The position numbers and the translations under genes were made by a program. From positions 1 through 60,982 of the forward strand of contig JAWCLB010000004.1 of the NCBI GenBank assembly GCA_039091735.1: 60,982 nucleotides of DNA. The letters run 5' to 3'. Each line of letters begins with the position of its first letter. Position 1 is the stretch's first letter. The DNA is from Candidatus Aenigmatarchaeota archaeon. Its GTDB lineage: Archaea > Aenigmatarchaeota > Aenigmatarchaeia > GW2011-AR5 > JAHLMP01. Below are positions 1 through 60,982 of this stretch, in pieces. The notes beneath the pieces were generated by a model. The model was not told where the DNA came from. It worked only from the letters and a program-made list of their open reading frames with translations, and made no database searches.

Positions 1-207
1 GCTAAGTAACTGCTCAGGATTGCGATCAGAGGTATCGCAATCATCGGCCTCGGAGCCGCTGTAGTCTTTATCACTCAAAGGAGGAGGTTGGTGAAGTGAA
101 GAGGCATGGAGAGGTGACAACTGGATTTAATCCTGAAAATAAACCCCTTTACATTTATATTTGACATTCAATGATGAAGTTAAATAATTAAAAAAGATGT
201 TAAATTT

Positions 208-624
208 ATGAAAAAATTTGAGTTTATCGATATAACAACAGCAGATGTGGCTTTTTTGGCTTATGGCAAAGACCTGAACGAACTTTTTGAAAATGCTGCC
301 TTAGCTATGTTTGAAGTTATGATAAACACAAAACACGTTAAGCCTATAATAAAGAGGGAAGTTAAATGCGAAGGAAATGATATAAATTCTTTGATGTTCA
401 GGTGGCTCAACGAGCTCTTGGTTTTTGTGGATTCTGAAAATCTTGCCTTCTCATCTTTTAATGTAAAGATAGAGGATAAAACCCTCAGAGCAATCTGCAA
501 GGGCGAGAAAATAGACGAAAAGAAACATGAATTAAGAACAGAGGTAAAGGCAGCGACAATGCATTTGATGCGAATTGTAAAGGTTAATACAAACTGGGAA
601 GCTCGTATTATTTTGGATATCTAA
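208..624 (+). CDS. Archease (RtcB tRNA ligase cofactor)
   Basis: N-terminal FEFIDITTADV, LNELFENAALAMF and C-terminal EVKAATMH...ARIILDI motifs; typical length. Confidence 0.93.
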   Translation: MKKFEFIDITTADVAFLAYGKDLNELFENAALAMFEVMINTKHVKPIIKREVKCEGNDINSLMFRWLNELLVFVDSENLAFSSFNVKIEDKTLRAICKGEKIDEKKHELRTEVKAATMHLMRIVKVNTNWEARIILDI

Positions 625-732
625 GTAATATTTGCTAATAGAGTCTAACCTCTACATTGTCACAGTGAAAGGGTTTGATGACAAGATTAAGAGGAGTAGG
701 GTTGAGAAGTTAGTAATGTTGAGATAAATTTC

Positions 733-1302
733 TCATGGTGGATTTGTGCAAGGCTCATCTCCAAAGTATTTATACCACCAATTCTCGTTAAGAGGAAGCT
801 CACAGCTTCCCCATGGATATTTAGCTTCTTTTTGCATTATTTCCACAACCTTTTGATTAAGATCAAAACCATTATGTCTTTCGGCATAATACTGGCATAG
901 ATATTCTCTGCATTTTGACCATGTTATTGTTTCATTATTTTCTGAGCAAACATAAAAATGCGGGCAGAAGATTGCATCCTCACAAACAGGCCAAGGCTCT
1001 ATAAAAGCAAGCCCTTCCAGTGATTTAATCATATCAACTTTTCCAGGATTCAGTAAGTTACTGGTTTTTGGTGGTAATACTCTATTTGAGCAGAATAGAA
1101 CAGCCAATCCAACATTACCAGTTGCAAAATACTCTCTACATCTACCTTCGCATGATACCCTTTTCTCCTTAATAATTATTTCGGGTATATTAACCCATTT
1201 CATGCAGCCACCACAGATATATGCTCTGGCTACTAAGATTACTATTCCTACCATAGCAGCAATAATCAAAAGAATCAACAAGCCTATTATTACCTTGCGC
1301 AT
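733..1302 (-). CDS. Membrane-anchored or secreted Cys-rich protein, last gene of the pilin-like cluster
   Basis: MRK followed by a long hydrophobic stretch; many Cys; same strand as the cluster. Confidence 0.75.
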   Translation of the reverse strand: MRKVIIGLLILLIIAAMVGIVILVARAYICGGCMKWVNIPEIIIKEKRVSCEGRCREYFATGNVGLAVLFCSNRVLPPKTSNLLNPGKVDMIKSLEGLAFIEPWPVCEDAIFCPHFYVCSENNETITWSKCREYLCQYYAERHNGFDLNQKVVEIMQKEAKYPWGSCELPLNENWWYKYFGDEPCTNPP

Positions 1303-1537
1303 CTATCAACCTTTTCTCTAACAATAATTATTTAAGTATCCAATCTATTAAAAGCTTATTGACAAATGCACTGCTCAAGATGAAGGCAGAGTTCATCTCA
1401 GAAGAGAGGATTCCATTTTATAGAATTTTATAAAACGCTATCCTTTTTTGTTTAATATTTTAGATAAGAAGCAAAGAAAACTATGAGATGCAATTCCTTT
1501 ATAGAACAAAATATTGAAAGCGAGTAATTCTTGAGAT

Positions 1538-1663
1538 TTAGGAGAAGAGAGAAGACAAAAACTCGAATCCACCGGTGGCATTCAATATTTTTGAGATAAT
1601 GAAGAAAAAGAGCGCTATTATTAACACAAACAAAATAGCTTTCAATAATAATTTCATGTCCAT
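1538..1663 (-). CDS. Small single-TM protein (41 aa, MDMKLLLKAILFVLIIALFFFIISKILNATGGFEFLSSLFS)
   Basis: Read manually, below the ORF-track cutoff; begins 13 nt after the previous stop, with a GGCGA SD-like site. Confidence 0.6.
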   Translation of the reverse strand: MDMKLLLKAILFVLIIALFFFIISKILNATGGFEFLSSLFS

Positions 1664-1676
1664 TTTGATCTCGCCA

Positions 1677-1958
1677 CTAAATGCATCTTCCGATGCTCAT
1701 ATCACATTTATTTTTGCAGTGCGCATCAACAAAGCATGTGCATTCGCCCAAAACACAAACACCAATTCTCTCTTTGTTGATAATGCAGTCGTTATCGCTC
1801 CCGCATGAGTTTGGTCTTCTCTCTAAGACAGTTTTCTGGACATTTGAGAACATGCCAAAGTTGATTTCACCTGTGAAGAGCTTGTAAACAGTAATTAATG
1901 CTAAAATAGTTATCATCACCCCTACTCCGAATCCTAGCATTGTATATACATCTGCCAA
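1677..1958 (-). CDS. Small membrane protein with C-terminal Cys-rich module
   Basis: TTG start after GGTGGTG; N-terminal TM; CGSDNDC...CVLGECTC...HCKNKC...GRC. Confidence 0.75.
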   Translation of the reverse strand: MADVYTMLGFGVGVMITILALITVYKLFTGEINFGMFSNVQKTVLERRPNSCGSDNDCIINKERIGVCVLGECTCFVDAHCKNKCDMSIGRCI

Positions 1959-1979
1959 TTAACACCACCACTTTTATAT

Positions 1980-3392
1980 CTATTTCTCTGTTCTGACAAA
2001 CTTCCATTCTACCCAATCGTTATTTGTCATTTCAAGATCATCCCAAGTTCCATCACCAAGGTCTATTCCTGCTGGGTTTAAGACAAGCCTCTGCGTTCCT
2101 GGGTTTCCTGTTTTTGGATCATAAGGGATTCTTTCATATTTTTGTTTCTCTTTATTATATCCTGACCTCGATACAGTGTAATTATAGTGCCATCCTTCAT
2201 AATAAGCTGCCTGGGCCATTGGCTCACACAATTCAGGAAAATTATTCTTTAGAGAATACTCATCAACCCCCCATGTATCTCTCTCAGCCTCCCAATAATT
2301 ATCCTTTTCGTTCCATGGTCCTACATCTAAAACAGGAACTATAACACTCTTGCCAGTCTTTGGATATGTAACCTTAATCTTTACAGGATTATCAAGATAG
2401 CGCTCTCCTTCAGGTGCACTAAATCTGTATGGAAGGGCGGCAAGTCTATCCTTCTCTTTTATTTTATAATTATATGCAGTGATTTTGCCAACCAAACCAA
2501 GACGCGTTGCAAAAACCTTGCATCCCTCTTCTTTAATTTTCCATTTTCCTATTCCATTCTCAAAATTACATTTATATTTTTCTTCTCCTGCTAAAATCTC
2601 CGCGCCATCATTATCTTCTGTACACGCCCACCACATTGCTTCGCTATCAGAATAACCGCATATAATCCCATACTTTACCTTGTAAACATAATCTCCCAAC
2701 TCATTTTTCTGCAATAAGTGGCAACACCCATCTCTTGGACACATTTCATGATATTTTTTGAATTCTTCGCATTTATCGAATGCCCCTGAACCAAATCCAG
2801 CATCTAGCGTTGGTGTTACATCATTGCATATAGTTGTTCCGAAGCATCCCACTGAAGAGATAACAGTATATTCTCCTTTCGTTCCATCTTGCCTTATGCA
2901 ATCGCATTTGCCCTCATAACTAGCGAGTACATCTTTCAGATTTCTCATACCATCTTGAATTATTGTGCCCTGATTCACATAAAATATTCTATTCCCTCCT
3001 CTATGTATTGTAGGAGCTAATCCGCTGTGGTCTGAAACAAAGACTGCACATTTATCGCCTTTCCAGTTCTTTGGAGCAAAATATGCTTTTGCCTCACCCT
3101 TAGCAAGAGGATTTACAACCATATGTTCTATGCTGTCCAATAAATGAAACTCGTATATATACACCATTCCATAATCAGGTCTTCCTCTTTCCTGAACATT
3201 TTGTAAGTAGATATGAACTGCCTCGTGTCCCTGAGTTAAATTTATTGATCTCCAACCTTCTCCAGAAAGGCCAGAAAGAAGCTCATTAAAGGTTCTGACT
3301 ATGCCTCCTGGATTAAACAAAACTATGCTCAATGCTAAAACCCCAACAAATATTATAATCATTGTGAGCAGATTCATTGACATTGATTTCAT
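1980..3392 (-). CDS. Pilin-like (class III signal) Cys-rich protein with C-terminal RlpA-like DPBB (lytic transglycosylase-like) domain
   Basis: Likely start MKS|MSMNLLTMIIIFVG immediately after the upstream stop. C-terminal motifs GKITA..AALP..KIKVTYPKTGKSVIVPVLDVGPW..GIDLG match the RlpA/DPBB pattern. Confidence 0.75.
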   Translation of the reverse strand: MKSMSMNLLTMIIIFVGVLALSIVLFNPGGIVRTFNELLSGLSGEGWRSINLTQGHEAVHIYLQNVQERGRPDYGMVYIYEFHLLDSIEHMVVNPLAKGEAKAYFAPKNWKGDKCAVFVSDHSGLAPTIHRGGNRIFYVNQGTIIQDGMRNLKDVLASYEGKCDCIRQDGTKGEYTVISSVGCFGTTICNDVTPTLDAGFGSGAFDKCEEFKKYHEMCPRDGCCHLLQKNELGDYVYKVKYGIICGYSDSEAMWWACTEDNDGAEILAGEEKYKCNFENGIGKWKIKEEGCKVFATRLGLVGKITAYNYKIKEKDRLAALPYRFSAPEGERYLDNPVKIKVTYPKTGKSVIVPVLDVGPWNEKDNYWEAERDTWGVDEYSLKNNFPELCEPMAQAAYYEGWHYNYTVSRSGYNKEKQKYERIPYDPKTGNPGTQRLVLNPAGIDLGDGTWDDLEMTNNDWVEWKFVRTEK

Positions 3393-3393
3393 T

Positions 3394-4656
3394 TTAATCG
3401 CAATCCTCAGAGCATGTTTCTTTGCTCTCTCCACATTCGCATAATCCATCGCCGCAATAACCCAAAGTAAATTTTGCTGAGTATGACAAGGCTTGTCGAG
3501 GGAATTCGTGCCTTTCTGGAAGTCTCATCTCGTGAGTTACATCTTCTGCACAGTCAAGATAGCGACGATTACATGCATAATAGTGTTCGACTAGAGGATC
3601 ACAAAGAAGTAATTTACACTCATTTGGGTTTTTAATTATTAATTTATATCCAGCATCCAACATATTTTTGGCATCTTTTCTTATTGCCCTTATATCAATT
3701 CGTATTTGATTTTTATTAAGACTCGAAACTTTTTCAGGGGTAAACCATGAATACTGAAACATTAAATTCTTCTCACAATCTTTAGGATTATCGCATATCC
3801 AAATAGCTCTAGAGTTTTCATACGCTTCATAATAGCCATATTTAACATCACTGTTGTCTGTCTTATCCCATGCCCTTGGGCATATCTCCAGTTTACAAGA
3901 GCCTATTTCAAAAAGGTCACATGCGGGTTCAGTAGACCATAACTCTCTTTCAACTCTTATCCTTTCTCCTTTTTCCCAATCAAATGCAAGGTCTTCAATT
4001 ATTTCACCTACTGTTATAATTCCTGCATCCCATTTTATATTATCTTTTCCATCACAAAATAATATGCATGCCTTCCCCTCTATATCATCACATGAATAAT
4101 CATAATATTGCTTACCAAATTCATCTTCTTTGCATACCCTACCACATTCTTTATTTCCAAAATCTTCCATGCCACAAAGCTCAGTATTTAACTTAAGCCC
4201 CCATGCAGTAATTATCCATTCATTGACTATTCTTTCAGATGGGCAATATTCCCTCAAATCATAATCCTCACATCTTGTTTTGATTACTTTTATAGGATTT
4301 TTCGAAAAAAACCTTGTCAGCTCTGGATTTATCGGTGGCGGTATTCTGTCTTTGCAACAATCACAATTCTTGCAATTAATCCACAGAGATTGTATTATCT
4401 TAGTTATTATCAAAGACGTCTGGTACGTGTCACACTCCCAATATTTGTCTTTTTTAACGCATTTCTCACTTAGCTGAGCGTTTATGTCTTCTATGTCCTT
4501 TTCAACCCTCGCTTTCATAGCATCCATTCTAGCCCTTTCTAAACCACCATGAGCAGCCCATATCAACGCGAAAATTCCACCAAAGACAATAAAAAGGGGT
4601 ATAATGATCTTTACTATGATGTTGAAAATCTGCTCATGGCCCAACTGACCCTTCAT
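3394..4656 (-). CDS. Pilin-like protein with class III signal peptide, Cys-rich, C-terminal CGDGxC repeat
   Basis: MKG|QLGHEQ followed by a hydrophobic helix; start overlaps the upstream stop (TGATG); ends CGDGLCECGESKETCSEDCD. Confidence 0.8.
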   Translation of the reverse strand: MKGQLGHEQIFNIIVKIIIPLFIVFGGIFALIWAAHGGLERARMDAMKARVEKDIEDINAQLSEKCVKKDKYWECDTYQTSLIITKIIQSLWINCKNCDCCKDRIPPPINPELTRFFSKNPIKVIKTRCEDYDLREYCPSERIVNEWIITAWGLKLNTELCGMEDFGNKECGRVCKEDEFGKQYYDYSCDDIEGKACILFCDGKDNIKWDAGIITVGEIIEDLAFDWEKGERIRVERELWSTEPACDLFEIGSCKLEICPRAWDKTDNSDVKYGYYEAYENSRAIWICDNPKDCEKNLMFQYSWFTPEKVSSLNKNQIRIDIRAIRKDAKNMLDAGYKLIIKNPNECKLLLCDPLVEHYYACNRRYLDCAEDVTHEMRLPERHEFPRQALSYSAKFTLGYCGDGLCECGESKETCSEDCD

Positions 4657-4859
4657 CAGCACACACCACACAATTCACATTTAATAGGATTGATTAAAGG
4701 TATCTTATTGATTACTCTTGCCATTGGCTTGCATATCCACTTACATATGTTGCAGACGCTCTCACTCATCTGCCCGAAGATTACAAGCAATACGGCCAAA
4801 AATATGATTGCTAATATTATTACAACCAGAATGCTGAGCCCTGTAACAGCAGCCTTCAT
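4656..4859 (-). CDS. Small pilin-like protein (class III signal peptide)
   Basis: MKA|AVTGLSILVVIILAIIF; GGTGA SD; Cys-rich tail. Confidence 0.75.
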   Translation of the reverse strand: MKAAVTGLSILVVIILAIIFLAVLLVIFGQMSESVCNICKWICKPMARVINKIPLINPIKCELCGVC

Positions 4860-4866
4860 TTTTATC

Positions 4867-4971
4867 TCACCCAATAAAATTGCCGACTTTTGAAATAAAT
4901 AAAATCATCAGAACAGCTATTGCCGTTACCATTATGACTGCAAATAGTGTCCACCATGCAATTCCTTTCAT
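4867..4971 (-). CDS. Very small pilin-like peptide (34 aa, MKGIAWWTLFAVIMVTAIAVLMILFISKVGNFIG)
   Basis: Read manually; KG| cleavage motif plus hydrophobic helix; GGTG SD; tightly packed in the operon. Confidence 0.65.
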   Translation of the reverse strand: MKGIAWWTLFAVIMVTAIAVLMILFISKVGNFIG

Positions 4972-4984
4972 AAGGCACCACTTA

Positions 4985-5101
4985 TCAGATTGTAATCTCT
5001 AAAAATTTATAGCTATAGAGATAAAATATGCCTATTAAGATGGCAATAATAGCCATAACTAATGCAAGCCACATAACTGTTCTTATAGTCTCTTTCTCCA
5101 T
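4985..5101 (-). CDS. Small single-TM protein (38 aa, MEKETIRTVMWLALVMAIIAILIGIFYLYSYKFLEITI), first gene of the cluster
   Basis: Read manually; single TM; AT-rich TATA-like sequence upstream. Confidence 0.6.
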   Translation of the reverse strand: MEKETIRTVMWLALVMAIIAILIGIFYLYSYKFLEITI

Positions 5102-5254
5102 ATAATTATCTTATTTTTATCCTTTTTATTAATTAATCAAAAATAGATGGATTTTAATAGAAAAAATTTTATCTAACTCTATCAGCTAGGACAGGCCTGT
5201 GAAAGCTTGGAGCTACAGCCAACAAATGTAAATATCTCCTTTGTTAAGACGCTA

Positions 5255-5409
5255 AAATTCAATGTCGATAATGTGGCAGAGTAAATGCAGACTATATACT
5301 TGTAAAAATTATTAAAGAGCCTTGGGGTTATCTCTAAAGATGTAGCTATTGTAAATTAGCTTTAGAGTGTTGATAATAGAAGTTCCTTTTGATAGATGTA
5401 ATAGTTCAC
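5255..5409 (+). mobile_element. Degraded IS200/IS605 (IS1341/TnpB) 3' remnant with right end
   Basis: Frameshifted fragments resemble the TnpB C-terminus (F.C..CG..NADY...CKN...RALG); ends in TAGTTCAC, typical of IS605-family right ends. Confidence 0.45.
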
Positions 5410-5434
5410 TTATGGCAAAGGTTATGAGCAGGGT

Positions 5435-5680
5435 TTACTTCAGGATTTTATCTTTTAACCTTTTTATTTCCTTAGGTTCTTCAACTAGCTTGGCTTTATG
5501 CAACTTGTAAAGAAGAGGGATTACCCCACAGTGTTCGCATATGCCCCAACCGCACTTACCCCCATTTTCTTGGGATAGTTTGTGACACATGGCAAGTTCT
5601 CTCTCAAATACTTCTTGGTTTATAATGTTTTTTTGAAGTCCAGTCCTGCAGGTTAGTTTATTGGTCATAGGTTGCCTCAT
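5435..5680 (-). CDS. Conserved-looking hypothetical Cys-containing protein
   Basis: Clean ORF with C..(GGKCGWGICEHCGVIPLLYKLHK), a possible metal site. Confidence 0.7.
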   Translation of the reverse strand: MRQPMTNKLTCRTGLQKNIINQEVFERELAMCHKLSQENGGKCGWGICEHCGVIPLLYKLHKAKLVEEPKEIKRLKDKILK

Positions 5681-5705
5681 TTAAAAAATTCTATGTTATG
5701 TCTCT

Positions 5706-5990
5706 TTATTCTTGCTTCTCTTTTTCTACCTCAAATAATGATGGAGAAATTGATTTTATAATTACTATTTCTCCTATTGACTGGACCATCTGAAACGGAA
5801 TAACTACTCCTTTTTTGGATCCAACTATATCAGAAAGGAAAGAGCCTTTTATTGTATCGACCACAATTGCCCTTACACGAAACTTTTCAAGGTCTAATTC
5901 GAGGTCATTTATCTTTCCGCAATATGCTCCCTTGTCAGTGAATACATCCTTCCCAATCAATTCAGAAAACTCTTCAATTGTTGTCATCAT
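5706..5990 (-). CDS. PRC-barrel domain protein (CdpB-like)
   Basis: LIGKDVFTDKGAYCGKINDLELD...GVVIPFQMVQSIGEIVIIK signature. Confidence 0.88.
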   Translation of the reverse strand: MMTTIEEFSELIGKDVFTDKGAYCGKINDLELDLEKFRVRAIVVDTIKGSFLSDIVGSKKGVVIPFQMVQSIGEIVIIKSISPSLFEVEKEKQE

Positions 5991-6054
5991 TGAGCACCTT
6001 TTTATAATTCTTATTTAATGCTAAAAAGATTTAAATACTTTTCAGGTAGAGAAA

Positions 6055-6153
6055 TGGGCCCGAGGAGATTTTCATTTTAATTTGAACTCCTGTCACGAGC
6101 TCCCTTTGAGCCTTTTATAAGCTCGGATCCTAGCCAAGCTAGACGACGGACCC
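6055..6153 (-). tRNA. tRNA-Pro with two non-canonical introns (33/34 at 6106-6118; 59/60 at 6069-6080); spliced anticodon AGG
   Basis: GGGTCCG/CGGGCCC acceptor stem, GTCTAGCTTGGCTAGGAT D arm, CGAGC/GCTCG anticodon stem, AGGAG-TTCAAAT-CTCCT T arm. Both inserts form BHB-like motifs; spliced length 74 nt. Confidence 0.85.
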
Positions 6154-6250
6154 AAAATATCTTAATAAAAATATTTCGCTCATATAAATAATAGTATTGG
6201 TTGTATTCAAAATTTTAAGTATGACAAATAACGTTATATATATGAGCGAA

Positions 6251-6988
6251 ATGAATATTTGTGTAATCTCTGATTTGGAGGATTTTTATGTTGCACAGAT
6301 TTTTGGAAAAATTTATGAAATTTATAAACATAATATAAATACATTGAATGTTAGAGTTAAAAATTTCTCTATCATTGAAGCATGCTTTAAAATTTATGTT
6401 CTTGATTCAAATTTAAGGGATACAATTTTTATTTGTGTTATTGACCCTTATGTTGGAACAGAAAGAAAGGTTAAAATTATAAAAAAAGGGAAAAATTTTT
6501 TAATCGGACCGGATAATGGAATTTTCTCATTAATTGAAAATTTTGAAAAAATTATTGAGGTTGATACAAAAAAATTTAATGCTTCAGCGACATTTCATGG
6601 AAGGGATATATTTGCTGTAATAGCAGGAAAAATCTTAAAAGGAGAAAAAATAGAAAATTTTGGAAAAGAATGTTCAGGAATAGAAAAATTGGATTTAAAA
6701 AATAGAATTTTATATATTGATGAATTTGGAAGCATAATAACTTCTATAAAAAATGGGGAAATTAAGGCAAATCTTGGAGAAATTTTAAAGGTAAAAATAA
6801 GCAATGAAAAAGATAAAAAAGGAAAAATTTTTGAAGCAAAATTTGTAAGAACATTTGCTGATGAAAAGGAAAAACTTATTATTTACAAAGGGAGTTCTGG
6901 ATTTTTGGAAATTGGAAAATTTATGGATAATACAGCAAAAATTTTAAATGTAAATATTGAAGATAGAATTGAAATTTTAAATTTATAA
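6251..6988 (+). CDS. SAM hydroxide adenosyltransferase (DUF62, SalL/fluorinase superfamily)
   Basis: IDPYVGTERK, IGPDNGIF, TFHGRDIFA, YIDEFGS and GSSGFLEI motifs; likely start MNICVISD; visibly more AT-rich than its neighbours. Confidence 0.9.
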   Translation: MNICVISDLEDFYVAQIFGKIYEIYKHNINTLNVRVKNFSIIEACFKIYVLDSNLRDTIFICVIDPYVGTERKVKIIKKGKNFLIGPDNGIFSLIENFEKIIEVDTKKFNASATFHGRDIFAVIAGKILKGEKIENFGKECSGIEKLDLKNRILYIDEFGSIITSIKNGEIKANLGEILKVKISNEKDKKGKIFEAKFVRTFADEKEKLIIYKGSSGFLEIGKFMDNTAKILNVNIEDRIEILNL

Positions 6989-7004
6989 TTTTCTTTATCT
7001 AGCT

Positions 7005-7296
7005 GATATTTAGCTTTTCTACAATATTTTTAATACTATTTTGATTAAGATTACGATAATAACAAAGCAAAGCCTCAACGGAATTTTCATATCTTCAAAA
7101 ACTGCATCTGTCTCAACATTAAAGGTTGCATTACAATCCTTACATAAATATCTTGATAGCTACCTTTTTATGTTCATATTTGATTGTGTTGCTCGACTTA
7201 CATGGATAAACTACGCAATTTTCCATAGTTTTTAAAAAACATAGGTTCTTCATCTGTGATGTCATAAACACTTTTCATCTGTAGAAATTTTGCCAT
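7005..7296 (-). pseudogene. IS1595-family transposase N-terminal remnant
   Basis: Frameshifted pieces MKSVYDITDEE...CKSSNTIK...YLCKDCNATFNVETDAVFEDMKIPL match the IS1595 Zn-ribbon region. Confidence 0.7.
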
Positions 7297-7474
7297 TTTG
7301 CTTTAAACACAAAATTAATTTACTGCTAATAATGTTTATATGAGCGAAATATTTTAGATTTCATACTAGGATGCTATAAAGATTAAAGAGTATTCATTTC
7401 ATAATTTTTATAAACCACGAATAATTGAATATTCTCAAAATATTTATAAAGATTTATAATAATTATAAAATAAT

Positions 7475-8677
7475 ATGAAGCAAAAAACAAGAATAAGCTT
7501 AATCGTATTGCTATTTTTGGTTTCTGTGGATTTTGCATTATCAAACCAGAAATCTGAGGTAGTTGTTATCCCATCTGAGGTTGTTAATATAACCCACGAA
7601 GCGATAAAGACTGAAACTATAAAGATAGATATCCGCAAAGCAGAAGAGATTCATGCAATACCCAAAGGTTGTGAAAATTTGTGTGGTGATGGTATCTGTC
7701 AAAGGATAGTATGTATGGCACTTGGCTGTCCTTGCCCAGAAACAGCAGAGAGTTGTCCACAAGATTGCAAAAAAATTGGTTTAGCAAATCCAGCTAGCGC
7801 TTATTGTGAAGAGTCTGGTTATAAATTAGATATTAGAAAAGACGCCGAAGGTAATGAATATGGTGTTTGCGTTTTTCCTGATGGCAATGAGTGCGAGGAG
7901 TGGGCATTTTATAAGGGAGATTGTGGTCAGGAATACAAAAAGATTGAACAAGAAAAAATAGAGGAAGTTATTAAAGCTCGGCCAACAATATCTTTGCCTA
8001 ATGAAACAAGTATCAAGATTTTGCCGTCAGAGGCTAAGCCAATTTTGATTGAAGATAGACCTGTTGAATTTACAGGCATAGAAGAGACACCAACGATCTC
8101 TGTAAAGATAAGGCCAAAAATACATCCAGGGATGCCTGCTAAAGCATCTCAAATTGTATGCCAAGCCACCTTGAGAGAAGAGATTGGAAAATGCATTTCA
8201 GCTGGAAATTCAACAGATGTTTGCAAGGCTGAGTATGAAAGAATTGTTAAAGAGAAATGTTTTAACAAAACAGCAGAAGAAATTGCTAACTTATTGCCTG
8301 CTGTGTCAGTTAAAGTAGACATAGATAAAGAAAATAAAGAGACAAGAATTGAAGTCGCTAATACCACAGCAGTTACGCGAGAAATTCTGAAGTTTAAGCA
8401 ATCATCAATGAGGATAGAAACGCCAAAAGGCGATGTTGTTGTACAAGTATTGCCAAATGCAGCTACAGAAGTGGCTATATCCAAAGAACCACAAAAGATT
8501 GATATTGTCGAACTAAGACTTGAAGAAGAAAAACCAATTTACAGGATTGGTGGAAGCAAGGATGCTAAATTGCTTTGGATAATTCCTGTAGTAGTGCCTG
8601 TAACAACACATATAAGCGGCGAAACAGGGGAAATTATTAAAATAGAAAAGCCTTGGTGGAGTTTCTTAGCTAGGTAA
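7475..8677 (+). CDS. Secreted multidomain protein: CGDGxC repeat, DUF333 domain, C-terminal KPWW domain
   Basis: Signal peptide; CGDGICQ..CPETAESCPQDC; GLANPASAYCEESG...CVFPDGNECEEWAFYKGDC (DUF333); ends KLLWIIPV...ETGEIIKIEKPWWSFL. Confidence 0.8.
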   Translation: MKQKTRISLIVLLFLVSVDFALSNQKSEVVVIPSEVVNITHEAIKTETIKIDIRKAEEIHAIPKGCENLCGDGICQRIVCMALGCPCPETAESCPQDCKKIGLANPASAYCEESGYKLDIRKDAEGNEYGVCVFPDGNECEEWAFYKGDCGQEYKKIEQEKIEEVIKARPTISLPNETSIKILPSEAKPILIEDRPVEFTGIEETPTISVKIRPKIHPGMPAKASQIVCQATLREEIGKCISAGNSTDVCKAEYERIVKEKCFNKTAEEIANLLPAVSVKVDIDKENKETRIEVANTTAVTREILKFKQSSMRIETPKGDVVVQVLPNAATEVAISKEPQKIDIVELRLEEEKPIYRIGGSKDAKLLWIIPVVVPVTTHISGETGEIIKIEKPWWSFLAR

Positions 8678-8801
8678 TTTTGAGCTTTCTAACACTGTCC
8701 AATTGAATGCCTCTTTGCTTCTATTTTCAGAATTCTTGCTAAAGTACATACAACGGTATTAACTATTTAAATTTTCGTCTATTTATCTAAATACGATAAA
8801 A

Positions 8802-8966
8802 ATGGTAAGAGTGGACAAAGAAAAGTGCATTGGGTGCGGGACTTGTGTGGCTATCTGCCCTGAGGGGTTTGAACTTAAAAATGGAAAATCATCGATAAAA
8901 AATAAAAAGGCGAAATGCCTAGAAGATGCCGCAAGCTCTTGTCCAGTAGGCGCGATCATCATTTAA
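8802..8966 (+). CDS. Ferredoxin (single 4Fe-4S cluster type)
   Basis: 54 aa read manually: CIGCGTCVAICP...CPVGAI. Confidence 0.92.
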   Translation: MVRVDKEKCIGCGTCVAICPEGFELKNGKSSIKNKKAKCLEDAASSCPVGAIII

Positions 8967-9074
8967 ATGCCACATACTTATTAGTATAATAATAGGATTG
9001 AGTATCTTGAAAATTAAAAGATTTTAAAAGATTGCTGACAAATTCTTATGATTACAATTGTTTATGTGATAGAT

Positions 9075-9548
9075 ATGCAAAAACAGGAAAAGATAGAGCA
9101 AAAGAATATTATTAGATTGCTGTCTACTGATTTAGACTCTTCGCTTCCGCTCATATCTGCGCTGAGAAGAATAAAAGGCATTGGATTTATGTTTTCCAAT
9201 GCTATTTGCAACCATCTTGGACTAGACCCAAAAATCAAAATTGGCTCATTAAGCGATGAACAGATAAAAAAGGTGGAAGAAACCATAAAAAACCCGCAGT
9301 TTTATCCATGGTTATTGAATAGAAGAAAAGATCCAAGAACAGGAAAAGACATGCATATAGTCAGTGGTGATATACCTCTAAAATTAAGAGAGGACATAAG
9401 CCTATTGAAAAAAATTAGATGTTATAGAGGGATAAGGCATGAGCTCGGTCTGCCTGTTCGAGGACAAAGAACAGGAGGCGGTAGTTTTAGAAAAGGAAAG
9501 ACTGTTGGTGTGGTAAGGAAAAAGGCTGTAACACAACAAAAGAAGTAA
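9075..9548 (+). CDS. rps13: 30S ribosomal protein S13 (uS13)
   Basis: IKGIG, WLLNRRKD, YRGIRHELGLPVRGQRT. Confidence 0.96.
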   Translation: MQKQEKIEQKNIIRLLSTDLDSSLPLISALRRIKGIGFMFSNAICNHLGLDPKIKIGSLSDEQIKKVEETIKNPQFYPWLLNRRKDPRTGKDMHIVSGDIPLKLREDISLLKKIRCYRGIRHELGLPVRGQRTGGGSFRKGKTVGVVRKKAVTQQKK

Positions 9549-9558
9549 AGGTGTTGGT

Positions 9559-10062
9559 ATGGGACATCCCAGAAGACTGAAAAAGAAATATGAAAGGCCA
9601 AAAAATCCATTTTACAATCTTGAGGAAGAGAAAAGTCTATTAAAGGAGTTCGGATTAAAGAAAAAGGCAGAGCTGTGGAGAGTACAAACAGAACTCAGAA
9701 AAATCAGAAAGAGGGCAATGAATCTAAATGCAAGAAGGAATCAAGAAGAGGAGAAGAAATTACTAGAAAAGTTAAATAAAATAGGTCTTAATGTCAAAAC
9801 CCTTGACGATGTTCTAAAATTAACTGTGAAAGACTTGTTATCAAGAAGGTTGCAGACTGTCATATTTAAGAAAGGTTTGAGCAGGAGCATAAAACACTCT
9901 AGACAATTGATTACCCATGGGCATGTTCTGATTAATAACAGGAGGGTGATCTTTCCAAGCTTTCTCGTGCCATCTGCACTTGAGGATAAAATTGTGTTAA
10001 ATATAAATAAGGGCACAAGGAGTGTGCCAGAAAATAAAGAGGCTGAGATGCAAAATGCCTAA
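9559..10062 (+). CDS. rps4: 30S ribosomal protein S4 (uS4)
   Basis: [34 protein letters not shown]. Confidence 0.96.
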
Positions 10063-10447
10063 AAAAACAATATGGGGAATTGCAAATATTTATTCATCAA
10101 TAAACAATACTATAATTCATATAACTGATTTAACGGGAAGCGAGACAATAGCGAGATTTAGTGGTGGTCAATCAACAGACAAAGATAGGATGAAGGGAAA
10201 GCCATTTCCTGCCATGAAGTCTGCACGAAAGGCAGCTGAGCTTGCTTTGGCAGCTGGCATCACAGGTGTTCATATTAAAGTAAGAGGCCCGGGCGGAAAC
10301 AAGAGCTTTATGCCAGGGCAGGGTGCTCAGCCAGCTATAAGGGCTCTTGCAAGAGCAGGACTGAAAATAGGTAGAATAGAGGATGTGACACCAATACCCA
10401 CAGACCATTGCAGAAAAAAACATGGCAGAAGAGGAAGGAGGGTATAA
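10055..10447 (+). CDS. rps11: 30S ribosomal protein S11 (uS11)
   Basis: [22 protein letters not shown]...[10 protein letters not shown]...GRRGRRV. Confidence 0.96.
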
Positions 10448-10458
10448 AGGAGGTTGTT

Positions 10459-11073
10459 ATGAAAATCCAGATTTTGGAAGAAAGCGAAAGAAAAATAAAA
10501 TTTATGCTTTCAGAATCAAACAACGCTTTTGCAAATGCATTAAGGAGAATTATGATTAGCGAGATTCCAACAATGGCAATTGATACAGTTGACTTTCACT
10601 ATAATTCCTCTGGCCTTTGTGATGAAATTATTGCACATCGTCTAGGGCTAATACCTCTCACTTACAATCCAAAATTCTACAATCTGAAAGAAGATTGCAG
10701 TTGCAATGGCAAGGGTTGCTCACATTGTCAGGTTGCTCTTAGTTTTGACTCAAAAAAAATAACCAAAGATTCTGAATATACAGTAAAATCAGGCGATCTC
10801 AAATCAGATGACCCAGAGGTTAGGCCAATTGACCCAGAAATACCAATTGTAGAACTGTTAGAAAACCAAAAGCTAAAGTTCGATGCAATAGCTAGGCTTG
10901 GTTTTGGCAAAGAGCATGCAAAGTGGCAGGGAGCTGTTGTCGGTTATAGCACAAAGAATAATACTGACTTTGTTTTTAATGTAGAGTCTGTTTGTGGGTT
11001 GAATGCTAGAGATATCTTGACTAAATCTCTTGAGATCATGAAAAAAAAGATAAAGGATTTCAAAGTGAAATGA
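10459..11073 (+). CDS. rpoD: RNA polymerase subunit D (Rpo3)
   Basis: FANALRRIMISEIPTMAI, IAHRLGLIPL, GKEHAKWQ; follows S13-S4-S11. Confidence 0.95.
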   Translation: MKIQILEESERKIKFMLSESNNAFANALRRIMISEIPTMAIDTVDFHYNSSGLCDEIIAHRLGLIPLTYNPKFYNLKEDCSCNGKGCSHCQVALSFDSKKITKDSEYTVKSGDLKSDDPEVRPIDPEIPIVELLENQKLKFDAIARLGFGKEHAKWQGAVVGYSTKNNTDFVFNVESVCGLNARDILTKSLEIMKKKIKDFKVK

Positions 11074-11378
11074 AATATAAAACCAACTAAGGAAACTATT
11101 AACAAGAATTTTGTATTGTTTTAAAGAAGATAACTCTCACAAAGATTTTTTACTCTTTTACTATTCAATCTTGCTACTTCTCCTTTGGCAATAGACTTTA
11201 AAAAAGCTCTTCATTAACAACTATCAGAATTGCCAACTGAATTGTGCCTTTTGGATAGGTGAATCTCAGCCTTACTACTGATTTATAGCATGCTCTAATA
11301 AATAATACAGCTGTAATGTTTTTGTATTACAATTACCTTTGGGTAAAGATTTATAAAATCACATTTATAAAAAAATTT

Positions 11379-12254
11379 ATGTTGGACCAATTGATTAGAA
11401 AGGCACACTCGGCAAAAAGTATTAAAGATGTGAAGAAGTTGGCTGAGGGTGTAGTTTACTCCCCAGAGTTAGAAGGTGAACTATATCGTGAACTAATAAA
11501 TATGCCAGTATATGATAAGCAACAAAAACAATTTTTAGGTTTGCTTGTTGGAAAATTTTATGGTTCTGATGTGGCAGATGTCTTTGATATAGATTATTTT
11601 GGTTTTGGTTCAGATGGATTAAAATTGCTTGGAAAAAACTTGAGGAGTGACAATATCTTATCTTGTTCATCTAATGCACTAATTGCTGGTTGCAAATTTG
11701 AAGGAGATTATATTTGTGAGAGGTCAAGACATGCTTATGTTCGAAATTCAAAATTTTTGGGTGAGGATGTTTTCAGAGGCTCAAAGAACGTCGTTATTGA
11801 AAATAGCGAATCATTGGGTCATGATTTTGGAAGGCACTCCAAAAATATGATTTTCATAGATGGTGTATTACGAGGAGATCATGCATTGAGCCATATAAGA
11901 GGACTAAAGGTGGTAAACAGTGAATTTTATGGTCACAATAATTTCTGCACCTCTGAGCATATAGCTGCCTTTTGTCCTTACATCAACTGTATAGTAAATC
12001 CAAAAGGAGGTATTATTATTGCTAAGAGGCTAGATTATGTTGAAATTAATGAGGAAATTTTTGACCCCTCAAACACAAAAATTTTTGCTGTGGATTACCC
12101 TGGAAACAAATACACAAATATTATTAAAATTAAAAAAAGCGATGTAGCAGGCAAATGGGATAGTGAGAATCTTGAAGAAAGGTTAATATATATTTGCAGA
12201 AAGTATAATGTGAAAATACCTGATTTCTTGTGTGAGACCAGAATGAAATTATAG
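11379..12254 (+). CDS. Hypothetical protein with probable beta-helix repeats (DUF3737-like)
   Basis: About 19-aa repeats such as SKNVVIENSESLG / SRHAYVRNSKFLG / IRGLKVVNSEFYG. Confidence 0.6.
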   Translation: MLDQLIRKAHSAKSIKDVKKLAEGVVYSPELEGELYRELINMPVYDKQQKQFLGLLVGKFYGSDVADVFDIDYFGFGSDGLKLLGKNLRSDNILSCSSNALIAGCKFEGDYICERSRHAYVRNSKFLGEDVFRGSKNVVIENSESLGHDFGRHSKNMIFIDGVLRGDHALSHIRGLKVVNSEFYGHNNFCTSEHIAAFCPYINCIVNPKGGIIIAKRLDYVEINEEIFDPSNTKIFAVDYPGNKYTNIIKIKKSDVAGKWDSENLEERLIYICRKYNVKIPDFLCETRMKL

Positions 12255-12311
12255 TTCAGATTTTTATCCATTTTTGAATAAAGATTTAAGCTTCTTTACT
12301 ATAATTTTGTT

Positions 12312-12827
12312 ATGCAATATTTTTCAGAGATATATAACTCTTGGAAAAATATTCAGGAACAAAAATACAAAGTGATTCTTGATTTATTGAAAAAAGAAAA
12401 CGTGAAACTTTCAGAGGGTTTGGTATTAGATATCGGTTGCGGTCCATTTTATTTTGAATCTTTTTTAGAGAAGAACGGAATAGATACTTCAAACTTTTTT
12501 TATCTTGATATAGAAGCAAGAAATCCAAGCAAGCACTTTGTCTTAGGAGATGCCAATGCAATTCCATTTAAACCAAGAACATTCTTTGTTGTTTTCTGCA
12601 TAGATGTTATTCACCTGATTAATAACCCAAATGAACTTTATGAAATCACTAAGGAGAATGGCCTTATATTAGCAAGCTTGTTTTTTAACAAGGAAAACAT
12701 GGAAGAAAGAACAGCAGAGATATTGGATAAATTAAACAGATTTAAAATCTTAAGAGAAGTCTTATTAACGGGAAGAGAAAGCGAGATTATAATTTTAGGG
12801 GTTCGTGATGATAGAAAAGAGCAATAA
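12312..12827 (+). CDS. Class I SAM-dependent methyltransferase
   Basis: VLDIGCG motif I, YLDI, GDANAIPF. Confidence 0.85.
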   Translation: MQYFSEIYNSWKNIQEQKYKVILDLLKKENVKLSEGLVLDIGCGPFYFESFLEKNGIDTSNFFYLDIEARNPSKHFVLGDANAIPFKPRTFFVVFCIDVIHLINNPNELYEITKENGLILASLFFNKENMEERTAEILDKLNRFKILREVLLTGRESEIIILGVRDDRKEQ

Positions 12828-14235
12828 TACCAAAGATAAGGACTTTTCAAGATGGTATAATAAGGTTGTCTTAGAAGCAGGGCTTGCTGACTTTTCTTCA
12901 GTAAAGGGCTTTATGTTCATCAGGCCATATGGATATGCAATCTGGGAGGAAATCCAAAGAATCTTAGATAAGAAACTCAAGGCAACAGGACACAAGAATG
13001 CTTATTCCCCTGCTGTAATCCCAGAAAACCTTTTGAACAAGGAGAAGGAACATATAAATGGCTTTGCTCCAGAATGCTTTTGGATAACACACTCGGGGTC
13101 TAATAAAATCTCAGAACGCCTTGCACTGAGACCAACATCTGAAACTATCATATATTACTCTTATGCAAAGTGGATAAGAAGCTGGCGTGACCTCCCCTTG
13201 CTCTTAAATTATTGGAATTCTGTGTTTAGGGCAGAGATAACAATGACAAAGCTTTTCCTTAGAACATGCGAATTCCTATGGCAGGAGGGTCATACTGTTC
13301 ATGCAACTAAGGAAGATGCTGATGAAGAGGTAATGCGAATACTTTCTATATACAAGGACTTGATAGAGAATTATCTGGCTATTCCTGTTCTGGTAGGAAA
13401 GAAAACAGAAAGAGAGAAGTTTCCTGGCGCTTTATACACAGCAACCCTCGAGGCATTGATGCCTGACAAAAGGGCATTGCAGATGGGAACATCGCACAAT
13501 TTGGGTCAAAACTTTTCTAAGCCATTTAATATAAAGTTTCTAGACAAAGACGAGAAGAAGAAATATGTTTGGCAAACCTCTTGGGGTGTGAGCACAAGGC
13601 TAATAGGCGGATTGGTAATGACACACGGAGATGATAAGGGCTTGGTTTTGCCGCCGAGAATTGCTCCAACCCAGATTATAATAATTCCAATAATATTTGA
13701 GAAGACAAAGAATATTGTTTTGGCAAAGGCAGAGGAGTTATCAAAATTATTGGGCAAAAGATATCGTGTAGAGGTAGATGCAAGAGAAGAGTATACAGCA
13801 GGCTGGAAATTCAATGAATGGGAGGTTAAAGGTGTGCCATTGAGAATTGAAATCGGACCAACAGATATAGAAAAAGGCCAGGTAATATTAGTTAGAAGAG
13901 ATACAGGAAAAAAGATAAATGTGAAAGAGTCCAATTTGTTAAAAGAGGTTAAATCAACTCTTGATGAGATACAGAAAAACCTGTTTGAAAGAGCAAGAAA
14001 TTTTTTGAGTACAAATATCATAACAGTCAAAGATTACGAGGATTTCAAGAAAGTACATAAAAAAGGATTTGTAAAGGCATGCTGGTGTTCAAGTAGCAAA
14101 TGCGAAGAAAAGATAAAGGAAGAGACAGGGGCTACAATCAGGCTAATACCATTTGAAAAGGAGAAAATATTCTCTACCTGCATCTACTGCGGCAGAAAGG
14201 CTAAAAGTGTAGCCTATTTTGCAAGAGCATACTAG
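12805..14235 (+). CDS. proS: Prolyl-tRNA synthetase (archaeal/eukaryotic type)
   Basis: ALRPTSET, FLRTCEFLWQEGHT, QTSWGVSTR, C-terminal FARAY. Confidence 0.97.
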   Translation: MMIEKSNNTKDKDFSRWYNKVVLEAGLADFSSVKGFMFIRPYGYAIWEEIQRILDKKLKATGHKNAYSPAVIPENLLNKEKEHINGFAPECFWITHSGSNKISERLALRPTSETIIYYSYAKWIRSWRDLPLLLNYWNSVFRAEITMTKLFLRTCEFLWQEGHTVHATKEDADEEVMRILSIYKDLIENYLAIPVLVGKKTEREKFPGALYTATLEALMPDKRALQMGTSHNLGQNFSKPFNIKFLDKDEKKKYVWQTSWGVSTRLIGGLVMTHGDDKGLVLPPRIAPTQIIIIPIIFEKTKNIVLAKAEELSKLLGKRYRVEVDAREEYTAGWKFNEWEVKGVPLRIEIGPTDIEKGQVILVRRDTGKKINVKESNLLKEVKSTLDEIQKNLFERARNFLSTNIITVKDYEDFKKVHKKGFVKACWCSSSKCEEKIKEETGATIRLIPFEKEKIFSTCIYCGRKAKSVAYFARAY

Positions 14236-14467
14236 CAATATAGAAAAAAATCTTTTGGTTTGTAAGTTTCATTACTTTTCAAACTTTTCTTTTATCTTTG
14301 AGTTTAAGATTTTCAGTGTTTTTATATGCAAATAGTGTCGTGCTTTCATTATTTGGTAACTTTCCTATGAAATGACCTGCCCCACATCAATTCCATTTAA
14401 AACAGCCAAACATGTGTCGATATCATGACATTGCCAATATCTTGTCATATCACTATGAATTGCTACA

Positions 14468-15640
14468 TTATTGTGTCAACGATCCCTCATCAAAAACCCT
14501 TATGCCATTTGTTTTTATATTTTCTGCCATTTTCATCCCTACAACATATTTTATTTTCTTGGCTATGGCAATATCCACTATCGGTTGGGTCACTAATCCA
14601 TCAAAGACTATTCCATGCACATTACCAAAATCACTTATAGCGCTGTGTAATTCATTGATTGGGACTTTTGCAATTATCTTGAGGTCTCTATCTATTAAAT
14701 AAGCAGCCTTTGTTCCAACGAGTTCGTCCAAAACATTTTTGAAAAACTTTAATGCCTCAGCAGACTCTGGTGAATGCTTTATGAATTTAATGACCTGTTG
14801 CTGTGGAGGATAGGATATAAACTCTTTCTTCACTTGGTCAGCAGGCAATTTTTCTCTCAAAGCCTTATAAATCTCTTTTTTTGTCAGGTCTTCAACCTCT
14901 TTTCCCATAGGAGCTCTTGCAACGTAATCTATCTCTGTTATATTGAGCAATCTCTTTAGAATGAGATCACCGCCCCTATCTCCATCTAAAAATACTGTAA
15001 CTACCTTTTCCTTTGACAAGTCTATAATAGCTTGTGGAATGGTTGAGCCTTCTATAGCGATCACATTTTTTATACCATTTTTTAGAAGGGTTATAACATC
15101 TGCCCTTCCCTCTACCATGATTATTTCCTCATAGCTATCAATGTTTGGCCCTGAAGATAGCCCATGATATGTGGTTATTTCTTGAGTTCTGATTTCTTCC
15201 TTAATCTGCTCAGAAATTTCTCGGGATTCCTCTCCACTAACGCTCATCATCGATTTTAGTATTTCTTTTGCCCTCTCTAATATATAACGCCTTTTCTGAG
15301 ATCTTACATCTTCAACTTCTGTTATTACTATATGAGCATCGCATGGACCAATCTTGTCAATTGTTTCCAGACTTGATGCTATCAGAGCAGTTTCGCTCAT
15401 ATCAAGGCTTGAGGGTATCATTATTGTACCATCACTTTTTCCATTTTTTACCCTTAGCTTAACTTCTATCCTTCCTATTCTGCCTGTGCGTTGGAGCTCA
15501 CGCAAATCAAGATCGGTTCCAAGAAGACCTTCTGTTTGCCCAAAGATTGCCCCTATTACATCTGGCTTTTCTATAATGCCACTTGCCTCTAATTTGGCAT
15601 GCACAACATATTTTGCAAAACTTTGCGCTAATTTTGACAT
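14468..15640 (-). CDS. dnaG: Archaeal DnaG (TOPRIM, exosome-associated)
   Basis: EKPDVIGAIFGQTEGLLG, VEGRADV, FLDGDRGG. Confidence 0.96.
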   Translation of the reverse strand: MSKLAQSFAKYVVHAKLEASGIIEKPDVIGAIFGQTEGLLGTDLDLRELQRTGRIGRIEVKLRVKNGKSDGTIMIPSSLDMSETALIASSLETIDKIGPCDAHIVITEVEDVRSQKRRYILERAKEILKSMMSVSGEESREISEQIKEEIRTQEITTYHGLSSGPNIDSYEEIIMVEGRADVITLLKNGIKNVIAIEGSTIPQAIIDLSKEKVVTVFLDGDRGGDLILKRLLNITEIDYVARAPMGKEVEDLTKKEIYKALREKLPADQVKKEFISYPPQQQVIKFIKHSPESAEALKFFKNVLDELVGTKAAYLIDRDLKIIAKVPINELHSAISDFGNVHGIVFDGLVTQPIVDIAIAKKIKYVVGMKMAENIKTNGIRVFDEGSLTQ

Positions 15641-15676
15641 TTAAACCACACCTCTAATAAACCCTAAATGGGCTAA

Positions 15677-15771
15677 CAAAATCAGAAATAGTCCTAACTA
15701 AGTTCACTCAAAGTATCAATGTAAATCATGAAATTCATTGAACATCACCTTTCTAGACTATTCTGATTTTG
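15677..15771 (-). promoter_or_regulatory. Long hairpin in the dnaG 5' leader enclosing a 14-codon uORF (15738-15694)
   Basis: CAAAATCAGAAATAGTC (15677-15693) pairs with GACTATTCTGATTTTG (15756-15771) with one bulge; AGGTGA SD before ATG MNFMIYIDTLSELS. Confidence 0.55.
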
Positions 15772-15928
15772 AATAATTAATATTTGTTGAAAAAAGATTT
15801 AAATACGTTCTTTCAATAACTATCAAAACAATTGGATATGGCTAACAATGTTATTTGTCTTACCATGCTAATGCCATGTTCCTTTATTAACAAAAAACAT
15901 TAATATTGGAAAGTTTAATATTACACCA

Positions 15929-17233
15929 ATGCTCACAAAAATTATTAATGAGGGGGTTGAGAAACTAAAAAAGATGGAAGATGTCTTAGTAGTATCGCAT
16001 TATGATTGTGATGGTCTTACATCTTCAGCCATAATCTCAAAGGCATTGAAAAGAAGACATATAAGATTCTCTTTATTGATTCTAAAAGAAATAAATGAAG
16101 AGTCTATCAAAAAGATTAGCGAGTATAAAATTCCAATATTATTTGTTGATATAGGCTCAAATGTAATGATAAGAGAAATAGACGAAGAGATAATAATACT
16201 TGATCATCATGAACCTGTAAATTTCAGCGAAAAGAATATAACGGAGATAAATCCTGAGATTTTTGGAATTCATGAGCTGTCAAGCAGTGGAACTTGTTAC
16301 CTGTTTGCAAATGCTATAAGCAAGGAAAATAAGGACATGGCAGACCTGGCATTAGCTGGTGCAGTAGGCGATTTAATGACCCAAAACAGCATGTTTACTG
16401 GAAATAACTTAAAGATACTGAAAGATGCTGAAGAGCTTGGACTAATAAGAGTTGAAAAGGGTATGAGGGTCTTTGGATATAACTCAAGGCCAATCCACAA
16501 GGCTTTGGAGCTATGCTTTGATCCATACATACCGAATGTAAGCGGAAGTGAATCTGGTGCAGTCCAGTTTCTTTCAGAACTTGGAATTAAAATAAGGGAG
16601 AATGAAAAGTTCCGCTGCCTCAGAGACTTGACAGATAGAGAAAAACTTAAGCTTCACTCAGCAATTATCGTGAATAGGCTTGCAAACAACATGAAGGCGC
16701 CTGAAGACATATTCGGATACAATTATTTTATGACAAGATATAAACTAGAAATCAAGGAATTTGCAACAATTATAAATGCCTTTGGAAGATTGGAGAGATA
16801 TTATGATGGTATTGAATTTTGTCTTAAACCAGGTAAAAAGAATGAAGAAGAGGTTTTGAATGAGTACAAATCCCTTTTGGGCAAATTTATTTGTTGGGCA
16901 AGGGACAATCTCTTTATAAGAGATGAGATATGCTATATATTAGCAAAAGACAACATTTCCCCAAATTTTATTTCTCCTGTTGCTACAATCTATTCAAGCC
17001 TTGTGCCGCAAAAGATTTTGGTTGGTTCTGCATATGACGGGGATAAGGTAAAATTTTCAATAAGAAATAGAACAGCTATTAACATTCAAAATATAATCAA
17101 TGAAATTGCAGATATGCTTGGCGGAGTGGGAGGAGGGCATAGAGAAGCATGCGGTGCTACAATACCTAAGAGTGAAGAAGAAAGGTTTATAAAACTTTTA
17201 AATAAATCAATTAGAAAAGCATTAAGTGGGTGA
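15929..17233 (+). CDS. RecJ-like DHH phosphoesterase (GAN/Cdc45-RecJ family)
   Basis: SHYDCDG, FVDIG, ILDHH, GAVGD, GGGHREACG. Confidence 0.92.
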   Translation: MLTKIINEGVEKLKKMEDVLVVSHYDCDGLTSSAIISKALKRRHIRFSLLILKEINEESIKKISEYKIPILFVDIGSNVMIREIDEEIIILDHHEPVNFSEKNITEINPEIFGIHELSSSGTCYLFANAISKENKDMADLALAGAVGDLMTQNSMFTGNNLKILKDAEELGLIRVEKGMRVFGYNSRPIHKALELCFDPYIPNVSGSESGAVQFLSELGIKIRENEKFRCLRDLTDREKLKLHSAIIVNRLANNMKAPEDIFGYNYFMTRYKLEIKEFATIINAFGRLERYYDGIEFCLKPGKKNEEEVLNEYKSLLGKFICWARDNLFIRDEICYILAKDNISPNFISPVATIYSSLVPQKILVGSAYDGDKVKFSIRNRTAINIQNIINEIADMLGGVGGGHREACGATIPKSEEERFIKLLNKSIRKALSG

Positions 17234-17240
17234 TGATGGT

Positions 17241-17558
17241 ATGGAGGAAAGCAAGGTTTTTGAGTTAATTGAACTTGCAAGACAAACCGGAAAAATAAAG
17301 AAGGGCGTTAATGAAACCACAAAGGCAATTGAAAGAGGTATAGCAAAGCTTGTGGTCGCTGCCAAGGATGTTGACCCAAAGGAGATTATAATGCATCTTG
17401 GCCCACTTTGTGAAGAGAAGAAAATTCCCTATATAGAGGTTGGAAGTAAGGCAGCACTTGGAAGAAGTTGTGGAATAAAAGTGAGTTGCACATCTATGGC
17501 AATAACAGATTTTGGGCAGGGAGAAGAAGCAGCGAAAAAACTAATCAAAGAAAAGTGA
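17241..17558 (+). CDS. rpl7ae: Ribosomal protein L7Ae (eL8)
   Basis: GKIKKGVNETTKAIERG...LCEEKKIPY. Confidence 0.96.
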   Translation: MEESKVFELIELARQTGKIKKGVNETTKAIERGIAKLVVAAKDVDPKEIIMHLGPLCEEKKIPYIEVGSKAALGRSCGIKVSCTSMAITDFGQGEEAAKKLIKEK

Positions 17559-17590
17559 TATAAGCCCTTCATATTTTGGGTGTTTGTATA

Positions 17591-17797
17591 ATGAATGAGA
17601 TACCAGCAGAGGTAATAGAGCTGTTAGAAAGGTCAGGTGTTAGAGGAATACAGCGAGTTAGATGTAAAATTACAGAGGGTGAAAACAAGGGAAAGGTATT
17701 AATAAGGGATGTAATAGGTCCTGTCAGGCTAGGAGATATTTTGATGCTCAAAGAGGTTGAGATGGAGGCACCCTCATCTCTTGGTAGAAAAAAATAA
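17591..17797 (+). CDS. rps28e: Ribosomal protein S28e
   Basis: PAEVIEL...VRCKI...RDVIGPVRLGDILMLKE; conserved L7Ae-S28e-L24e order. Confidence 0.92.
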   Translation: MNEIPAEVIELLERSGVRGIQRVRCKITEGENKGKVLIRDVIGPVRLGDILMLKEVEMEAPSSLGRKK

Positions 17798-17811
17798 ATT
17801 AGAAGATTTAT

Positions 17812-17973
17812 ATGCCGAAGTGCAGTTTTTGTTCAAAAAGGATTGAGATAGGAAGAGGAAAGCTATTTATAAAAACAACAGGCAAATCATTCTGGTTTTG
17901 TTCTAGCAAGTGCGAAAAAAATTTTGCACTTGGGAGAAATCCAAAAAGGCTTGGGTGGATAAAAAAATCTTAG
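17812..17973 (+). CDS. rpl24e: Ribosomal protein L24e
   Basis: 53 aa read manually: CSFC...GRGKLFIKTTG...FCSSKCEKN...RNPKRLGW. Confidence 0.93.
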   Translation: MPKCSFCSKRIEIGRGKLFIKTTGKSFWFCSSKCEKNFALGRNPKRLGWIKKS

Positions 17974-18114
17974 TGTAGAGATTTAATGTTATTGCAAGTA
18001 TCTTCTTACTATTAAAGCCTTTCGTTGGCATAAGCTTTGGTCATATGGCATGGGTCGTTGATTGCTGATAATCCGAAAAATAAATTTGTTTCGCTCAAAG
18101 GTTGATAAGTAAGA

Positions 18115-18276
18115 TTAAAAGCTTTCAGCATCTTCTATTAGCATGTTTGGAATCTCGCCCTTTAATATCTTATATTTAAGCCTGCAATTATCGCAGATAA
18201 GCGCATTTCTTTCATATCTTATATCTCCTTTGCATTTCGGGCATGCCAAGATTTTCAAGAGCTCTTTATCAATCAT
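18115..18276 (-). CDS. Trm112-like protein
   Basis: 53 aa read manually: LLKILACPKCKG...LICDNC...YKILKGEIPNML; start overlaps the cbf5 stop (ATGA). Confidence 0.88.
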   Translation of the reverse strand: MIDKELLKILACPKCKGDIRYERNALICDNCRLKYKILKGEIPNMLIEDAESF

Positions 18277-19070
18277 TTTTTATCATTTACGATTACTCTA
18301 ATAACCCTTGCAACTATTTTATTATATCTGACAAATCGTCCTAGAGCAACAACATTTTCATCCTCATCTAGTATTCTTATAATTTCGCCCTTTTTTATAT
18401 TTTTATCTATTTTTTTGATGTATGAAGCAATGATTGGTTTTCCATTGCATATTGGTTTTATTGCATTTTTTGTCACAATGAGCTTTTTGAGACGGCTTAT
18501 AGCCAACTCAATCGGCATAATAGCTTTGCTTATATTTTTTTCCAATTCTGAAAGCTCATGTGATTGCTCAATAGAAAACTTTCCAACAGAAATTCTTCTC
18601 AATTCTTTTAGATGAGCACCACCAATTTTATTTCCTATGTCTGAAATAAGCTTCCTTATATATGTTCCACTCTGGCATCTTATATCCAGCTTTATATCTC
18701 TTCCGCTTCTCTCAACAATTTTTATTGAATATATTATTCTCTTTCTTGGCTTTCTCGCAACAGCAGACCTAACAGGAGGTATCTGGATTATCTTACCAAC
18801 AAAACCCTTAATTGCAAGATTGATTTCTTTCATTGTAACATTTTGATGAGTGTGCATAATAGCTATATACCTTTTGTCCAATTTTTGCAAAACCCTTATT
18901 ATTTTGGTCGCGCTGTTGATGCATACCAAAAGCACACCTGTAGCATTTGGGTCAAGCGTGCCGCTATGTCCAACCTTTTTTGAATCGGCAATTCTACTGA
19001 TTATTTTGCATACTTCATTGCTTTTTATTCCTTTTGGTTTGTCAACAATTATAAAGCCATTAATACTCAT
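18273..19070 (-). CDS. cbf5: tRNA pseudouridine synthase Cbf5/TruB with PUA domain
   Basis: VDKPKG, GHSGTLDP, QIPPVRSAV, CQSGTYIRKL, ELRR. Confidence 0.92.
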   Translation of the reverse strand: MSINGFIIVDKPKGIKSNEVCKIISRIADSKKVGHSGTLDPNATGVLLVCINSATKIIRVLQKLDKRYIAIMHTHQNVTMKEINLAIKGFVGKIIQIPPVRSAVARKPRKRIIYSIKIVERSGRDIKLDIRCQSGTYIRKLISDIGNKIGGAHLKELRRISVGKFSIEQSHELSELEKNISKAIMPIELAISRLKKLIVTKNAIKPICNGKPIIASYIKKIDKNIKKGEIIRILDEDENVVALGRFVRYNKIVARVIRVIVNDKK

Positions 19071-19118
19071 GCTCCATCTTTGTAAAATATTTAAACCTTA
19101 TCCTTTTTAACTAAAATT

Positions 19119-19499
19119 ATGACTCAAGCGCAATTTAGAAAGAGCTCTAAAAAATTTGGAAGATATGGCATTAGCACACATGCTATTAATAGATATAAAG
19201 AGCGAGTTATTGATGATCCAGGCATAGACAGATATTCAAGAAGAGATATAGAGCATAAAATTAGGAAGGCCTTAAATGAAATATATGACATAGAAAGCCT
19301 ACCGAAAATTAATTTTGGTTACATAGCAGAAGTTCAGTTTAAAGTTAAAGATGGTAAAACAAGACCATATTATGTTATTTTAGAAAGACGTTCACGATAT
19401 GGCAACGATTATGCAGTAAAAACCATTCTCACTAAAGAGATGTACGAAGATTTGCTCAATGAAGAGCTTAAAGAACCTATGCAATATTCAAGCACATAG
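19119..19499 (+). CDS. Hypothetical protein, possible BECR/RelE-like RNase fold
   Basis: ISTHAINRYKER motif and terminal AVKTIL strand. Confidence 0.55.
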   Translation: MTQAQFRKSSKKFGRYGISTHAINRYKERVIDDPGIDRYSRRDIEHKIRKALNEIYDIESLPKINFGYIAEVQFKVKDGKTRPYYVILERRSRYGNDYAVKTILTKEMYEDLLNEELKEPMQYSST

Positions 19500-19557
19500 G
19501 TTATTCAAATTATGGGCTTAGCATGTTTGTTGTAAGGCAAATAAAACAAAAGCAATT

Positions 19558-20709
19558 CTACTTATTCAAAACTTCTATTCCTGGCATTTTTTCTCCAGCG
19601 ATGTAATCTATTAGAGCACCACCACCAAGCGAGATATGAGAGAATTTACTTTTTAATATCTTGAATTTGTTTATTGCATCTATCGTATTTCCACCACCAA
19701 CAATGGAAAATGCCTTTGATTCTGCAACTGCTTTAAAAATCTCCCTTGTCCCTAACTGAAACCTTTTGTCTTCATACTTTCCAGCAGGGCCTTTAAGAAA
19801 TATTATTTTTGATTTTTCGATTATCTTCTTGTATTCTTTGATTGTTCTCTTGCCAATATCAAAAATGAGTTTTTCTGTTGGCAAATCTTCTAAAGAGATT
19901 TCCTTTCTCTTGCTTTTTTCTCCTTCAACAGCAAAGTCTATGGGCATTATCACTTGCTCAATGCCTTTTAGCTCTTCAACAATCCTTTTGTCAAGGATTT
20001 TTTCTTCTTCTCCAAGCTTATAACCAGCTGCAGAAAGGCAGTAGAGAGAAAAAACGCCTGTTGTCAATATCTTATTCTTCTTTTTTCTTGTTGCATATTT
20101 TAATAATGCTATGCACTCTTCTGGTTTAGCTCCACCAAGAATAAAAGTCGCTTCAGAAACCTCTCCTATTCTCTTCAATGCAGATAGTTCCTTCTCAAGC
20201 ATAGGACCAGCATAGCTTGGCAAGACAAAAGGAAAACCTACAACGCTTGCATGGGATCTGTGACAAACAGAGAACGCATCTTGAATAAAATAATCAAACA
20301 ATGGAGCTAAGGTTTTCACAAAAGCTGATTTTGCATGCTCTTCTGGTGAAAGATTTAGCATCTCTTCCTTTATTGAGCGAACATTTTTCAATAGGATGAT
20401 ATCTCCTGGCTTCATGTCATTTATACTCTTTATTGCCTTTTCGCCATATAAGTCATCTACATATTTTACATTTTTTCTCACTAATCTTGTTAGGAGTTTT
20501 GCATGCTGTTCTAAATCCAAAAAGTCTTCGTCTCCTGGTCTACCCTGATGCGCCAGCACTACAACTTTTGCTCCTTTCTTCGCCAAATCTTTTATTGTCT
20601 TTGCATGTGCTATAATTCTGTCATTCATAGCTATTTTTCCGTTAACAACAGGAGAGTTTATATCTACCCTTATCAGAACGCATTTTTCTTTGTAGTCAAT
20701 CATAGACAT
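19558..20709 (-). CDS. pgk: Phosphoglycerate kinase
   Basis: RVDINSP, AHQGRPG, DAFSVCHRSHAS, ILGGAK, SHISLGGGA. Confidence 0.97.
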   Translation of the reverse strand: MSMIDYKEKCVLIRVDINSPVVNGKIAMNDRIIAHAKTIKDLAKKGAKVVVLAHQGRPGDEDFLDLEQHAKLLTRLVRKNVKYVDDLYGEKAIKSINDMKPGDIILLKNVRSIKEEMLNLSPEEHAKSAFVKTLAPLFDYFIQDAFSVCHRSHASVVGFPFVLPSYAGPMLEKELSALKRIGEVSEATFILGGAKPEECIALLKYATRKKKNKILTTGVFSLYCLSAAGYKLGEEEKILDKRIVEELKGIEQVIMPIDFAVEGEKSKRKEISLEDLPTEKLIFDIGKRTIKEYKKIIEKSKIIFLKGPAGKYEDKRFQLGTREIFKAVAESKAFSIVGGGNTIDAINKFKILKSKFSHISLGGGALIDYIAGEKMPGIEVLNK

Positions 20710-20724
20710 CTTTTCTAATTATAA

Positions 20725-21567
20725 TTACAAATACTTATATATATTCTTGATAGAATCCAAATCCCTTATTCGCTTTTCTGCTGGGATTGATGCTCTGAAG
20801 AAATAAAAGAAAACATTCTTGCACCATTCTATCCATTCGCTGTCGAAAATTTCATAAAATAACAATATCTTATTGTCAAGCTCACCCTTTCGATAGTCCA
20901 AAGGATTAAGCATTTCCCTGAATCTTACAACTTGATTATCTATTATAAATCCTCTCAGGGGTTGTTCGCAGTGCCTTATCTCTATAATGCTTTTTCCAAG
21001 CTTTTCGTTGATTAAAAGTGCATTTCTTACATTTTTTATGCTATCTACTGTTATTCTCGACAAAATCTTTATTGAGACGCCATTCTTTCCAAGCTCTTCT
21101 ATCACATCTATTATCTTTTCGTTTCCCTCTTTTGCATTTATCCACGAGAGGTTTCCTGAGAAGCTGAGAACCTGCTCTTTGCTCTTTCTAAGATAATCTT
21201 TGAGTTTATCTTCAATTCCACATTTCTCAGCATCTATTATTGTAGCATTTCTCTTTTTTTCGTCTACATATTGGTATATGTCAAATGGTGACATAATTTT
21301 GCTTGTCTCTATCTTTTTCAAGAGCTTTTCCTGAAAATCCGATGAGTGTATTCTTTCTATATTATTCCAATAAACTATTTTAATAGCTCCTCTTGTTCCT
21401 TCTCTAAATATTCTAGTAGCTATATTTCCCTCTTCCTTTATAATTTTATCAACATATCTGTCTGCTGTTTTCCAGCTTGTAGAAATAAGTTCAGCTATCT
21501 CGTTTATTGTTCTTGGCTTCACATAAACAAAGTCATTTATCTTTTTGATTGTCTTATTGTCAAGCAT
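20725..21567 (-). CDS. Putative TrmB-like regulator (N-terminal HTH, C-terminal PLD-like fold)
   Basis: PRTINEIAELISTSWKTADRY HTH; GVSIKIL and LRGFIIDNQ in the C-terminal domain. Confidence 0.6.
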   Translation of the reverse strand: MLDNKTIKKINDFVYVKPRTINEIAELISTSWKTADRYVDKIIKEEGNIATRIFREGTRGAIKIVYWNNIERIHSSDFQEKLLKKIETSKIMSPFDIYQYVDEKKRNATIIDAEKCGIEDKLKDYLRKSKEQVLSFSGNLSWINAKEGNEKIIDVIEELGKNGVSIKILSRITVDSIKNVRNALLINEKLGKSIIEIRHCEQPLRGFIIDNQVVRFREMLNPLDYRKGELDNKILLFYEIFDSEWIEWCKNVFFYFFRASIPAEKRIRDLDSIKNIYKYL

Positions 21568-21663
21568 TTTTCTATATTTTTATTATATTCTTAAAAATTT
21601 AAACACTATGGACAATTTTTAGACAGAAATGCCTAAGAAAAGTAAAACTCTTGTATAACTAAT

Positions 21664-21909
21664 ATGATTGAGGTAGACAAGATAGATGGAATGTACAGGC
21701 TTGATATGAGGAATTATCCAGAAAGCAAAAAAGCCTTTAATTACATGCAATTTAGACTTGGACCTAATGGAGAAGAAATTCTATTTTACGATATGGACCT
21801 TTTGAACCCCATTGTGATAAGATTAAAAGAAGATGAAATAAACACAATAAAGCAAGAGCTTGAAAGTGGATTTATTCCATTAGAAAGATATAAGAAAATA
21901 TTCGAATAA
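21664..21909 (+). CDS. Hypothetical protein
   Basis: Clean 81-aa ORF with genome-typical composition. Confidence 0.65.
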   Translation: MIEVDKIDGMYRLDMRNYPESKKAFNYMQFRLGPNGEEILFYDMDLLNPIVIRLKEDEINTIKQELESGFIPLERYKKIFE

Positions 21910-22004
21910 TCGTCATAATCTAGCACCTCAGAAAATGCATAACAGATAATATAAAGTTTACACGCCATTGTTAGTAACTATAAGCAGTCGATGCTAGTTT
22001 AGAT

Positions 22005-22577
22005 TTATTTCAGCAAAGTATTTTTAACGTCTTTTGTTAAGATAATGCGATTGGTTTTACCATGCTTTTCTATTGTGACTATGCCTTTTCTCTCCAAGTC
22101 TTTTACTGCTCTGTGGGTCTTCAATTTGGTCATACCTCCTGTTCGGCTTATTTCTGATTGCAATATTTCGCCCTTTTTCTTGATCAACATCTCTACAACC
22201 TTTCTTTCATTTGGATTAAAAAATTTTAAGATAATGCTTTTGTCTGTATTGTTTTTGGAATTCATTTTTATGATAGAGTCTTTTTTGTTGATGAGCTTTG
22301 ATATGATTTTTATGTTCATCTCTAGTTTTTCTTCTAATCTTTTAGATAAGAAATAATATGACAATGGAATGACAGCAAGTATCAAAAGCGCTGATGGTAG
22401 AACCAAAGAGATAATGGGTATTGGGCGTGAACCCCTTAACCCGATAATAAGTGGTCTATACCATATCATGGCTGGATGTTCAGACAATTCGAGAATATTA
22501 AAGAAGAGAACGATAAAAAAAGCAATTATAGCTGGTATAGAAATTAATAGCAGCCACTTCCTACCTTTTTTATCCAT
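22005..22577 (-). CDS. Membrane-anchored winged-helix regulator (COG2512-like)
   Basis: Two TM helices, then ERKVVEML...GEILQSEI...KLKTHRAVKDLERKGIV...GKTNRI. Confidence 0.82.
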   Translation of the reverse strand: MDKKGRKWLLLISIPAIIAFFIVLFFNILELSEHPAMIWYRPLIIGLRGSRPIPIISLVLPSALLILAVIPLSYYFLSKRLEEKLEMNIKIISKLINKKDSIIKMNSKNNTDKSIILKFFNPNERKVVEMLIKKKGEILQSEISRTGGMTKLKTHRAVKDLERKGIVTIEKHGKTNRIILTKDVKNTLLK

Positions 22578-22636
22578 AACAATATTAAAATAGATAATTT
22601 TATAAAGTTTTTTATGATGTTTGTTTTTTAAGACAC

Positions 22637-22708
22637 GGTTTCAGCATTATGAAATCTTATTTTAAGGTTTCAAGTAACTTTTATATATGGTTTCATGTAT
22701 ATGAAATT
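22637..22708. promoter_or_regulatory. Repeated palindromic operator GGTTTCA-N6-TGAAAT flanking a TATA box
   Basis: Full sites at 22637-22656 and 22689-22708, half-site at 22666-22672, TTTTATATA at about 22679; lies between the divergent regulator and the ABC operon. Confidence 0.65.
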
Positions 22709-22723
22709 TAAAGGTGAAAAAAA

Positions 22724-23164
22724 ATGAAAAGAATTTATATATATTTGTTAGCATCGACATTGTGCATATTAGCATCAATTAGTATTGCATTAGCATTCGG
22801 GCCAAGATTTGCAAGCAAAGAACAGAGGTTAGTAATAAAACAGGCAATTGAAAATAATGACTTTGAGGCATGGAAAACCGCCATAATAGAGACACTGACA
22901 AAGGAAAACTTCAAAAGGCTTGTTGAAAGGTATAAACTGATGTCAGAAAGAAAAGAACTGCAAAATAAAATAAGACAAGCAATTAAAGATGGTGATTATC
23001 AGGCATACAAAGAGGCAGTAGAAGAGCTTATAGGCTCATATAAGGTGATGAGCGAAGAAGAGTTTAATGTTATGGTGCAGCGCTACAATGAAACAGGAAT
23101 TGATTATATAGGCAAATACAGTTGCCTCAGAGAAAGGTTCAATAGGCACGATATGCGCTGGTAA
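22724..23164 (+). CDS. Secreted helical hypothetical protein
   Basis: Signal peptide; internal repeat KQAIENNDFEAWK / RQAIKDGDYQAYK. Confidence 0.75.
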   Translation: MKRIYIYLLASTLCILASISIALAFGPRFASKEQRLVIKQAIENNDFEAWKTAIIETLTKENFKRLVERYKLMSERKELQNKIRQAIKDGDYQAYKEAVEELIGSYKVMSEEEFNVMVQRYNETGIDYIGKYSCLRERFNRHDMRW

Positions 23165-23193
23165 TATTTTTAATAAAGAAGTGACGCGATAGT

Positions 23194-23361
23194 ATGAAAG
23201 ACCGAACAAAAAACATCTTAATAGGGATAGTTATAGGGATTGCGATTGGAATGGTAATGCTTTATCTTCTAATGGCATTTAGAATTGTTCAACCATTTCG
23301 CTTCTTTGGAGGATTCAGGCAATTTAACATGACAAGCCCTCCAAGATACCCTAGAGGATGA
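23194..23361 (+). CDS. Small membrane protein (55 aa)
   Basis: Read manually: MKDRTKNILIGIVIGIAIGMVMLYLL...; fills the gap in the operon. Confidence 0.65.
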   Translation: MKDRTKNILIGIVIGIAIGMVMLYLLMAFRIVQPFRFFGGFRQFNMTSPPRYPRG

Positions 23362-23365
23362 TGCT

Positions 23366-24049
23366 ATGAGCAATGCAATTATTGAGTTAAAAGATGTTTG
23401 GAAGATTTACCAAATGGGAGAGGTTGAGGTTCATGCCCTAAGAGATGTAGAGCTGAAAATTAAGAAGAAAGAGTTTATATCAATCATGGGTCCAAGCGGT
23501 TCTGGAAAATCAACACTCCTTCATATGATAGGATTACTTGACAGGCCGACAAAAGGGAATGTTTATTTGGATGGCATTGACATATCAAAACTGAATGATT
23601 CTGAATTGGCAAGAATAAGAGGAAAGAGAATCGGTTTTGTATTTCAATTTTTTAATCTATATCCAACACTAACCGCCAAAGAAAATGTAGAATTGCCTAT
23701 GGTTATCCTAGAACGCAACAAGGAAGAGAGAAAAAGAAAAGCATTAGAATTGCTTAAAATAGTCGGCTTGGAAAAAAGGGCTGAGCATCTACCTTCTCAA
23801 TTATCTGGCGGAGAGCGTCAGCGGGTGGCAATAGCAAGGGCTTTGGCAAACGAGCCTGATATTATCCTTGCAGATGAGCCAACTGGCAATTTGGATACCA
23901 AAGCGGGTCTGGAGATAATGGAGTTTTTGGATAGGCTTCACAAGGACGAGAAGGTTACAATTATTGTTGTCACACATGAACCGCAGATTGCAAAATATAC
24001 TGAACGAACTCTTCATTTAAAGGATGGGAAAATAGTAGAAGGTGATTGA
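23366..24049 (+). CDS. ABC transporter ATP-binding protein (LolD/MacB type)
   Basis: GPSGSGKST, LSGGERQR, ILADEPTGNLD. Confidence 0.95.
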   Translation: MSNAIIELKDVWKIYQMGEVEVHALRDVELKIKKKEFISIMGPSGSGKSTLLHMIGLLDRPTKGNVYLDGIDISKLNDSELARIRGKRIGFVFQFFNLYPTLTAKENVELPMVILERNKEERKRKALELLKIVGLEKRAEHLPSQLSGGERQRVAIARALANEPDIILADEPTGNLDTKAGLEIMEFLDRLHKDEKVTIIVVTHEPQIAKYTERTLHLKDGKIVEGD

Positions 24050-24052
24050 GAA

Positions 24053-25261
24053 ATGAAAAGAGCGATCTTTCTATTTATTTTAACGAGCATTCTAATAGTA
24101 ACTACAACAGAGGGTGCTGATATTGAAGGAATTTCTTTAAGAGTAACTTTTGTAAATCAAAAACCATACCCAGCTGAACCTGGCGAATATGTAGATTTGC
24201 TGTTCAAGGTTGAGAATTATGGAATCAAAAGAGCAGAGAATGTAGTTTTTGAGTTGCTGCCAGAATATCCATTTTCTTTGGATCCTGATACGAGCGCTAT
24301 CAAAGAGCTTGGCGCTGTTTTGGGCACACAAACAGATGAAAATGCCTTTTTGATAAAATACAAAGTAAGAGTAGACAAATATGCAATAGATGGTGAGAAT
24401 GAGATAAAGCTGAAATACACTTATGGGGCAGGAGGATTTGAAAAGTTTTATGTCACAAAGGCGTTTAACATAACAGTCTCGAATCCACGAACAGATTTTG
24501 ATGTTGTTGTGCAGGATTCAGCAGCTACCTTTACAACATTGATTATAGCAAATACAGGAGCAAACACTGCATATTCTGTGATTGTAAAAATCCCCGAGCA
24601 GGAAGGTTTTGAAATATCAGGACCATCTGCTTATGTTATTGGAACAATAAATGCTGGAAACTATACGTCAGTGGACCTTCCAGTAATATCTTTAAAATCG
24701 CATGGAAATTTGATAGTTGAGATCCATTACACTGACAAAATAGGTATAAGGCGTATTATTCAAAAGAATATTACAATAACACAAGCCTTTGCTGAAGATT
24801 TTGATGTTGTTGTGCAGGATTCAACAGAAACCTCTACAATGTTGGCAATAGCTAACATAGGGTCGAGTACTGCATACTCTGTGATTGTAAAAATTCCTGA
24901 ACAAAAAAATTACAGGGTAACAGGAGTTTCTACCAGCCTTCTTGGCAATATAGGCGCTGGAGAATACGCACTCTCAAGCTTTCAGCTAACACCTATTAGA
25001 AGTGCTTTTAACACCTCTGCAGACAGAAGCCTTATTGTCGAAATCTCTTACACAGACGCGCTTGGCATAAGGAGAACAATCACGAAAGAGGTTAGGTTAG
25101 ACACATCTATGAAAGGAGCAGTAGGAGAGGCAACAGTACGACAGGTGCAACGTCAAACACAAGCAACGGGGGGTAGCGGTCTTGTGTATATTGGTGTTGG
25201 CACGATCGGAATAATCGCAATAGTAGTATTCTTCAGATTCAGAAAGAGGAAAAAGAAATGA
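24053..25261 (+). CDS. COG1361 S-layer-domain protein with C-terminal TM anchor
   Basis: Signal peptide, PYPAEPGE...VENYG, repeated Ig-like ANTG/ANIG modules, TM plus RKRKKK tail; typical position in a MacB-type operon. Confidence 0.82.
   Translation: MKRAIFLFILTSILIVTTTEGADIEGISLRVTFVNQKPYPAEPGEYVDLLFKVENYGIKRAENVVFELLPEYPFSLDPDTSAIKELGAVLGTQTDENAFLIKYKVRVDKYAIDGENEIKLKYTYGAGGFEKFYVTKAFNITVSNPRTDFDVVVQDSAATFTTLIIANTGANTAYSVIVKIPEQEGFEISGPSAYVIGTINAGNYTSVDLPVISLKSHGNLIVEIHYTDKIGIRRIIQKNITITQAFAEDFDVVVQDSTETSTMLAIANIGSSTAYSVIVKIPEQKNYRVTGVSTSLLGNIGAGEYALSSFQLTPIRSAFNTSADRSLIVEISYTDALGIRRTITKEVRLDTSMKGAVGEATVRQVQRQTQATGGSGLVYIGVGTIGIIAIVVFFRFRKRKKK
24493..24823 (+). repeat. Intragenic tandem domain duplication (303-bp period)
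   Basis: AGATTTTGATGTTGTTGTGCAGGATTCA is identical at 24493 and 24796; a further shared block TCTGTGATTGTAAAAAT. Confidence 0.8.
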
Positions 25262-26523
25262 AATTTAATGACATCATAAGGCTTTCTATTAATAATCTTT
25301 CGCATAGGGGATTAAGAAGCTGGCTGACTATTCTGGGGATAGTTATAGGTGTGGCAGCAGTTGTTGCAATACTTTCTATCGGAGCAGGCATGCAACATAT
25401 TATTTCAACTCAATTGAGTGGCTTGGGTGCAGATATAGTTACTGTTTCTCCAGGTTATAGCAGGGCTGTTGGAATGAATTTTGGTGTTGACATGAGGCAA
25501 ACCAGATTGCAATCTACTCAAAAAACCCAAGATTTAACTGATAGGGACATTCAGGTGATAAAATCTGTTCCAGGAGTCAAATTTGTGAATGGTATAGTCT
25601 CTGGTAGGGCAAACATTACTTATATGGCACAATCTACCCTTGTAACACTTCAGGGAGTTAATCCATTGACCTGGAAGGAGATGTCAATTCCTGAATTGGA
25701 TTCTGGAAGATACTTGATGCCAGGTGATGGAAATGTTGTCGTGGTTGGGTATAGAATCGCAAATAACATGTTCAAGCAACCAATACTCATAAATACGCAA
25801 ATAAGCATTAGTGGAAAGTCATTTAGAGTTGTTGGTATATTAAAAGAATCTGGAGGCTTTGGCGGCGTGAGCGGATATGACAACACGATTTTCATGCCAA
25901 CAAATGTAGCAAGGACAATTATTAATATTAGTACGAATCAGTTTTCATCCATACAGATTAAAGTAGCAGACCCAGAGTCAGTCAATGAAATCACAGCTAA
26001 CATTGAGCAGAGTTTGATGCTTTCAAGGCGTGTTACAGAAAATACAAAAGACTTTACTATTATATCTGCCCAAGCAATCCATGAGACAATTTCAAATGTA
26101 ATGGGAACAATGAGCCTATTCCTAGCTGGAATAGCTGCTGTCTCATTGATAGTAGGAGCTATAGGCATTGCAAATACTATGTTTATGTCTGTTATGGAGA
26201 GAACAAGACAGATAGGAACTCTAAAGGCCTTGGGAGCTACTAACTTTGAGATAATGAAATTATTTTTATTTGAATCTGCAACGATAGGTCTTATAGGTGG
26301 TTTAATAGGCGTTTTTCTGGGATTTATCGCTTCTGGCATAATTTCTGAGCTTGGGATTAGAATTATGGAAGCCGGAAGAATGAGAATAAGTATAACGCTA
26401 ATCACACCTGAGCTGGTTTTATTTGCCATAGCTTTCTCTGTTCTTATTGGCATGGTTTCTGGAATATTGCCCGCTAGAAGAGCAGCACAATTACAGCCTG
26501 TGGAGGCACTGCGTTATGAGTAA
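25258..26523 (+). CDS. ABC transporter permease (MacB/FtsX family)
   Basis: RSWLTILGIVIGVAAVV, GIANTMFMSVMERTRQIG, PARRAAQLQPVEALRYE. Confidence 0.95.
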   Translation: MKFNDIIRLSINNLSHRGLRSWLTILGIVIGVAAVVAILSIGAGMQHIISTQLSGLGADIVTVSPGYSRAVGMNFGVDMRQTRLQSTQKTQDLTDRDIQVIKSVPGVKFVNGIVSGRANITYMAQSTLVTLQGVNPLTWKEMSIPELDSGRYLMPGDGNVVVVGYRIANNMFKQPILINTQISISGKSFRVVGILKESGGFGGVSGYDNTIFMPTNVARTIINISTNQFSSIQIKVADPESVNEITANIEQSLMLSRRVTENTKDFTIISAQAIHETISNVMGTMSLFLAGIAAVSLIVGAIGIANTMFMSVMERTRQIGTLKALGATNFEIMKLFLFESATIGLIGGLIGVFLGFIASGIISELGIRIMEAGRMRISITLITPELVLFAIAFSVLIGMVSGILPARRAAQLQPVEALRYE

Positions 26524-26699
26524 TTTTGATTGTTGCTAAGCCTCGTAAAGAAAAGTTAAAACCCCCTCTTGCTATTATAAAAAGGAAGGCTTAACATGGG
26601 GTTGCACAGAAATTTAAAGTATGAGAAAATGGTTTGAAACCGTAAACATTGCCTTGTTGTAAATTTTTTAAAATAAATGATTCAATTAGTTGTGATATT

Positions 26700-27482
26700 A
26701 TGTTTGCAATAGAGACAAAAAATCTCACAAAATGCTTTAATGGATTGAGAGCAGTTGATTCTGTCAGCCTTAAAATTAAGAAAGGCGAGCTATTTGGCAT
26801 ATTGGGACCAAATGGAGCAGGAAAGACAACACTCATATTAATGCTTGCGACAATAAGGAAGCCAACATCTGGCTCAGCAAAGATTTATAATTATGATGTT
26901 GTAAAAAATCAGGATGATGTTAGAAGGCGCATTGGCATTGTTTTTCAGGACCCTAGCTTGGACGATGAACTATATGGAAGAGAAAATTTAGAACTTCACG
27001 GAATGCTTTATCATATGAACAAGGAATTGCGAGAAAAGCGAATAAAAGAGGTACTTGAATTGGTAGGATTAACAAAAAAGGCAGGAATGAAGGTGAAGAC
27101 TTATTCTGGTGGAATGAAGAGAAGATTAGAAATAGCAAGAGGCTTGATGCACACGCCAAGGGTTTTATTTTTGGACGAACCAACACTTGGATTAGACCCT
27201 CAGACAAGAAGAAATATCTGGGACTTTATCAAAAGACTGAAAAGAGAAAGGATAACAATAATATTAACAACTCACTATATGGAAGAGGCTGAGTATCTTT
27301 GCGATAGGATTGCAATAATCGATCAGGGCAGAATTATTGCTTTAGATACCCCAAAAAATCTTAAAGAGAAGCATAGCGCAAAAACTCTTGAGGATGTTTT
27401 CATTTATTATACTGGTAGGTACATAAGGGATGAGTTGGCAGGCCCTATAGACAGAATGAGGTATCGTTTTAGGCATTCGTGA
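26700..27482 (+). CDS. ABC-2 exporter ATP-binding protein (DrrA-like)
   Basis: GPNGAGKTT, YSGGMKRR, LDEPTLGLDP, TTHYMEEA. Confidence 0.93.
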   Translation: MFAIETKNLTKCFNGLRAVDSVSLKIKKGELFGILGPNGAGKTTLILMLATIRKPTSGSAKIYNYDVVKNQDDVRRRIGIVFQDPSLDDELYGRENLELHGMLYHMNKELREKRIKEVLELVGLTKKAGMKVKTYSGGMKRRLEIARGLMHTPRVLFLDEPTLGLDPQTRRNIWDFIKRLKRERITIILTTHYMEEAEYLCDRIAIIDQGRIIALDTPKNLKEKHSAKTLEDVFIYYTGRYIRDELAGPIDRMRYRFRHS

Positions 27483-27486
27483 TTTT

Positions 27487-28236
27487 ATGATAAACGATGC
27501 TTTTACTATATGGCTAAGAGAAATGATAAGATTCTGGCGTGCAAAATCAAGGGTTATTGGAAGCTTGGCAATGCCATTCTTCTGGCTGGCTATAATGGGG
27601 GTTGGATTTAATAATATGGTGCCAAATGTCGGAGGTACAAACTATATGACATTTATGTTTCCTGGAATACTTGGGATGACACTTCTTTTCTCATCAATGT
27701 TTTCAGGGATATCTGTTATTATTGATAGACAATTTGGTTTTTTGAAGGAAATCCTGGTAGCGCCCATTTCTCGTTTGTCAATAATGCTTGGAAAAACCTT
27801 AGGTGGTTCAACAACTGCTATTATAAATGGCTTAATAATGCTGGTTCTAGCAATGTTAATAGGAATACAGGTTATTAGTCTTGTTGGTATCTTTCTTTCT
27901 CTTGTTTTTATGTTTTTGATATCAGTAAGTTTTGTGTCACTTGGTGTGGCAATTGCATCGAGAATGAGTGATATGAGCGGTTTTCAAGTAATTATGAATT
28001 TCTTCATAATGCCAATGTTCTTTTTGTCTGGTGCATTGTTTCCGATAAATCAGACACCATTGTGGATGCAGTCTCTTGCTTACATAAACCCGTTATTCTA
28101 TGGTATCGATGGGCTGCGTGGCTCGCTTATTGGTGTGTCAGTTTTTTCAATTCTAATAGATTTTATTGTTTTGTCTATATTCTGCGCGGTTTTGATATTT
28201 ATAGGAGCATACCTCTTTATAAAAAGCGAGATTTGA
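27487..28236 (+). CDS. ABC-2 exporter permease
   Basis: Six-TM pattern, DRQFGFLKEILVAP, PMFFLSGALFP, NPLFY. Confidence 0.92.
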   Translation: MINDAFTIWLREMIRFWRAKSRVIGSLAMPFFWLAIMGVGFNNMVPNVGGTNYMTFMFPGILGMTLLFSSMFSGISVIIDRQFGFLKEILVAPISRLSIMLGKTLGGSTTAIINGLIMLVLAMLIGIQVISLVGIFLSLVFMFLISVSFVSLGVAIASRMSDMSGFQVIMNFFIMPMFFLSGALFPINQTPLWMQSLAYINPLFYGIDGLRGSLIGVSVFSILIDFIVLSIFCAVLIFIGAYLFIKSEI

Positions 28237-28322
28237 TTATATTTAAATCATGAATGTGAACAGACCTAAGAGATTCATTACATTTTTATATTACATAACC
28301 AACGAAGTACTTCTCTTTAAAA

Positions 28323-29222
28323 TTAGCGAATCTTTTTGTCAAGCCATTTGAAAATCTTAGAAAAGATTTTGTATGCTATGAAAACAGGTATCAGCACTAT
28401 GATTGCATAAATTATCCAAACAATTACCTTGACAATTAATACAATAGGTGTTGATATCAAATCAATACCAGCATTAACAATTTCATTTACGCTATTTCTT
28501 AGTTTTGTCATGAGCTCTCTTCCTTTATCCTCAGGCATAATCTTTATCGGCTTTTCTTGTAATATGCTTATGGTTATGCTGGCATACCTTGCCCTTTCTT
28601 CTATTTGCTCGACAGAATAGCCATAGCTCTTCAACAGTCTCATTACTTCAAGCTTCTTTTCAGTTATCATAAGTATTGTATCAATTGTAGTTTCGTTCAC
28701 GCTCATAGCCTCTGCCCTTGCCATAAGTCTGTCATAAATAGCCAATGCATCAAGCAAGATTTCTATTTCATCCTTCTGCTTTTCAACACTTACTCTGTAA
28801 AATGCAAGGTTAGTATTTTTTACATCAAAATTCTTGATGAGCCAGTCTGCAAATGATTCAAAGGACTCGGAGGGGATTTTAAGAGTTGATGTTATTCTTA
28901 TACTTTTAAAATCCTCACTTTTGCTCATCGCTTCGGACCATCCGCCAAGAGCCTCTGCCCTCTGCTTTATTCTTTCGTAATCAAGTTCAGATTCTGATGA
29001 TTTTATTTCAGCATAGCCCTCTTTGAGTTCATATTCTGTTTTTTCTAGAGTTTTCGATTCTTCATAAAATGTTCTGTATTCTTTAGGGGTTTGTGTCTCA
29101 ATATACATTTTGCTTGTTGTCAACGCACCTGCAAACAGGAAGAAGAAGGCACACAAAACAAGCAATGCTATTAGTATCAATAAAAACCTATGCTTTATCA
29201 ATTCATCTTTTTTTATTCTCAA
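28323..29222 (-). CDS. DUF4349-like membrane protein
   Basis: N-terminal TM, TLKIPSESF, coiled coil, YASITISI, C-terminal TM. Confidence 0.7.
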   Translation of the reverse strand: MRIKKDELIKHRFLLILIALLVLCAFFFLFAGALTTSKMYIETQTPKEYRTFYEESKTLEKTEYELKEGYAEIKSSESELDYERIKQRAEALGGWSEAMSKSEDFKSIRITSTLKIPSESFESFADWLIKNFDVKNTNLAFYRVSVEKQKDEIEILLDALAIYDRLMARAEAMSVNETTIDTILMITEKKLEVMRLLKSYGYSVEQIEERARYASITISILQEKPIKIMPEDKGRELMTKLRNSVNEIVNAGIDLISTPIVLIVKVIVWIIYAIIVLIPVFIAYKIFSKIFKWLDKKIR

Positions 29223-29391
29223 TTATCTCACCATTTTAATGATCTCTTTAGGCCTGCGGTGCAAAGCTTCTGCCTAAGCTTGTGGACAAATGGGCAATTT
29301 CAATAGCATATCTTAGGCCAATCCTGTTATGAATATCTATATATAAGTGTATTTATATTTATGAGACTTTTTAAGTATTACGCAATAGCTT

Positions 29392-30655
29392 TTATTCTGT
29401 TGGATTAATAACCCTTCCTAAGAATAAAATGTTCCCTGTATCTTTTTGCTGTATTATAAATATGAATGGATGATCTGCTATAAAGATTTTTCTTGGCATT
29501 ATTGCTATCCCTACTATCACAGCAGTAGCAGCAGCTGCTTCTGTTCCTTTTTCATCAACCTTAACATAAGCTTGATGAATTACTTCGCTAATATAAAGAT
29601 TTTTCATTCCATCCATTCCAGAAAAGTCTGCATTGGAAAATGCTAATGGCATTCCCATTGCACTAAGCGTTTCTTTCATAAAATATTTTGTGTCAAACTC
29701 AAATTTTGGTATATAGATAGCTTCCAATTTCGTTTTTTGCATCTTGCTTTTATATTCCTCAAGTTTTTCAGCAGTTAGCTCAATGTCATCAAGTGTGTAA
29801 TTAAATGCACCTTGCTTTGGAAGCAATATCAACATTGAAATTTTTTCGCCTTTGTAAGGCAGTTCTAAAATCTGCACTTTTTCTAAATCAGCATAATTGA
29901 ATTCTGCCTTATCTGGCTCCATATACATCATCTGAGCCTTTACAACATTTGTTGGGGTTATTTTAAAGTCCATTTCCTTCGTATCTTTTGGGTCAAATTG
30001 CCATATCCATGTTCCCTTAAAGTATATGGCATTCGTTATAACCAATCTAGTATAAGGGTCGAGAGCTCCCTGTGGAATTAAATCTTTGATTTTATTATTT
30101 GTTTGCTCTTCTATGAAGGCATTGATTGTCTGTCTTGACTTTTCTGTTTCTTTAATAAAATCCAAATTTGTTGCCTTTCCACCATAATATCTTTCAACCC
30201 TGCTTGTGTAATCTTCAAGCAAGGGATAATCCTGCTGAACCCACAATGCATTTCCTGTCCTCAGCTCATAATCTTTGTGCCCTTCATTAATTTTATTATA
30301 AATTGCAGCGAAATTCGGTCTTAATATATCCTTTTCAGGAAAATGAAAAACGTTTTTTATTTCTTTTTCTGTTTCTCCTCTTGCTCCTTCATAAGTCATT
30401 GCTAAGGCAGCAGAGATGCTATAAGGAGAGTAGAAGATGTTTCCTTTTTCAGATTTAGTTAACTCATGATATAGGTCAAAAGCGAAGTTATTATTTGCGT
30501 TAACTAACTCTTGAATTCCTTGTGGTGTTGAGCCAGTATCATCTGCCTTTGGTGGTTGTTTTGGCTCATAAGGAAATAGGAATAAAAATATGGTAGCGCT
30601 TACTACTCCTACAAAAAGGAGCGCTATTACGATTGTTAAGATTTTTTTTGTTCAT
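29392..30655 (-). CDS. Serpin (inhibitory-type hinge) with N-terminal membrane anchor; ATG out of frame at an A8 run
   Basis: NAIYFKGTW, VDEKGTEAAAATAV, FIADHPF. The serpin frame stays open upstream of 30399 (TM segment, ANNNFAFDLY, NIFYSPYSI), but ATG 30655 is offset by one base. Confidence 0.88.
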
Positions 30656-30694
30656 AAAATTCAACATATACATATTTTTATTTATTTAAATGTG

Positions 30695-31024
30695 TTATAT
30701 ATCCTGCTGTTCGATTTTTTTATCTCTCTTTATCTCATCCCTCATTCTCGGCACTCTTATAAGATAACCACACTTTTTGCATTTTATTGAGAAAGGTCTT
30801 TTCCACGAAGTTTCTTGGTAATCGTATTGACCACATTCTGGACATATGTATTCACATCTCGCTACATTGTCTTTCAGCACTAGTATTCTTAAAGTTCCTT
30901 TGTATTCATCTACGCTATTTTTTACGCTCCTGTTAGTGTGATAAATACAGTCCCTTGGCCTGATACCATTTTCATCAATGAACTTTTGTATTTTAGTTAA
31001 TTCCTGAGCTGCCATTTGAATCAT
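30695..31024 (-). CDS. Zn-ribbon hypothetical protein
   Basis: YICPECG and CKKCG pairs; overlaps the rpl11 stop. Confidence 0.8.
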
Positions 31025-31500
31025 TCTTTTATTTCTATTTTCCCTTGATTTATTTCCTTTATTATTTCTCTAGGATCTTTATTCTCAACTGTTACACCAC
31101 AAGATAGGCATGTACCTAAGACTTGCTTTACCCTTGCTTTTAAATCTCCTAACATCTTCTTATTTTTTGCTATTTTAATCACTTGTTCTAATGATAGATT
31201 TCCAACCTTTTCTGCAGACCTTCCAGACTCATCCTTGCCAAGGCCAGCAAGCCTTTCTACACCGAGCTCCTTTTTTATTAATTGTGAGACAGGAGGTGAG
31301 CCAACCTCGATCGCAAATTCCTTTGTCTTTTCATTTACAGTAATCTTAACAGGAACCTGCATCCCCATAAACGCTTGAGTTTTTTTGTTTATCTCTTCCA
31401 CAACCTTTCCAGTATTCACACCCAAAGGGCCTAGCTGCGGTCCTAATGGCGGTGCAGCAGTTGCCTTTCCTCCCTCAACAAGCACCTCTATTGTTTTCAT
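31021..31500 (-). CDS. rpl11: 50S ribosomal protein L11 (uL11)
   Basis: [37 protein letters not shown]. Confidence 0.96.
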
Positions 31501-31635
31501 CTGTATATCTTTTTCAATTATTTATTTAAAGGTTTGTTAGGTATATCTTCTACCTAAATAATAAATAAAAGTTGCTGAGTAGTAATATGAAGGTCTAGAA
31601 TTGCGAAGTAAATAGGAGAAGTCAAGCATTGAAAG

Positions 31636-32508
31636 CTATATTAATTCATATTCCCCAATTTCAAAATTAGGCACCAGCCAAATTCTGATTTTTATTTTAG
31701 AATTTTCCCTTAATCCAGGAAGTGTCTTCTCAATTATTTTATCAGTTCTTTGTGGTAGATGATAAATGATATAATTGCCTTCTATTTCAGCAGGCCTCTT
31801 GCCATATTGCGGAGCAGAAGCGGGACACGCAGGAGCTTGACATCCTTCTTGCACACAAGATCTATTCTTAAAAACCCAGCCAACAGGGCAACTTGGCATC
31901 AAATCTTCCCTAAGTTTAGCTGGTCTAGCGCTATACTTTAAGTTGAACTCAAGTACATCATCCTCCATCACAAAAGAAGAGATTGATAGTTTTGATCCAA
32001 AACGATCTTGCAAATCTTTTTGTAGTTCTTCAATATCCTTTCGAGTAATTTCTGGACTGAATACACCATAAAACAGGTACCTTATTTCAGACCTTCCTTG
32101 TGAAGTTTCTGGCCCTATCCAAACTGCAGACTTTTCACATTTACTAATTGATTCTATGTAAGGACTTTTTTCTTGCTCCAGAAAATTTTTAACTCTCTCA
32201 CATGCACTTATATCACTAAAGTAAGTACTGTAAAAAGATGGTGGAAGTTCGTAACTACTTTTATTAACAACTTTGTCTATTCTGATAGTTACCCTATCCA
32301 TAGGACAAACTTCTGGCGCTTCACAATCTGAATGTATATCATCAAGGAATAAAGAAATCACAGTAGCTTCTACATCTGCGTAAGGCGCAGGAGCTATATC
32401 TGGTTCTAATCTTTCTGTATATTTTTGAGTAGGAAAAGAAGTGAAAACTATTGCAACTATAGCTAACACAATAGCAATCCCAACAATCAAATAATATCTT
32501 TGTTTCAT
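31636..32508 (-). CDS. Membrane-anchored secreted hypothetical protein
   Basis: N-terminal TM; paired Cys; long clean ORF. Confidence 0.75.
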   Translation of the reverse strand: MKQRYYLIVGIAIVLAIVAIVFTSFPTQKYTERLEPDIAPAPYADVEATVISLFLDDIHSDCEAPEVCPMDRVTIRIDKVVNKSSYELPPSFYSTYFSDISACERVKNFLEQEKSPYIESISKCEKSAVWIGPETSQGRSEIRYLFYGVFSPEITRKDIEELQKDLQDRFGSKLSISSFVMEDDVLEFNLKYSARPAKLREDLMPSCPVGWVFKNRSCVQEGCQAPACPASAPQYGKRPAEIEGNYIIYHLPQRTDKIIEKTLPGLRENSKIKIRIWLVPNFEIGEYELI

Positions 32509-32600
32509 ATTTTATCTACATAATTCTATAGTAAATAACTTAAAATCTCTTTGTTTTTTTATGTGTTTTGATTTCTTAGATTTAACTACATTAATATTAG

Positions 32601-32763
32601 CGCCGGGAGCAGGATTCTCGCAATCAAAAATTCGAACCTGCGCGAGCAAAAGCTCACTAGCTCTCAAGGCTAGCGCGTTTAGCCCTTTTCGTTGGACCAA
32701 TAGAGACGCTCAATCATCTTGCAAGGCAATCATACCTTGAGGCGTTTGCTCCGCCATCCCGGC
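32601..32763 (-). tRNA. tRNA-Ser(TGA) with three non-canonical introns (D-loop about 32700-32746; 21/22 at 32679-32692; 59/60 at 32615-32630)
   Basis: GCCGGGA/TCCCGGC-G acceptor, CTAGC-CT-TGA-GA-GCTAG anticodon arm, long variable arm GAGC-TTTT-GCTC; BHB-like motifs at each insert; spliced length 86 nt. Confidence 0.88.
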
Positions 32764-32801
32764 AATTCTAATATCTTATCCTTAAATAAATAAAAAATAA
32801 T

Positions 32802-33021
32802 GGCTCTCATTAAGGATAGAGGTCTTCATGTCCAAAATTGATAATTTTTTAAGTATTGTAAAAAGTGACTACAATAAGACAAGAAATAACATCATTTTTC
32901 CATCTTTCCTCTAAACATTTTAATGCAATTTTCTTCCGTAAGACTGAATATACTTTTGCATTGTTAATTTTATTTTTAAATAAATCACAAACTAATGGCA
33001 CACGTTAATAAAATATGAGCC
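32802..33021 (-). mobile_element. IS1595-family internal-deletion derivative (MITE-like, 220 bp)
   Basis: Ends GGCTC...GAGCC; perfect 8-bp direct repeat AAAATAAT at 32794-32801 and 33022-33029; degraded transposase start KSIFSLTEENCIKMFR..WKNDVI.C resembles the 7296 remnant. Confidence 0.72.
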
Positions 33022-33151
33022 AAAATAATTTTTTATGGATTTTTACCGAGATAAAGTACTTGAGAATGTAAAAATAAGTTTAAAAATCTATCTTAAAATT
33101 TTTAAACACTCTTGCATAAAAATATTGTGTAGGATAAATGAAGTGGAATAA

Positions 33152-33673
33152 ATGAATATTGTGTCTGAGATTTTATGTGCTTTGTGGTTCATATTGCCTG
33201 CTTATGCTGCAAACGCCTTTCCACCACTAATGAAGGGAAAGATTCCAATAGACCGCGGTAAAAAACTAGGAAAGTATAGAATACTTGGTGACGGAAAGAC
33301 AGTAGAAGGAACACTTGGTGGAATAGCATTTGGTATTTTTATTGGATTAACACAAATATTCTTTCAGTCAAAAATCCCAAGGAGCATGGGTTTAGTTGAG
33401 ATGACCCTTCCCTTGATTTTAGCTTTAAGCATTGGTGCATTGACTGGTGATATTATAGGCTCTTTCATTAAGAGGAGATTAGGAATAGAAAGAGGAAGAC
33501 CAGCACCATTATTGGATCAGTTAGATTTCCTTGCTTTGGCAATTTTGTTCTCAAGCTTGCTAACAAGAATTAAAATTTTGCACATCTTTTTATTAATTAT
33601 TTTGACCCCTATTATACATTATTCAGCAAATATCCTTGGTTATTTATTAAGAATAAAAAGGGTTCCTTACTGA
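33152..33673 (+). CDS. carS: CDP-archaeol synthase
   Basis: PAYAANAFP, PIDRG, LGDGKTVEG, GDIIGSFIKRR, LDQLDF. Confidence 0.93.
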   Translation: MNIVSEILCALWFILPAYAANAFPPLMKGKIPIDRGKKLGKYRILGDGKTVEGTLGGIAFGIFIGLTQIFFQSKIPRSMGLVEMTLPLILALSIGALTGDIIGSFIKRRLGIERGRPAPLLDQLDFLALAILFSSLLTRIKILHIFLLIILTPIIHYSANILGYLLRIKRVPY

Positions 33674-33832
33674 TAAAGGTTTGCTATTAAATCGCATAAT
33701 GCATTTCATAGTAATCATTAAATTGTCGGAAAAACAAACAAAAATTGTTGATAAAACAGCAAATAGTTTTTGATGAGTTTTGAAATTAAAAAGGCAAAAT
33801 ATTGCTTATTTCGGCCCAATTAGTATCGTTAA

Positions 33833-34369
33833 TTAAGCAACATTTAGAACCTTTCTTAAAATAAGATTAGAAACAATTAGCATAATAAGAAAAAACCAGA
33901 ACCAACTGAGAAATCCAAAAAATCTGAAATCAGGAATTTGCGAAAAATAATCAGCAAACCACCTGAATAAAAGTATGAGTGGAATGAAGGTATATATTGT
34001 TGGCCGCATCGTGAGCCTCATCATTGGTCCAATAAATTCAACTTGCTTTTTCTGAAGCTCCGCCAACTTTTCTGGGTTATCCTTAACCCTTTTCATCTCT
34101 TCGGCAAGCCTTTTTTGCTCTTTTTTCATATCTCTAATAGCTTCTTGGTCTGTACCATATTTCTGGGCAAGTGTTGTGAGAATGCTAATTATGAAAATAA
34201 GAATCAAGAAGCCCATTGTTAGGTTCCAATCCAAGAGGGGAGAAATTATGTGATCTAAAAGAACATGTACAGTATTTTTGATTAGTGGAACACTATCCCA
34301 TAAAAAGGCAATTGCTATTGATGCAATCATTATGATAAGTAGTGGAGCAAAGACATCCCTTCCGTTCAT
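33833..34369 (-). CDS. EMC3/TMCO1 (DUF106, Oxa1 superfamily) membrane protein
   Basis: TM - coiled coil - MRPTIYTFIP - GFLSWFWF - RKVL pattern. Confidence 0.85.
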   Translation of the reverse strand: MNGRDVFAPLLIIMIASIAIAFLWDSVPLIKNTVHVLLDHIISPLLDWNLTMGFLILIFIISILTTLAQKYGTDQEAIRDMKKEQKRLAEEMKRVKDNPEKLAELQKKQVEFIGPMMRLTMRPTIYTFIPLILLFRWFADYFSQIPDFRFFGFLSWFWFFLIMLIVSNLILRKVLNVA

Positions 34370-34495
34370 TCTATTAAATAGGAGATTAATCTTTAAATAA
34401 AGAAGGCAATGCAAAAGCATGCCATTTTTATGCATCCCAACTTAAAAAAGCAGATGCTAAAGGCAATAGGGTGCAACCTTTTGCCATTTAAATTA

Positions 34496-34897
34496 CTATT
34501 CAAATTCAATTATTGTTACAATTAGGTTTCGTTTTCTTGGCACGACATCAAACTCAATTAATAGAATTCTTTGCCACGTTCCGAGCATAAGTTCTCCTTC
34601 ATGCACTGGAATACTTATTTCAGGTTTTAAAAGCATTGCCCTGAGATGAGAAGATGCATTTGATGGATGATGATAAATTTTCTTCTCGTCTACTATGTCC
34701 TTAAAGAACTTCTTTATATCTTCAAAAAGCATCATATCAAACTCGTTTACGAAAAGACCAGAAGTAGTGGACTGCAAAAAGATGTTGCACATGCCTTCAG
34801 AAATCTCAGATTTTTTTACTATTGCTGTTATCTTTGGTGTTATATCCTCTATGTGAATTCCTTTTTTGGTTTCAATTTCAAGGGTTTCCTTATACAT
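34496..34897 (-). CDS. YjbQ/UPF0047 family protein
   Basis: DITPKI, TTSGLFVNE, NASSHLRA, LGTWQRILLIEFD. Confidence 0.9.
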   Translation of the reverse strand: MYKETLEIETKKGIHIEDITPKITAIVKKSEISEGMCNIFLQSTTSGLFVNEFDMMLFEDIKKFFKDIVDEKKIYHHPSNASSHLRAMLLKPEISIPVHEGELMLGTWQRILLIEFDVVPRKRNLIVTIIEFE

Positions 34898-35128
34898 GAT
34901 AATATCTTTGTTGCCTACTAATTTAAGTTTTTTATGACAATTATCTCTTTTCAAAATTCTGTTGATGAGATATCATTAGGTTTATAAAGAGAATTAGGAA
35001 ATTTTTTTTACAAAATCTTTGATAGGTTTATAGAGATCTTATCAAGATCGAGTATATTACTGAACAACATAAAATTTAAAAATTTCAGGATAATAATATT
35101 TTTACAGCGTTATTTTTTGAGTGGTATT

Positions 35129-35599
35129 ATGATGTGGAGAGACCCATTTGAGGAGTTGAAGAGATTCAGAAGAGAGATGAATCGCTTATTTGATTCGTTT
35201 TTTGGTAGCGAATTTGCTGAGAGGGCATTGCCAGATATGAGCAGCATGAAAAAAGAGATGCAACTCTTTAGGCAGCCTTTATCTGATTTGAAAGAAACAG
35301 ATAAAGAATTTATAGCCTTAATAGAAATTCCTGGAGTTGATAAGAAAGACATACAGCTGCAAATAACAGAAAACACACTTGAGGTTAAAGCAGAAAAAAA
35401 GCATGAAATTAAAATAGAGAAAGAAGGCTATTTGAGAGCAGAGAGAGCATACAAAGGATTTTACAGGGCAATTCCTTTACCAACAAGGGTTATACCAGAG
35501 CAAGCCACAGCATCTTACAAGAATGGCGTTTTAGAGGTTGTTATGCCAAAGGCAGAAAAAAAGAAGCCCGAAAAGGCAAGAAAGATAGAAATACAATAA
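35129..35599 (+). CDS. hsp20: Small heat shock protein Hsp20
   Basis: EIPGVDKKDI, FYRAIPLP, ASYKNGVLEV. Confidence 0.95.
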   Translation: MMWRDPFEELKRFRREMNRLFDSFFGSEFAERALPDMSSMKKEMQLFRQPLSDLKETDKEFIALIEIPGVDKKDIQLQITENTLEVKAEKKHEIKIEKEGYLRAERAYKGFYRAIPLPTRVIPEQATASYKNGVLEVVMPKAEKKKPEKARKIEIQ

Positions 35600-35623
35600 C
35601 GTCTCATAAACCTTATCCTTAAA

Positions 35624-36226
35624 GTGATTGCTGTGCCCAATAGTGATATCAATCAAAAGCTCAGTAAGACTACTGAAAAATTATCAAAAGAGCAATTGAA
35701 GAAAAAAATTGAAAATCTACAAAAAGATTTAGAAGAAAAAACAAGGCTTGCTGAAGAGAGTCTAAATCAAATAAAATATTTGCAGGCAGATTTTGATAAT
35801 TACAGAAAAAGTTTAGAGAAAGAAAAGGAAAAAATAAGAGAGTTTGCAAACGAGAGCCTAATTAAGGAGCTTTTAATAATCCTTGATGATTTTGAAAGTG
35901 CATTGCATTTTGTTGAAAACGAAAAAAGCAAGGAAGGTTTAAACATGCTTTATAGAAAATTTTTTAAGATATTAGAGGATCATGGGTTAAAGAAGATTGA
36001 AGCATTAGGCAAAAAATTCGATCCATATTATCACGAAGCGATATTAAAGGAGAGGTCAGACAAAGACGATGGAATAATTTTAGAGGAGATTCAGCCAGGC
36101 TATATGCTTAAATCAAAGGTCATAAGACACTCAAAGGTAAAGGTCGCTGAAAATAAGCCATCTAAAAGCGACGAAGATAAAAATCACAAAGAAAAGCTTG
36201 AAAATGAGATAAAGAACGATAGTTAG
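35624..36226 (+). CDS. grpE: Nucleotide exchange factor GrpE
   Basis: YLQADFDNYRK, FDPYYHEA, QPGYML...IRHSKVKV. Confidence 0.95.
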   Translation: MIAVPNSDINQKLSKTTEKLSKEQLKKKIENLQKDLEEKTRLAEESLNQIKYLQADFDNYRKSLEKEKEKIREFANESLIKELLIILDDFESALHFVENEKSKEGLNMLYRKFFKILEDHGLKKIEALGKKFDPYYHEAILKERSDKDDGIILEEIQPGYMLKSKVIRHSKVKVAENKPSKSDEDKNHKEKLENEIKNDS

Positions 36227-36555
36227 CACTCAAAAAAGATTAAAAATGCATAATCCAAAGCTTCTTGACATAAAAAGCTCATAAATAAAGTAAGAGGACA
36301 ATCTTATAACTTTAAAGAGAAAGCCTGCTGAGAAATTTAATGTTGATTTCGTATGCTCGATTACAACCTGAATTTTTACAAGACTTATTACAGGAATAGA
36401 AGAAAATAAGAAAAATTCCTTTGTGTGGTTATAAGAGATAACAGAATTTAAATGAAAAATTTTCCAGGCAGAAAATACAAAGTTGCTAGAAAGGATGGCA
36501 TGTAATTGAAAAGGAAATTAAGGATTTAAAAAATTTTTAAAGAGATAGTTAAAAA

Positions 36556-36879
36556 ATGGTAAAGTTAATTAAAGAAGAAAATTTCCCAGAGATAATAACA
36601 TTGTGTGGAAGTACAAAATTTAAAAAAGAGTATTTAGAAGTTATGAAAAGATTGACATTAGAAGGGAAAATTGTTATTCCTGTTGGATTATATCTGCATG
36701 CAGGAGACGAAATAACAGATGAGCAAAAAGAGATGCTTGATGAATTACATCTAAGAAAAATAGATATATCAGATAGCATTTACGTCATTAATAAAAATGG
36801 ATATATAGGAGAAAGCACAAAAAGAGAAATTATGTATGCTCAGAGGATGGGTAAAAAAATTTATTTTTTAGAAGAATAA
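36556..36879 (+). CDS. Hypothetical protein, nucleoside deoxyribosyltransferase-like fold
   Basis: ITLCGS...HLRKIDISDSIYVINKNGYIGESTKREI.YA...GKKI; AT-rich insertion. Confidence 0.7.
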   Translation: MVKLIKEENFPEIITLCGSTKFKKEYLEVMKRLTLEGKIVIPVGLYLHAGDEITDEQKEMLDELHLRKIDISDSIYVINKNGYIGESTKREIMYAQRMGKKIYFLEE

Positions 36880-37068
36880 ACATAAATGAAGCTAAGGATT
36901 TATAATTGCTTTAAAAGAAATTAAAATAAAACCTAAGGAGAAGGGCTTAAAGAGCTATTATCATTTACGATTTAAACTTTTACAAAAAAATAAAGGTTAA
37001 TGAGGCAAAGAGGAATTGAAAAAAAGATATTGCTATAATATCATTGAAAAGGTATAGGGGTGTTAAAA

Positions 37069-38946
37069 GTGGCTAAGGAAAAGATAATTGGAATTGATTT
37101 GGGTACATCTAACTCTCAAGCTGCTGTGATGCTTGGAGGCAAGCCAACTATAATACCATCAGCAGAGGGCGCAACAGTTGCAGGAAAAATGTTTCCTTCT
37201 GTAGTCGCTTTCACAAAAGATGGTCAATTGCTTGTTGGAGAGCCAGCAAGAAGACAGGCAGTAACAAATCCAGAAGGAACAGTTATGGCTGCAAAGAGAA
37301 AGATGGGAACTGATTTCAAGTATAAGATCTACGGCAAAGAGTATACGCCTCAACAAATCTCTGCCTTTATATTGCAGAAAATAAAAAGAGATGCTGAAGC
37401 ATTTTTAGGGGAGCCTGTTAAAAAAGCTGTCATTACAGTTCCTGCATATTTCAACGATAATCAAAGGACTGCGACAAAAGATGCTGGAAGAATAGCTGGC
37501 TTAGAGGTTGTAAGGCTTGTCAATGAACCTACAGCTGCATCTATGGCATATGGTTTAGATAAAGAGGGAGAGCAAAAGATTCTTGTCTTTGATTTTGGCG
37601 GAGGAACCTTGGATGTCACCATAATGGAGTTTGGTGATGGTGTATTTAATGTTTTGTCAACATCTGGTGACACGCAGCTTGGCGGAACTGATATGGACAA
37701 TGCTATTATCAAATGGATTGTTGATGAATTCAAGGCAAAAGAGGGTGTTGACTTAGAAAAGGACGAGATGGCAATGCAAAGGATAAGAGAGGCTGCAGAA
37801 AAAGCAAAGATTGAATTATCAACTGTTTTGGAAACAGAAATAAACCTTCCTTACATAACTGCAACTGATAAAGGGCCTAAACATCTATCTATGAAACTCA
37901 CAAGAGCAAAGCTGGAGCAACTAGTAGAACCAATAATTAAAAGGTGCATTCATCCTATTGAACAAGCTTTGGAAGATGCTAAATTAACAAAGGACGACAT
38001 CAAAAAAATAATCCTTGTTGGTGGGCCTACAAGAATGCCTTGTGTCCAGAGATTTATTGAGGAAAAAATAGGAAAGAAAGTAGAAAGAGGAATAGATCCA
38101 ATGGAGTGTGTTGCTATTGGAGCTGCTATTCAGGGGGCTATCCTTGCTGGCGAGATTAGGGATATTGTTTTATTAGATGTGACACCATTAACTTTGGGAA
38201 TAGAAACTTTAGGCGGAGTGATGACACCCCTTATTGAGAGGAATACAACAATCCCTACGAGGAAAAGTCAAATATTTACAACAGCTTCTGATTTTCAAAC
38301 AGCAGTAACTATTCATGTCTTGCAGGGAGAGAGGCCAATGGCAAAGGATAACGTGAGCTTAGGTCAATTCAACTTGGTTGGGATACCCCCTGCTCCTAGA
38401 GGTATACCTCAAATAGAGGTTACATTTGATATAGATGCTTCAGGAATTTTGAATGTTTCTGCAAAGGATTTGGGAACAGGAAAGGAGCAAAAGATGATGA
38501 TAACTGCCTCAACAAAACTTTCTGAGAAAGAGGTTGAAAGAATGATTAAAGAAGCAAAAGAGCATGAGGAAGAGGATAGGAGAAGAAAGGAAGAGGTTGA
38601 GGCAAGAAATAATCTTGATTCTTTAATTTACACAACAGAAAAGACTCTCTCTGAAATAGGAGATAAGCTAAGCAAAGAGCATAGGGATAAGATTGAAGAA
38701 GCATTGAAAGAAGCAAAGGAGGCGTTGAAAAAAGATATTGGCGAGATTAAAAAACACACAGAAAATCTGCAAAAGGTCTTGCAAGAGGCAGGAACAGCCA
38801 TTTATCAGGAGGCTGCCAAAAAATATGCAGAGGAACAGACAAAACAGAAAAAGGAAACTAAGGAAGAAGAAAATAAAAAATCGAGAAAAAGGAAAGATAA
38901 CGAAAAAATAATTGATGCTGATTTTAAGGTTGAGAATGAAAAATAG
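37069..38946 (+). CDS. dnaK: Chaperone DnaK (Hsp70)
   Basis: [36 protein letters not shown]; GTG start after GGGGTG. Confidence 0.98.
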
Positions 38947-39269
38947 CCCTCAGAATTAATTATCTTCCATATCAGTTATATGCCTAAGTTTGGTGGTAAT
39001 TGCTTATGCGAATTTGTCACTAAGCTTAACAACTATGGAAATATGAAGCGAGGTTGGGCATTTATATGGAACAAGGCCAGGTTTCTTGATTTTTCCACAA
39101 ATGCAACCCCTTCTTTTCAATTATTGCAAAATTTATGTTTCACAAGCCAAATAAATAATACAGGCTTTTATATCCTTTCAAAACGAGACAACAATGTTTT
39201 GTGAAGTCAACCAAACATTTAGTGGAGCTGAGTGATAGAAAGAAACAAAAAGAGTAGAAATTATTAATT

Positions 39270-40532
39270 CTAACTTAAATATTCTTTTGGGGTTAGCTCT
39301 CTTATCTCTTTTTTTAATACAAAGAACAAAACTATTGATAGAATTTCAGTGCAAATTAATGCAGATATCATAAAAGGAATTGAGATATCATATAGATATC
39401 CAGCAAAAACGCTGCCAATAAACAGACCAAAACCATATATTACGTTAAAAATACCGTATCCAGTTCCACGTTTCTTTATTGAGGTTAAATCAGCAATCGC
39501 AGCCTTCATTATTGTTTCGTGTGAGCCCATAACAATACCCCAAAGAAATACTGCTGCAAAAATTAAAGTTATATTATTTGAGAATATCAATGGAAGAATT
39601 ATAGCAGTAATTATTGGTATAAATAGCAAAACCAATAGTCCTGCATGCTCGTTTTTATGTTTTATCTTTAGTTTATCATACATTTTTCCTACAATCACTC
39701 CAAATATTGCATCGACAATCATGGCAATAGCATAGAGAAAAGGTATTTGTGCATCAGATGCAATTCTATTTGTCTTCAAGTGATATCCTACAATTGCGAA
39801 GTTAATAAAACCAATAGTAGTAAAAAATGTAAAAATTGAATATATCCAAAAGGCTTTTGAAATTTTTGATTCTTGTTCGCCTTCTTCCCCTTCAAGATTG
39901 CTTGGGGTTTTAAATTTAAAAAAAGTGATGAATAAAACCATTACCAGCATTATAAATGGAAGCCAGAGCAAGCTATAACCTCGTTGATAATCTGCAACTG
40001 TTTTTTCAGCAGTCCCTAAGAGCATAAAGAAAAAGGTAAATATCAATGGTCCAATCAGTGCACCGATTTGGTCTAAGAACTCAGAGATGCCAAAGCCAAG
40101 CCCCGTGCCAATTCGCTTTGTTGCGTGAGAAACTATTGTATCTCTTGCAGGACTTCTTAATCCTTTTCCAATTCTTTCAAGGACTATAAGAATTGCTGCT
40201 AATTGCCAATAATTTGATAAGGCTAACAACGGAATTGTCATGAGCAAACTATAACCAGCTATTGTGAAAAACCAATGCGCCTTGGCTTTATCAGAAAAAT
40301 ACCCTGAAAGTAAGCGGATTGCATATCCTAATAATTCTCCGATGCCAACTACTAGACCAACAATAGCTGCATTAGCCCCTAATATATTTAGATAAGGACC
40401 ATTAACGCTTCTTGCTCCTTCATAAATAATATCTCCGAGCAGACTTATTATTCCGAAAAACAAAATTAGGATAATTGCATTCTTTTTTTCATTGAATTTG
40501 TTGAAATATTTTTTAAACATAAATCCAATCAT
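39270..40532 (-). CDS. MFS transporter
   Basis: About 12 TM; GYFSDK, ERIGKGLRSPARD, RGTGYGIF. Confidence 0.9.
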   Translation of the reverse strand: MIGFMFKKYFNKFNEKKNAIILILFFGIISLLGDIIYEGARSVNGPYLNILGANAAIVGLVVGIGELLGYAIRLLSGYFSDKAKAHWFFTIAGYSLLMTIPLLALSNYWQLAAILIVLERIGKGLRSPARDTIVSHATKRIGTGLGFGISEFLDQIGALIGPLIFTFFFMLLGTAEKTVADYQRGYSLLWLPFIMLVMVLFITFFKFKTPSNLEGEEGEQESKISKAFWIYSIFTFFTTIGFINFAIVGYHLKTNRIASDAQIPFLYAIAMIVDAIFGVIVGKMYDKLKIKHKNEHAGLLVLLFIPIITAIILPLIFSNNITLIFAAVFLWGIVMGSHETIMKAAIADLTSIKKRGTGYGIFNVIYGFGLFIGSVFAGYLYDISIPFMISALICTEILSIVLFFVLKKEIRELTPKEYLS

Positions 40533-40722
40533 GTTAATTTTATATTTAAAGTAAGGAGTTACAATCTATTTAAATTGAAACTTCTCATTCTCTTCTTGGT
40601 TAGACTTAGCATACGCGATTTAACAAAGTTCGATGTATGGAGATTTTGGTAATTTTCTGCAAGTGCCATGCTGTAAAATATTTATGTGTTGCAAAGGGCA
40701 AATTGGCCTTAGAGCCGTGGAT

Positions 40723-41097
40723 TTATGATCTCCACAAACCATGAAGGTTGCAGTATTCTCTTGCTTCTATCTTTTTTGCTTTTATTTCAAACTCTGCCTC
40801 TGGTTTGTCTCCTGGTTTCAAGAATTTTCTATAAGCTATTTCATCAGCGATTATCTGTATCCATTCGATGTAATGCTTCTCTTCCATTGGGTGCGGAAGA
40901 GACCCGACCTTTATTTTAATCCCTTTTTTTGTTTTTTCGATTACTGGGACATGTTTTTCTTTTCCAATATCTTCTGTTTTTTCTTTCAATAATTCCATTA
41001 GCTGTCCGCAACAAACAAGTTGTCCTATACCTGCATGCAGAACTTCAACGATATTACCACAAATATTGCACTTGTATACTTGTTTTTGTTCGGTCAT
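40723..41097 (-). CDS. dfx: Desulfoferrodoxin (2Fe superoxide reductase)
   Basis: [34 protein letters not shown]. Confidence 0.96.
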
Positions 41098-41119
41098 GTC
41101 TATTTACCTTACAAACTTT

Positions 41120-41704
41120 TTAATATTCCTCGCATTTTATCTGATAGAAGCTTCTTTCATGGTCGCAGGATGGACACCTTTCAGGTGGCTCTTTTCCGAA
41201 ATGAACATAACCACACTCTCTGCAAACCCACCATACATCTTTATCTTTTTTGAATACTGTTTTGGCTTCAACTTCTTTCAAAAGTTTCTTGTATCTTTCT
41301 TCATGATGCTCTTCAGCCTTAGCTATTGCTCTTAGCCTTTTTGCAATTTCAGAAAAACCTTCTTTTTCAGCAGTGTCTGCAAATTCAGGGTACATTTTTG
41401 TGTATTCATACCTTTCGCCAGCGATTGCAGATTTTAAGTTTTCAGCAGTATTACCAAGAATTGTTGTAGCTACTGCATCAACTTTTATTTCGTCTAAATT
41501 CTCTTTACTTTTCTTTTTTAATTCGTTGATAAATTTAAACAACCAGCTTGCGTGTTCCTTTTCATTTTCAGCTGTAATTAGAAAGACTTCTGCGATCTGC
41601 TCAAATCCTTCCTTTTTGGCAATTTTAGAATAGAAAGTATATCTATTCCTTGCTTGGCTTTCACCTATAAAAGCCTTTGTCAAATTTTCAATTGTTTTTT
41701 TCAT
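41120..41704 (-). CDS. rbr: Rubrerythrin
   Basis: [31 protein letters not shown]. Confidence 0.96.
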
Positions 41705-41921
41705 AGTTTTACCTTTAATTATAAATTTGACCTTTAAAAATTTATCATTCCAGTGTCGGAATTTAAAGCTTTCATATAAACTATGACATTTTACGAATTT
41801 CTGAAAGGAAATTTAGACGAGGCTCTGCAAAAGCCGAACGGTTTATTTATCGCTCATTTCTCTGAACGAAGTGAGGAGAGATTTTAATATAATGTTTCCA
41901 GATGGAAAAAGTTTGAGCATT

Positions 41922-42404
41922 TTATTGAACAATAATATCTTTTGAAATGATTAGTTTTTGTTCCATTGGTTCTTTGATTTCTGGTTTCGTTCCTTTCTCG
42001 TAAACATTTATGGTATAACTACCAGGAGGGACATTTTGAAGCTTTGCTCCTATCTCAGAAAAGCATATGCACCTGCAACCAATTCCGCTCCATACTTCAT
42101 AAATGTTTATGACCGAATTTCTTATTTCTTTTTCAATTTCTACTTTTCTGCAACAAAGATGATTTATGGCTCTTAAATACAAAACTTCATTTCCGTTTAC
42201 ATCTATTTTTGGCTCTTGCTCTTCAACTAGAGATTTGCTTGCTATTTCTTCTCCGGTTTCAGCGCATCCTTTTACTAAAGGAGAAAGAATAATATTTTGA
42301 AGATTTGACGGCGTTGCTGATTGTGTTAATATTTGCCAATAGATTCCTGCGACCCCGACAGCTATTACTGCAAGAACCAATGGAAGTATAATTTTGTTAT
42401 TCAT
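41922..42404 (-). CDS. Membrane-anchored secreted hypothetical protein
   Basis: N-terminal TM; HLCC..CRCIC..GSYTINV Ig-like strands. Confidence 0.78.
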   Translation of the reverse strand: MNNKIILPLVLAVIAVGVAGIYWQILTQSATPSNLQNIILSPLVKGCAETGEEIASKSLVEEQEPKIDVNGNEVLYLRAINHLCCRKVEIEKEIRNSVINIYEVWSGIGCRCICFSEIGAKLQNVPPGSYTINVYEKGTKPEIKEPMEQKLIISKDIIVQ

Positions 42405-42589
42405 AATAAAGTATAATTTAATTATTCTATATAAATGCTTCGAAGAGTTCTGGTAGATTTGAAGTTATCATGCAGACCATCAAATTGAAACTAACAACCT
42501 AGAAAAACGAAATATTTCCTTTTATGCTACTTATTAAGGTATAGTAACCTTTATATGTTTTGATTCTATGATTGATTTATGTATGATAC

Positions 42590-42860
42590 CGAACATGTTA
42601 TTTTTCCTTCAAATATGGGAAGCAAGCTAACAAAAACAATCGCAAAAGTCATGAAAGATGCTGAGAGAAAGTCTGGAATAAAAAAATGTTTATCCACATC
42701 TATTGAGGCACAACTTTGCTACCCACATTCTAGAACATGGAACAGATTTGCGGACAATACAGAAACTGCTTAGCCATGCTGACACAAAAACAATACAAAT
42801 ATATACTTAAATAAGCCAGGCAAACATAAGAATGTGAGAAGCCCTCTTGATAACCTGTGA
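42590..42860 (+). pseudogene. Degraded Xer/integron-like tyrosine recombinase C-terminus
   Basis: Across frameshifts reads [63 protein letters not shown]. Confidence 0.8.
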
Positions 42861-42865
42861 TAAAT

Positions 42866-43987
42866 ATGACGAGTAAAGATTATTACAAGATTTTAGGTGT
42901 TGATAAGAACGCAAGTCAGGAAGAGATAAAAAGGGCATTCAGACAATTAGCCAGAAAATACCATCCTGATGTTGCAGGAAAAAAGTATGAGGAAAAATTC
43001 AAGGAGATAAATGAGGCTTTTCAGATTTTAAGTGACCCACAAAAGCGAGCGCAATATGATCAATTTGGAAGCGCAGCATTCAGGCCAGAAGATTTTGAGT
43101 TTAGATGGCCTAGTTTTGACGAGTTATTTAGAGATTTTGGATTTGGTGATATTTTTGATGTTTTTTCTGACTTTAGAGAAAAAACAAGAACACGCGCTGA
43201 ACAAGGCGCTGATTTAAGATATGACTTGGAAATAACACTAGAGGATGCATTTCATGGCAAAGTAGAAAAAATAGATATCCCTACTTTTATTCCATGTAAA
43301 ACCTGTGGTGGAACAGGAGCAAGGCATCTAAAGAAATGCCCGAATTGCAACGGAACAGGAGAAGTTAGAAAAATTCAGCGAGCAGCATTTGCACAAATCG
43401 TTAATATCACAACTTGTAATAAGTGCAAGGGTTCTGGTCAAATAATAGAAAAGCTATGTGATGATTGTAAAGGAACAGGAAGAATAAAGAAAATAAAAAA
43501 GATAGAAATTAAAATTCCTAGGGGTGTGGACAACGGCTCTTATTTGAGAGTTCCAGGTCAAGGAGAGGCTGGTTACAGCGGTGGTCCACCAGGTGATTTG
43601 TATGTCGTAATTCATGTGAAAGAGCACCCTATATTTGATAGGCATGATAATAATTTGTTTTGCCAGACAACGATTTCTTTAGGACAAGCAATCTTTGGTT
43701 CTGAAATAGAAATTCCAACAATAGATGGTAGAGCAAAATTAAAAATACCTCCTGGAACACAGAGTCACACTATTTTTAGATTAAAGGGGCAGGGAATGCC
43801 AGACCCGCATACCTCAAAGAGGGGTGACCAATTAGTAAAGGTGGTTGTCAAAATACCAGAAAAATTGAGCGAAAAGCAAAGGAAAATATTAATGGATTTT
43901 GTTAGTATAAGCGAAGAAGAGGCTAAGACAGCAAAAGGTTTTTTTGAGAAAATGAAAGAACATCTGTCAAATCCTTATAAAGATTGA
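42866..43987 (+). CDS. dnaJ: Chaperone DnaJ
   Basis: [11 protein letters not shown], four CxxCxGxG repeats. Confidence 0.97.
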
Positions 43988-44079
43988 GCTTTCTTAGATA
44001 TCTTAATTCTTTTCGATATAAAAGCCCAATTTGGCAAAATTGTTAATAATTAATATTTTGTTATTTATTATATTGAGAG

Positions 44080-45324
44080 ATGTACAAAGTAAAGGATATT
44101 AGTTTGGCATCCCAAGGCAGACTAAAAGTAGAGTGGTCAGAACAAAGAATGCCCGTTCTTATGGGGATAAGGCGTAAGTTCGAAAAAACAAAGCCATTAA
44201 AAGGATTTACTGTAGGGATATGCCTTCATGTGACAAAGGAAACAGCAGTTCTTGTTGAGACGCTTGTTGCAGGAGGTGCAAGGGTTGCTATTACAGGTTG
44301 TAATCCATTATCTACTCAAGACGATATTTCTGCCTATCTTGCAAAGAAGAATATTAATATATTTGCATGGCGCGGCGAGACAAAAGAAGAATATTATGAA
44401 AATATAAACAAGGTTCTTGATTTTAAACCAGAGTTTACAGTGGATGATGGTGGTGACCTGGTTTTTACAGTTCACAAAGATAGAAAGGAATTAATAAGCA
44501 ATATAATAGGTGGATGTGAAGAGACAACAACAGGCATTCAAAGGCTTATTGCAATGAAGAATGAGAATAAGCTGAGGTATCCTATTATAGATGTGAATAA
44601 TGCAAAGACAAAACACCTTTTTGACAATCGTTACGGAACAGGTCAATCTACAATAGATGGAATCATGAGGGCTACCTCTGTGCTGATTGCTGGAAAGAAT
44701 TTTGTTGTTGCTGGCTATGGCTGGTGCGGAAAAGGGATAGCCATGAGAGCCCGCGGAATGGGAGCTAATGTAATAGTCACTGAAGTAGATCCTCTGAAGG
44801 CACTAGAAGCAGCAATGGATGGCTTCAGGGTCATGCCCATGGATGTTGCTGCTGAATTGGGAGATATATTTGTGACAGCCACAGGAAATAAGGATATAAT
44901 AATAGGCGATCATATAAAGAAGATGAAAAATGGAGCAATACTTGCAAATGCAGGCCATTTTAATGTTGAGATTAAATTAAGTGATCTTGAAAAAGAGAGT
45001 GTTGAAAAAAAGAGGATAAGAGAAAACTGTGAGCAATATGAATTAAAAAATGGAAAAAGAATATATCTGCTCGCAGAAGGCAGGCTTGTGAATCTTGCAT
45101 GTGCTGAAGGTCATCCAAGTGAGGTTATGGATATGTCATTTGCAAATCAGGCCCTATCAATAAAATATCTGATAGAAAACAGGTTAGAACCTGGTATTTA
45201 TCCAGTTCCTCACGAGGTTGACAATATGATTGCATACCTCAAATTAAAAACCCTTGGAATAAAGATAGATGAGCTTACAGAAAGCCAGAAGAAATATCTT
45301 AGCTCTTGGGAAGATGGGACATGA
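44080..45324 (+). CDS. ahcY: S-adenosylhomocysteine hydrolase
   Basis: CNPLSTQD, EETTTG, KHLFDNRYGTGQS, GRLVNL..AEGHP. Confidence 0.97.
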   Translation: MYKVKDISLASQGRLKVEWSEQRMPVLMGIRRKFEKTKPLKGFTVGICLHVTKETAVLVETLVAGGARVAITGCNPLSTQDDISAYLAKKNINIFAWRGETKEEYYENINKVLDFKPEFTVDDGGDLVFTVHKDRKELISNIIGGCEETTTGIQRLIAMKNENKLRYPIIDVNNAKTKHLFDNRYGTGQSTIDGIMRATSVLIAGKNFVVAGYGWCGKGIAMRARGMGANVIVTEVDPLKALEAAMDGFRVMPMDVAAELGDIFVTATGNKDIIIGDHIKKMKNGAILANAGHFNVEIKLSDLEKESVEKKRIRENCEQYELKNGKRIYLLAEGRLVNLACAEGHPSEVMDMSFANQALSIKYLIENRLEPGIYPVPHEVDNMIAYLKLKTLGIKIDELTESQKKYLSSWEDGT

Positions 45325-45489
45325 TTTTTATAAGATTTGATTCAGAAAAAGACAAATTTGTCTATAGAAGATTTAGCATATGCAATAGAGTTATGGAATA
45401 ATTTATAAATAAGATTCACAAAACATTTTGCAGAAACTATTGCGAGATTTTTAGAATAAATTTATAAATTCAACATTCTTATTAATTTT

Positions 45490-46782
45490 ATGATTACTAT
45501 AAGCGAGATTTTAGATGGAAAAGGAGAAGGAAAAGAAGTTGAGATAAAAGGTTGGTTAGTTAACAAAAGGTCTAGTGGTGGCATCCAATTTCTAATAATC
45601 AGGGATGGAACAGGAGTAATTCAATCTACTATTCACAAAGATGAGGTTGAAGAGAGGGTTTTCGCGGATGGAGATAAGCTGACCCAAGAATCATCCTTGA
45701 TAATAAGAGGCATCGTCAAAAAAGATAGTAGAGCGCCTGGTGGTTATGAGATAAGAATTAAAGATATGAAGATATTGCAGATAGCAAAAGATTTTCCGAT
45801 AACTAAAAAGGAGCACGGAATTGATTTTCTTTTAAACTGGAGACACCTTTGGATGAGAAGTCAAAGGCAATCAGCAATACTTAGAATAAGGGCAGAGGTT
45901 GTAAAGGCATGCAGAGATTTTTTAGATAATAACGGATTCGTTCTTGTCGATTCACCTATACTTACGCCTTCTGCATGTGAGGGGACATCTACACTATTTG
46001 AAACACCATACTTTGGAAGGAAGGCATATTTAACCCAGAGCGGTCAACTCTACTTAGAGGCCGCAATTGCAGCATTTGGCAAGGTTTATTGTTTTGGCCC
46101 TACCTTTAGGGCAGAAAAATCCAAAACATCAAAACATTTAACAGAGTTTTGGATGATTGAACCAGAGATGGCCTTTGTGGAGTTCGATGAGAATTTAAAA
46201 TTGCAAGAAGATTTTGTAAGCTACATAGTGAAAAGGGTAATCGAAAAAAGGAAGAAAGAGCTAGAGATACTTAAGAGGGATATAAAACCATTAGAAAAGG
46301 TTGAACCACCATTTCCGAGAATAACCTATAGCGAAGTAATAGAGATTCTAAAGAAAACTAAATATAGCCTAGAATGGGGAGGCGATTTGGGTGCTCCTCA
46401 TGAAAGATGCATATCTCTAAGATATGATAAGCCTGTATTCATAACTAAATATCCAGCAAAGGCTAAGGCATTTTACATGCAGCCAGACCCAAATGACCCA
46501 AAAGTAGCTCTGTGCGCAGACCTTATAGCACCAGAGGGATATGGCGAAATAATTGGCGGAAGCCAAAGAATTCATGATCTTGAGCTCCTTGAAAGGAGGA
46601 TTGAGGAATTTAAACTTCCTAAAAAGAATTATGCGTGGTACTTGGATTTAAGACGATATGGAAGCGTTCCTCACTCTGGATTTGGAATGGGTATTGAGCG
46701 TGTAGTAATGTGGATTTGTAAATTAAAACATATAAGGGAAGCTATACCTTTTCCAAGAACGATAACAAGGATATATCCTTAG
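45490..46782 (+). CDS. asnS: Asparaginyl-tRNA synthetase
   Basis: OB fold RDGTG, RHLWMRS, TQSGQLY, FRAEKSKT..HLTEFW, KAFYM, GSVPHSGFG. Confidence 0.92.
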   Translation: MITISEILDGKGEGKEVEIKGWLVNKRSSGGIQFLIIRDGTGVIQSTIHKDEVEERVFADGDKLTQESSLIIRGIVKKDSRAPGGYEIRIKDMKILQIAKDFPITKKEHGIDFLLNWRHLWMRSQRQSAILRIRAEVVKACRDFLDNNGFVLVDSPILTPSACEGTSTLFETPYFGRKAYLTQSGQLYLEAAIAAFGKVYCFGPTFRAEKSKTSKHLTEFWMIEPEMAFVEFDENLKLQEDFVSYIVKRVIEKRKKELEILKRDIKPLEKVEPPFPRITYSEVIEILKKTKYSLEWGGDLGAPHERCISLRYDKPVFITKYPAKAKAFYMQPDPNDPKVALCADLIAPEGYGEIIGGSQRIHDLELLERRIEEFKLPKKNYAWYLDLRRYGSVPHSGFGMGIERVVMWICKLKHIREAIPFPRTITRIYP

Positions 46783-46948
46783 CAATTGGTTTTTACAATT
46801 TTTTAAATAATGAATTTGTAACTATATGCAACTCTCTTACAGACTTAAAGCCTATTGTTGCATGCAGTAAAAATTTAAATACTTATTTAAATACACATAG
46901 CTAAGATATTTGCTTATCTTTTAATTTTCAAATAAAAAAGAAGATATT

Positions 46949-47398
46949 ATGGTAAAAACTACAGAAATCATTGTAGAGAATTTCATGGAAAGCCTTCCGA
47001 CAATAACAAAAGACACAGAAATTAATGAGGTAATAAATATAATGAAAAGGGAGAGAACCACATCTCTTCCAGTAGTTGATAAAGATGGTAAGCTGATAGG
47101 ATGCATCTTTGATTACAACCTTATAAAGCTTGTAAGAAAAGGCTCTCCTATTGCAGGCTTCATATGGAGGAATTCAATAGATAAAGAAGATAAAAATATA
47201 AAGGCAGAAGAGATAATGGACACAAAGATTGTAACCATATCAAATACAGATACAATAGAAACAGCTCTTAATGTTATGAGCAACAGCAATGCTAGATTGT
47301 TGATGGTAACTGATAGAGAGGGAAAATTTTTAGGGGTATTAAGAATAAGAACCATCTTCAGTAAAATCTTTGAAGAGATCGAAGAGGAAACGAAATAG
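46949..47398 (+). CDS. CBS-domain pair protein
   Basis: LPVVDKDGKLIG; VTDREGKFLG. Confidence 0.88.
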   Translation: MVKTTEIIVENFMESLPTITKDTEINEVINIMKRERTTSLPVVDKDGKLIGCIFDYNLIKLVRKGSPIAGFIWRNSIDKEDKNIKAEEIMDTKIVTISNTDTIETALNVMSNSNARLLMVTDREGKFLGVLRIRTIFSKIFEEIEEETK

Positions 47399-47437
47399 AG
47401 AAAACGATTAGAAAAGAGATGAAAACGGGAGATTTGA

Positions 47438-48598
47438 GTGTTAATAGAACTCTGGGATATTGCAATAGTGCTATTAGGAGCGAAGATAGGAGGAGCTATA
47501 TTTACGAAACTAAGACAACCAAGCTCGATAGGAGAAATTTTGGCAGGCTTGTTTATAAGCTATTTCATAACAACAATTTCCGAATCTCTTGCCGTCCAAG
47601 TTATTGCAAATTTAGGGTTAATATTTCTCATACTTCTTACTGTTATGTCTGTTGATTTTGGCCAGGCTGAAAAGAATATCGAAAAATTTATCTATTCTCA
47701 TATAATCATAATACTCCTCACATCTATCATACTTTTTGGAATAATGAAAGAAAATACTATTATCTTCCTTGCTTGTATCATTGGCTCAAGCACATCCATA
47801 GCCTTAAGATCATTAATTTCAATCGATGCAATAAATTCAAAAGAGGGACAAACTATATTGGGGATGCAATTGATAAACACAGTAGTTGAGGTAATACTCA
47901 TTTCATTGGCAATGAACATAATTGCTACAAAATCTTTTAATCCGGAGATTGCAGTAAAGTTAGCATTGATGATGGTTGGAACATTTGTAGTCACAAGTAG
48001 GGTAGGCTACAAAATGATAAATTTCATATTTAACAACATACAAAGATTTAAAATGGAGGAAGTCCTTCTAGCATTTACTATAATTTTTGCATTTGCTGCA
48101 GCAGCGTTCACTGAAAAAATAGGCCTAACAAGTCTAATCGGCATAATGCTCATGGGAATACTAGTAAGCAGAACCCAACAAGCATTAGTTATTTCAACCA
48201 AGGTAAGAGAATTGAGTGAAAGCTTCTTCACGCCAGTATTTTTTGCTTCTCTTGGATTTGGAGCAACCTTTCTCGTTGATCTAAACCTGTTGCTAATTAT
48301 CTTCTTTTCTTTGTTGGCATTAAGGCTTGTTATGTTTATTTTGCCTGTAAGGCTTGTTGGATATTCCTCAACAGAGGCAGTAAGAATAGGGTCAGGTTTT
48401 CTTCCGATGTCTGGCTATGGTTTGATGCTATTTGGTTTGGGAGTTAAAAACTTGATTTTTGATCAAGAATTATACTCAGTATTTGTTATATCTTTCATAC
48501 TTATGAATATGATTTCCCCACTTTTAATAAAACTCTCTTTTAAAATTAGACCAATTAAGAGAAGAGTTATAATTAGACACAAAAAAGGGTTTATCTAA
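47438..48598 (+). CDS. Cation:proton antiporter (CPA2)
   Basis: KLRQPSSIGEILAG, SSTSI, FFTPVFFASLG; multi-TM. Confidence 0.85.
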   Translation: MLIELWDIAIVLLGAKIGGAIFTKLRQPSSIGEILAGLFISYFITTISESLAVQVIANLGLIFLILLTVMSVDFGQAEKNIEKFIYSHIIIILLTSIILFGIMKENTIIFLACIIGSSTSIALRSLISIDAINSKEGQTILGMQLINTVVEVILISLAMNIIATKSFNPEIAVKLALMMVGTFVVTSRVGYKMINFIFNNIQRFKMEEVLLAFTIIFAFAAAAFTEKIGLTSLIGIMLMGILVSRTQQALVISTKVRELSESFFTPVFFASLGFGATFLVDLNLLLIIFFSLLALRLVMFILPVRLVGYSSTEAVRIGSGFLPMSGYGLMLFGLGVKNLIFDQELYSVFVISFILMNMISPLLIKLSFKIRPIKRRVIIRHKKGFI

Positions 48599-48610
48599 AG
48601 GAGGGATAAA

Positions 48611-49684
48611 ATGGAGTCAAAATACAAACTGAAAAAGATATTAAAAGAGTTGGGAGGTATAAAGGGGCGACATACAGAGTTAGTAACAGTCTACATACCA
48701 AGCGGTTATTCTTTAAGCGAGATTGCAAACCAACTGCGTTCTGAACAAGGTACTGCTGCAAACATAAAGTCAAAGCAGGTTAGGAATAATGTAACAACGG
48801 CTTTGGAAAAAATTGTGAGGCATCTCCAGCTATATCCAAGAACACCAGAGAATGGTTTGGCTATATTTTGTGGAAATGTTTCTGAGGAAGAGGGCAAGGC
48901 TGACATAAAGCTATGGGCAATAGAGCCACCTGAGCCAATTAAGGTTAAGTTGTATTGGTGTGACCAAATATTCAGGTTAGAACCATTAGAAGAGTTTGTG
49001 AAGGAAAAAGAAATATATGGGATGGTGTGCTTGGACAAGAGTGAGGCTGATATAGCGATTCTAAAAGGAAAAAAGATAGAAGGCATTGCTCACATGGAAT
49101 CAATTGTTCCTGGAAAGACAAGGGCAGGAGGGCAGAGTAGCGCAAGATTTTCAAGAGTGAGAGAGGGATTAAAGCATGATTGGTTCAAGCGTGTTGGTGA
49201 TGCTGTAAACAAGTCATTCGGAGAGGAAAAAGGTATCATAGGAATTTTACTGAGTGGTCCTGGTCCTATTAAAGAAGAATTTCTGAAGGGAGATTATTTA
49301 CAAACAAGTATAAAGGGCAAAATTATCGGAGTCATTGACACAGGATATACAGGTGAATATGGGTTAGAAGAGACATTGGAAAGGAGCAAGGATATAATAA
49401 GAGAAGCGTCAGTAACAAGAGAAAAGAATCTGGTCAACGAATTCTTTACCAAGTTGCAGACGAGCGAGCTTGTAGTCTATGGAAGAGATGAAACGCTCAA
49501 GGCTCTAAGAATGGGTGCAGTAAAGACACTATTGCTGAGCGAGAGCTTAGAAGATGAGGAGATAGAAAAGGAATGTAAGCAATTCAACACTACGCTTGAG
49601 GTCATATCAGAAGATACAAGAGAGGGTCAACAATTCAGGCAACTTGGTGGTATTGGCGGAATATTAAGGTTTCAGATTTCTTGA
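48611..49684 (+). CDS. prf1: Peptide chain release factor aRF1
   Basis: NIKS, YWCD, RAGGQSSARF, GGIGGILRF. Confidence 0.96.
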   Translation: MESKYKLKKILKELGGIKGRHTELVTVYIPSGYSLSEIANQLRSEQGTAANIKSKQVRNNVTTALEKIVRHLQLYPRTPENGLAIFCGNVSEEEGKADIKLWAIEPPEPIKVKLYWCDQIFRLEPLEEFVKEKEIYGMVCLDKSEADIAILKGKKIEGIAHMESIVPGKTRAGGQSSARFSRVREGLKHDWFKRVGDAVNKSFGEEKGIIGILLSGPGPIKEEFLKGDYLQTSIKGKIIGVIDTGYTGEYGLEETLERSKDIIREASVTREKNLVNEFFTKLQTSELVVYGRDETLKALRMGAVKTLLLSESLEDEEIEKECKQFNTTLEVISEDTREGQQFRQLGGIGGILRFQIS

Positions 49685-49894
49685 AAGGTCAGAAAAAGGT
49701 TTCATAAAGATTGGATTTCATTTGTTGTTATCAAAAACCAAAAAATAGTTCGTGTTGATACATAAAGAAAATAATAATTAGAGATTTAAACAAAATTATA
49801 AAGAATTGAGTGAATTTTTTTGAAAGAGGTTGACTACATGCCATAAATGCATAAAGAAAATAATAAAAGCATTTGAAACAAATAATATCCTTTA

Positions 49895-50515
49895 ATGTCA
49901 AAAGAATTTTTAAGGCAAGGAAAGCTTATAGTCATTGAGGGATGTGATGGTGCAGGTGGCGAAACTCAAGTAAAACTTCTTAAAGAGAAGATGCCTGCTT
50001 GCCTTTTCTTTCAATATCCAGATTATAATAATGAGATAGGAAAGATGATTCACAGATTCTTGCATAGAGAATTAGAGGTCGATACTAACACCCAATTCCT
50101 TTTGTACGCTACTGATATGGTAAAGGATACACCCAAAGTTAAGAGTGCCTTAGATGAAGGTAGAGATGTGATAATGGATAGATATTTCTTTTCTACAATG
50201 GTCTATCAAGGACTTCAAGGATTTCCTTTAGAAAAGGCATTAAAATTTGCTGAGATGTTTGGACTCGTTAAGCCAGATTTGGTGATTTTATTAAAGATAA
50301 GAGCAGAAACAAGCATTAAGAGAAAGAAAATGGAAAAGAAAGAAAATATAGACAGATGGGAGGGCAATGTCGAATGGCAAAAAATGGTTGCTGAGAGATA
50401 CGAAGAGATGGCTAAAAATAATGTATTTGCAAAGAGATGGGTTGTTATTGATGGAGAAAGGACAATAGAGGAGGTAAATAAGGAGATATTGAGAGCAATA
50501 AAATCTTTGAAATGA
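49895..50515 (+). CDS. tmk: Thymidylate kinase
   Basis: IVIEGCDGAG (Walker A Lys replaced), MDRY..STMVYQ, KPDL. Confidence 0.88.
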   Translation: MSKEFLRQGKLIVIEGCDGAGGETQVKLLKEKMPACLFFQYPDYNNEIGKMIHRFLHRELEVDTNTQFLLYATDMVKDTPKVKSALDEGRDVIMDRYFFSTMVYQGLQGFPLEKALKFAEMFGLVKPDLVILLKIRAETSIKRKKMEKKENIDRWEGNVEWQKMVAERYEEMAKNNVFAKRWVVIDGERTIEEVNKEILRAIKSLK

Positions 50516-50521
50516 TAAGAG

Positions 50522-51175
50522 ATGAGACAATTAAAAATAATAATTTTGGGGCAGCAAGGAAGCGGAAAGGGGGCGTATGCACAGTGGCTTGTAGACAAAT
50601 ATGGCTATGCTCATATAAGCACAGGAGATTTGTTGAGAGAAGAGATAAAAAAGGGTAGTGAGCTTGGGCTAAAAGTAAGGGATATCGTAAATTCTGGAGG
50701 TCTTGTTTCAGATGAGCTTATTTCAAAGGTCCTTGAAAATAGGTTGAAAAAAGAGAAGAAAGGATTTATATTAGATGGTTATCCGAGAACCATAGCTCAG
50801 GCAAAGATACTTGAGGATTTATTATCTCGACTTAAGACAAAGATAGACCTCGTTATTAATTTAGTTGTAAGCGATGAATTAAGCATAGAGAGAATCACAA
50901 ACAGAAGAATATGCAGAGAGTGTGGATGGATATGCAATATAAAATTCATGCCACCAAAAAAACCAGGGATATGCGACAAGTGTGGCGGAGAGCTTTATCA
51001 GAGAGAAGATGACAAAGAGGAGATTGTCAAAAAAAGGATAGAAGAGTATCATAAACAGATATATCCTGTGATAGAAGATTATAAAAGAAAGGGATTATTG
51101 CATGATATTAACTCTAACAGGAATTATGAGGAGGTAGTGAAGGATATAGAAGAATTGTTAAAAAGATTTACATGA
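50522..51175 (+). CDS. adk: Adenylate kinase, bacterial type with Zn LID (paralog 1)
   Basis: GSGKG, HISTGDLLR, ILDGYPR, CRECG..CDKCGG, QREDD. Confidence 0.9.
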   Translation: MRQLKIIILGQQGSGKGAYAQWLVDKYGYAHISTGDLLREEIKKGSELGLKVRDIVNSGGLVSDELISKVLENRLKKEKKGFILDGYPRTIAQAKILEDLLSRLKTKIDLVINLVVSDELSIERITNRRICRECGWICNIKFMPPKKPGICDKCGGELYQREDDKEEIVKKRIEEYHKQIYPVIEDYKRKGLLHDINSNRNYEEVVKDIEELLKRFT

Positions 51176-51864
51176 AAATCATAATACTAGGACCGCCTGG
51201 CTCTGGAAAGGGAACGTTGAGTTTTGCAATCTCAGAGAAGTATGGGATATCTCACATAGAGGCTGGTAAAATACTCAGAGAGGAGATAGAAAATAGGACA
51301 GAAATAGGAAAAAAGGTAAAAGAAATAGTGGAGTCGGGAAGGCTTGTCCCAGACAATATAATAAGCGAGCTTGTCAAGAAGAGAATAGATACCTGCAAAA
51401 AGGGTTTTATTTTAGATGGTTATCCAAGGACAATAGGCCAGGCAGAAGCACTGAAAAAGATGACGGACATAGACCTTGTAATAAATCTCAGCATACCAGA
51501 TAAGATATTAATAGAAAGGGCAGCTGGGAGAAGGACATGCAGAAAATGTGGAGCTGTATATAACATAGCAGATATTCACGAGGAGATAGATGGAGTAGTT
51601 TATAACATGCCTCCTCTACTTCCAAAGAAGGCATGGACTTGCGATAAATGTGGTGGCGAGCTTTATATAAGAAGTGATGAAAAACCAGATGTAATTAAGA
51701 AAAGGCTTGAGGAATATAAAAGGCAGACAAAGCCACTTATAGAATATTACAAAAACAAGAATTTCAGAGATGTTCTCGTAACTGCTGGAAAGGACGAGAT
51801 GATAAAAAAGATATTCAAGATTGTAGATAGTATACTTGTTACTAAAAGGAGTGATAATTCATAA
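51172..51864 (+). CDS. adk: Adenylate kinase family protein (paralog 2, LID insertion)
   Basis: GPPGSGKGT, ILDGYPR, CRKCG..CDKCGG; start overlaps the paralog 1 stop. Confidence 0.85.
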   Translation: MKIIILGPPGSGKGTLSFAISEKYGISHIEAGKILREEIENRTEIGKKVKEIVESGRLVPDNIISELVKKRIDTCKKGFILDGYPRTIGQAEALKKMTDIDLVINLSIPDKILIERAAGRRTCRKCGAVYNIADIHEEIDGVVYNMPPLLPKKAWTCDKCGGELYIRSDEKPDVIKKRLEEYKRQTKPLIEYYKNKNFRDVLVTAGKDEMIKKIFKIVDSILVTKRSDNS

Positions 51865-52008
51865 TGCAGAATAATCTTTCTTATGAAATGTTGATGTTAT
51901 TAAATACTTGCATTTCTTGGAGATGATTTTTGATTGTAAATAAAACATTATTAAATATCATGCTTATACGCAATTAGCATCAATTGTCTTGCACAAGATT
52001 GGCAATCC

Positions 52009-52395
52009 CTATTTGCTCTTCCCTTCTATCAAAATAGCATTTACAATTCCATGCTGACCTGGTCTGCTTGTTACTCTTGCCTTTCCAAGCTCTGTTTCAA
52101 TTATACAGCCTTTGGTTATTATGTTTTGTCTCACAAGATATGGATTTGCAGGATTGCTCACTATAGACAATATCTTTACCTTTTTCGTTTCTTTACCTGT
52201 TGAAACATTAGCAAAACTATCTGAAAGTAGAACATGCTTTTCTCCTCCGCCCCTTACCCTTATTTTCTTTATTTTTCTCTCCTCTAACTTGCAAGGAATG
52301 AAATCTCTTCCTCTATCCCTGCGCTTCTTCTTTCTAATTAGTTTTAATAATCCTCCTGTTGAACTTCTTTTTGACTTTAAGTGCCAGACTGTCAC
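52009..52395 (-). CDS. rps8e: Ribosomal protein S8e
   Basis: RVRGG, NIITKGCIIETELGKARVTSRPGQHG. Confidence 0.96.
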   Translation of the reverse strand: MTVWHLKSKRSSTGGLLKLIRKKKRRDRGRDFIPCKLEERKIKKIRVRGGGEKHVLLSDSFANVSTGKETKKVKILSIVSNPANPYLVRQNIITKGCIIETELGKARVTSRPGQHGIVNAILIEGKSK

Positions 52396-52487
52396 TCAAA
52401 TCACTTCTAAATAAAATGCTAATAAAATTTTAAATGATTTAAAATAATTCAATTCGTCGCAGACAATGCACATTTTTTAATTCTATA

Positions 52488-53231
52488 CTATCTAGATAAA
52501 TTCTTTATTTTTCCGAATTTTAAAATGCCTGCATCCTCATCTACTCCTATTGCCTCAAAATCACGCAACTTGTATTTTATTCTTTCAAGCAAAGGAGATA
52601 AAAATTCCTCTACAACATTTATTTCAGTTCCATAGCTAAGGGTTGAAAATGCTGGTAAGATTATTATATTTTTTTCATTTGTCCTTCCAAATATAAAACA
52701 TTTAACTATCTCTTTTCCGCCTATCTCATCATACAACGCTATTGCCGGGTGCTCATGAGCGATTATTATATTTTTAGCTGAAATAGCCTTGAGATCTATC
52801 TCATTGTGTCCATGAGCAAAAAAATAATCATCTATCTCTAACGTCTCGTATAACTCTGCATTCAATTTTTTCGTTATATAAAAAATAAAATTATCGTGAT
52901 TTCCTTTCACTATAATAATCCTCTTAAAATTCTCCCTTAAAAAATTCAAAAAATCCTTTACCTCTTTAAACTCATGATAAGTTGTCTCGCTAAACTCGTG
53001 CTTCACATCCCCAAGCAAGATTATTTTGGTAGCATTCTTTTCCTTTATTATTTTTTTCATCATTTCTAACTCTTCTTTAAATTGCGTCTTAGGGATTAGA
53101 AATCCTTGCTCTGCTGATATCCCTTCAAAACCTAAGTGCAAATCTCCTACTACAATCGCATCCAAACTTTTTATGAACAATGCAGGGAGACTATCAACAA
53201 TTTCAATGTCATCAAAAATCTTCATAGCCAA
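52488..53231 (-). CDS. Metallophosphoesterase (Lhr-associated MPE)
   Basis: GDLHLG, LGDVKH, GNHD, HGH, HEHP, LPAF. Confidence 0.9.
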   Translation of the reverse strand: MAMKIFDDIEIVDSLPALFIKSLDAIVVGDLHLGFEGISAEQGFLIPKTQFKEELEMMKKIIKEKNATKIILLGDVKHEFSETTYHEFKEVKDFLNFLRENFKRIIIVKGNHDNFIFYITKKLNAELYETLEIDDYFFAHGHNEIDLKAISAKNIIIAHEHPAIALYDEIGGKEIVKCFIFGRTNEKNIIILPAFSTLSYGTEINVVEEFLSPLLERIKYKLRDFEAIGVDEDAGILKFGKIKNLSR

Positions 53232-55824
53232 TCCTTCTCATTATATTTTCATAAAGCTCAAGCAATCTTCTCTTCCTATCTTTCATTGTTATTATATCTG
53301 CCTCTCCAAGAATAAGCAAGCCATGAGCAAATGGAGAAGCTAAACTAGTCTCTATTACTTCATATTTTATTTTTTTATTTTTTATAAGAGAGATTATCTC
53401 TTTTGTTCTTTTCAAATCCGCTGTATCATTCAAAATCTCGCGATAAGCTTCTTTTATTATAGGAAAATCCTTATCTATCTTTTCACAAACCCTTAGCAAA
53501 GTTTCAGAATTTCTTTGTTGCTTTGATACACTTATTTTATAACCCTTGTAATTTCTAAGAACAAGGAAGCTTCTAGAAGCGCAATGCCTAAATCTTCTTT
53601 TCATTAGTTCAGTTCTTCTTATATTCTCCTTTAAAAATTCAGCAACCTCGCAAGTAATTAATGAGTTAATAGCCTTTTCTATATTAACATTTTTATCCCT
53701 TGGTATCATTATAGAAAATCCATTATCTGTTATAATTGTTGCTACATTGCTATTAATCATATCGCTTATTATTATTGCAAGCAATCTTGATAGAGCATCA
53801 TTAACCCTTCTTCCAAAGAGAGCATGAAAAACAATATGTCTCCTTCCTTGCAAATCTTGAGTTTTCTCTATTAGGATGTTCTTTCCAGGAATTTTCTTGC
53901 AGTATAGCCACTGCTCTAATAAATAGTGGTATATTGTTTTTGCAGAATTTTCGTCTATAGGATAATTTTTCAAAAGCCAAGAAATTACGTGCTCCTTTTT
54001 TTCATTTCTCGCTAAAAATCCTTTTATTTTCTCTCTAAACTTCTGTATCTCTATTGCTAAGTCAAAGCTTAAAGGCAATAGCTCAGAGAACCAATTGGGA
54101 ATAGTTGGATTCGTTTCATGAGGCATTGGTTCTACAAAACATCTTAAGCCACGAGCATATCTGAAAAGATAAGGCTTTCCTCCCAACAAAAATATATCAC
54201 CCTTTCTCAATCTTGCCAAAAACTCCTCCTCTATATTTCCAACATATTTTCCTTGAATAGTGTACACATCAATGCTAACCTCATCAGGAATTGCTCCTAT
54301 ATTTAGGAAATAAATAATTCTTGTATACTTTCCTCTTCTTCCAAAGATGTTATCAGGAGCATCGAACCATATCTTGCCGTATACAGAGCGATCCTCCAAA
54401 GAGGCATAATGGCCAGCGAGATAATGAAGTAATTTTATAAAATCCTCTTTCTCAAGATTATGATAACAATAGCTTCTTCTTATAACATCTAAGGCTTCAT
54501 CAACACCCCACTTTTTCTCGAGCGCCATACCAACAACATGCTGCGCTAGAATATCTAAGGGGTTTTTAATAACCTCAAATCTATCCAAAATCTTTTCTTT
54601 TGCGCATTTTAGCATTACGCTGCATTCTACTAGGTCATCCCTATCTAAAACTATTATTCTTCCTTTTGCTATATCCTTAAATCCATGCCCACTTCTTCCG
54701 ATCCTTTGCACAGCCCTTGTAACGCTTTTTGGTGAGCCGATTTGGACAACAAGATCTATGAAGCCTATATCTATTCCGAGCTCAAGCGATGTCGAAGAGA
54801 TTACTGCCTTTAGCTCTCCGTTCTTCAATTTGTTTTCAACATCCAAGCGAATATCCCTAGATAAAGAGCCGTGATGAGCAGCTATTTCGCTATCGCTATA
54901 ACCAAATTTTTCTTTAAGGACATGGACAATTCTTTCAGTAGCAGACCTCGTGTTTGTGAAAACAAGAGTTGTTGTGTGCGATTTTATAAGTTCGTCTAGC
55001 TTATTATATAATGCCTTGTTGCATTCCTCTGCAGAAGCTTTAAACGATGCCGGAAAAAGAGTAGTTAGGTCCATTTTCTTTTTCCATGTAACGTCAACGA
55101 TATAGCAATTTCTCAATCTTCCATTCTTATTGTATCCGACAAGAAACTTTGCAGCCTCTTCAAGCGGATGCAAGGTTGCGCCTAGGCCTATTCTTATTAT
55201 CTCTTTTTTTATTTTTTCTACTAATCTCTCTATTGCTAAGCTCAGCAAAACGCCACGCTTATTATTTGCAAGCTCATGAATCTCATCAACTACTATCCAA
55301 CTCACATTTTGCAAATGTTGAGAAAACTTTGGGGAGTTAAGAACAATTGCTAAAGACTCTGGCGTAGTTATCAGAATATGAGGTCTTTTTCTGAGCATTT
55401 CTTGTTTTTTATGTGGCTTTACATCACCACTTCTAACAGCTACCCTTATCTCTGGTATCTCTATCCCTTTCTCTTTTGCAAGCGAATTTATTTCCTCTAT
55501 TGGCACTAGCAAATTTTTTTGGATGTCATTTAGCAAAGCTTTTAAAGGGCTTACATAAATAGCATAGATGCAATTCTCCAACTTTCCTTTCTTGGCTAAC
55601 ACAAAAAGCTCAGAGATTAAGGCAAGAAATGCTGAGAGCGTCTTTCCTGTTCCTGTCGGCGAGGCTATTAACACATTCTTGTTTTGAGAAATTAACTTGA
55701 AAGAATATTGCTGCGGTGGTGTTAGCTCTTTAAACCTTCTTTCAAACCATTCCCTAACAATGCTATCTAAGCAAGCTAGGCTTTCTTCCCTACTAAAAGG
55801 ATTTTTTACAAATTTTATTGGCAT
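53212..55824 (-). CDS. lhr: Lhr-like SF2 helicase
   Basis: SPTGTGKT, YVSPLKAL, TTPESL, DEIH, HHGSLS, QRIGRSGH. Confidence 0.94.
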   Translation of the reverse strand: MPIKFVKNPFSREESLACLDSIVREWFERRFKELTPPQQYSFKLISQNKNVLIASPTGTGKTLSAFLALISELFVLAKKGKLENCIYAIYVSPLKALLNDIQKNLLVPIEEINSLAKEKGIEIPEIRVAVRSGDVKPHKKQEMLRKRPHILITTPESLAIVLNSPKFSQHLQNVSWIVVDEIHELANNKRGVLLSLAIERLVEKIKKEIIRIGLGATLHPLEEAAKFLVGYNKNGRLRNCYIVDVTWKKKMDLTTLFPASFKASAEECNKALYNKLDELIKSHTTTLVFTNTRSATERIVHVLKEKFGYSDSEIAAHHGSLSRDIRLDVENKLKNGELKAVISSTSLELGIDIGFIDLVVQIGSPKSVTRAVQRIGRSGHGFKDIAKGRIIVLDRDDLVECSVMLKCAKEKILDRFEVIKNPLDILAQHVVGMALEKKWGVDEALDVIRRSYCYHNLEKEDFIKLLHYLAGHYASLEDRSVYGKIWFDAPDNIFGRRGKYTRIIYFLNIGAIPDEVSIDVYTIQGKYVGNIEEEFLARLRKGDIFLLGGKPYLFRYARGLRCFVEPMPHETNPTIPNWFSELLPLSFDLAIEIQKFREKIKGFLARNEKKEHVISWLLKNYPIDENSAKTIYHYLLEQWLYCKKIPGKNILIEKTQDLQGRRHIVFHALFGRRVNDALSRLLAIIISDMINSNVATIITDNGFSIMIPRDKNVNIEKAINSLITCEVAEFLKENIRRTELMKRRFRHCASRSFLVLRNYKGYKISVSKQQRNSETLLRVCEKIDKDFPIIKEAYREILNDTADLKRTKEIISLIKNKKIKYEVIETSLASPFAHGLLILGEADIITMKDRKRRLLELYENIMRRIGYEDF

Positions 55825-55967
55825 AAAAGAATTATTAAAAAATATGGTTAAAAGTTTGTATTATTTTTGAATTTGCAAATCCCATACTTTAACACATTTT
55901 TATTTTTGTTCTAATATCTTAAAAGTGTAAAAAATATTTAAATACTACTGATTAATAGTTAATTGTT

Positions 55968-56918
55968 ATGAAAACGATAAAGGCTTGCAAAAATTTAGCA
56001 AAAGAGCTGTTTATAACTCAGCCAAGAAAAGTAATGCTAAGAATCGAAGAAAGCAAAAAGGTTTTAGAAGCTCACATAGACGATGACTGCAATGTAGCAT
56101 TAACAAGAGATGAAAGAAAAAGAGTCGAAACTCTAGGGCAAGAAAGGAAAGAAATGCTTAAAGAAATATTGCAGGAATTTGAAAGAAGCGGAAAAGATGT
56201 AACAATTGATAGCAATGAAATACCCCTAAATTTTTCTGCAGGGGGATTACTTCATACAAATGGAAAAAATGTAGTTGTGTTAAAAAGAGATGAAAATGCT
56301 CCAAGCTATCCTAACTATCTAACATCATGTTGTGGTCATGCTGAGAATTTAAGAGAGGTTCTATATCCAAGAATTGTGCAAGTTAGAGAGGGATTAGAAG
56401 AAGTTTTATACATAGGTGATGAGATGCTATACGTACCAGATATTAGAAATCTCTCAAAATCGTTGGAAGGAACAAGGCATTTGTCTTTTAACGAGATAGA
56501 GAAAATAATCAGAAGAATTGCGAAGCAAATAGGATTGAAGCCAAGAAAAATAAAAAGAGTAGAAGCTGAAATAATTGATGATAAAGATAGTGTAGTAAGG
56601 GTCTTTTATAATGGAAAAAAATTTTCTGAGACTATATCTAAGTTTAATATAGATCCTGAGATTGCCGAGATAGATTTGCTTTCATTACTTTATTTAGATT
56701 TTAGTTCTGTAGATTCTATTTATGATGGAGAGCTAAATTATGAAGGAAGCCCTCTTGATAGAAAGGTTTATATTGCAACTGAGAAAATTTTAAGAACTAG
56801 CGAAGGTAAGAAAATCCCTCTTCCATATTACAAATCTGGAAAAAGATTTCCACAAGAAGATATTGAATTAAAGTATGTCCCTCAACTAAAAGAATCTCTC
56901 AGATTATTTAATTTTTAA
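55968..56918 (+). CDS. Hypothetical protein with divergent Nudix-like box
   Basis: KRDENAPSYP...CCGHAE...VREGLEE. Confidence 0.6.
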   Translation: MKTIKACKNLAKELFITQPRKVMLRIEESKKVLEAHIDDDCNVALTRDERKRVETLGQERKEMLKEILQEFERSGKDVTIDSNEIPLNFSAGGLLHTNGKNVVVLKRDENAPSYPNYLTSCCGHAENLREVLYPRIVQVREGLEEVLYIGDEMLYVPDIRNLSKSLEGTRHLSFNEIEKIIRRIAKQIGLKPRKIKRVEAEIIDDKDSVVRVFYNGKKFSETISKFNIDPEIAEIDLLSLLYLDFSSVDSIYDGELNYEGSPLDRKVYIATEKILRTSEGKKIPLPYYKSGKRFPQEDIELKYVPQLKESLRLFNF

Positions 56919-57004
56919 TGCAATTTTAAATAACTTTAAAACATTTAAATATGCATTATATTAAATTTAAAGAGCAGTTTTGGTTTTTTAAAAAGGTGAG
57001 GATT

Positions 57005-57220
57005 TTGGAAAGACCAATAGATGTATTGAACAACGCTAAAGGAAAGCGTGTATTAATAAAGTTAAAGAATGGCACAGAGATTTCAGGAATTTTGCAAGCA
57101 ATGGACCTGCATCTAAACATGTGGCTGAATGATGCAGAGCAAATAACAAACAAAGAAAAGACAACCCTTGGAACAGTGTTGGTAAGGGGTGACAACATCC
57201 TTTTTGCGTCTCCTGAATAG
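57005..57220 (+). CDS. Sm-like archaeal protein (SmAP/Lsm)
   Basis: RPIDVL, G.LQAMDLHLNMWL, LVRGDNI; TTG start after GGTGA; linked to L37e. Confidence 0.92.
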   Translation: MERPIDVLNNAKGKRVLIKLKNGTEISGILQAMDLHLNMWLNDAEQITNKEKTTLGTVLVRGDNILFASPE

Positions 57221-57258
57221 CTTTTTCTTTTTAAGAAAAGCAAGAGAAGAGTGATTTT

Positions 57259-57441
57259 ATGAAAGGGACACCTTCGTTTGGTAAGCATAGTAAAATAAAT
57301 CATATTAGATGCAGACGATGTGGCAGGCACTCTTACAATATTAAGACTAGCATTTGTAGCGCGTGTGGCTTTGGAAGAACAAGAAAAATAAGAAATGAAA
57401 ACTGGAGATGGAGAACGGTAAACAGAAAAAGAAAGCGATGA
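57259..57441 (+). CDS. rpl37e: Ribosomal protein L37e
   Basis: [23 protein letters not shown]. Confidence 0.96.
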
Positions 57442-57506
57442 AGCTTCTCAATTACAGATATAAAATACCATAACATAGTTGCTGTTCACTTATGCTTTAT
57501 TCGCCA

Positions 57507-57731
57507 GTAAACTACTACTTAGCTTTTGCGAGGGGCTCCCTGCTTTATACTTCTATCATCAGAGCGGAACTCAAGCCTCTTGGTTATCCTGATTACGAGA
57601 AGGTTTATGGTTAGCACAGGCATTTCTAAGAGTAATTCAGATATCCCTAGTCTATCTATTTCAATAGCGATTATGTCAAAGAGAGAGTATAAAGTTCATT
57701 TTATCCTTAGCTATCGCAAATGGGCTATTGG
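57507..57731 (-). mobile_element. IS200/IS605-derived miniature element (PATE-like), copy 1
   Basis: Minus strand starts CCAATAGCCC and ends AGCAGGGAGCCCC...GTAGTTTAC; alignable by eye with 58769-58976. Confidence 0.65.
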
Positions 57732-57776
57732 CAATGAAGTTAAAAAATTTAATCATATATTATTAAAAAAATTACT

Positions 57777-57863
57777 GGGTCCGTAGCTCAGTTTGGTAGA
57801 GCGACTGATGTCAAGTCGTGGCTCTTAACCAGCAGGTCGCGGGTTCGAATCCCGTCGGGCCCA
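57777..57863 (+). tRNA. tRNA-Lys(CTT) with a 13-nt intron at 30/31 (57808-57820)
   Basis: Cloverleaf with CT-CTT-AA loop; BHB GAG-CGAC-TGA...GTCG-TGG-CTC; spliced length 74 nt. Confidence 0.92.
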
Positions 57864-57874
57864 TATTACATCAG

Positions 57875-58783
57875 GTGAGAAATATAGAGCAAGAGATTAT
57901 TGCCCCTGAGCTTATTAACAAAATTGAGAAAAAAATTGGAGGTAAAAAAGCAAAGATCTTCCTGCAGATTCCTGAGGGTTTGAAATATAAAATAATCAGT
58001 ATTATTGACAAATTATCTGAATGTGGCTATGAAATTGTATTATCTGGCGAGCCATGCTATGGTGCCTGCGATATTCGCGACAAAGAGGCAGAGATGCTTG
58101 GCTGTGACCTAATATTACATATTGGACATAAAAAATTTTACAAGAAATTTAAAACAGCAATTCCTGTGATATACTTTCCTTTTGAATTAAAGGTAAAATA
58201 CAACAAAGAAGAGCTTAAAAAAATACCATACAAAAGGATTGGACTTATTTCAACTGTTAATCACGCAAGTACATTAAACAATATTTATGATGATTTGAGA
58301 AGGATAGGAAAAGAGCCTTTAATAGGCGGCGAGATTCTTGGCTGTTGGACAGAAAATGCAAAAAAGATAGAAAAAAAGGCAGACTGCATATTATTTGTAG
58401 GTTCTGGGAAATTTCACATGCTTGGCATAGAAACAGAAAAGCCATTATATTATTTTGATTTAGAAAAAAATGAAATCAGAAATGAAAATATCAAGAGAAA
58501 AAAGATATTCCAATGGAGACTGGAAAAATTGAGAAACGCAAGCTCTGTCGGAGTATTGATATCTACAAAACCAGGGCAGTTTTATTCAAATTACAAAGAG
58601 GTTGAAAACAAGCTGAAGAGGATGGGCAAAAGGGTTTACATACTCGTGATGGATAGAATCGCAGACGAAAAGCTTTTGGGCATGGATATAGACTGTTTCA
58701 TAAATACAGCATGCCCAAGAATAGTTGAAGATAGATTTGAAAAGCCTGTGATAAATGTGAATGACTTTGTGAACTACTTCTAA
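57875..58783 (+). CDS. dph2: Diphthamide biosynthesis protein Dph2
   Basis: LQIPEGLK, PCYGACD, HIGH, ILGC, STKPGQ, NTACPRI; start uncertain. Confidence 0.93.
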   Translation: MRNIEQEIIAPELINKIEKKIGGKKAKIFLQIPEGLKYKIISIIDKLSECGYEIVLSGEPCYGACDIRDKEAEMLGCDLILHIGHKKFYKKFKTAIPVIYFPFELKVKYNKEELKKIPYKRIGLISTVNHASTLNNIYDDLRRIGKEPLIGGEILGCWTENAKKIEKKADCILFVGSGKFHMLGIETEKPLYYFDLEKNEIRNENIKRKKIFQWRLEKLRNASSVGVLISTKPGQFYSNYKEVENKLKRMGKRVYILVMDRIADEKLLGMDIDCFINTACPRIVEDRFEKPVINVNDFVNYF

Positions 58784-58976
58784 GCCTTTGCAATGGGCTT
58801 TCTGTTTCATAGTTCAATTGTTGTAGTGAAACTCAAGCCTCCCTGTTATCCTTATTACGAGCAAGTCAGGGGTTAGCACAAGTGTTTCTAAATGTATATT
58901 CAGGCAGTTCCTGCCTATAATAATATATGAAAGAATATAAAGTTATCACCTTCCCTCAGTACAAAGGGCTTCTTGG
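58769..58976 (-). mobile_element. IS200/IS605-derived miniature element (PATE-like), copy 2, overlapping the dph2 stop
   Basis: Minus strand starts CCAAGAAGCCC and ends GTAGTTCAC; shares AACTCAAGCCTC..TTATCCT.ATTACGAG..GGTTAGCACA with copy 1. Confidence 0.65.
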
Positions 58977-59020
58977 CGACGAACTTAAATATAAATATTT
59001 AAAAAGAGAAGATAATCAAG

Positions 59021-59272
59021 ATGATAAATATCATAAAAGACGAGAATGAAAAGATGATAATAGAGAGCGATGACCTAACTGCAATAAGCTTGATAAATGA
59101 ATATCTTTGGCATGTCAAAGGGGTAAGGTTTGCTGGTTTCGCAAGAGAGCATCCATTTTTGACAAAACCTAAGCTCGTAATCAATGCTGTCAATCCTAGG
59201 TTGGCAATAAATAGTGCCATAAAAAAAATACTTAAAGACATAGACGACTTGAAAGAGCAACTAAAGAAATAA
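59021..59272 (+). CDS. rpoL: RNA polymerase subunit L (Rpo11)
   Basis: GVRFAGFAREHPFL..PKL; size and fold pattern of Rpo11. Confidence 0.8.
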   Translation: MINIIKDENEKMIIESDDLTAISLINEYLWHVKGVRFAGFAREHPFLTKPKLVINAVNPRLAINSAIKKILKDIDDLKEQLKK

Positions 59273-59275
59273 AAG

Positions 59276-60205
59276 TTATGAGCCAATGGCACTGATAAAT
59301 TTTTTTATCTCTTCTTTGATTTCATCTTTATGTGACAAGATGAAATTGTATGCCTTCTCTGTCTTTATTCCTGCATATTCCATAGCCTCCTCTTTCTGAA
59401 GGCCTGCATCTAGTGCATCTAACAAGTCCATTGCTTTCGCATAGCTTATGTCTCCCTCAGGATATCCAAACTTTTTGAAACATCTCTTTCTCCTGAACTT
59501 TGCTCTTCTGTTTAATGTCATCCGATTACACCTAATCCCATAAACATTTTCCAAGATTTTGCTTATGTCAGAAAAAGATAGTCTTGTATCGATATTTAAA
59601 GCCCTATTAATAATCTCGAGTTCATCGTTTCTAATTCTTTTTCTTTCTGCTTTTTTATTTTTATAATATAGAGGCTCTTCTTTTACTTTCTTTAAAATCC
59701 TGCTCGCGGTTGATATAGAAATTTCAAAGGGTTCACTAAGCATTTTCAATGACATTCTTTTTCCAGCCCCTTTCGCGCTATAATATCGTTCAAAGAAGTC
59801 TATTAGAGATGAAAGAGATATTGTCCTGCTAAACTTATAATAATATTCAGATGCCTTCTGAAAAGCAATATCAGACCTTTTCAAAGCTACAAGATAAATT
59901 GTTTCTGCAAGCCTTCTCATCATCTCCCTCCTCTTTTCAGCTCGTTTTGTCCTTTCTCTCTTCCACTTTTCATGCAGACCCTTTTCTTTCAGAACCTGTC
60001 TCATCCTTTCTCTGGTCTTTCCATAATATCTTCCCATCTCACCAAGCGTTGGTGCATATTCAATGAGTAATTCAAGCCCCTCATACTTATCTTTTTTACG
60101 CGGATTTCTGAATCTCACCACCAAAAATTCAGGCGATTCTAGTCCTTTGTAGCTCTGATCAATATCGATAGAGCCTTCTTGGGATAGTTCTGAATAGCTC
60201 AGCAT
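59276..60205 (-). CDS. Multi-HTH DNA-binding protein with sigma70 region-4-like motif
   Basis: TLGEMGRYYGKTRERMRQVL, plus further HTH-like segments SLKMLSEPFEISISTASRIL and SFSDISKIL. Confidence 0.7.
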   Translation of the reverse strand: MLSYSELSQEGSIDIDQSYKGLESPEFLVVRFRNPRKKDKYEGLELLIEYAPTLGEMGRYYGKTRERMRQVLKEKGLHEKWKRERTKRAEKRREMMRRLAETIYLVALKRSDIAFQKASEYYYKFSRTISLSSLIDFFERYYSAKGAGKRMSLKMLSEPFEISISTASRILKKVKEEPLYYKNKKAERKRIRNDELEIINRALNIDTRLSFSDISKILENVYGIRCNRMTLNRRAKFRRKRCFKKFGYPEGDISYAKAMDLLDALDAGLQKEEAMEYAGIKTEKAYNFILSHKDEIKEEIKKFISAIGS

Positions 60206-60478
60206 ACTCTAATGGTATTTTAAGACTTTAAATATTTTACTTATTTGACAGTAATATATACTTGAAGATGAAATTATTATGAAACCATCTTATGTTGTAA
60301 ATAAAGTATTTATTAAGTCTAATCAAGCTGCAGGCTGGCCTCGATTTTTCTTCAGAAATAGAATTAGAAGCGATTTAATGATTTCAGTCTATTACTAGAA
60401 TTCGTATCCATTTACTATTCCTGCTTAAATTTTAATAGAGTAGGTATTATTATAAGGAAAACACCCTTCTAATCATAG

Positions 60479-60496
60479 TAAGACTTAAAAGTCTTA
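60479..60496. promoter_or_regulatory. Palindromic operator candidate TAAGACTT-AA-AAGTCTTA
   Basis: Perfect 8-bp arms upstream of ORF 60522; identical half-site at 60221-60228 upstream of the divergent HTH gene. Confidence 0.5.
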
Positions 60497-60521
60497 AGTT
60501 TATTATTAATAAGTGATAGAG

Positions 60522-60982
60522 ATGTACGAAGATTTTATTCGCAAGAATTCTAGAAATGGAGAATATGATAGAGAAAAGGGAGAGAATAGTTTGTTATCTA
60601 GTCTAACACCTGAGCCTAAGGCAACGTCTCTATTATTTATGGAAGATGGCAAATGGTATTCTACACCTCATGAGCTTTATAATGATATTCTATATGGGCT
60701 TGAAAGAGTTGGGGCAGGAGAGGAATTTCCTGTAACACCTGCTACCATTCGGAGTTATTACGAATCTACATGCAATGGAGAAAGGGTTCGTGGATCTTTG
60801 GTTAATACAGGCATTGCAGATCAAATATCTATTAGGGGATTGGGCAAAGAGGATTATGCTTATAGAATCTCAGATGCAGGTATTGAGCTAGCAAGGCCAT
60901 TGATTTTAAAGGCAACTGAGTTTGTTCACAAGGCAAGAAGAAGCAATATTCCACACAGATACGATTCGATGTGGAGAATATT
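60522..60982 (+). CDS. Partial hypothetical protein, possibly winged-helix (runs off the window)
   Basis: Open frame from ATG after GTGA: MYEDFIRK...GSLVNTGIA...YAYRISDAG. Confidence 0.7.
   Translation, partial: MYEDFIRKNSRNGEYDREKGENSLLSSLTPEPKATSLLFMEDGKWYSTPHELYNDILYGLERVGAGEEFPVTPATIRSYYESTCNGERVRGSLVNTGIADQISIRGLGKEDYAYRISDAGIELARPLILKATEFVHKARRSNIPHRYDSMWRI

Follow-up and report, generated by a model that had tools for sequence, protein, structure and literature searches.

Little is known of the means by which DPANN archaea recognise their hosts and open them, or of whether bacteria, rather than archaea, serve some of them as hosts. A 2021 study (PMC8204110) describes extracellular proteins of DPANN archaea with wall-glycan domains of bacterial type, perhaps for attachment to bacterial hosts; the proteins presented there are up to 3,000 aa long and bear a different kind of lytic transglycosylase domain. 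The locus described here has in common with them the idea of a small-genome DPANN archaeon with a bacterial-type wall-glycan domain, but differs from them in that the domain is a double-psi beta-barrel (DPBB), placed on a 470-aa protein within a seven-gene operon of membrane proteins. SLT (PF01464) was not found in the source genome, which is 64% complete. A second group of related systems is formed by expansins, loosenins, kiwellin and barwin-like proteins of plants, fungi and bacteria, which are extracellular, often disulfide-rich, and bind or act on wall polymers, with plant and fungal walls as targets. We consider the locus as a compact and testable candidate for host recognition or opening in DPANN archaea.

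The window, by which we mean the whole stretch of 60,982 nucleotides that was analysed, comes probably from a small-genome, DPANN-like archaeon of the Nanobdellota, and the label DPANN is likely to apply to it. Mur ligase was found in none of the nine genomes of its family (completeness 64-87%), which agrees with the view of an earlier, sequence-only reading that this archaeon has no peptidoglycan. All the genes in question lie on the minus strand (window coordinates), and g1 to g7 form an operon at 5101-1538. It is opened by g1 (4985..5101), a 38-aa single-pass membrane peptide without Cys, which is followed by g2 (4867..4971), a 34-aa peptide made of MKG and a single hydrophobic helix, with neither Cys nor ectodomain, by g3 (4656..4859; 67 aa), where MKA and a helix precede a short 6-Cys tail, and by g4 (3394..4656; 420 aa), where MKGQLGHE and a helix lead into a 28-Cys ectodomain. 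Then come g5 (1980..3392; 470 aa, 14 Cys), composed of an MKS helix, a Cys-rich module and the barrel, g6 (1677..1958; 93 aa, TTG start), with an N-terminal helix and an 8-Cys tail, and g7 (1538..1663), a 41-aa Cys-free single-pass membrane peptide that closes the conserved cluster. All seven products are single-pass membrane proteins. From g1 to g7 the intergenic gaps are 13, 7, -1, 1, 21 and 13 nt, the g3 stop and the g4 start overlapping by 1 nt, and another 235 nt lead to g8 (733..1302), which encodes a 189-aa membrane protein with 12 Cys. With gaps of -1 to 21 nt the earlier description, of eight genes in one orientation with tight packing of the first seven, is therefore correct, and the one of most products as Cys-rich holds for five of the eight (g3 to g6 and g8).

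The arrangement recurs in related genomes, and this recurrence exceeds chance. Two of them, G006 and G001, have g1-g7 in identical order between a PRC-barrel gene and an archease gene, and in a third, G008, the order matches for the part of the cluster held on its contig, so that synteny, including the three tiny ORFs, extends over three related genomes. The operon is chromosomal and known so far from two genera of one family. Orthologues of g1 in G006 and G001 share the N-terminal pattern ME+ETxRTxMW, and a small gene similar to g1 is seen at the distant locus L107; in all three syntenic genomes g6 starts with MADLYTML.. and g7 with MDIKLLYRA... Searches of Pfam and NCBIfam returned no match for g4, which belongs to no known family; 4 of the 70 genomes in the window's order contain it, and in the three orthologues aligned (3/3) K-[G/A]-QLGHE is invariant, as is each of the 28 Cys. 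We propose that the products of g1-g7, three helix-only peptides and four proteins with disulfide-rich ectodomains, would assemble at the cell surface.

What form such an assembly would take depends on the N-termini. Four consecutive products were noted earlier to start with MK[G/A/S] and a hydrophobic helix, and these are g2-g5 (MKGIAWW, MKAAVTG, MKGQLGHE and MKSMSMN). They resemble archaeal type IV pilins in the short positive N-terminus, the K-[G/A/S], some 20 hydrophobic residues and, in g4, Gln+1 and Glu+5, and minor-pilin operons in that several such genes stand together; genes for the pilus ATPase, for the platform and for bona fide Pilin_N proteins are also present in the genome. Close orthologues of g2, g4 and g5 keep K-[G/A/S] in position, together with Gln+1 and Glu+5 in g4: g2 starts with MKGIEWW in G006 and ..FKGFEWW in G001, and g5 has MKG, MKA or KKKG in place of MKS. 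The orthologues of g3 in the same two genomes start with MQGISGLS and MIKGNLGAV. The peptidase that class III signals call for, Peptidase_A24, was not found in the source genome (G000, 63.6% complete), but occurs in 8/8 other genomes of the family, and one such gene is located 2.2 kb away from a more distantly related homologous cluster.

It would be almost equally logical to suggest, and we give this close to an even chance, that there is no pilus, that g1-g7 are type II, uncleaved anchored proteins of a fixed surface complex, and that nothing is to be read into the MK[GAS] starts; even so the barrel would be displayed, on a membrane-bound stalk. The conservation of the motif in close orthologues, the pilus ATPase, platform and Pilin_N genes of the genome and the distribution of the peptidase, just described, speak against it, whereas K/R-G/A is missing from 5 of 10 distant relatives of g5, from the g5-like gene of L104 and, at L107, from the genes that resemble g2 and g4, the former reading MRKIHWKTLF with no Gly or Ala at the motif position; it is absent from g1, g6 and g7 as well. 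A search of g3, g4 and g5 with Pilin_N (PF07790) gave no match, and the same model run over the whole genome found only two genes, both on contig C21. The loose pattern, [KR][GAS] plus a helix, fits 40 of about 130 N-terminal-helix ORFs in a crude ORF set made for this analysis, and the motif alone is therefore common in this genome. Assembly genes are distant: T2SSE is on contig C1 and T2SSF on C15 (two matches), both separate from the cluster, and no pilus ATPase or platform gene stands beside it either here or in the 3/3 syntenic loci. The three helix-only peptides are also unlike pilins, and g2 after the putative cleavage would consist of 31 residues, with no globular part. Prepilin-type processing of these putative class III signals, or a pilus-like fibre, is in our estimation a reasonable but minority possibility; extracellular display of the barrel is very likely.

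The display would be effected by g5. Its residues 1-27 (3312..3392, minus strand) comprise MKS and the hydrophobic helix, a signal anchor or a class III-like signal; residues 28-286 (2535..3311, minus) form a conserved Cys-rich module, and residues 287-470 (1983..2534, minus) the barrel, which contains the C-terminal motifs quoted for this product earlier and an insert of about 80 residues between DVGPWN and GIDL. The barrel is C-terminal, with 4 residues left to the end of the protein. An alignment of the module (A3) has 22 invariant columns, of which 8 are Cys. Among the best 150 relatives of g5 nine match by the module only, and P0003 has the module too; P0004 stops directly after it. The g5 of G006, at the identical locus, carries the barrel and shares 59% identity with the window copy over residues 1-467, whereas those of G001 and G008 stop exactly at the junction; the barrel is consequently an addition to a Cys-rich module that is itself conserved, and the expectation of a swappable C-terminus is borne out, since this family ends with no further domain, with the barrel or with another domain, and the module has different C-termini in other lineages.

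The last 184 residues of g5 were modelled with AlphaFold2 on a 64-row alignment at pLDDT 89.6 and pTM 0.84. When this model was compared with 48,161 chains by VIA-align, the best solved match was PA4485 (4avr; Z 12.9, rmsd 1.7 Å, 89 of 94 residues), followed by the baseplate of cyanophage A-1(L) (8kea; Z 11.8, rmsd 2.1 Å, 97 residues, 23% identity), kiwellin (Z 11.7), papain inhibitor (Z 11.2), loosenin (Z 10.6), expansins (Z 9.2-10.2) and MltA (Z 6.0); beyond 4avr, 11 more DPBB entries stood at Z ≥ 8. Foldseek against the PDB gave 10 matches at E ≤ 1e-3, all of them DPBB proteins, and against BFVD 5 of the 6 matches at E ≤ 1e-3 were named rare lipoprotein A or RlpA-like. From the model the domain is almost certainly a DPBB, of the RlpA/expansin/barwin type, and the sequence-only reading had already recognised this barrel. 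No Pfam family matched g5 at E ≤ 1, nor did any in NCBIfam; DPBB_1 (PF03330) and 3D (PF06725) matched 0/64 family members at E ≤ 0.01, and PF03330 gave no match in the whole genome even at E ≤ 10.

Compared with E. coli RlpA, the family has T-A-x-G-[H/E], A-[L/H]-P, G-[R/K]-S-V and D-[V/R]-G-P in register, in a weak hhalign alignment (E 0.12, probability 0.5%, 46 columns up to DVGPW), as well as two conserved Asp, and phage RlpA-like models lead the viral structure search. Unlike RlpA, it has no match to the DPBB_1 HMM and holds an insert of about 45-80 residues between DVGPWN and GIDL that distinguishes it from PA4485 too; g5 itself has no lipobox Cys and no SPOR domain (no Pfam or NCBIfam match), is archaeal, is anchored by an N-terminal helix, and has Tyr in place of the family His. 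With expansins, loosenins, kiwellin and barwin-like proteins the barrel shares the fold (Z 8.8-11.7) at 12-22% identity, but, in contrast to expansin, no D2/CBM63 follows it, by Pfam search. The likeness to 8kea consists in a DPBB on a structure that would contact a host envelope; 8kea is a viral structural protein with no relation at the sequence level.

The barrel belongs to a large, overwhelmingly bacterial, RlpA-like family that is not covered by any Pfam model. We found 406 representatives related to g5 at E ≤ 1e-3, with the barrel domain in 141 of the best 150, and at least 548 confirmed loci in species genomes, of which the best 80 are 79 bacterial and one labelled 'uncultured archaeon'. 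Many of the bacterial members belong to saprophytic Actinomycetota, to Myxococcota or to Chloroflexota, and the likeness to secreted actinobacterial and Chloroflexi proteins that had been noted earlier is confirmed, such proteins being among the relatives. Within the window's order the barrel occurs in only 2 of 70 genomes, which fits horizontal acquisition, as had been supposed. In the tree, which is unrooted and in which the taxonomy of the nearest outgroup proteins is unreliable, the window and G006 copies form a clade (99), and its sister group (97) consists of two proteins from metagenomes, one of which bears the label 'bacterium'. A bacterial origin seems to us quite probable; the barrel was most likely gained before the two genera (genus labels g1 and g2) diverged, some genomes of genus g2 having lost it afterwards. 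An almost wholly bacterial family might also raise the thought of bacterial contamination or a chimeric assembly, and this we hold to be practically negligible: the barrel is in frame with a module of archaeal lineage, the 61-kb contig bears archaeal ribosomal, archease and tRNA-synthetase genes at even GC, and the identical fusion stands at the matching locus of G006.

Conservation within the family is suggestive of a functional site. The window copy keeps R11, T19, D29, D70, D78, R85, R149, D158 and D161 (domain numbering); D158, of the GIDL motif, corresponds to g5 residue 444 and is found in 62/64 members, and D70 in 63/64. The GIDL strand with its following helix is presumably the pattern of the catalytic-Asp strand in RlpA, MltA and expansin. 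At the place where Asn-Gly-His stands in 56-60 of 64 members the window copy reads Tyr-Asn-Tyr, and since a near-invariant Gly-His, retained in the G006 orthologue, is replaced, this copy may be altered or inactive. The same replacement would suit a barrel that is no enzyme at all and acts in adhesion or defence, either by binding glycans or loosening walls, as expansin and loosenin do, or by binding proteins or inhibiting proteases, in the manner of kiwellin and the Streptomyces papain inhibitor. Such non-enzymes are regular DPBB proteins whose scores come near to that of PA4485, and PA4485 itself bound none of the sugars tried in soaks (PMC3539698). Against this, seven of the residues listed (D29, D70, D78, R85, R149, D158 and D161) are invariant or near-invariant and active-site-like over 64 diverse members, the GIDL pattern presumably resembles a catalytic strand, and some bacterial members also bear cell-wall-binding domains. 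A non-enzymatic barrel is accordingly a serious possibility, if short of an even one, and a true lytic transglycosylase on peptidoglycan is rather improbable.

The reading that we favour, with somewhat more confidence than doubt, is a surface operon whose bacterially derived barrel would act on the wall of another, partner cell. Held outward, the barrel would bind, possibly cleave, a beta-1,4-linked glycan in the partner's wall. Targets other than bacterial peptidoglycan are conceivable, such as glycans of an archaeal host (pseudomurein, methanochondroitin or S-layer glycans), chitin or cellulose from the environment, or the cell's own envelope at division. Cellulose, chitin and murein are all among the substrates of the DPBB superfamily, saprophytes are numerous among the bacterial members, and known DPANN hosts are mostly archaea. 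The nearest named phage relatives in structure are RlpA-like, however, and the Pfam partners found in the 64 members include SH3_3 (6), LGFP (2) and PG_binding_1 (1), no family being present in more than 6. Murein-directed domains have moreover been reported in DPANN (PMC8204110). We regard a non-murein target as rather unlikely.

The most far-reaching proposal, that g2-g5 are minor pilins of a type IV pilus-like fibre whose tip, an active and bacterially derived RlpA-like lytic transglycosylase, locally opens the sacculus of a bacterial host, appears quite improbable to us. If true, it would amount to a wall-breaching device that is carried on a pilus and works across domains, and the Pfam-less DPBB family would represent new, widespread secreted murein-cleaving enzymes of Actinomycetota, Chloroflexota and Myxococcota. 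For the favoured reading of an outward-facing barrel on a surface complex, g5 offers a convenient object, being a predicted surface protein with a clean junction and natural versions with and without the barrel in sister genomes, and the barrel is small enough for expression and assay. The members of its family carry 'hypothetical protein' names only, and what is learnt from one characterised member would serve to annotate secreted proteins by the hundred, from Streptomyces, Micromonospora, Chloroflexaceae and myxobacteria.

The neighbouring g8, counted earlier as the eighth member of the cluster, does not belong to it: at the syntenic loci it was not found, the archease gene following there directly after g7. 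It is part of a separate paralogue family, of which this genome has further members on its contigs C21 and C17, and which is represented in G006 and G001 too.

The eight genes at window positions 5101-733 are all read from the minus strand, and their coordinates and spacers confirm, as the sequence-only reading had proposed, that the first seven are tightly packed. In order, these are g1 (5101-4985, 38 residues, no cysteine), g2 (4971-4867, 34 residues, no cysteine), g3 (4859-4656, 67 residues, 6 Cys), g4 (4656-3394, 420 residues, 28 Cys), g5 (3392-1980, 470 residues, 14 Cys), g6 (1958-1677, 93 residues, 8 Cys) and g7 (1663-1538, 41 residues, no cysteine), with spacers of 13, 7, -1 (a TGATG overlap), 1, 21 and 13 nt, and g8 (1302-733, 189 residues, 12 Cys) follows after a gap of 235 nt. 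All eight products have a single hydrophobic helix at the N-terminus. No Pfam or NCBIfam model matched g3, g4, g5, g6 or g8 at a meaningful E-value, and BLASTP found no significant similarity of g4 to g5 (best E 0.17) or of g8 to g4 (best E 0.43). The top score of an ESM Atlas search with g4 was only 0.77, to hypothetical proteins of Nanobdellota and Aenigmatarchaeota, while residues 1-290 of g5 gave no match there.

The related genomes G006 and G001 possess g1-g7 in the window's order, flanked by a PRC-barrel gene and an archease gene, and in G008 the cluster is seen for the part that its contig covers; the three tiny ORFs are also conserved in the syntenic loci, and all 28 cysteines of g4 are invariant across three aligned orthologues. 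Among 41 relatives, the window's genome counted, four carry g5, and g4 was found in 4 of the 70 genomes of the window's order, the carriers besides the window's genome being all three genomes of one sister genus. The genes g1-g7 are thus real and form a conserved unit. A mobile-element origin was considered and rejected, since the cluster occupies the same chromosomal place in 3/3 syntenic loci and no integrase-like ORF is found there. In a pattern search for distant loci, built on an alignment (A4) of eight distant g5 relatives, remoter versions of the cluster, combining a g5-like gene with genes for tiny helix peptides and for Cys-rich proteins, occurred on the metagenome contigs L104, L105 and L107, and loci L110 and L111 have the g5-like gene without the rest.

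The original description of an eight-gene cluster holds for the eight co-oriented ORFs but not for g8 as a member, which is missing from the syntenic loci, where the archease gene comes directly after g7. Its paralogues lie on contigs C21 (32-574, 57% identity) and C17 (5157-5687, 36% identity) of the window's own genome, and also in G006 and G001. The paralogue N-termini ..KAQMSLEMIIGLLILL and ..KGQMSLEIIIGLLILL are class III-like with Glu at +5. The g8 frame itself (window 733-1345, minus strand) starts MRKVIIGLLILL immediately past two in-frame stops, and an out-of-frame ORF just 5' of it reads ..KRLIDAQ..; judged from the reading frames, the N-terminus of g8 may be frameshifted or re-started.

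Within the unit, g5 is built of two separable parts: a Cys-rich N-terminal module and a C-terminal barrel domain of 184 residues (287-470). A search of 1.84 billion representative proteins with g5 returned 406 matches at E<=1e-3, the best 150 of which were re-scanned with the C-terminal 184 residues. The barrel is present in 141 of these 150, in very diverse architectures mostly preceded by Sec-type signals, nine align to residues 1-290 alone, and a G006-type orthologue (P0003) is the one protein matching both parts. An alignment of 13 N-terminal modules has 22 invariant columns and shows the Cys-rich domain to be conserved. What follows this module differs: in G001, G008 and the representative P0004 the protein ends after it, in the window and G006 it runs on into the barrel, and in eight distant relatives it is continued by an unrelated beta-rich, Cys-containing domain. 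These three continuations, together with the end of the G001 and G008 proteins precisely at the junction, after ..G-K-W-V-E-A, indicate that the C-terminus of g5 is swappable, which bears out what had been anticipated for related genomes.

Prediction of the fold for whole g5 from the single sequence gave no usable AlphaFold2 model (pLDDT 35.4), whereas the barrel modelled with a 64-row family alignment (A1) reached pLDDT 89.6 and pTM 0.84. Compared with 48,161 solved chains by VIA-align, this model matched PA4485 of P. aeruginosa (4avr; Z 12.9, rmsd 1.7 A, 89 of 94 residues aligned), the double-psi beta-barrel (DPBB) domain of the cyanophage A-1(L) baseplate (8kea; Z 11.8, 2.1 A, 97 aligned), kiwellin (4pmk; Z 11.7, 3.4 A, 103 aligned), a Streptomyces papain inhibitor (5ntb; Z 11.2, 3.4 A, 100 aligned), loosenin (9ce9; Z 10.6, 2.4 A, 91 aligned), expansins (4jcw and others; Z 9.2-10.2, 2.6-3.5 A, 91-96 aligned) and MltA (2g6g; Z 6.0, 3.1 A, 78 aligned). 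Foldseek against the PDB agrees on the DPBB, with 10 matches at E<=1e-3; against predicted viral structures it gave six at this threshold, five of them named rare lipoprotein A or RlpA-like, as is the structure at rank 7. The RlpA-type DPBB that had been read at the C-terminus of g5 from its motifs, all of which are found in the translation, is therefore confirmed as a fold. Its core comprises model residues ~4-71 and ~155-180, and a helix-containing insert (~72-154) is longer in the window, G006 and the representatives P0005 and P0006 than in most of the family.

By sequence the barrel falls outside the curated families. Searched alone against the PDB it found a chance YceI match only (E 0.17), and the family profile found no PDB sequence at E<=10; the Pfam models DPBB_1 and 3D match neither g5 nor, at E<=0.01, any of the 64 aligned family members, and DPBB_1 has no match at E<=10 in the window's genome. 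An hhalign comparison of the family profile with E. coli RlpA is weak (E 0.12, probability 0.5%, 46 columns), yet it pairs T-T-A-N-G-H with T-A-S-G-E and P-V-W-D-V-G-P-W with R-I-N-D-R-G-P-Y, the register to be expected of homologues. Family members are named 'hypothetical protein' or 'secreted protein', or carry labels from other domains, and none of their precomputed Pfam domains spans the barrel. Taken together, these observations place the family in the RlpA-like DPBB superfamily, as a branch that lacks annotation.

A pattern scan over 185,579 species genomes gave at least 548 confirmed barrel loci, and 79 of the best 80 are bacterial, the remaining one being the archaeal contig of G006. 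The carriers among these 80 include Micromonospora, Streptomyces, Pseudonocardia, Promicromonospora and Chloroflexaceae, as well as Archangium/Cystobacter/Pyxidicoccus, Verrucomicrobiota, Acidobacteriota and Planctomycetota, so that the supposed affinity to actinobacterial and Chloroflexi proteins is upheld; in the window's order the barrel occurs in 2 of 70 genomes. From this distribution a transfer from bacteria to archaea is the economical reading, and horizontal acquisition of the barrel is well supported. A quick, unrooted maximum-likelihood tree was made from 81 rows: the window's barrel, 45 of the 80 loci (no genus contributing more than two, so that 35 loci were excluded) and 35 taken from the 141 representatives that have the domain. 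In it the window and G006 barrels form one clade (SH-aLRT 99), whose sister (support 97) is P0005, labelled just '[bacterium]', with P0006, both having the long insert; a long branch separates this group from the bacterial bulk. Since the window and G006 share 69% identity in the barrel and 59% over the whole protein, a single gain before the genus split with a later loss in the G001/G008 line would be the simplest history. Another archaeal protein, P0009 of Candidatus Altiarchaeota (233 residues), combines a Sec-like signal with a barrel of this family and has no Cys-rich module; its position in the same quick unrooted tree, distant from the window's clade, suggests that it may be a separate acquisition in a second archaeal lineage.

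Contamination or a chimeric assembly was rejected as a source of the fusion: the barrel is in frame, GC is even along the contig, archaeal genes lie on it, and the same fusion is found at the G006 locus. The 61-kb contig encodes archease, ribosomal S13 and S4, archaeal-type ProRS, AspRS, Lhr helicase, PGK and the like; these genes, the 0.4-1.2 Mb genomes of same-order relatives and the ESM Atlas clusters of g4 make a DPANN-type archaeon the likely source organism. Its genome comprises 465 kb on 21 contigs and is 63.6% complete. Mur_ligase_M was found in none of the nine genomes of the family (completeness 64-87%), which is consistent with a cell that makes neither murein nor pseudomurein itself.

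The four consecutive starts MKG, MKA, MKG and MKS, immediately ahead of the helix in g2-g5, are present in the translations as had been noted, and they raise the question whether the N-termini are processed by a prepilin peptidase or are plain membrane anchors. The K-[G/A/S] motif recurs at the equivalent place in close orthologues of g2 (3/3), g4 (3/3) and g5 (4/4), and g4 orthologues retain Q-L-G-H-E, that is, Gln+1 and Glu+5; but g3 of G006 starts MQG, g1, g6 and g7 have no motif, and it is missing in 5 of 10 distant g5 relatives, in the g5-like gene of L104 and in the g2-like and g4-like genes of L107. The window's genome has a T2SSE ATPase, a T2SSF platform protein (two matches) and two Pilin_N genes, yet no assembly genes adjoin the cluster and g3-g5 do not match Pilin_N. 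An A24 prepilin peptidase, present in 8/8 other genomes of the family, the three cluster-bearing ones included, was not found in the window's 64% complete assembly, and one distant cluster has such a gene 2.2 kb off (L107:4927-5769, minus strand, E 1.8e-7; downstream of the cluster and on the opposite strand). Many further ORFs of the genome start with MK[GA] and a helix, but the loose motif is common, in 40 of ~130 N-terminal-helix ORFs of a crude set, and cleavage would leave g2 as a bare helix of 31 residues. On balance we regard prepilin-type processing as a real possibility, of which we are somewhat doubtful. For pilin and anchor alike, the positively charged N-terminus, the presence of just one helix and the abundance of conserved cysteines argue, by the positive-inside rule, that the ectodomains, the barrel among them, would face outward; disulfide-rich domains are extracytoplasmic.

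Other runs of adjacent genes with MK[GA] plus helix starts lie at C12:30952-32887 and 42212-46788, C21:26-1635 and 9027-9981, and C1:63492-65268 of the same genome, and the only two Pilin_N matches among its loose-motif genes are both on C21. A HerA-type ATPase gene (DUF87, E 3.7e-30; L104:42-1550, plus strand) is located ~4.5 kb upstream of a distant cluster, with unrelated genes between.

Concerning function, ten polar positions are invariant or near-invariant in the 64 aligned barrels, and the window's copy retains R11, T19, D29, D70, D78, R85, R149, D158 and D161 (counted from g5 residue 287) but not H23. At domain positions 21-23 (g5 residues 307-309, window 2466-2474) it reads Y-N-Y, where the family has N in 56/64, G in 60/64 and H in 60/64, and G006 retains G-H; judging from these residues, the replacement may alter or abolish the activity of this copy. 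In the model A-G-I-D-L forms a strand (E155-159) followed by a helix (H161-167), which, reading from the motifs, we take to be the pattern of the catalytic-Asp strand in MltA, expansin and P. aeruginosa RlpA, while E. coli RlpA has Ser at the corresponding place (V-I-S-L-S). Domain partners that occur in some bacterial members of the family, SH3_3 (6/64), LGFP (2/64) and PG_binding_1 (1/64), indicate a cell-wall link. RlpA has been described as a lytic transglycosylase whose catalytic DPBB domain acts on denuded glycans (PMC6895207). The closest structural match, PA4485, is described as a DPBB protein with conserved Asp70, structurally like expansin, MltA and endoglucanase V, whose sugar soaks showed no bound ligand (PMC3539698), and there are non-enzymes among the close structural matches. 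We consider it rather probable that the barrel binds or cleaves some glycan, and unlikely that it truly cleaves murein.

The general idea of bacterial-type wall-glycan domains on extracellular proteins of DPANN archaea is already in print (PMC8204110). Unlike in the proteins described in that paper, the present domain is an RlpA-like DPBB of a family without a Pfam model, it ends a conserved Cys-rich module in a protein of 470 residues, its gene lies inside a seven-gene membrane-protein operon, and natural g5 variants exist with and without it. An SLT domain was not found in the window's genome (63.6% complete), and in the literature searched we found none that describes a pilin-like protein of archaea bearing a DPBB domain.

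Two further genes of the contig encode proteins with signal-like N-termini. One (7475-8677, plus strand; 400 residues), 2.4 kb from the g1-g8 cluster and on the opposite strand to it, has a Cys-rich stretch and a DUF333 domain (E 2.7e-21). The other, a protein of 402 residues without a Pfam match, is encoded directly 5' of a MacB/FtsX-type permease gene, the two genes, within 24053-26523 on the plus strand, overlapping by 4 nt.

Follow-up and report, generated by a model that had tools for sequence, protein, structure and literature searches.

The minus strand of positions 6055..6153 in the window (the whole stretch of 60,982 bases analyzed here) was confirmed as a real, twice-interrupted archaeal tRNA-Pro gene, and its DNA encodes an A at wobble position 34. 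A functional tRNA-Pro(AGG) gene at this site is highly probable. The explanation that we regard as best, and as reasonably likely, is a spliced, functional tRNA-Pro(AGG) whose A34 is most likely unmodified and which would read CCU and CCC. The gene, its introns, its anticodon, its conservation, the near-exclusion with GGG, and the lack of a TadA/ADAT homolog are shown by the sequences; we infer that the tRNA is spliced in the cell and accepts proline, and likewise which form A34 takes and which codons are decoded. The features of the gene are as follows.

6055..6153, minus strand: whole tRNA-Pro(AGG) gene, 99 nt; the mature form is 74 nt including discriminator A73, and CCA is not encoded
6154..6180, minus strand: A+T-rich sequence upstream of the gene, a possible site for an archaeal TATA box, though a weak indication in a genome of 35% G+C
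6147..6153, minus strand: acceptor stem 5' strand, positions 1-7, pairing with 6056-6062 (7 of 7 pairs, one U-G)
6127..6144, minus strand: D arm, with stem 10-13/22-25 and a 10-nt loop with the GG of 18/19, from the sequence and the model alignment
6121..6125, minus strand: anticodon stem 5' strand 27-31, CGAGC, whose last four letters also pair with 6109-6112 as the 4-bp central helix of the splice motif
6119..6120, minus strand: U32 U33, the end of exon 1
6106..6118, minus strand: intron 1, 13 nt, between 33 and 34, placed by its bulge-helix motif and by comparison with nine homologous introns at 33/34
6103..6105, minus strand: anticodon A34 G35 G36, with A34 at window position 6105 (T on the plus strand)
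6096..6102, minus strand: G37 A38 and anticodon stem 3' strand 39-43, GCTCG
6092..6095, minus strand: variable loop TGAC, 4 nt, identical in the own genome's tRNA-Pro(UGG)
6081..6091, minus strand: T stem 5' strand AGGAG and T-loop positions 54-59 (TTCAAA)
6069..6080, minus strand: intron 2, 12 nt, between 59 and 60, with the same place and motif in G001 and G008
6055..6068, minus strand: U60, T stem 3' strand CTCCT, acceptor 3' strand, and discriminator A73

As encoded, the anticodon stem CGAGC/GCTCG encloses 20 nt rather than 7, and the T stem AGGAG/CTCCT encloses 19 nt rather than 7. Once 13 and 12 nt were removed, all 21 cloverleaf pairs formed (a 7-bp acceptor, a 4-bp D, a 5-bp anticodon, and a 5-bp T helix, with a 4-nt variable loop), and the conserved tRNA positions U8, A14, G18 G19, G53, U54 U55 C56, and C61 were present. 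The identity elements of proline tRNAs are G35 G36, G37, A73, and G1-C72. All of them were found here, and the T loop and the U-U-N-G-G-G-A anticodon loop are also shared with the tRNA-Pro(UGG) of the same genome. No credible reading frame overlapping 6055..6153 was found; the neighbors are a PRC-barrel gene (5706-5990, minus strand) and a SAM hydroxide adenosyltransferase gene (6197-6988, plus strand). A sigma-70 promoter scan of the upstream stretch is inapplicable to archaea.

The position of the splice sites follows from the folding of the precursor. A bulge-helix-bulge motif has two 3-nt bulges on opposite strands with a 4-bp helix between them and is cut after the second letter of each bulge, a rule that reproduced the 37/38 intron of the own genome's tRNA-Pro(UGG) gene. 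In intron 1, GAGC at positions 28-31 base-pairs with GCTC inside the intron, positions 25-27 form the outer helix with G35-G37 (in the precursor, 3 bp between G35-G37 and 6126-6128), and a 3' bulge of three letters, AAA, lies between the two helices. A cut after the second bulge letter would start exon 2 at A34 and give the loop U-U-A-G-G-G-A; a slide of this cut by one A is possible and leaves the product unchanged. In intron 2, the T stem (5 bp) serves as the outer helix, TTCA/TGAA (4 bp) is the central helix, and the two bulges read AAT, which places the site at 59/60 and restores the T loop as TTCAAAT. Longer introns with the same helices sit at 59/60 in G001 and G008. Neither intron has the inner helix beyond the bulges that belongs to the strict bulge-helix-bulge form, and in both the 5' bulge widens to a small loop, with a total of 9 nt in one intron and 8 nt in the other. 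Both introns are of the relaxed bulge-helix-loop type, as that type is given in the cited passages of PMC5829648.

The same 33/34 architecture was found in eight proline tRNA precursors of seven genomes and, by eye, in G026 and G018. The third letter of the 3' bulge, which becomes position 34, is A in the own genome (G000), G001, G008, and G051, U in G034, G053, G044, G026, and G018, and C in G044, and position 34 is followed by GGG-A in every proline precursor with a 33/34 intron. The central helix co-varies among these motifs (GAGC/GCTC, GAGC/GCTT, CGGC/GCCG, and GGGC/GCCT). As we read the precursor, what fixes the anticodon as AGG is the bulge-helix motif together with the nine homologous 33/34 introns. 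The first-pass annotation had gone further, stating that any splice giving a 7-nt loop with U33 yields TT-AGG-GA. We enumerated by eye the eight ways to keep 7 of the 20 loop letters: keeping zero to three 5' letters gives AGG, keeping four gives AUG, and keeping five to seven gives AUA. Since the splices that keep four to seven letters also retain U33, that statement was too broad, but no alternative splice changes the first anticodon base, as each of the eight loops carries A34. The A34 is read directly from the sequence at window position 6105 (T on the plus strand), where the annotation had placed it. The rest of the annotation's reading, a tRNA-Pro gene with two noncanonical introns, a 33/34 splice, and anticodon AGG, agreed with the stems, the covariance model described below, the splice motif, and the intron-free loops of relatives.

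The annotation had also predicted that automated scans would miss the gene, and they did. ARAGORN, with and without intron mode, made no call at 6055..6153, and Rfam RF00005 had no match at 6055-6153, whether at the gathering threshold, at an E value of ≤10 on 5950-6250, or in the whole genome. The gene falls below the RF00005 gathering threshold because of its two introns. We built a covariance model, R1, from 17 natural intron-free tRNA-Pro genes of relatives (74 model positions). In its alignment, 357 of 357 cells were paired (100%) and 14 of the 21 pairs changed on both sides; none of 500 shuffles reached the same, and slid controls paired at 25-54%. Run over the 60,982-base window with filters off, R1 matched 6060-6149 on the minus strand with 40.9 bits (E value of 1.1e-8), the second of six matches at an E value of ≤10, and the alignment treated 13 letters of the anticodon loop and 12 of the T loop as surplus. 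On a copy of the locus, the score was 62.9 bits with all 74 model positions aligned. The locus at 6055..6153 is among the best nonseed matches of this proline-only model.

The top R1 match in the window, at 57777-57863 on the plus strand, is the window's other tRNA by this model and the only window tRNA seen by standard tools. ARAGORN called it Thr(UGU) or, with intron mode, Leu(CAA); by eye and by comparison with G001, it is a tRNA-Lys(CUU) whose anticodon stem is interrupted in its 5' strand by a 12-nt intron. ARAGORN's labels for other intron-bearing tRNAs of the own genome, among them "Thr" or "Leu" (57776-57864), "Arg acg" (C13:1110-1201), and "Stop tta", disagree with the sequences and were left out of the analysis. 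Our own scan alone recovered a 162-nt tRNA-Ser(UGA) at window positions 32602-32763 on the minus strand, with several introns including one of 16 nt in the T loop; its counterpart in G001 is 173 nt long. Across the own genome (465 kb in 21 contigs, 35% G+C, 63.6% complete), Rfam gave 17 tRNA matches and our own scan 24 genes. Most of these genes are interrupted, at least nine of them by T-loop introns of 11-50 nt. The tRNA-Val(GAC) gene (C13:1112-1200) has a D-arm intron, and a 206-nt gene (C1:32598-32803) has several introns. No SSU rRNA was found in the own assembly.

Within the tRNA set of the own genome, proline is served by AGG and UGG. The relative G001, analyzed over its whole assembly (713 kb, 85% complete), has about 37 tRNA genes, with AGG, UGG, and CGG for proline and G34 in other four-codon boxes (Thr GGU, Val GAC, Ala GGC, Leu GAG, and Gly GCC). 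The A34 is confined to tRNA-Pro in both genomes, and their other four-codon boxes use G34: the further ANN tRNAs that the first-pass annotation had raised as a prospect numbered zero among the 24 genes of the one and the about 37 of the other. Two other departures from the usual pattern were seen among these tRNAs. U33 is almost universal in tRNA anticodon loops; the tRNA-Ala(GGC) genes of the own genome (C1:1977-2071, minus strand) and of G001 (C5:25616-25729, plus strand) have C33 in a U-C-G-G-C loop, and both keep G3-U70. A further relative carries a tRNA with the anticodon UAU (Ile) at G005:C1:37668-37742, an anticodon nearly absent from archaea and named for two genomes only in the cited part of PMC6000648.

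We searched 70 genomes of the same order (0.4-1.2 Mb, eight families) with sequence patterns for tRNA-Pro. Pro(AGG) was found in 20 of the 70, spanning 14 genera and four of the eight families, by patterns that require one D-arm motif and miss other forms and in assemblies that are incomplete. Reversed-pattern controls gave no match in four of the pattern searches and one in the fifth. In 16 of the 20 genomes, the loop is uninterrupted and reads YTAGGG(A/T); six of these (G041, G044, G054, G009, G022, and G026) have a D-arm intron, and 10 were found by the first pattern. The Pro(AGG) gene of G051 has the 33/34 intron. The orthologs in G008 and G001 share 82% and 81% identity over the 99 nt, with both introns in place. 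Since the proteins flanking the gene in the own genome had no match at an E value of 1e-5 among those flanking it in G001 and G008, this orthology rests on the tRNA gene itself. A finding of G34 in relatives, which had been named in advance as part of a refuting case, did not occur; the orthologs have A at position 34. All 19 extracted Pro(AGG) genes have 7 of 7 acceptor pairs and A73, and their anticodon stems differ with compensation (CGAGC/GCTCG, CGTGG/CCATG, GGAGC/GCTTC, CTGGC/GCCAG, TAAGC/GCTTA, and others). Beyond the order, strict pattern matches were obtained in 4 of 301 further genomes of the class. Three of these out-of-order genes were read to the end; two are complete with introns, and the third, in G125, has a GGG-type body with two stem mismatches.

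Pro(GGG) genes, which differ from the others in their body and have the loop TTGGGGY, turned up in 15 of the 70 genomes of the order. AGG largely excludes this G34 isoacceptor: only 1 of the 34 genomes with either gene (G044) has both, and 36 of the 70 have neither by the patterns used. For the resulting table (1/19/14/36), the one-sided Fisher P value of 0.03 makes the exclusion look stronger than it is, as related genomes are not independent. Both states occur within genera g19, g26, and g2. Five relatives that are 87-97% complete (G015, G033, G017, G005, and G023) have AGG, UGG, and CGG and no GGG among the best 28 of 96 R1 matches. The first-pass annotation had asked whether Pro(GGG) is absent from this genome; none was found in the own assembly, which is 63.6% complete, such that Pro(GGG) or Pro(CGG) may lie in the unassembled part. 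G044 (75% complete) has all four proline isoacceptors, AGG, GGG, UGG, and CGG, and may preserve an ancestral set that in other genomes lost either AGG or GGG.

As for where the AGG genes come from, 10 of the 19 have a UGG gene no more than about 1.2 kb away. In a weak tree of 53 tRNA bodies without the anticodon loop (67 columns, 25 of 47 forks open), 18 of the 19 AGG genes fall among the UGG and CGG genes, GGG stands apart, and AGG does not form one clade. For the most part, the AGG genes look like offshoots of genes with U34 or C34 that came to replace the G34 gene in its role. Such a takeover would have happened either several times or once, with later homogenization between neighboring genes.

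Codon usage was compared with these tRNA sets. In 279 long frames of the own genome (3964 proline codons), CCU makes up 34%, CCC 7%, CCA 50%, and CCG 9%. Samples of 4.5-40 kb per genome were taken from 17 AGG and 14 GGG genomes. The AGG genomes have a median G+C of 0.41 versus 0.47 and a CCU/(CCU+CCC) of 0.70 versus 0.63, differences that are modest and confounded by kinship, with G004 going against the trend. This fits an A34 tRNA being favored where CCU dominates, although the trend is small and kinship confounds it. CCC is never abandoned and accounts for 2-23% of proline codons in the 17 AGG genomes. Some tRNA must therefore read many CCC codons, which fits A34 and I34 equally.

Our model for the gene begins with a precursor carrying two short introns in relaxed bulge-helix-bulge motifs at 33/34 and 59/60. 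EndA (404 amino acids) and RtcB would excise both introns and join the exons to a 74-nt tRNA with the loop U-U-A-G-G-G-A. Both proteins are encoded in the own genome, EndA with the Pfam N-terminal and catalytic domains and the RtcB ligase with a score of 577 bits. The EndA gene (C12:39413-40627, minus strand) encodes a single protein in which one N-terminal domain and one catalytic domain are clear and a second stretch resembles a catalytic domain weakly; it adjoins tRNA-Lys(UUU) and tRNA-Asp genes. The tRNA-Pro(AGG) would fill the role that tRNA-Pro(GGG) has in other archaea, reading CCU and CCC beside tRNA-Pro(UGG). Unmodified A34 would pair fully with the common CCU and would also read CCC, since the first two codon pairs are G-C. 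That A34 stays unmodified is, in our estimate, somewhat probable. It is favored because A34 occurs only in the proline box, without TadA/ADAT and with the G34 isoacceptor replaced, and because of experiments with AGG tRNAs in bacteria. In E. coli, an AGG tRNA with authentic A34 decoded CCU about as well as CCC with no detectable inosine. Reading extended to some degree to the other two proline codons, and similar behavior is reported for an A34 mutant of Salmonella tRNA-Pro (Chen et al. 2002, quoted in PMC11066159); the authors linked this breadth of reading to the two G-C pairs of the codon (PMC11066159, in the passages cited).

The same functional gene could also have its A34 converted to inosine by an enzyme other than TadA/ADAT, in which case the tRNA would read CCU, CCC, and CCA. 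We consider this unlikely, although the persistence of CCC in AGG genomes would suit it and nearly all natural A34 tRNAs elsewhere are converted (PMC11066159 and PMC8007984, in the parts cited). A possible editor is at hand in 10 of the 20 AGG genomes, which encode a ComEB-like protein of the cytidine deaminase fold. An unrecognized tRNA adenosine deaminase would not be far-fetched, as archaea make m1I57 and, to our knowledge, their m1A57-to-m1I57 deaminase has never been identified. However, no genome of the 70 exceeded the cutoff of the TadA model NF008113, with nothing in the own genome and no match at an E value of ≤0.001 in 11 of the 20 AGG genomes, G001 included. Partial matches of 60-85 bits occurred in seven genomes, only two of which (G054 and G026) are AGG genomes. 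The cytidine/deoxycytidylate deaminase families PF00383 and PF14437 had no match in the own genome, and the ADAR/Tad1 domain PF02137 had none in the five good AGG genomes. These searches answered the first-pass annotation's suggestion to look for deaminase-fold genes: there were none in the own genome, and the matches classified in relatives were ComEB-like. PF00383 is present in 47 of the 70 genomes, and all eight deaminase-fold genes tested were best described as ComEB/dCMP deaminase, including one from a GGG genome, G006. The ComEB-like protein is equally found in 10 of the 15 GGG genomes, and no deaminase-fold gene was found in five AGG genomes (G000, G004, G037, G048, and G023). Moreover, A34 is seen only in the proline box, where the unmodified base suffices, while an inosine system would be expected to spread as it has in eukaryotes. 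That members of the order make wobble inosine on tRNA-Pro with a deaminase unrelated to TadA/ADAT, or unrecognizable as such, we consider quite improbable. In G006, a ComEB-like deaminase gene (C30:8824-9437) lies about 200 bases from tRNA-Pro(GGG), probably by coincidence.

The remaining alternatives concern the gene rather than the base. Were tRNA-Pro(UGG) to read all four proline codons, the AGG gene could be a redundant duplicate of the UGG gene that drifts without function. The closeness of many AGG genes to UGG genes and the grouping of AGG bodies with UGG/CGG rather than GGG would agree with such an origin, and the G125 gene outside the order looks like a damaged GGG-type gene. Against decay stand the 20 genomes and 14 genera that hold the gene, its intact stems, compensatory changes, splice motifs, and invariant G35 G36 G37, and its near-exclusion with Pro(GGG); drift, besides, would not fix A34 across families. 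We judge decay very unlikely. An artifact, either a base or assembly error at window position 6105 or another splice site giving a different anticodon, is more improbable still and in our view barely credible. Placement of reads from four runs yielded no contigs over base 6105, which leaves room for an error, but four runs of one study contain 68-100% of the sampled words of 5800-6400, and two of them may be the source; no RNA run was listed among those containing the stretch. G001, G008, and G051 likewise carry A at the corresponding place in the motif, as do 16 uninterrupted loops, and no choice among the eight possible 7-nt loops removes it. Lateral transfer from bacteria or eukaryotes was considered and set aside, as the tRNA body matches the archaeal proline tRNAs of the same genomes.

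A standard point on which Archaea differ from the other two domains is that they have neither A34 tRNA genes nor wobble inosine (PMC8007984, PMC11066159, PMC6000648, and PMC8450103, in the passages cited). Archaea are described as being without ANN tRNA genes and the A34 deaminase (PMC8007984, PMC11066159, and PMC8450103), and ANN genes were singletons among 167 archaeal genomes (PMC6000648). The string "AGG" is absent from the main text of PMC6000648, and a full-text literature search, as far as its texts extend, returned no report of an archaeal Pro(AGG) gene among the papers listed. The A34 tRNA described here is no stray: at least 20 genomes keep it, they belong to 14 genera, and the G34 isoacceptor is largely excluded. 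If A34 is unmodified, its routine use in nature, known so far from mollicutes and organelles only, would extend to this lineage, and in just the codon box predicted by laboratory work; these organisms would then allow one to ask in nature why A34 is avoided elsewhere. If it is inosine, a new enzyme would await discovery. Should that enzyme be unrelated to TadA/ADAT or unrecognizable as such, Archaea would have their first case of wobble inosine, and A34 deaminases would have arisen independently for a third time. As tRNA finders miss or miscall such genes, the tRNA sets of small-genome archaea and their "missing isoacceptors" need reexamination.

Several known systems resemble this one in part. 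The multi-intron tRNAs of Thermoproteales, ARMAN, and other DPANN likewise have several short introns outside 37/38 with relaxed motifs, occur in genomes with EndA, and are missed by standard finders (PMC5829648 and PMC8450103, as excerpted). Here, however, the intron parts U33 from the wobble base, and the anticodon is unreadable without solving the splice because its first letter, A34, sits in the 3' bulge of the motif. The eukaryotic cytosolic tRNA-Pro(AGG) is also gene encoded and replaces a missing GGG isoacceptor, and it is converted to IGG by ADAT2/ADAT3 (PMC8007984, in the part cited). In the archaeal case, no ADAT/TadA homolog was found, the body matches the archaeal tRNA-Pro native to the order, A34 occupies one box instead of eight, and the introns at 33/34 and 59/60 are of archaeal type. 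The laboratory AGG tRNAs with A34 (the Salmonella tRNA-Pro G34A mutant and an orthogonal M. jannaschii tRNA in E. coli) have the same anticodon (PMC11066159), but these are mutant or engineered tRNAs in bacteria, whereas this one is natural, archaeal, and conserved over many genera. Mycoplasma tRNA-Thr(AGU) and yeast mitochondrial tRNA-Arg(ACG) similarly combine small genomes with A34 and no deaminase (PMC11066159, in the sections cited). Those are bacterial or organellar, serve other boxes, and are usually the sole or nearly sole tRNA of the box, while here UGG coexists, as does CGG in relatives. Finally, sporadic ANN genes have been listed in archaea, with Leu-AAG, Val-AAC, Gly-ACC, and Arg-ACG in single genomes and Arg-ACG in M. 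ruminantium (PMC6000648 and PMC8450103). In the cited parts of these sources, they are singletons in 167 and 217 genomes, one is explained as lateral transfer, and Pro-AGG is not named. In contrast to such isolated genes, Pro(AGG) here is clade-wide and native.
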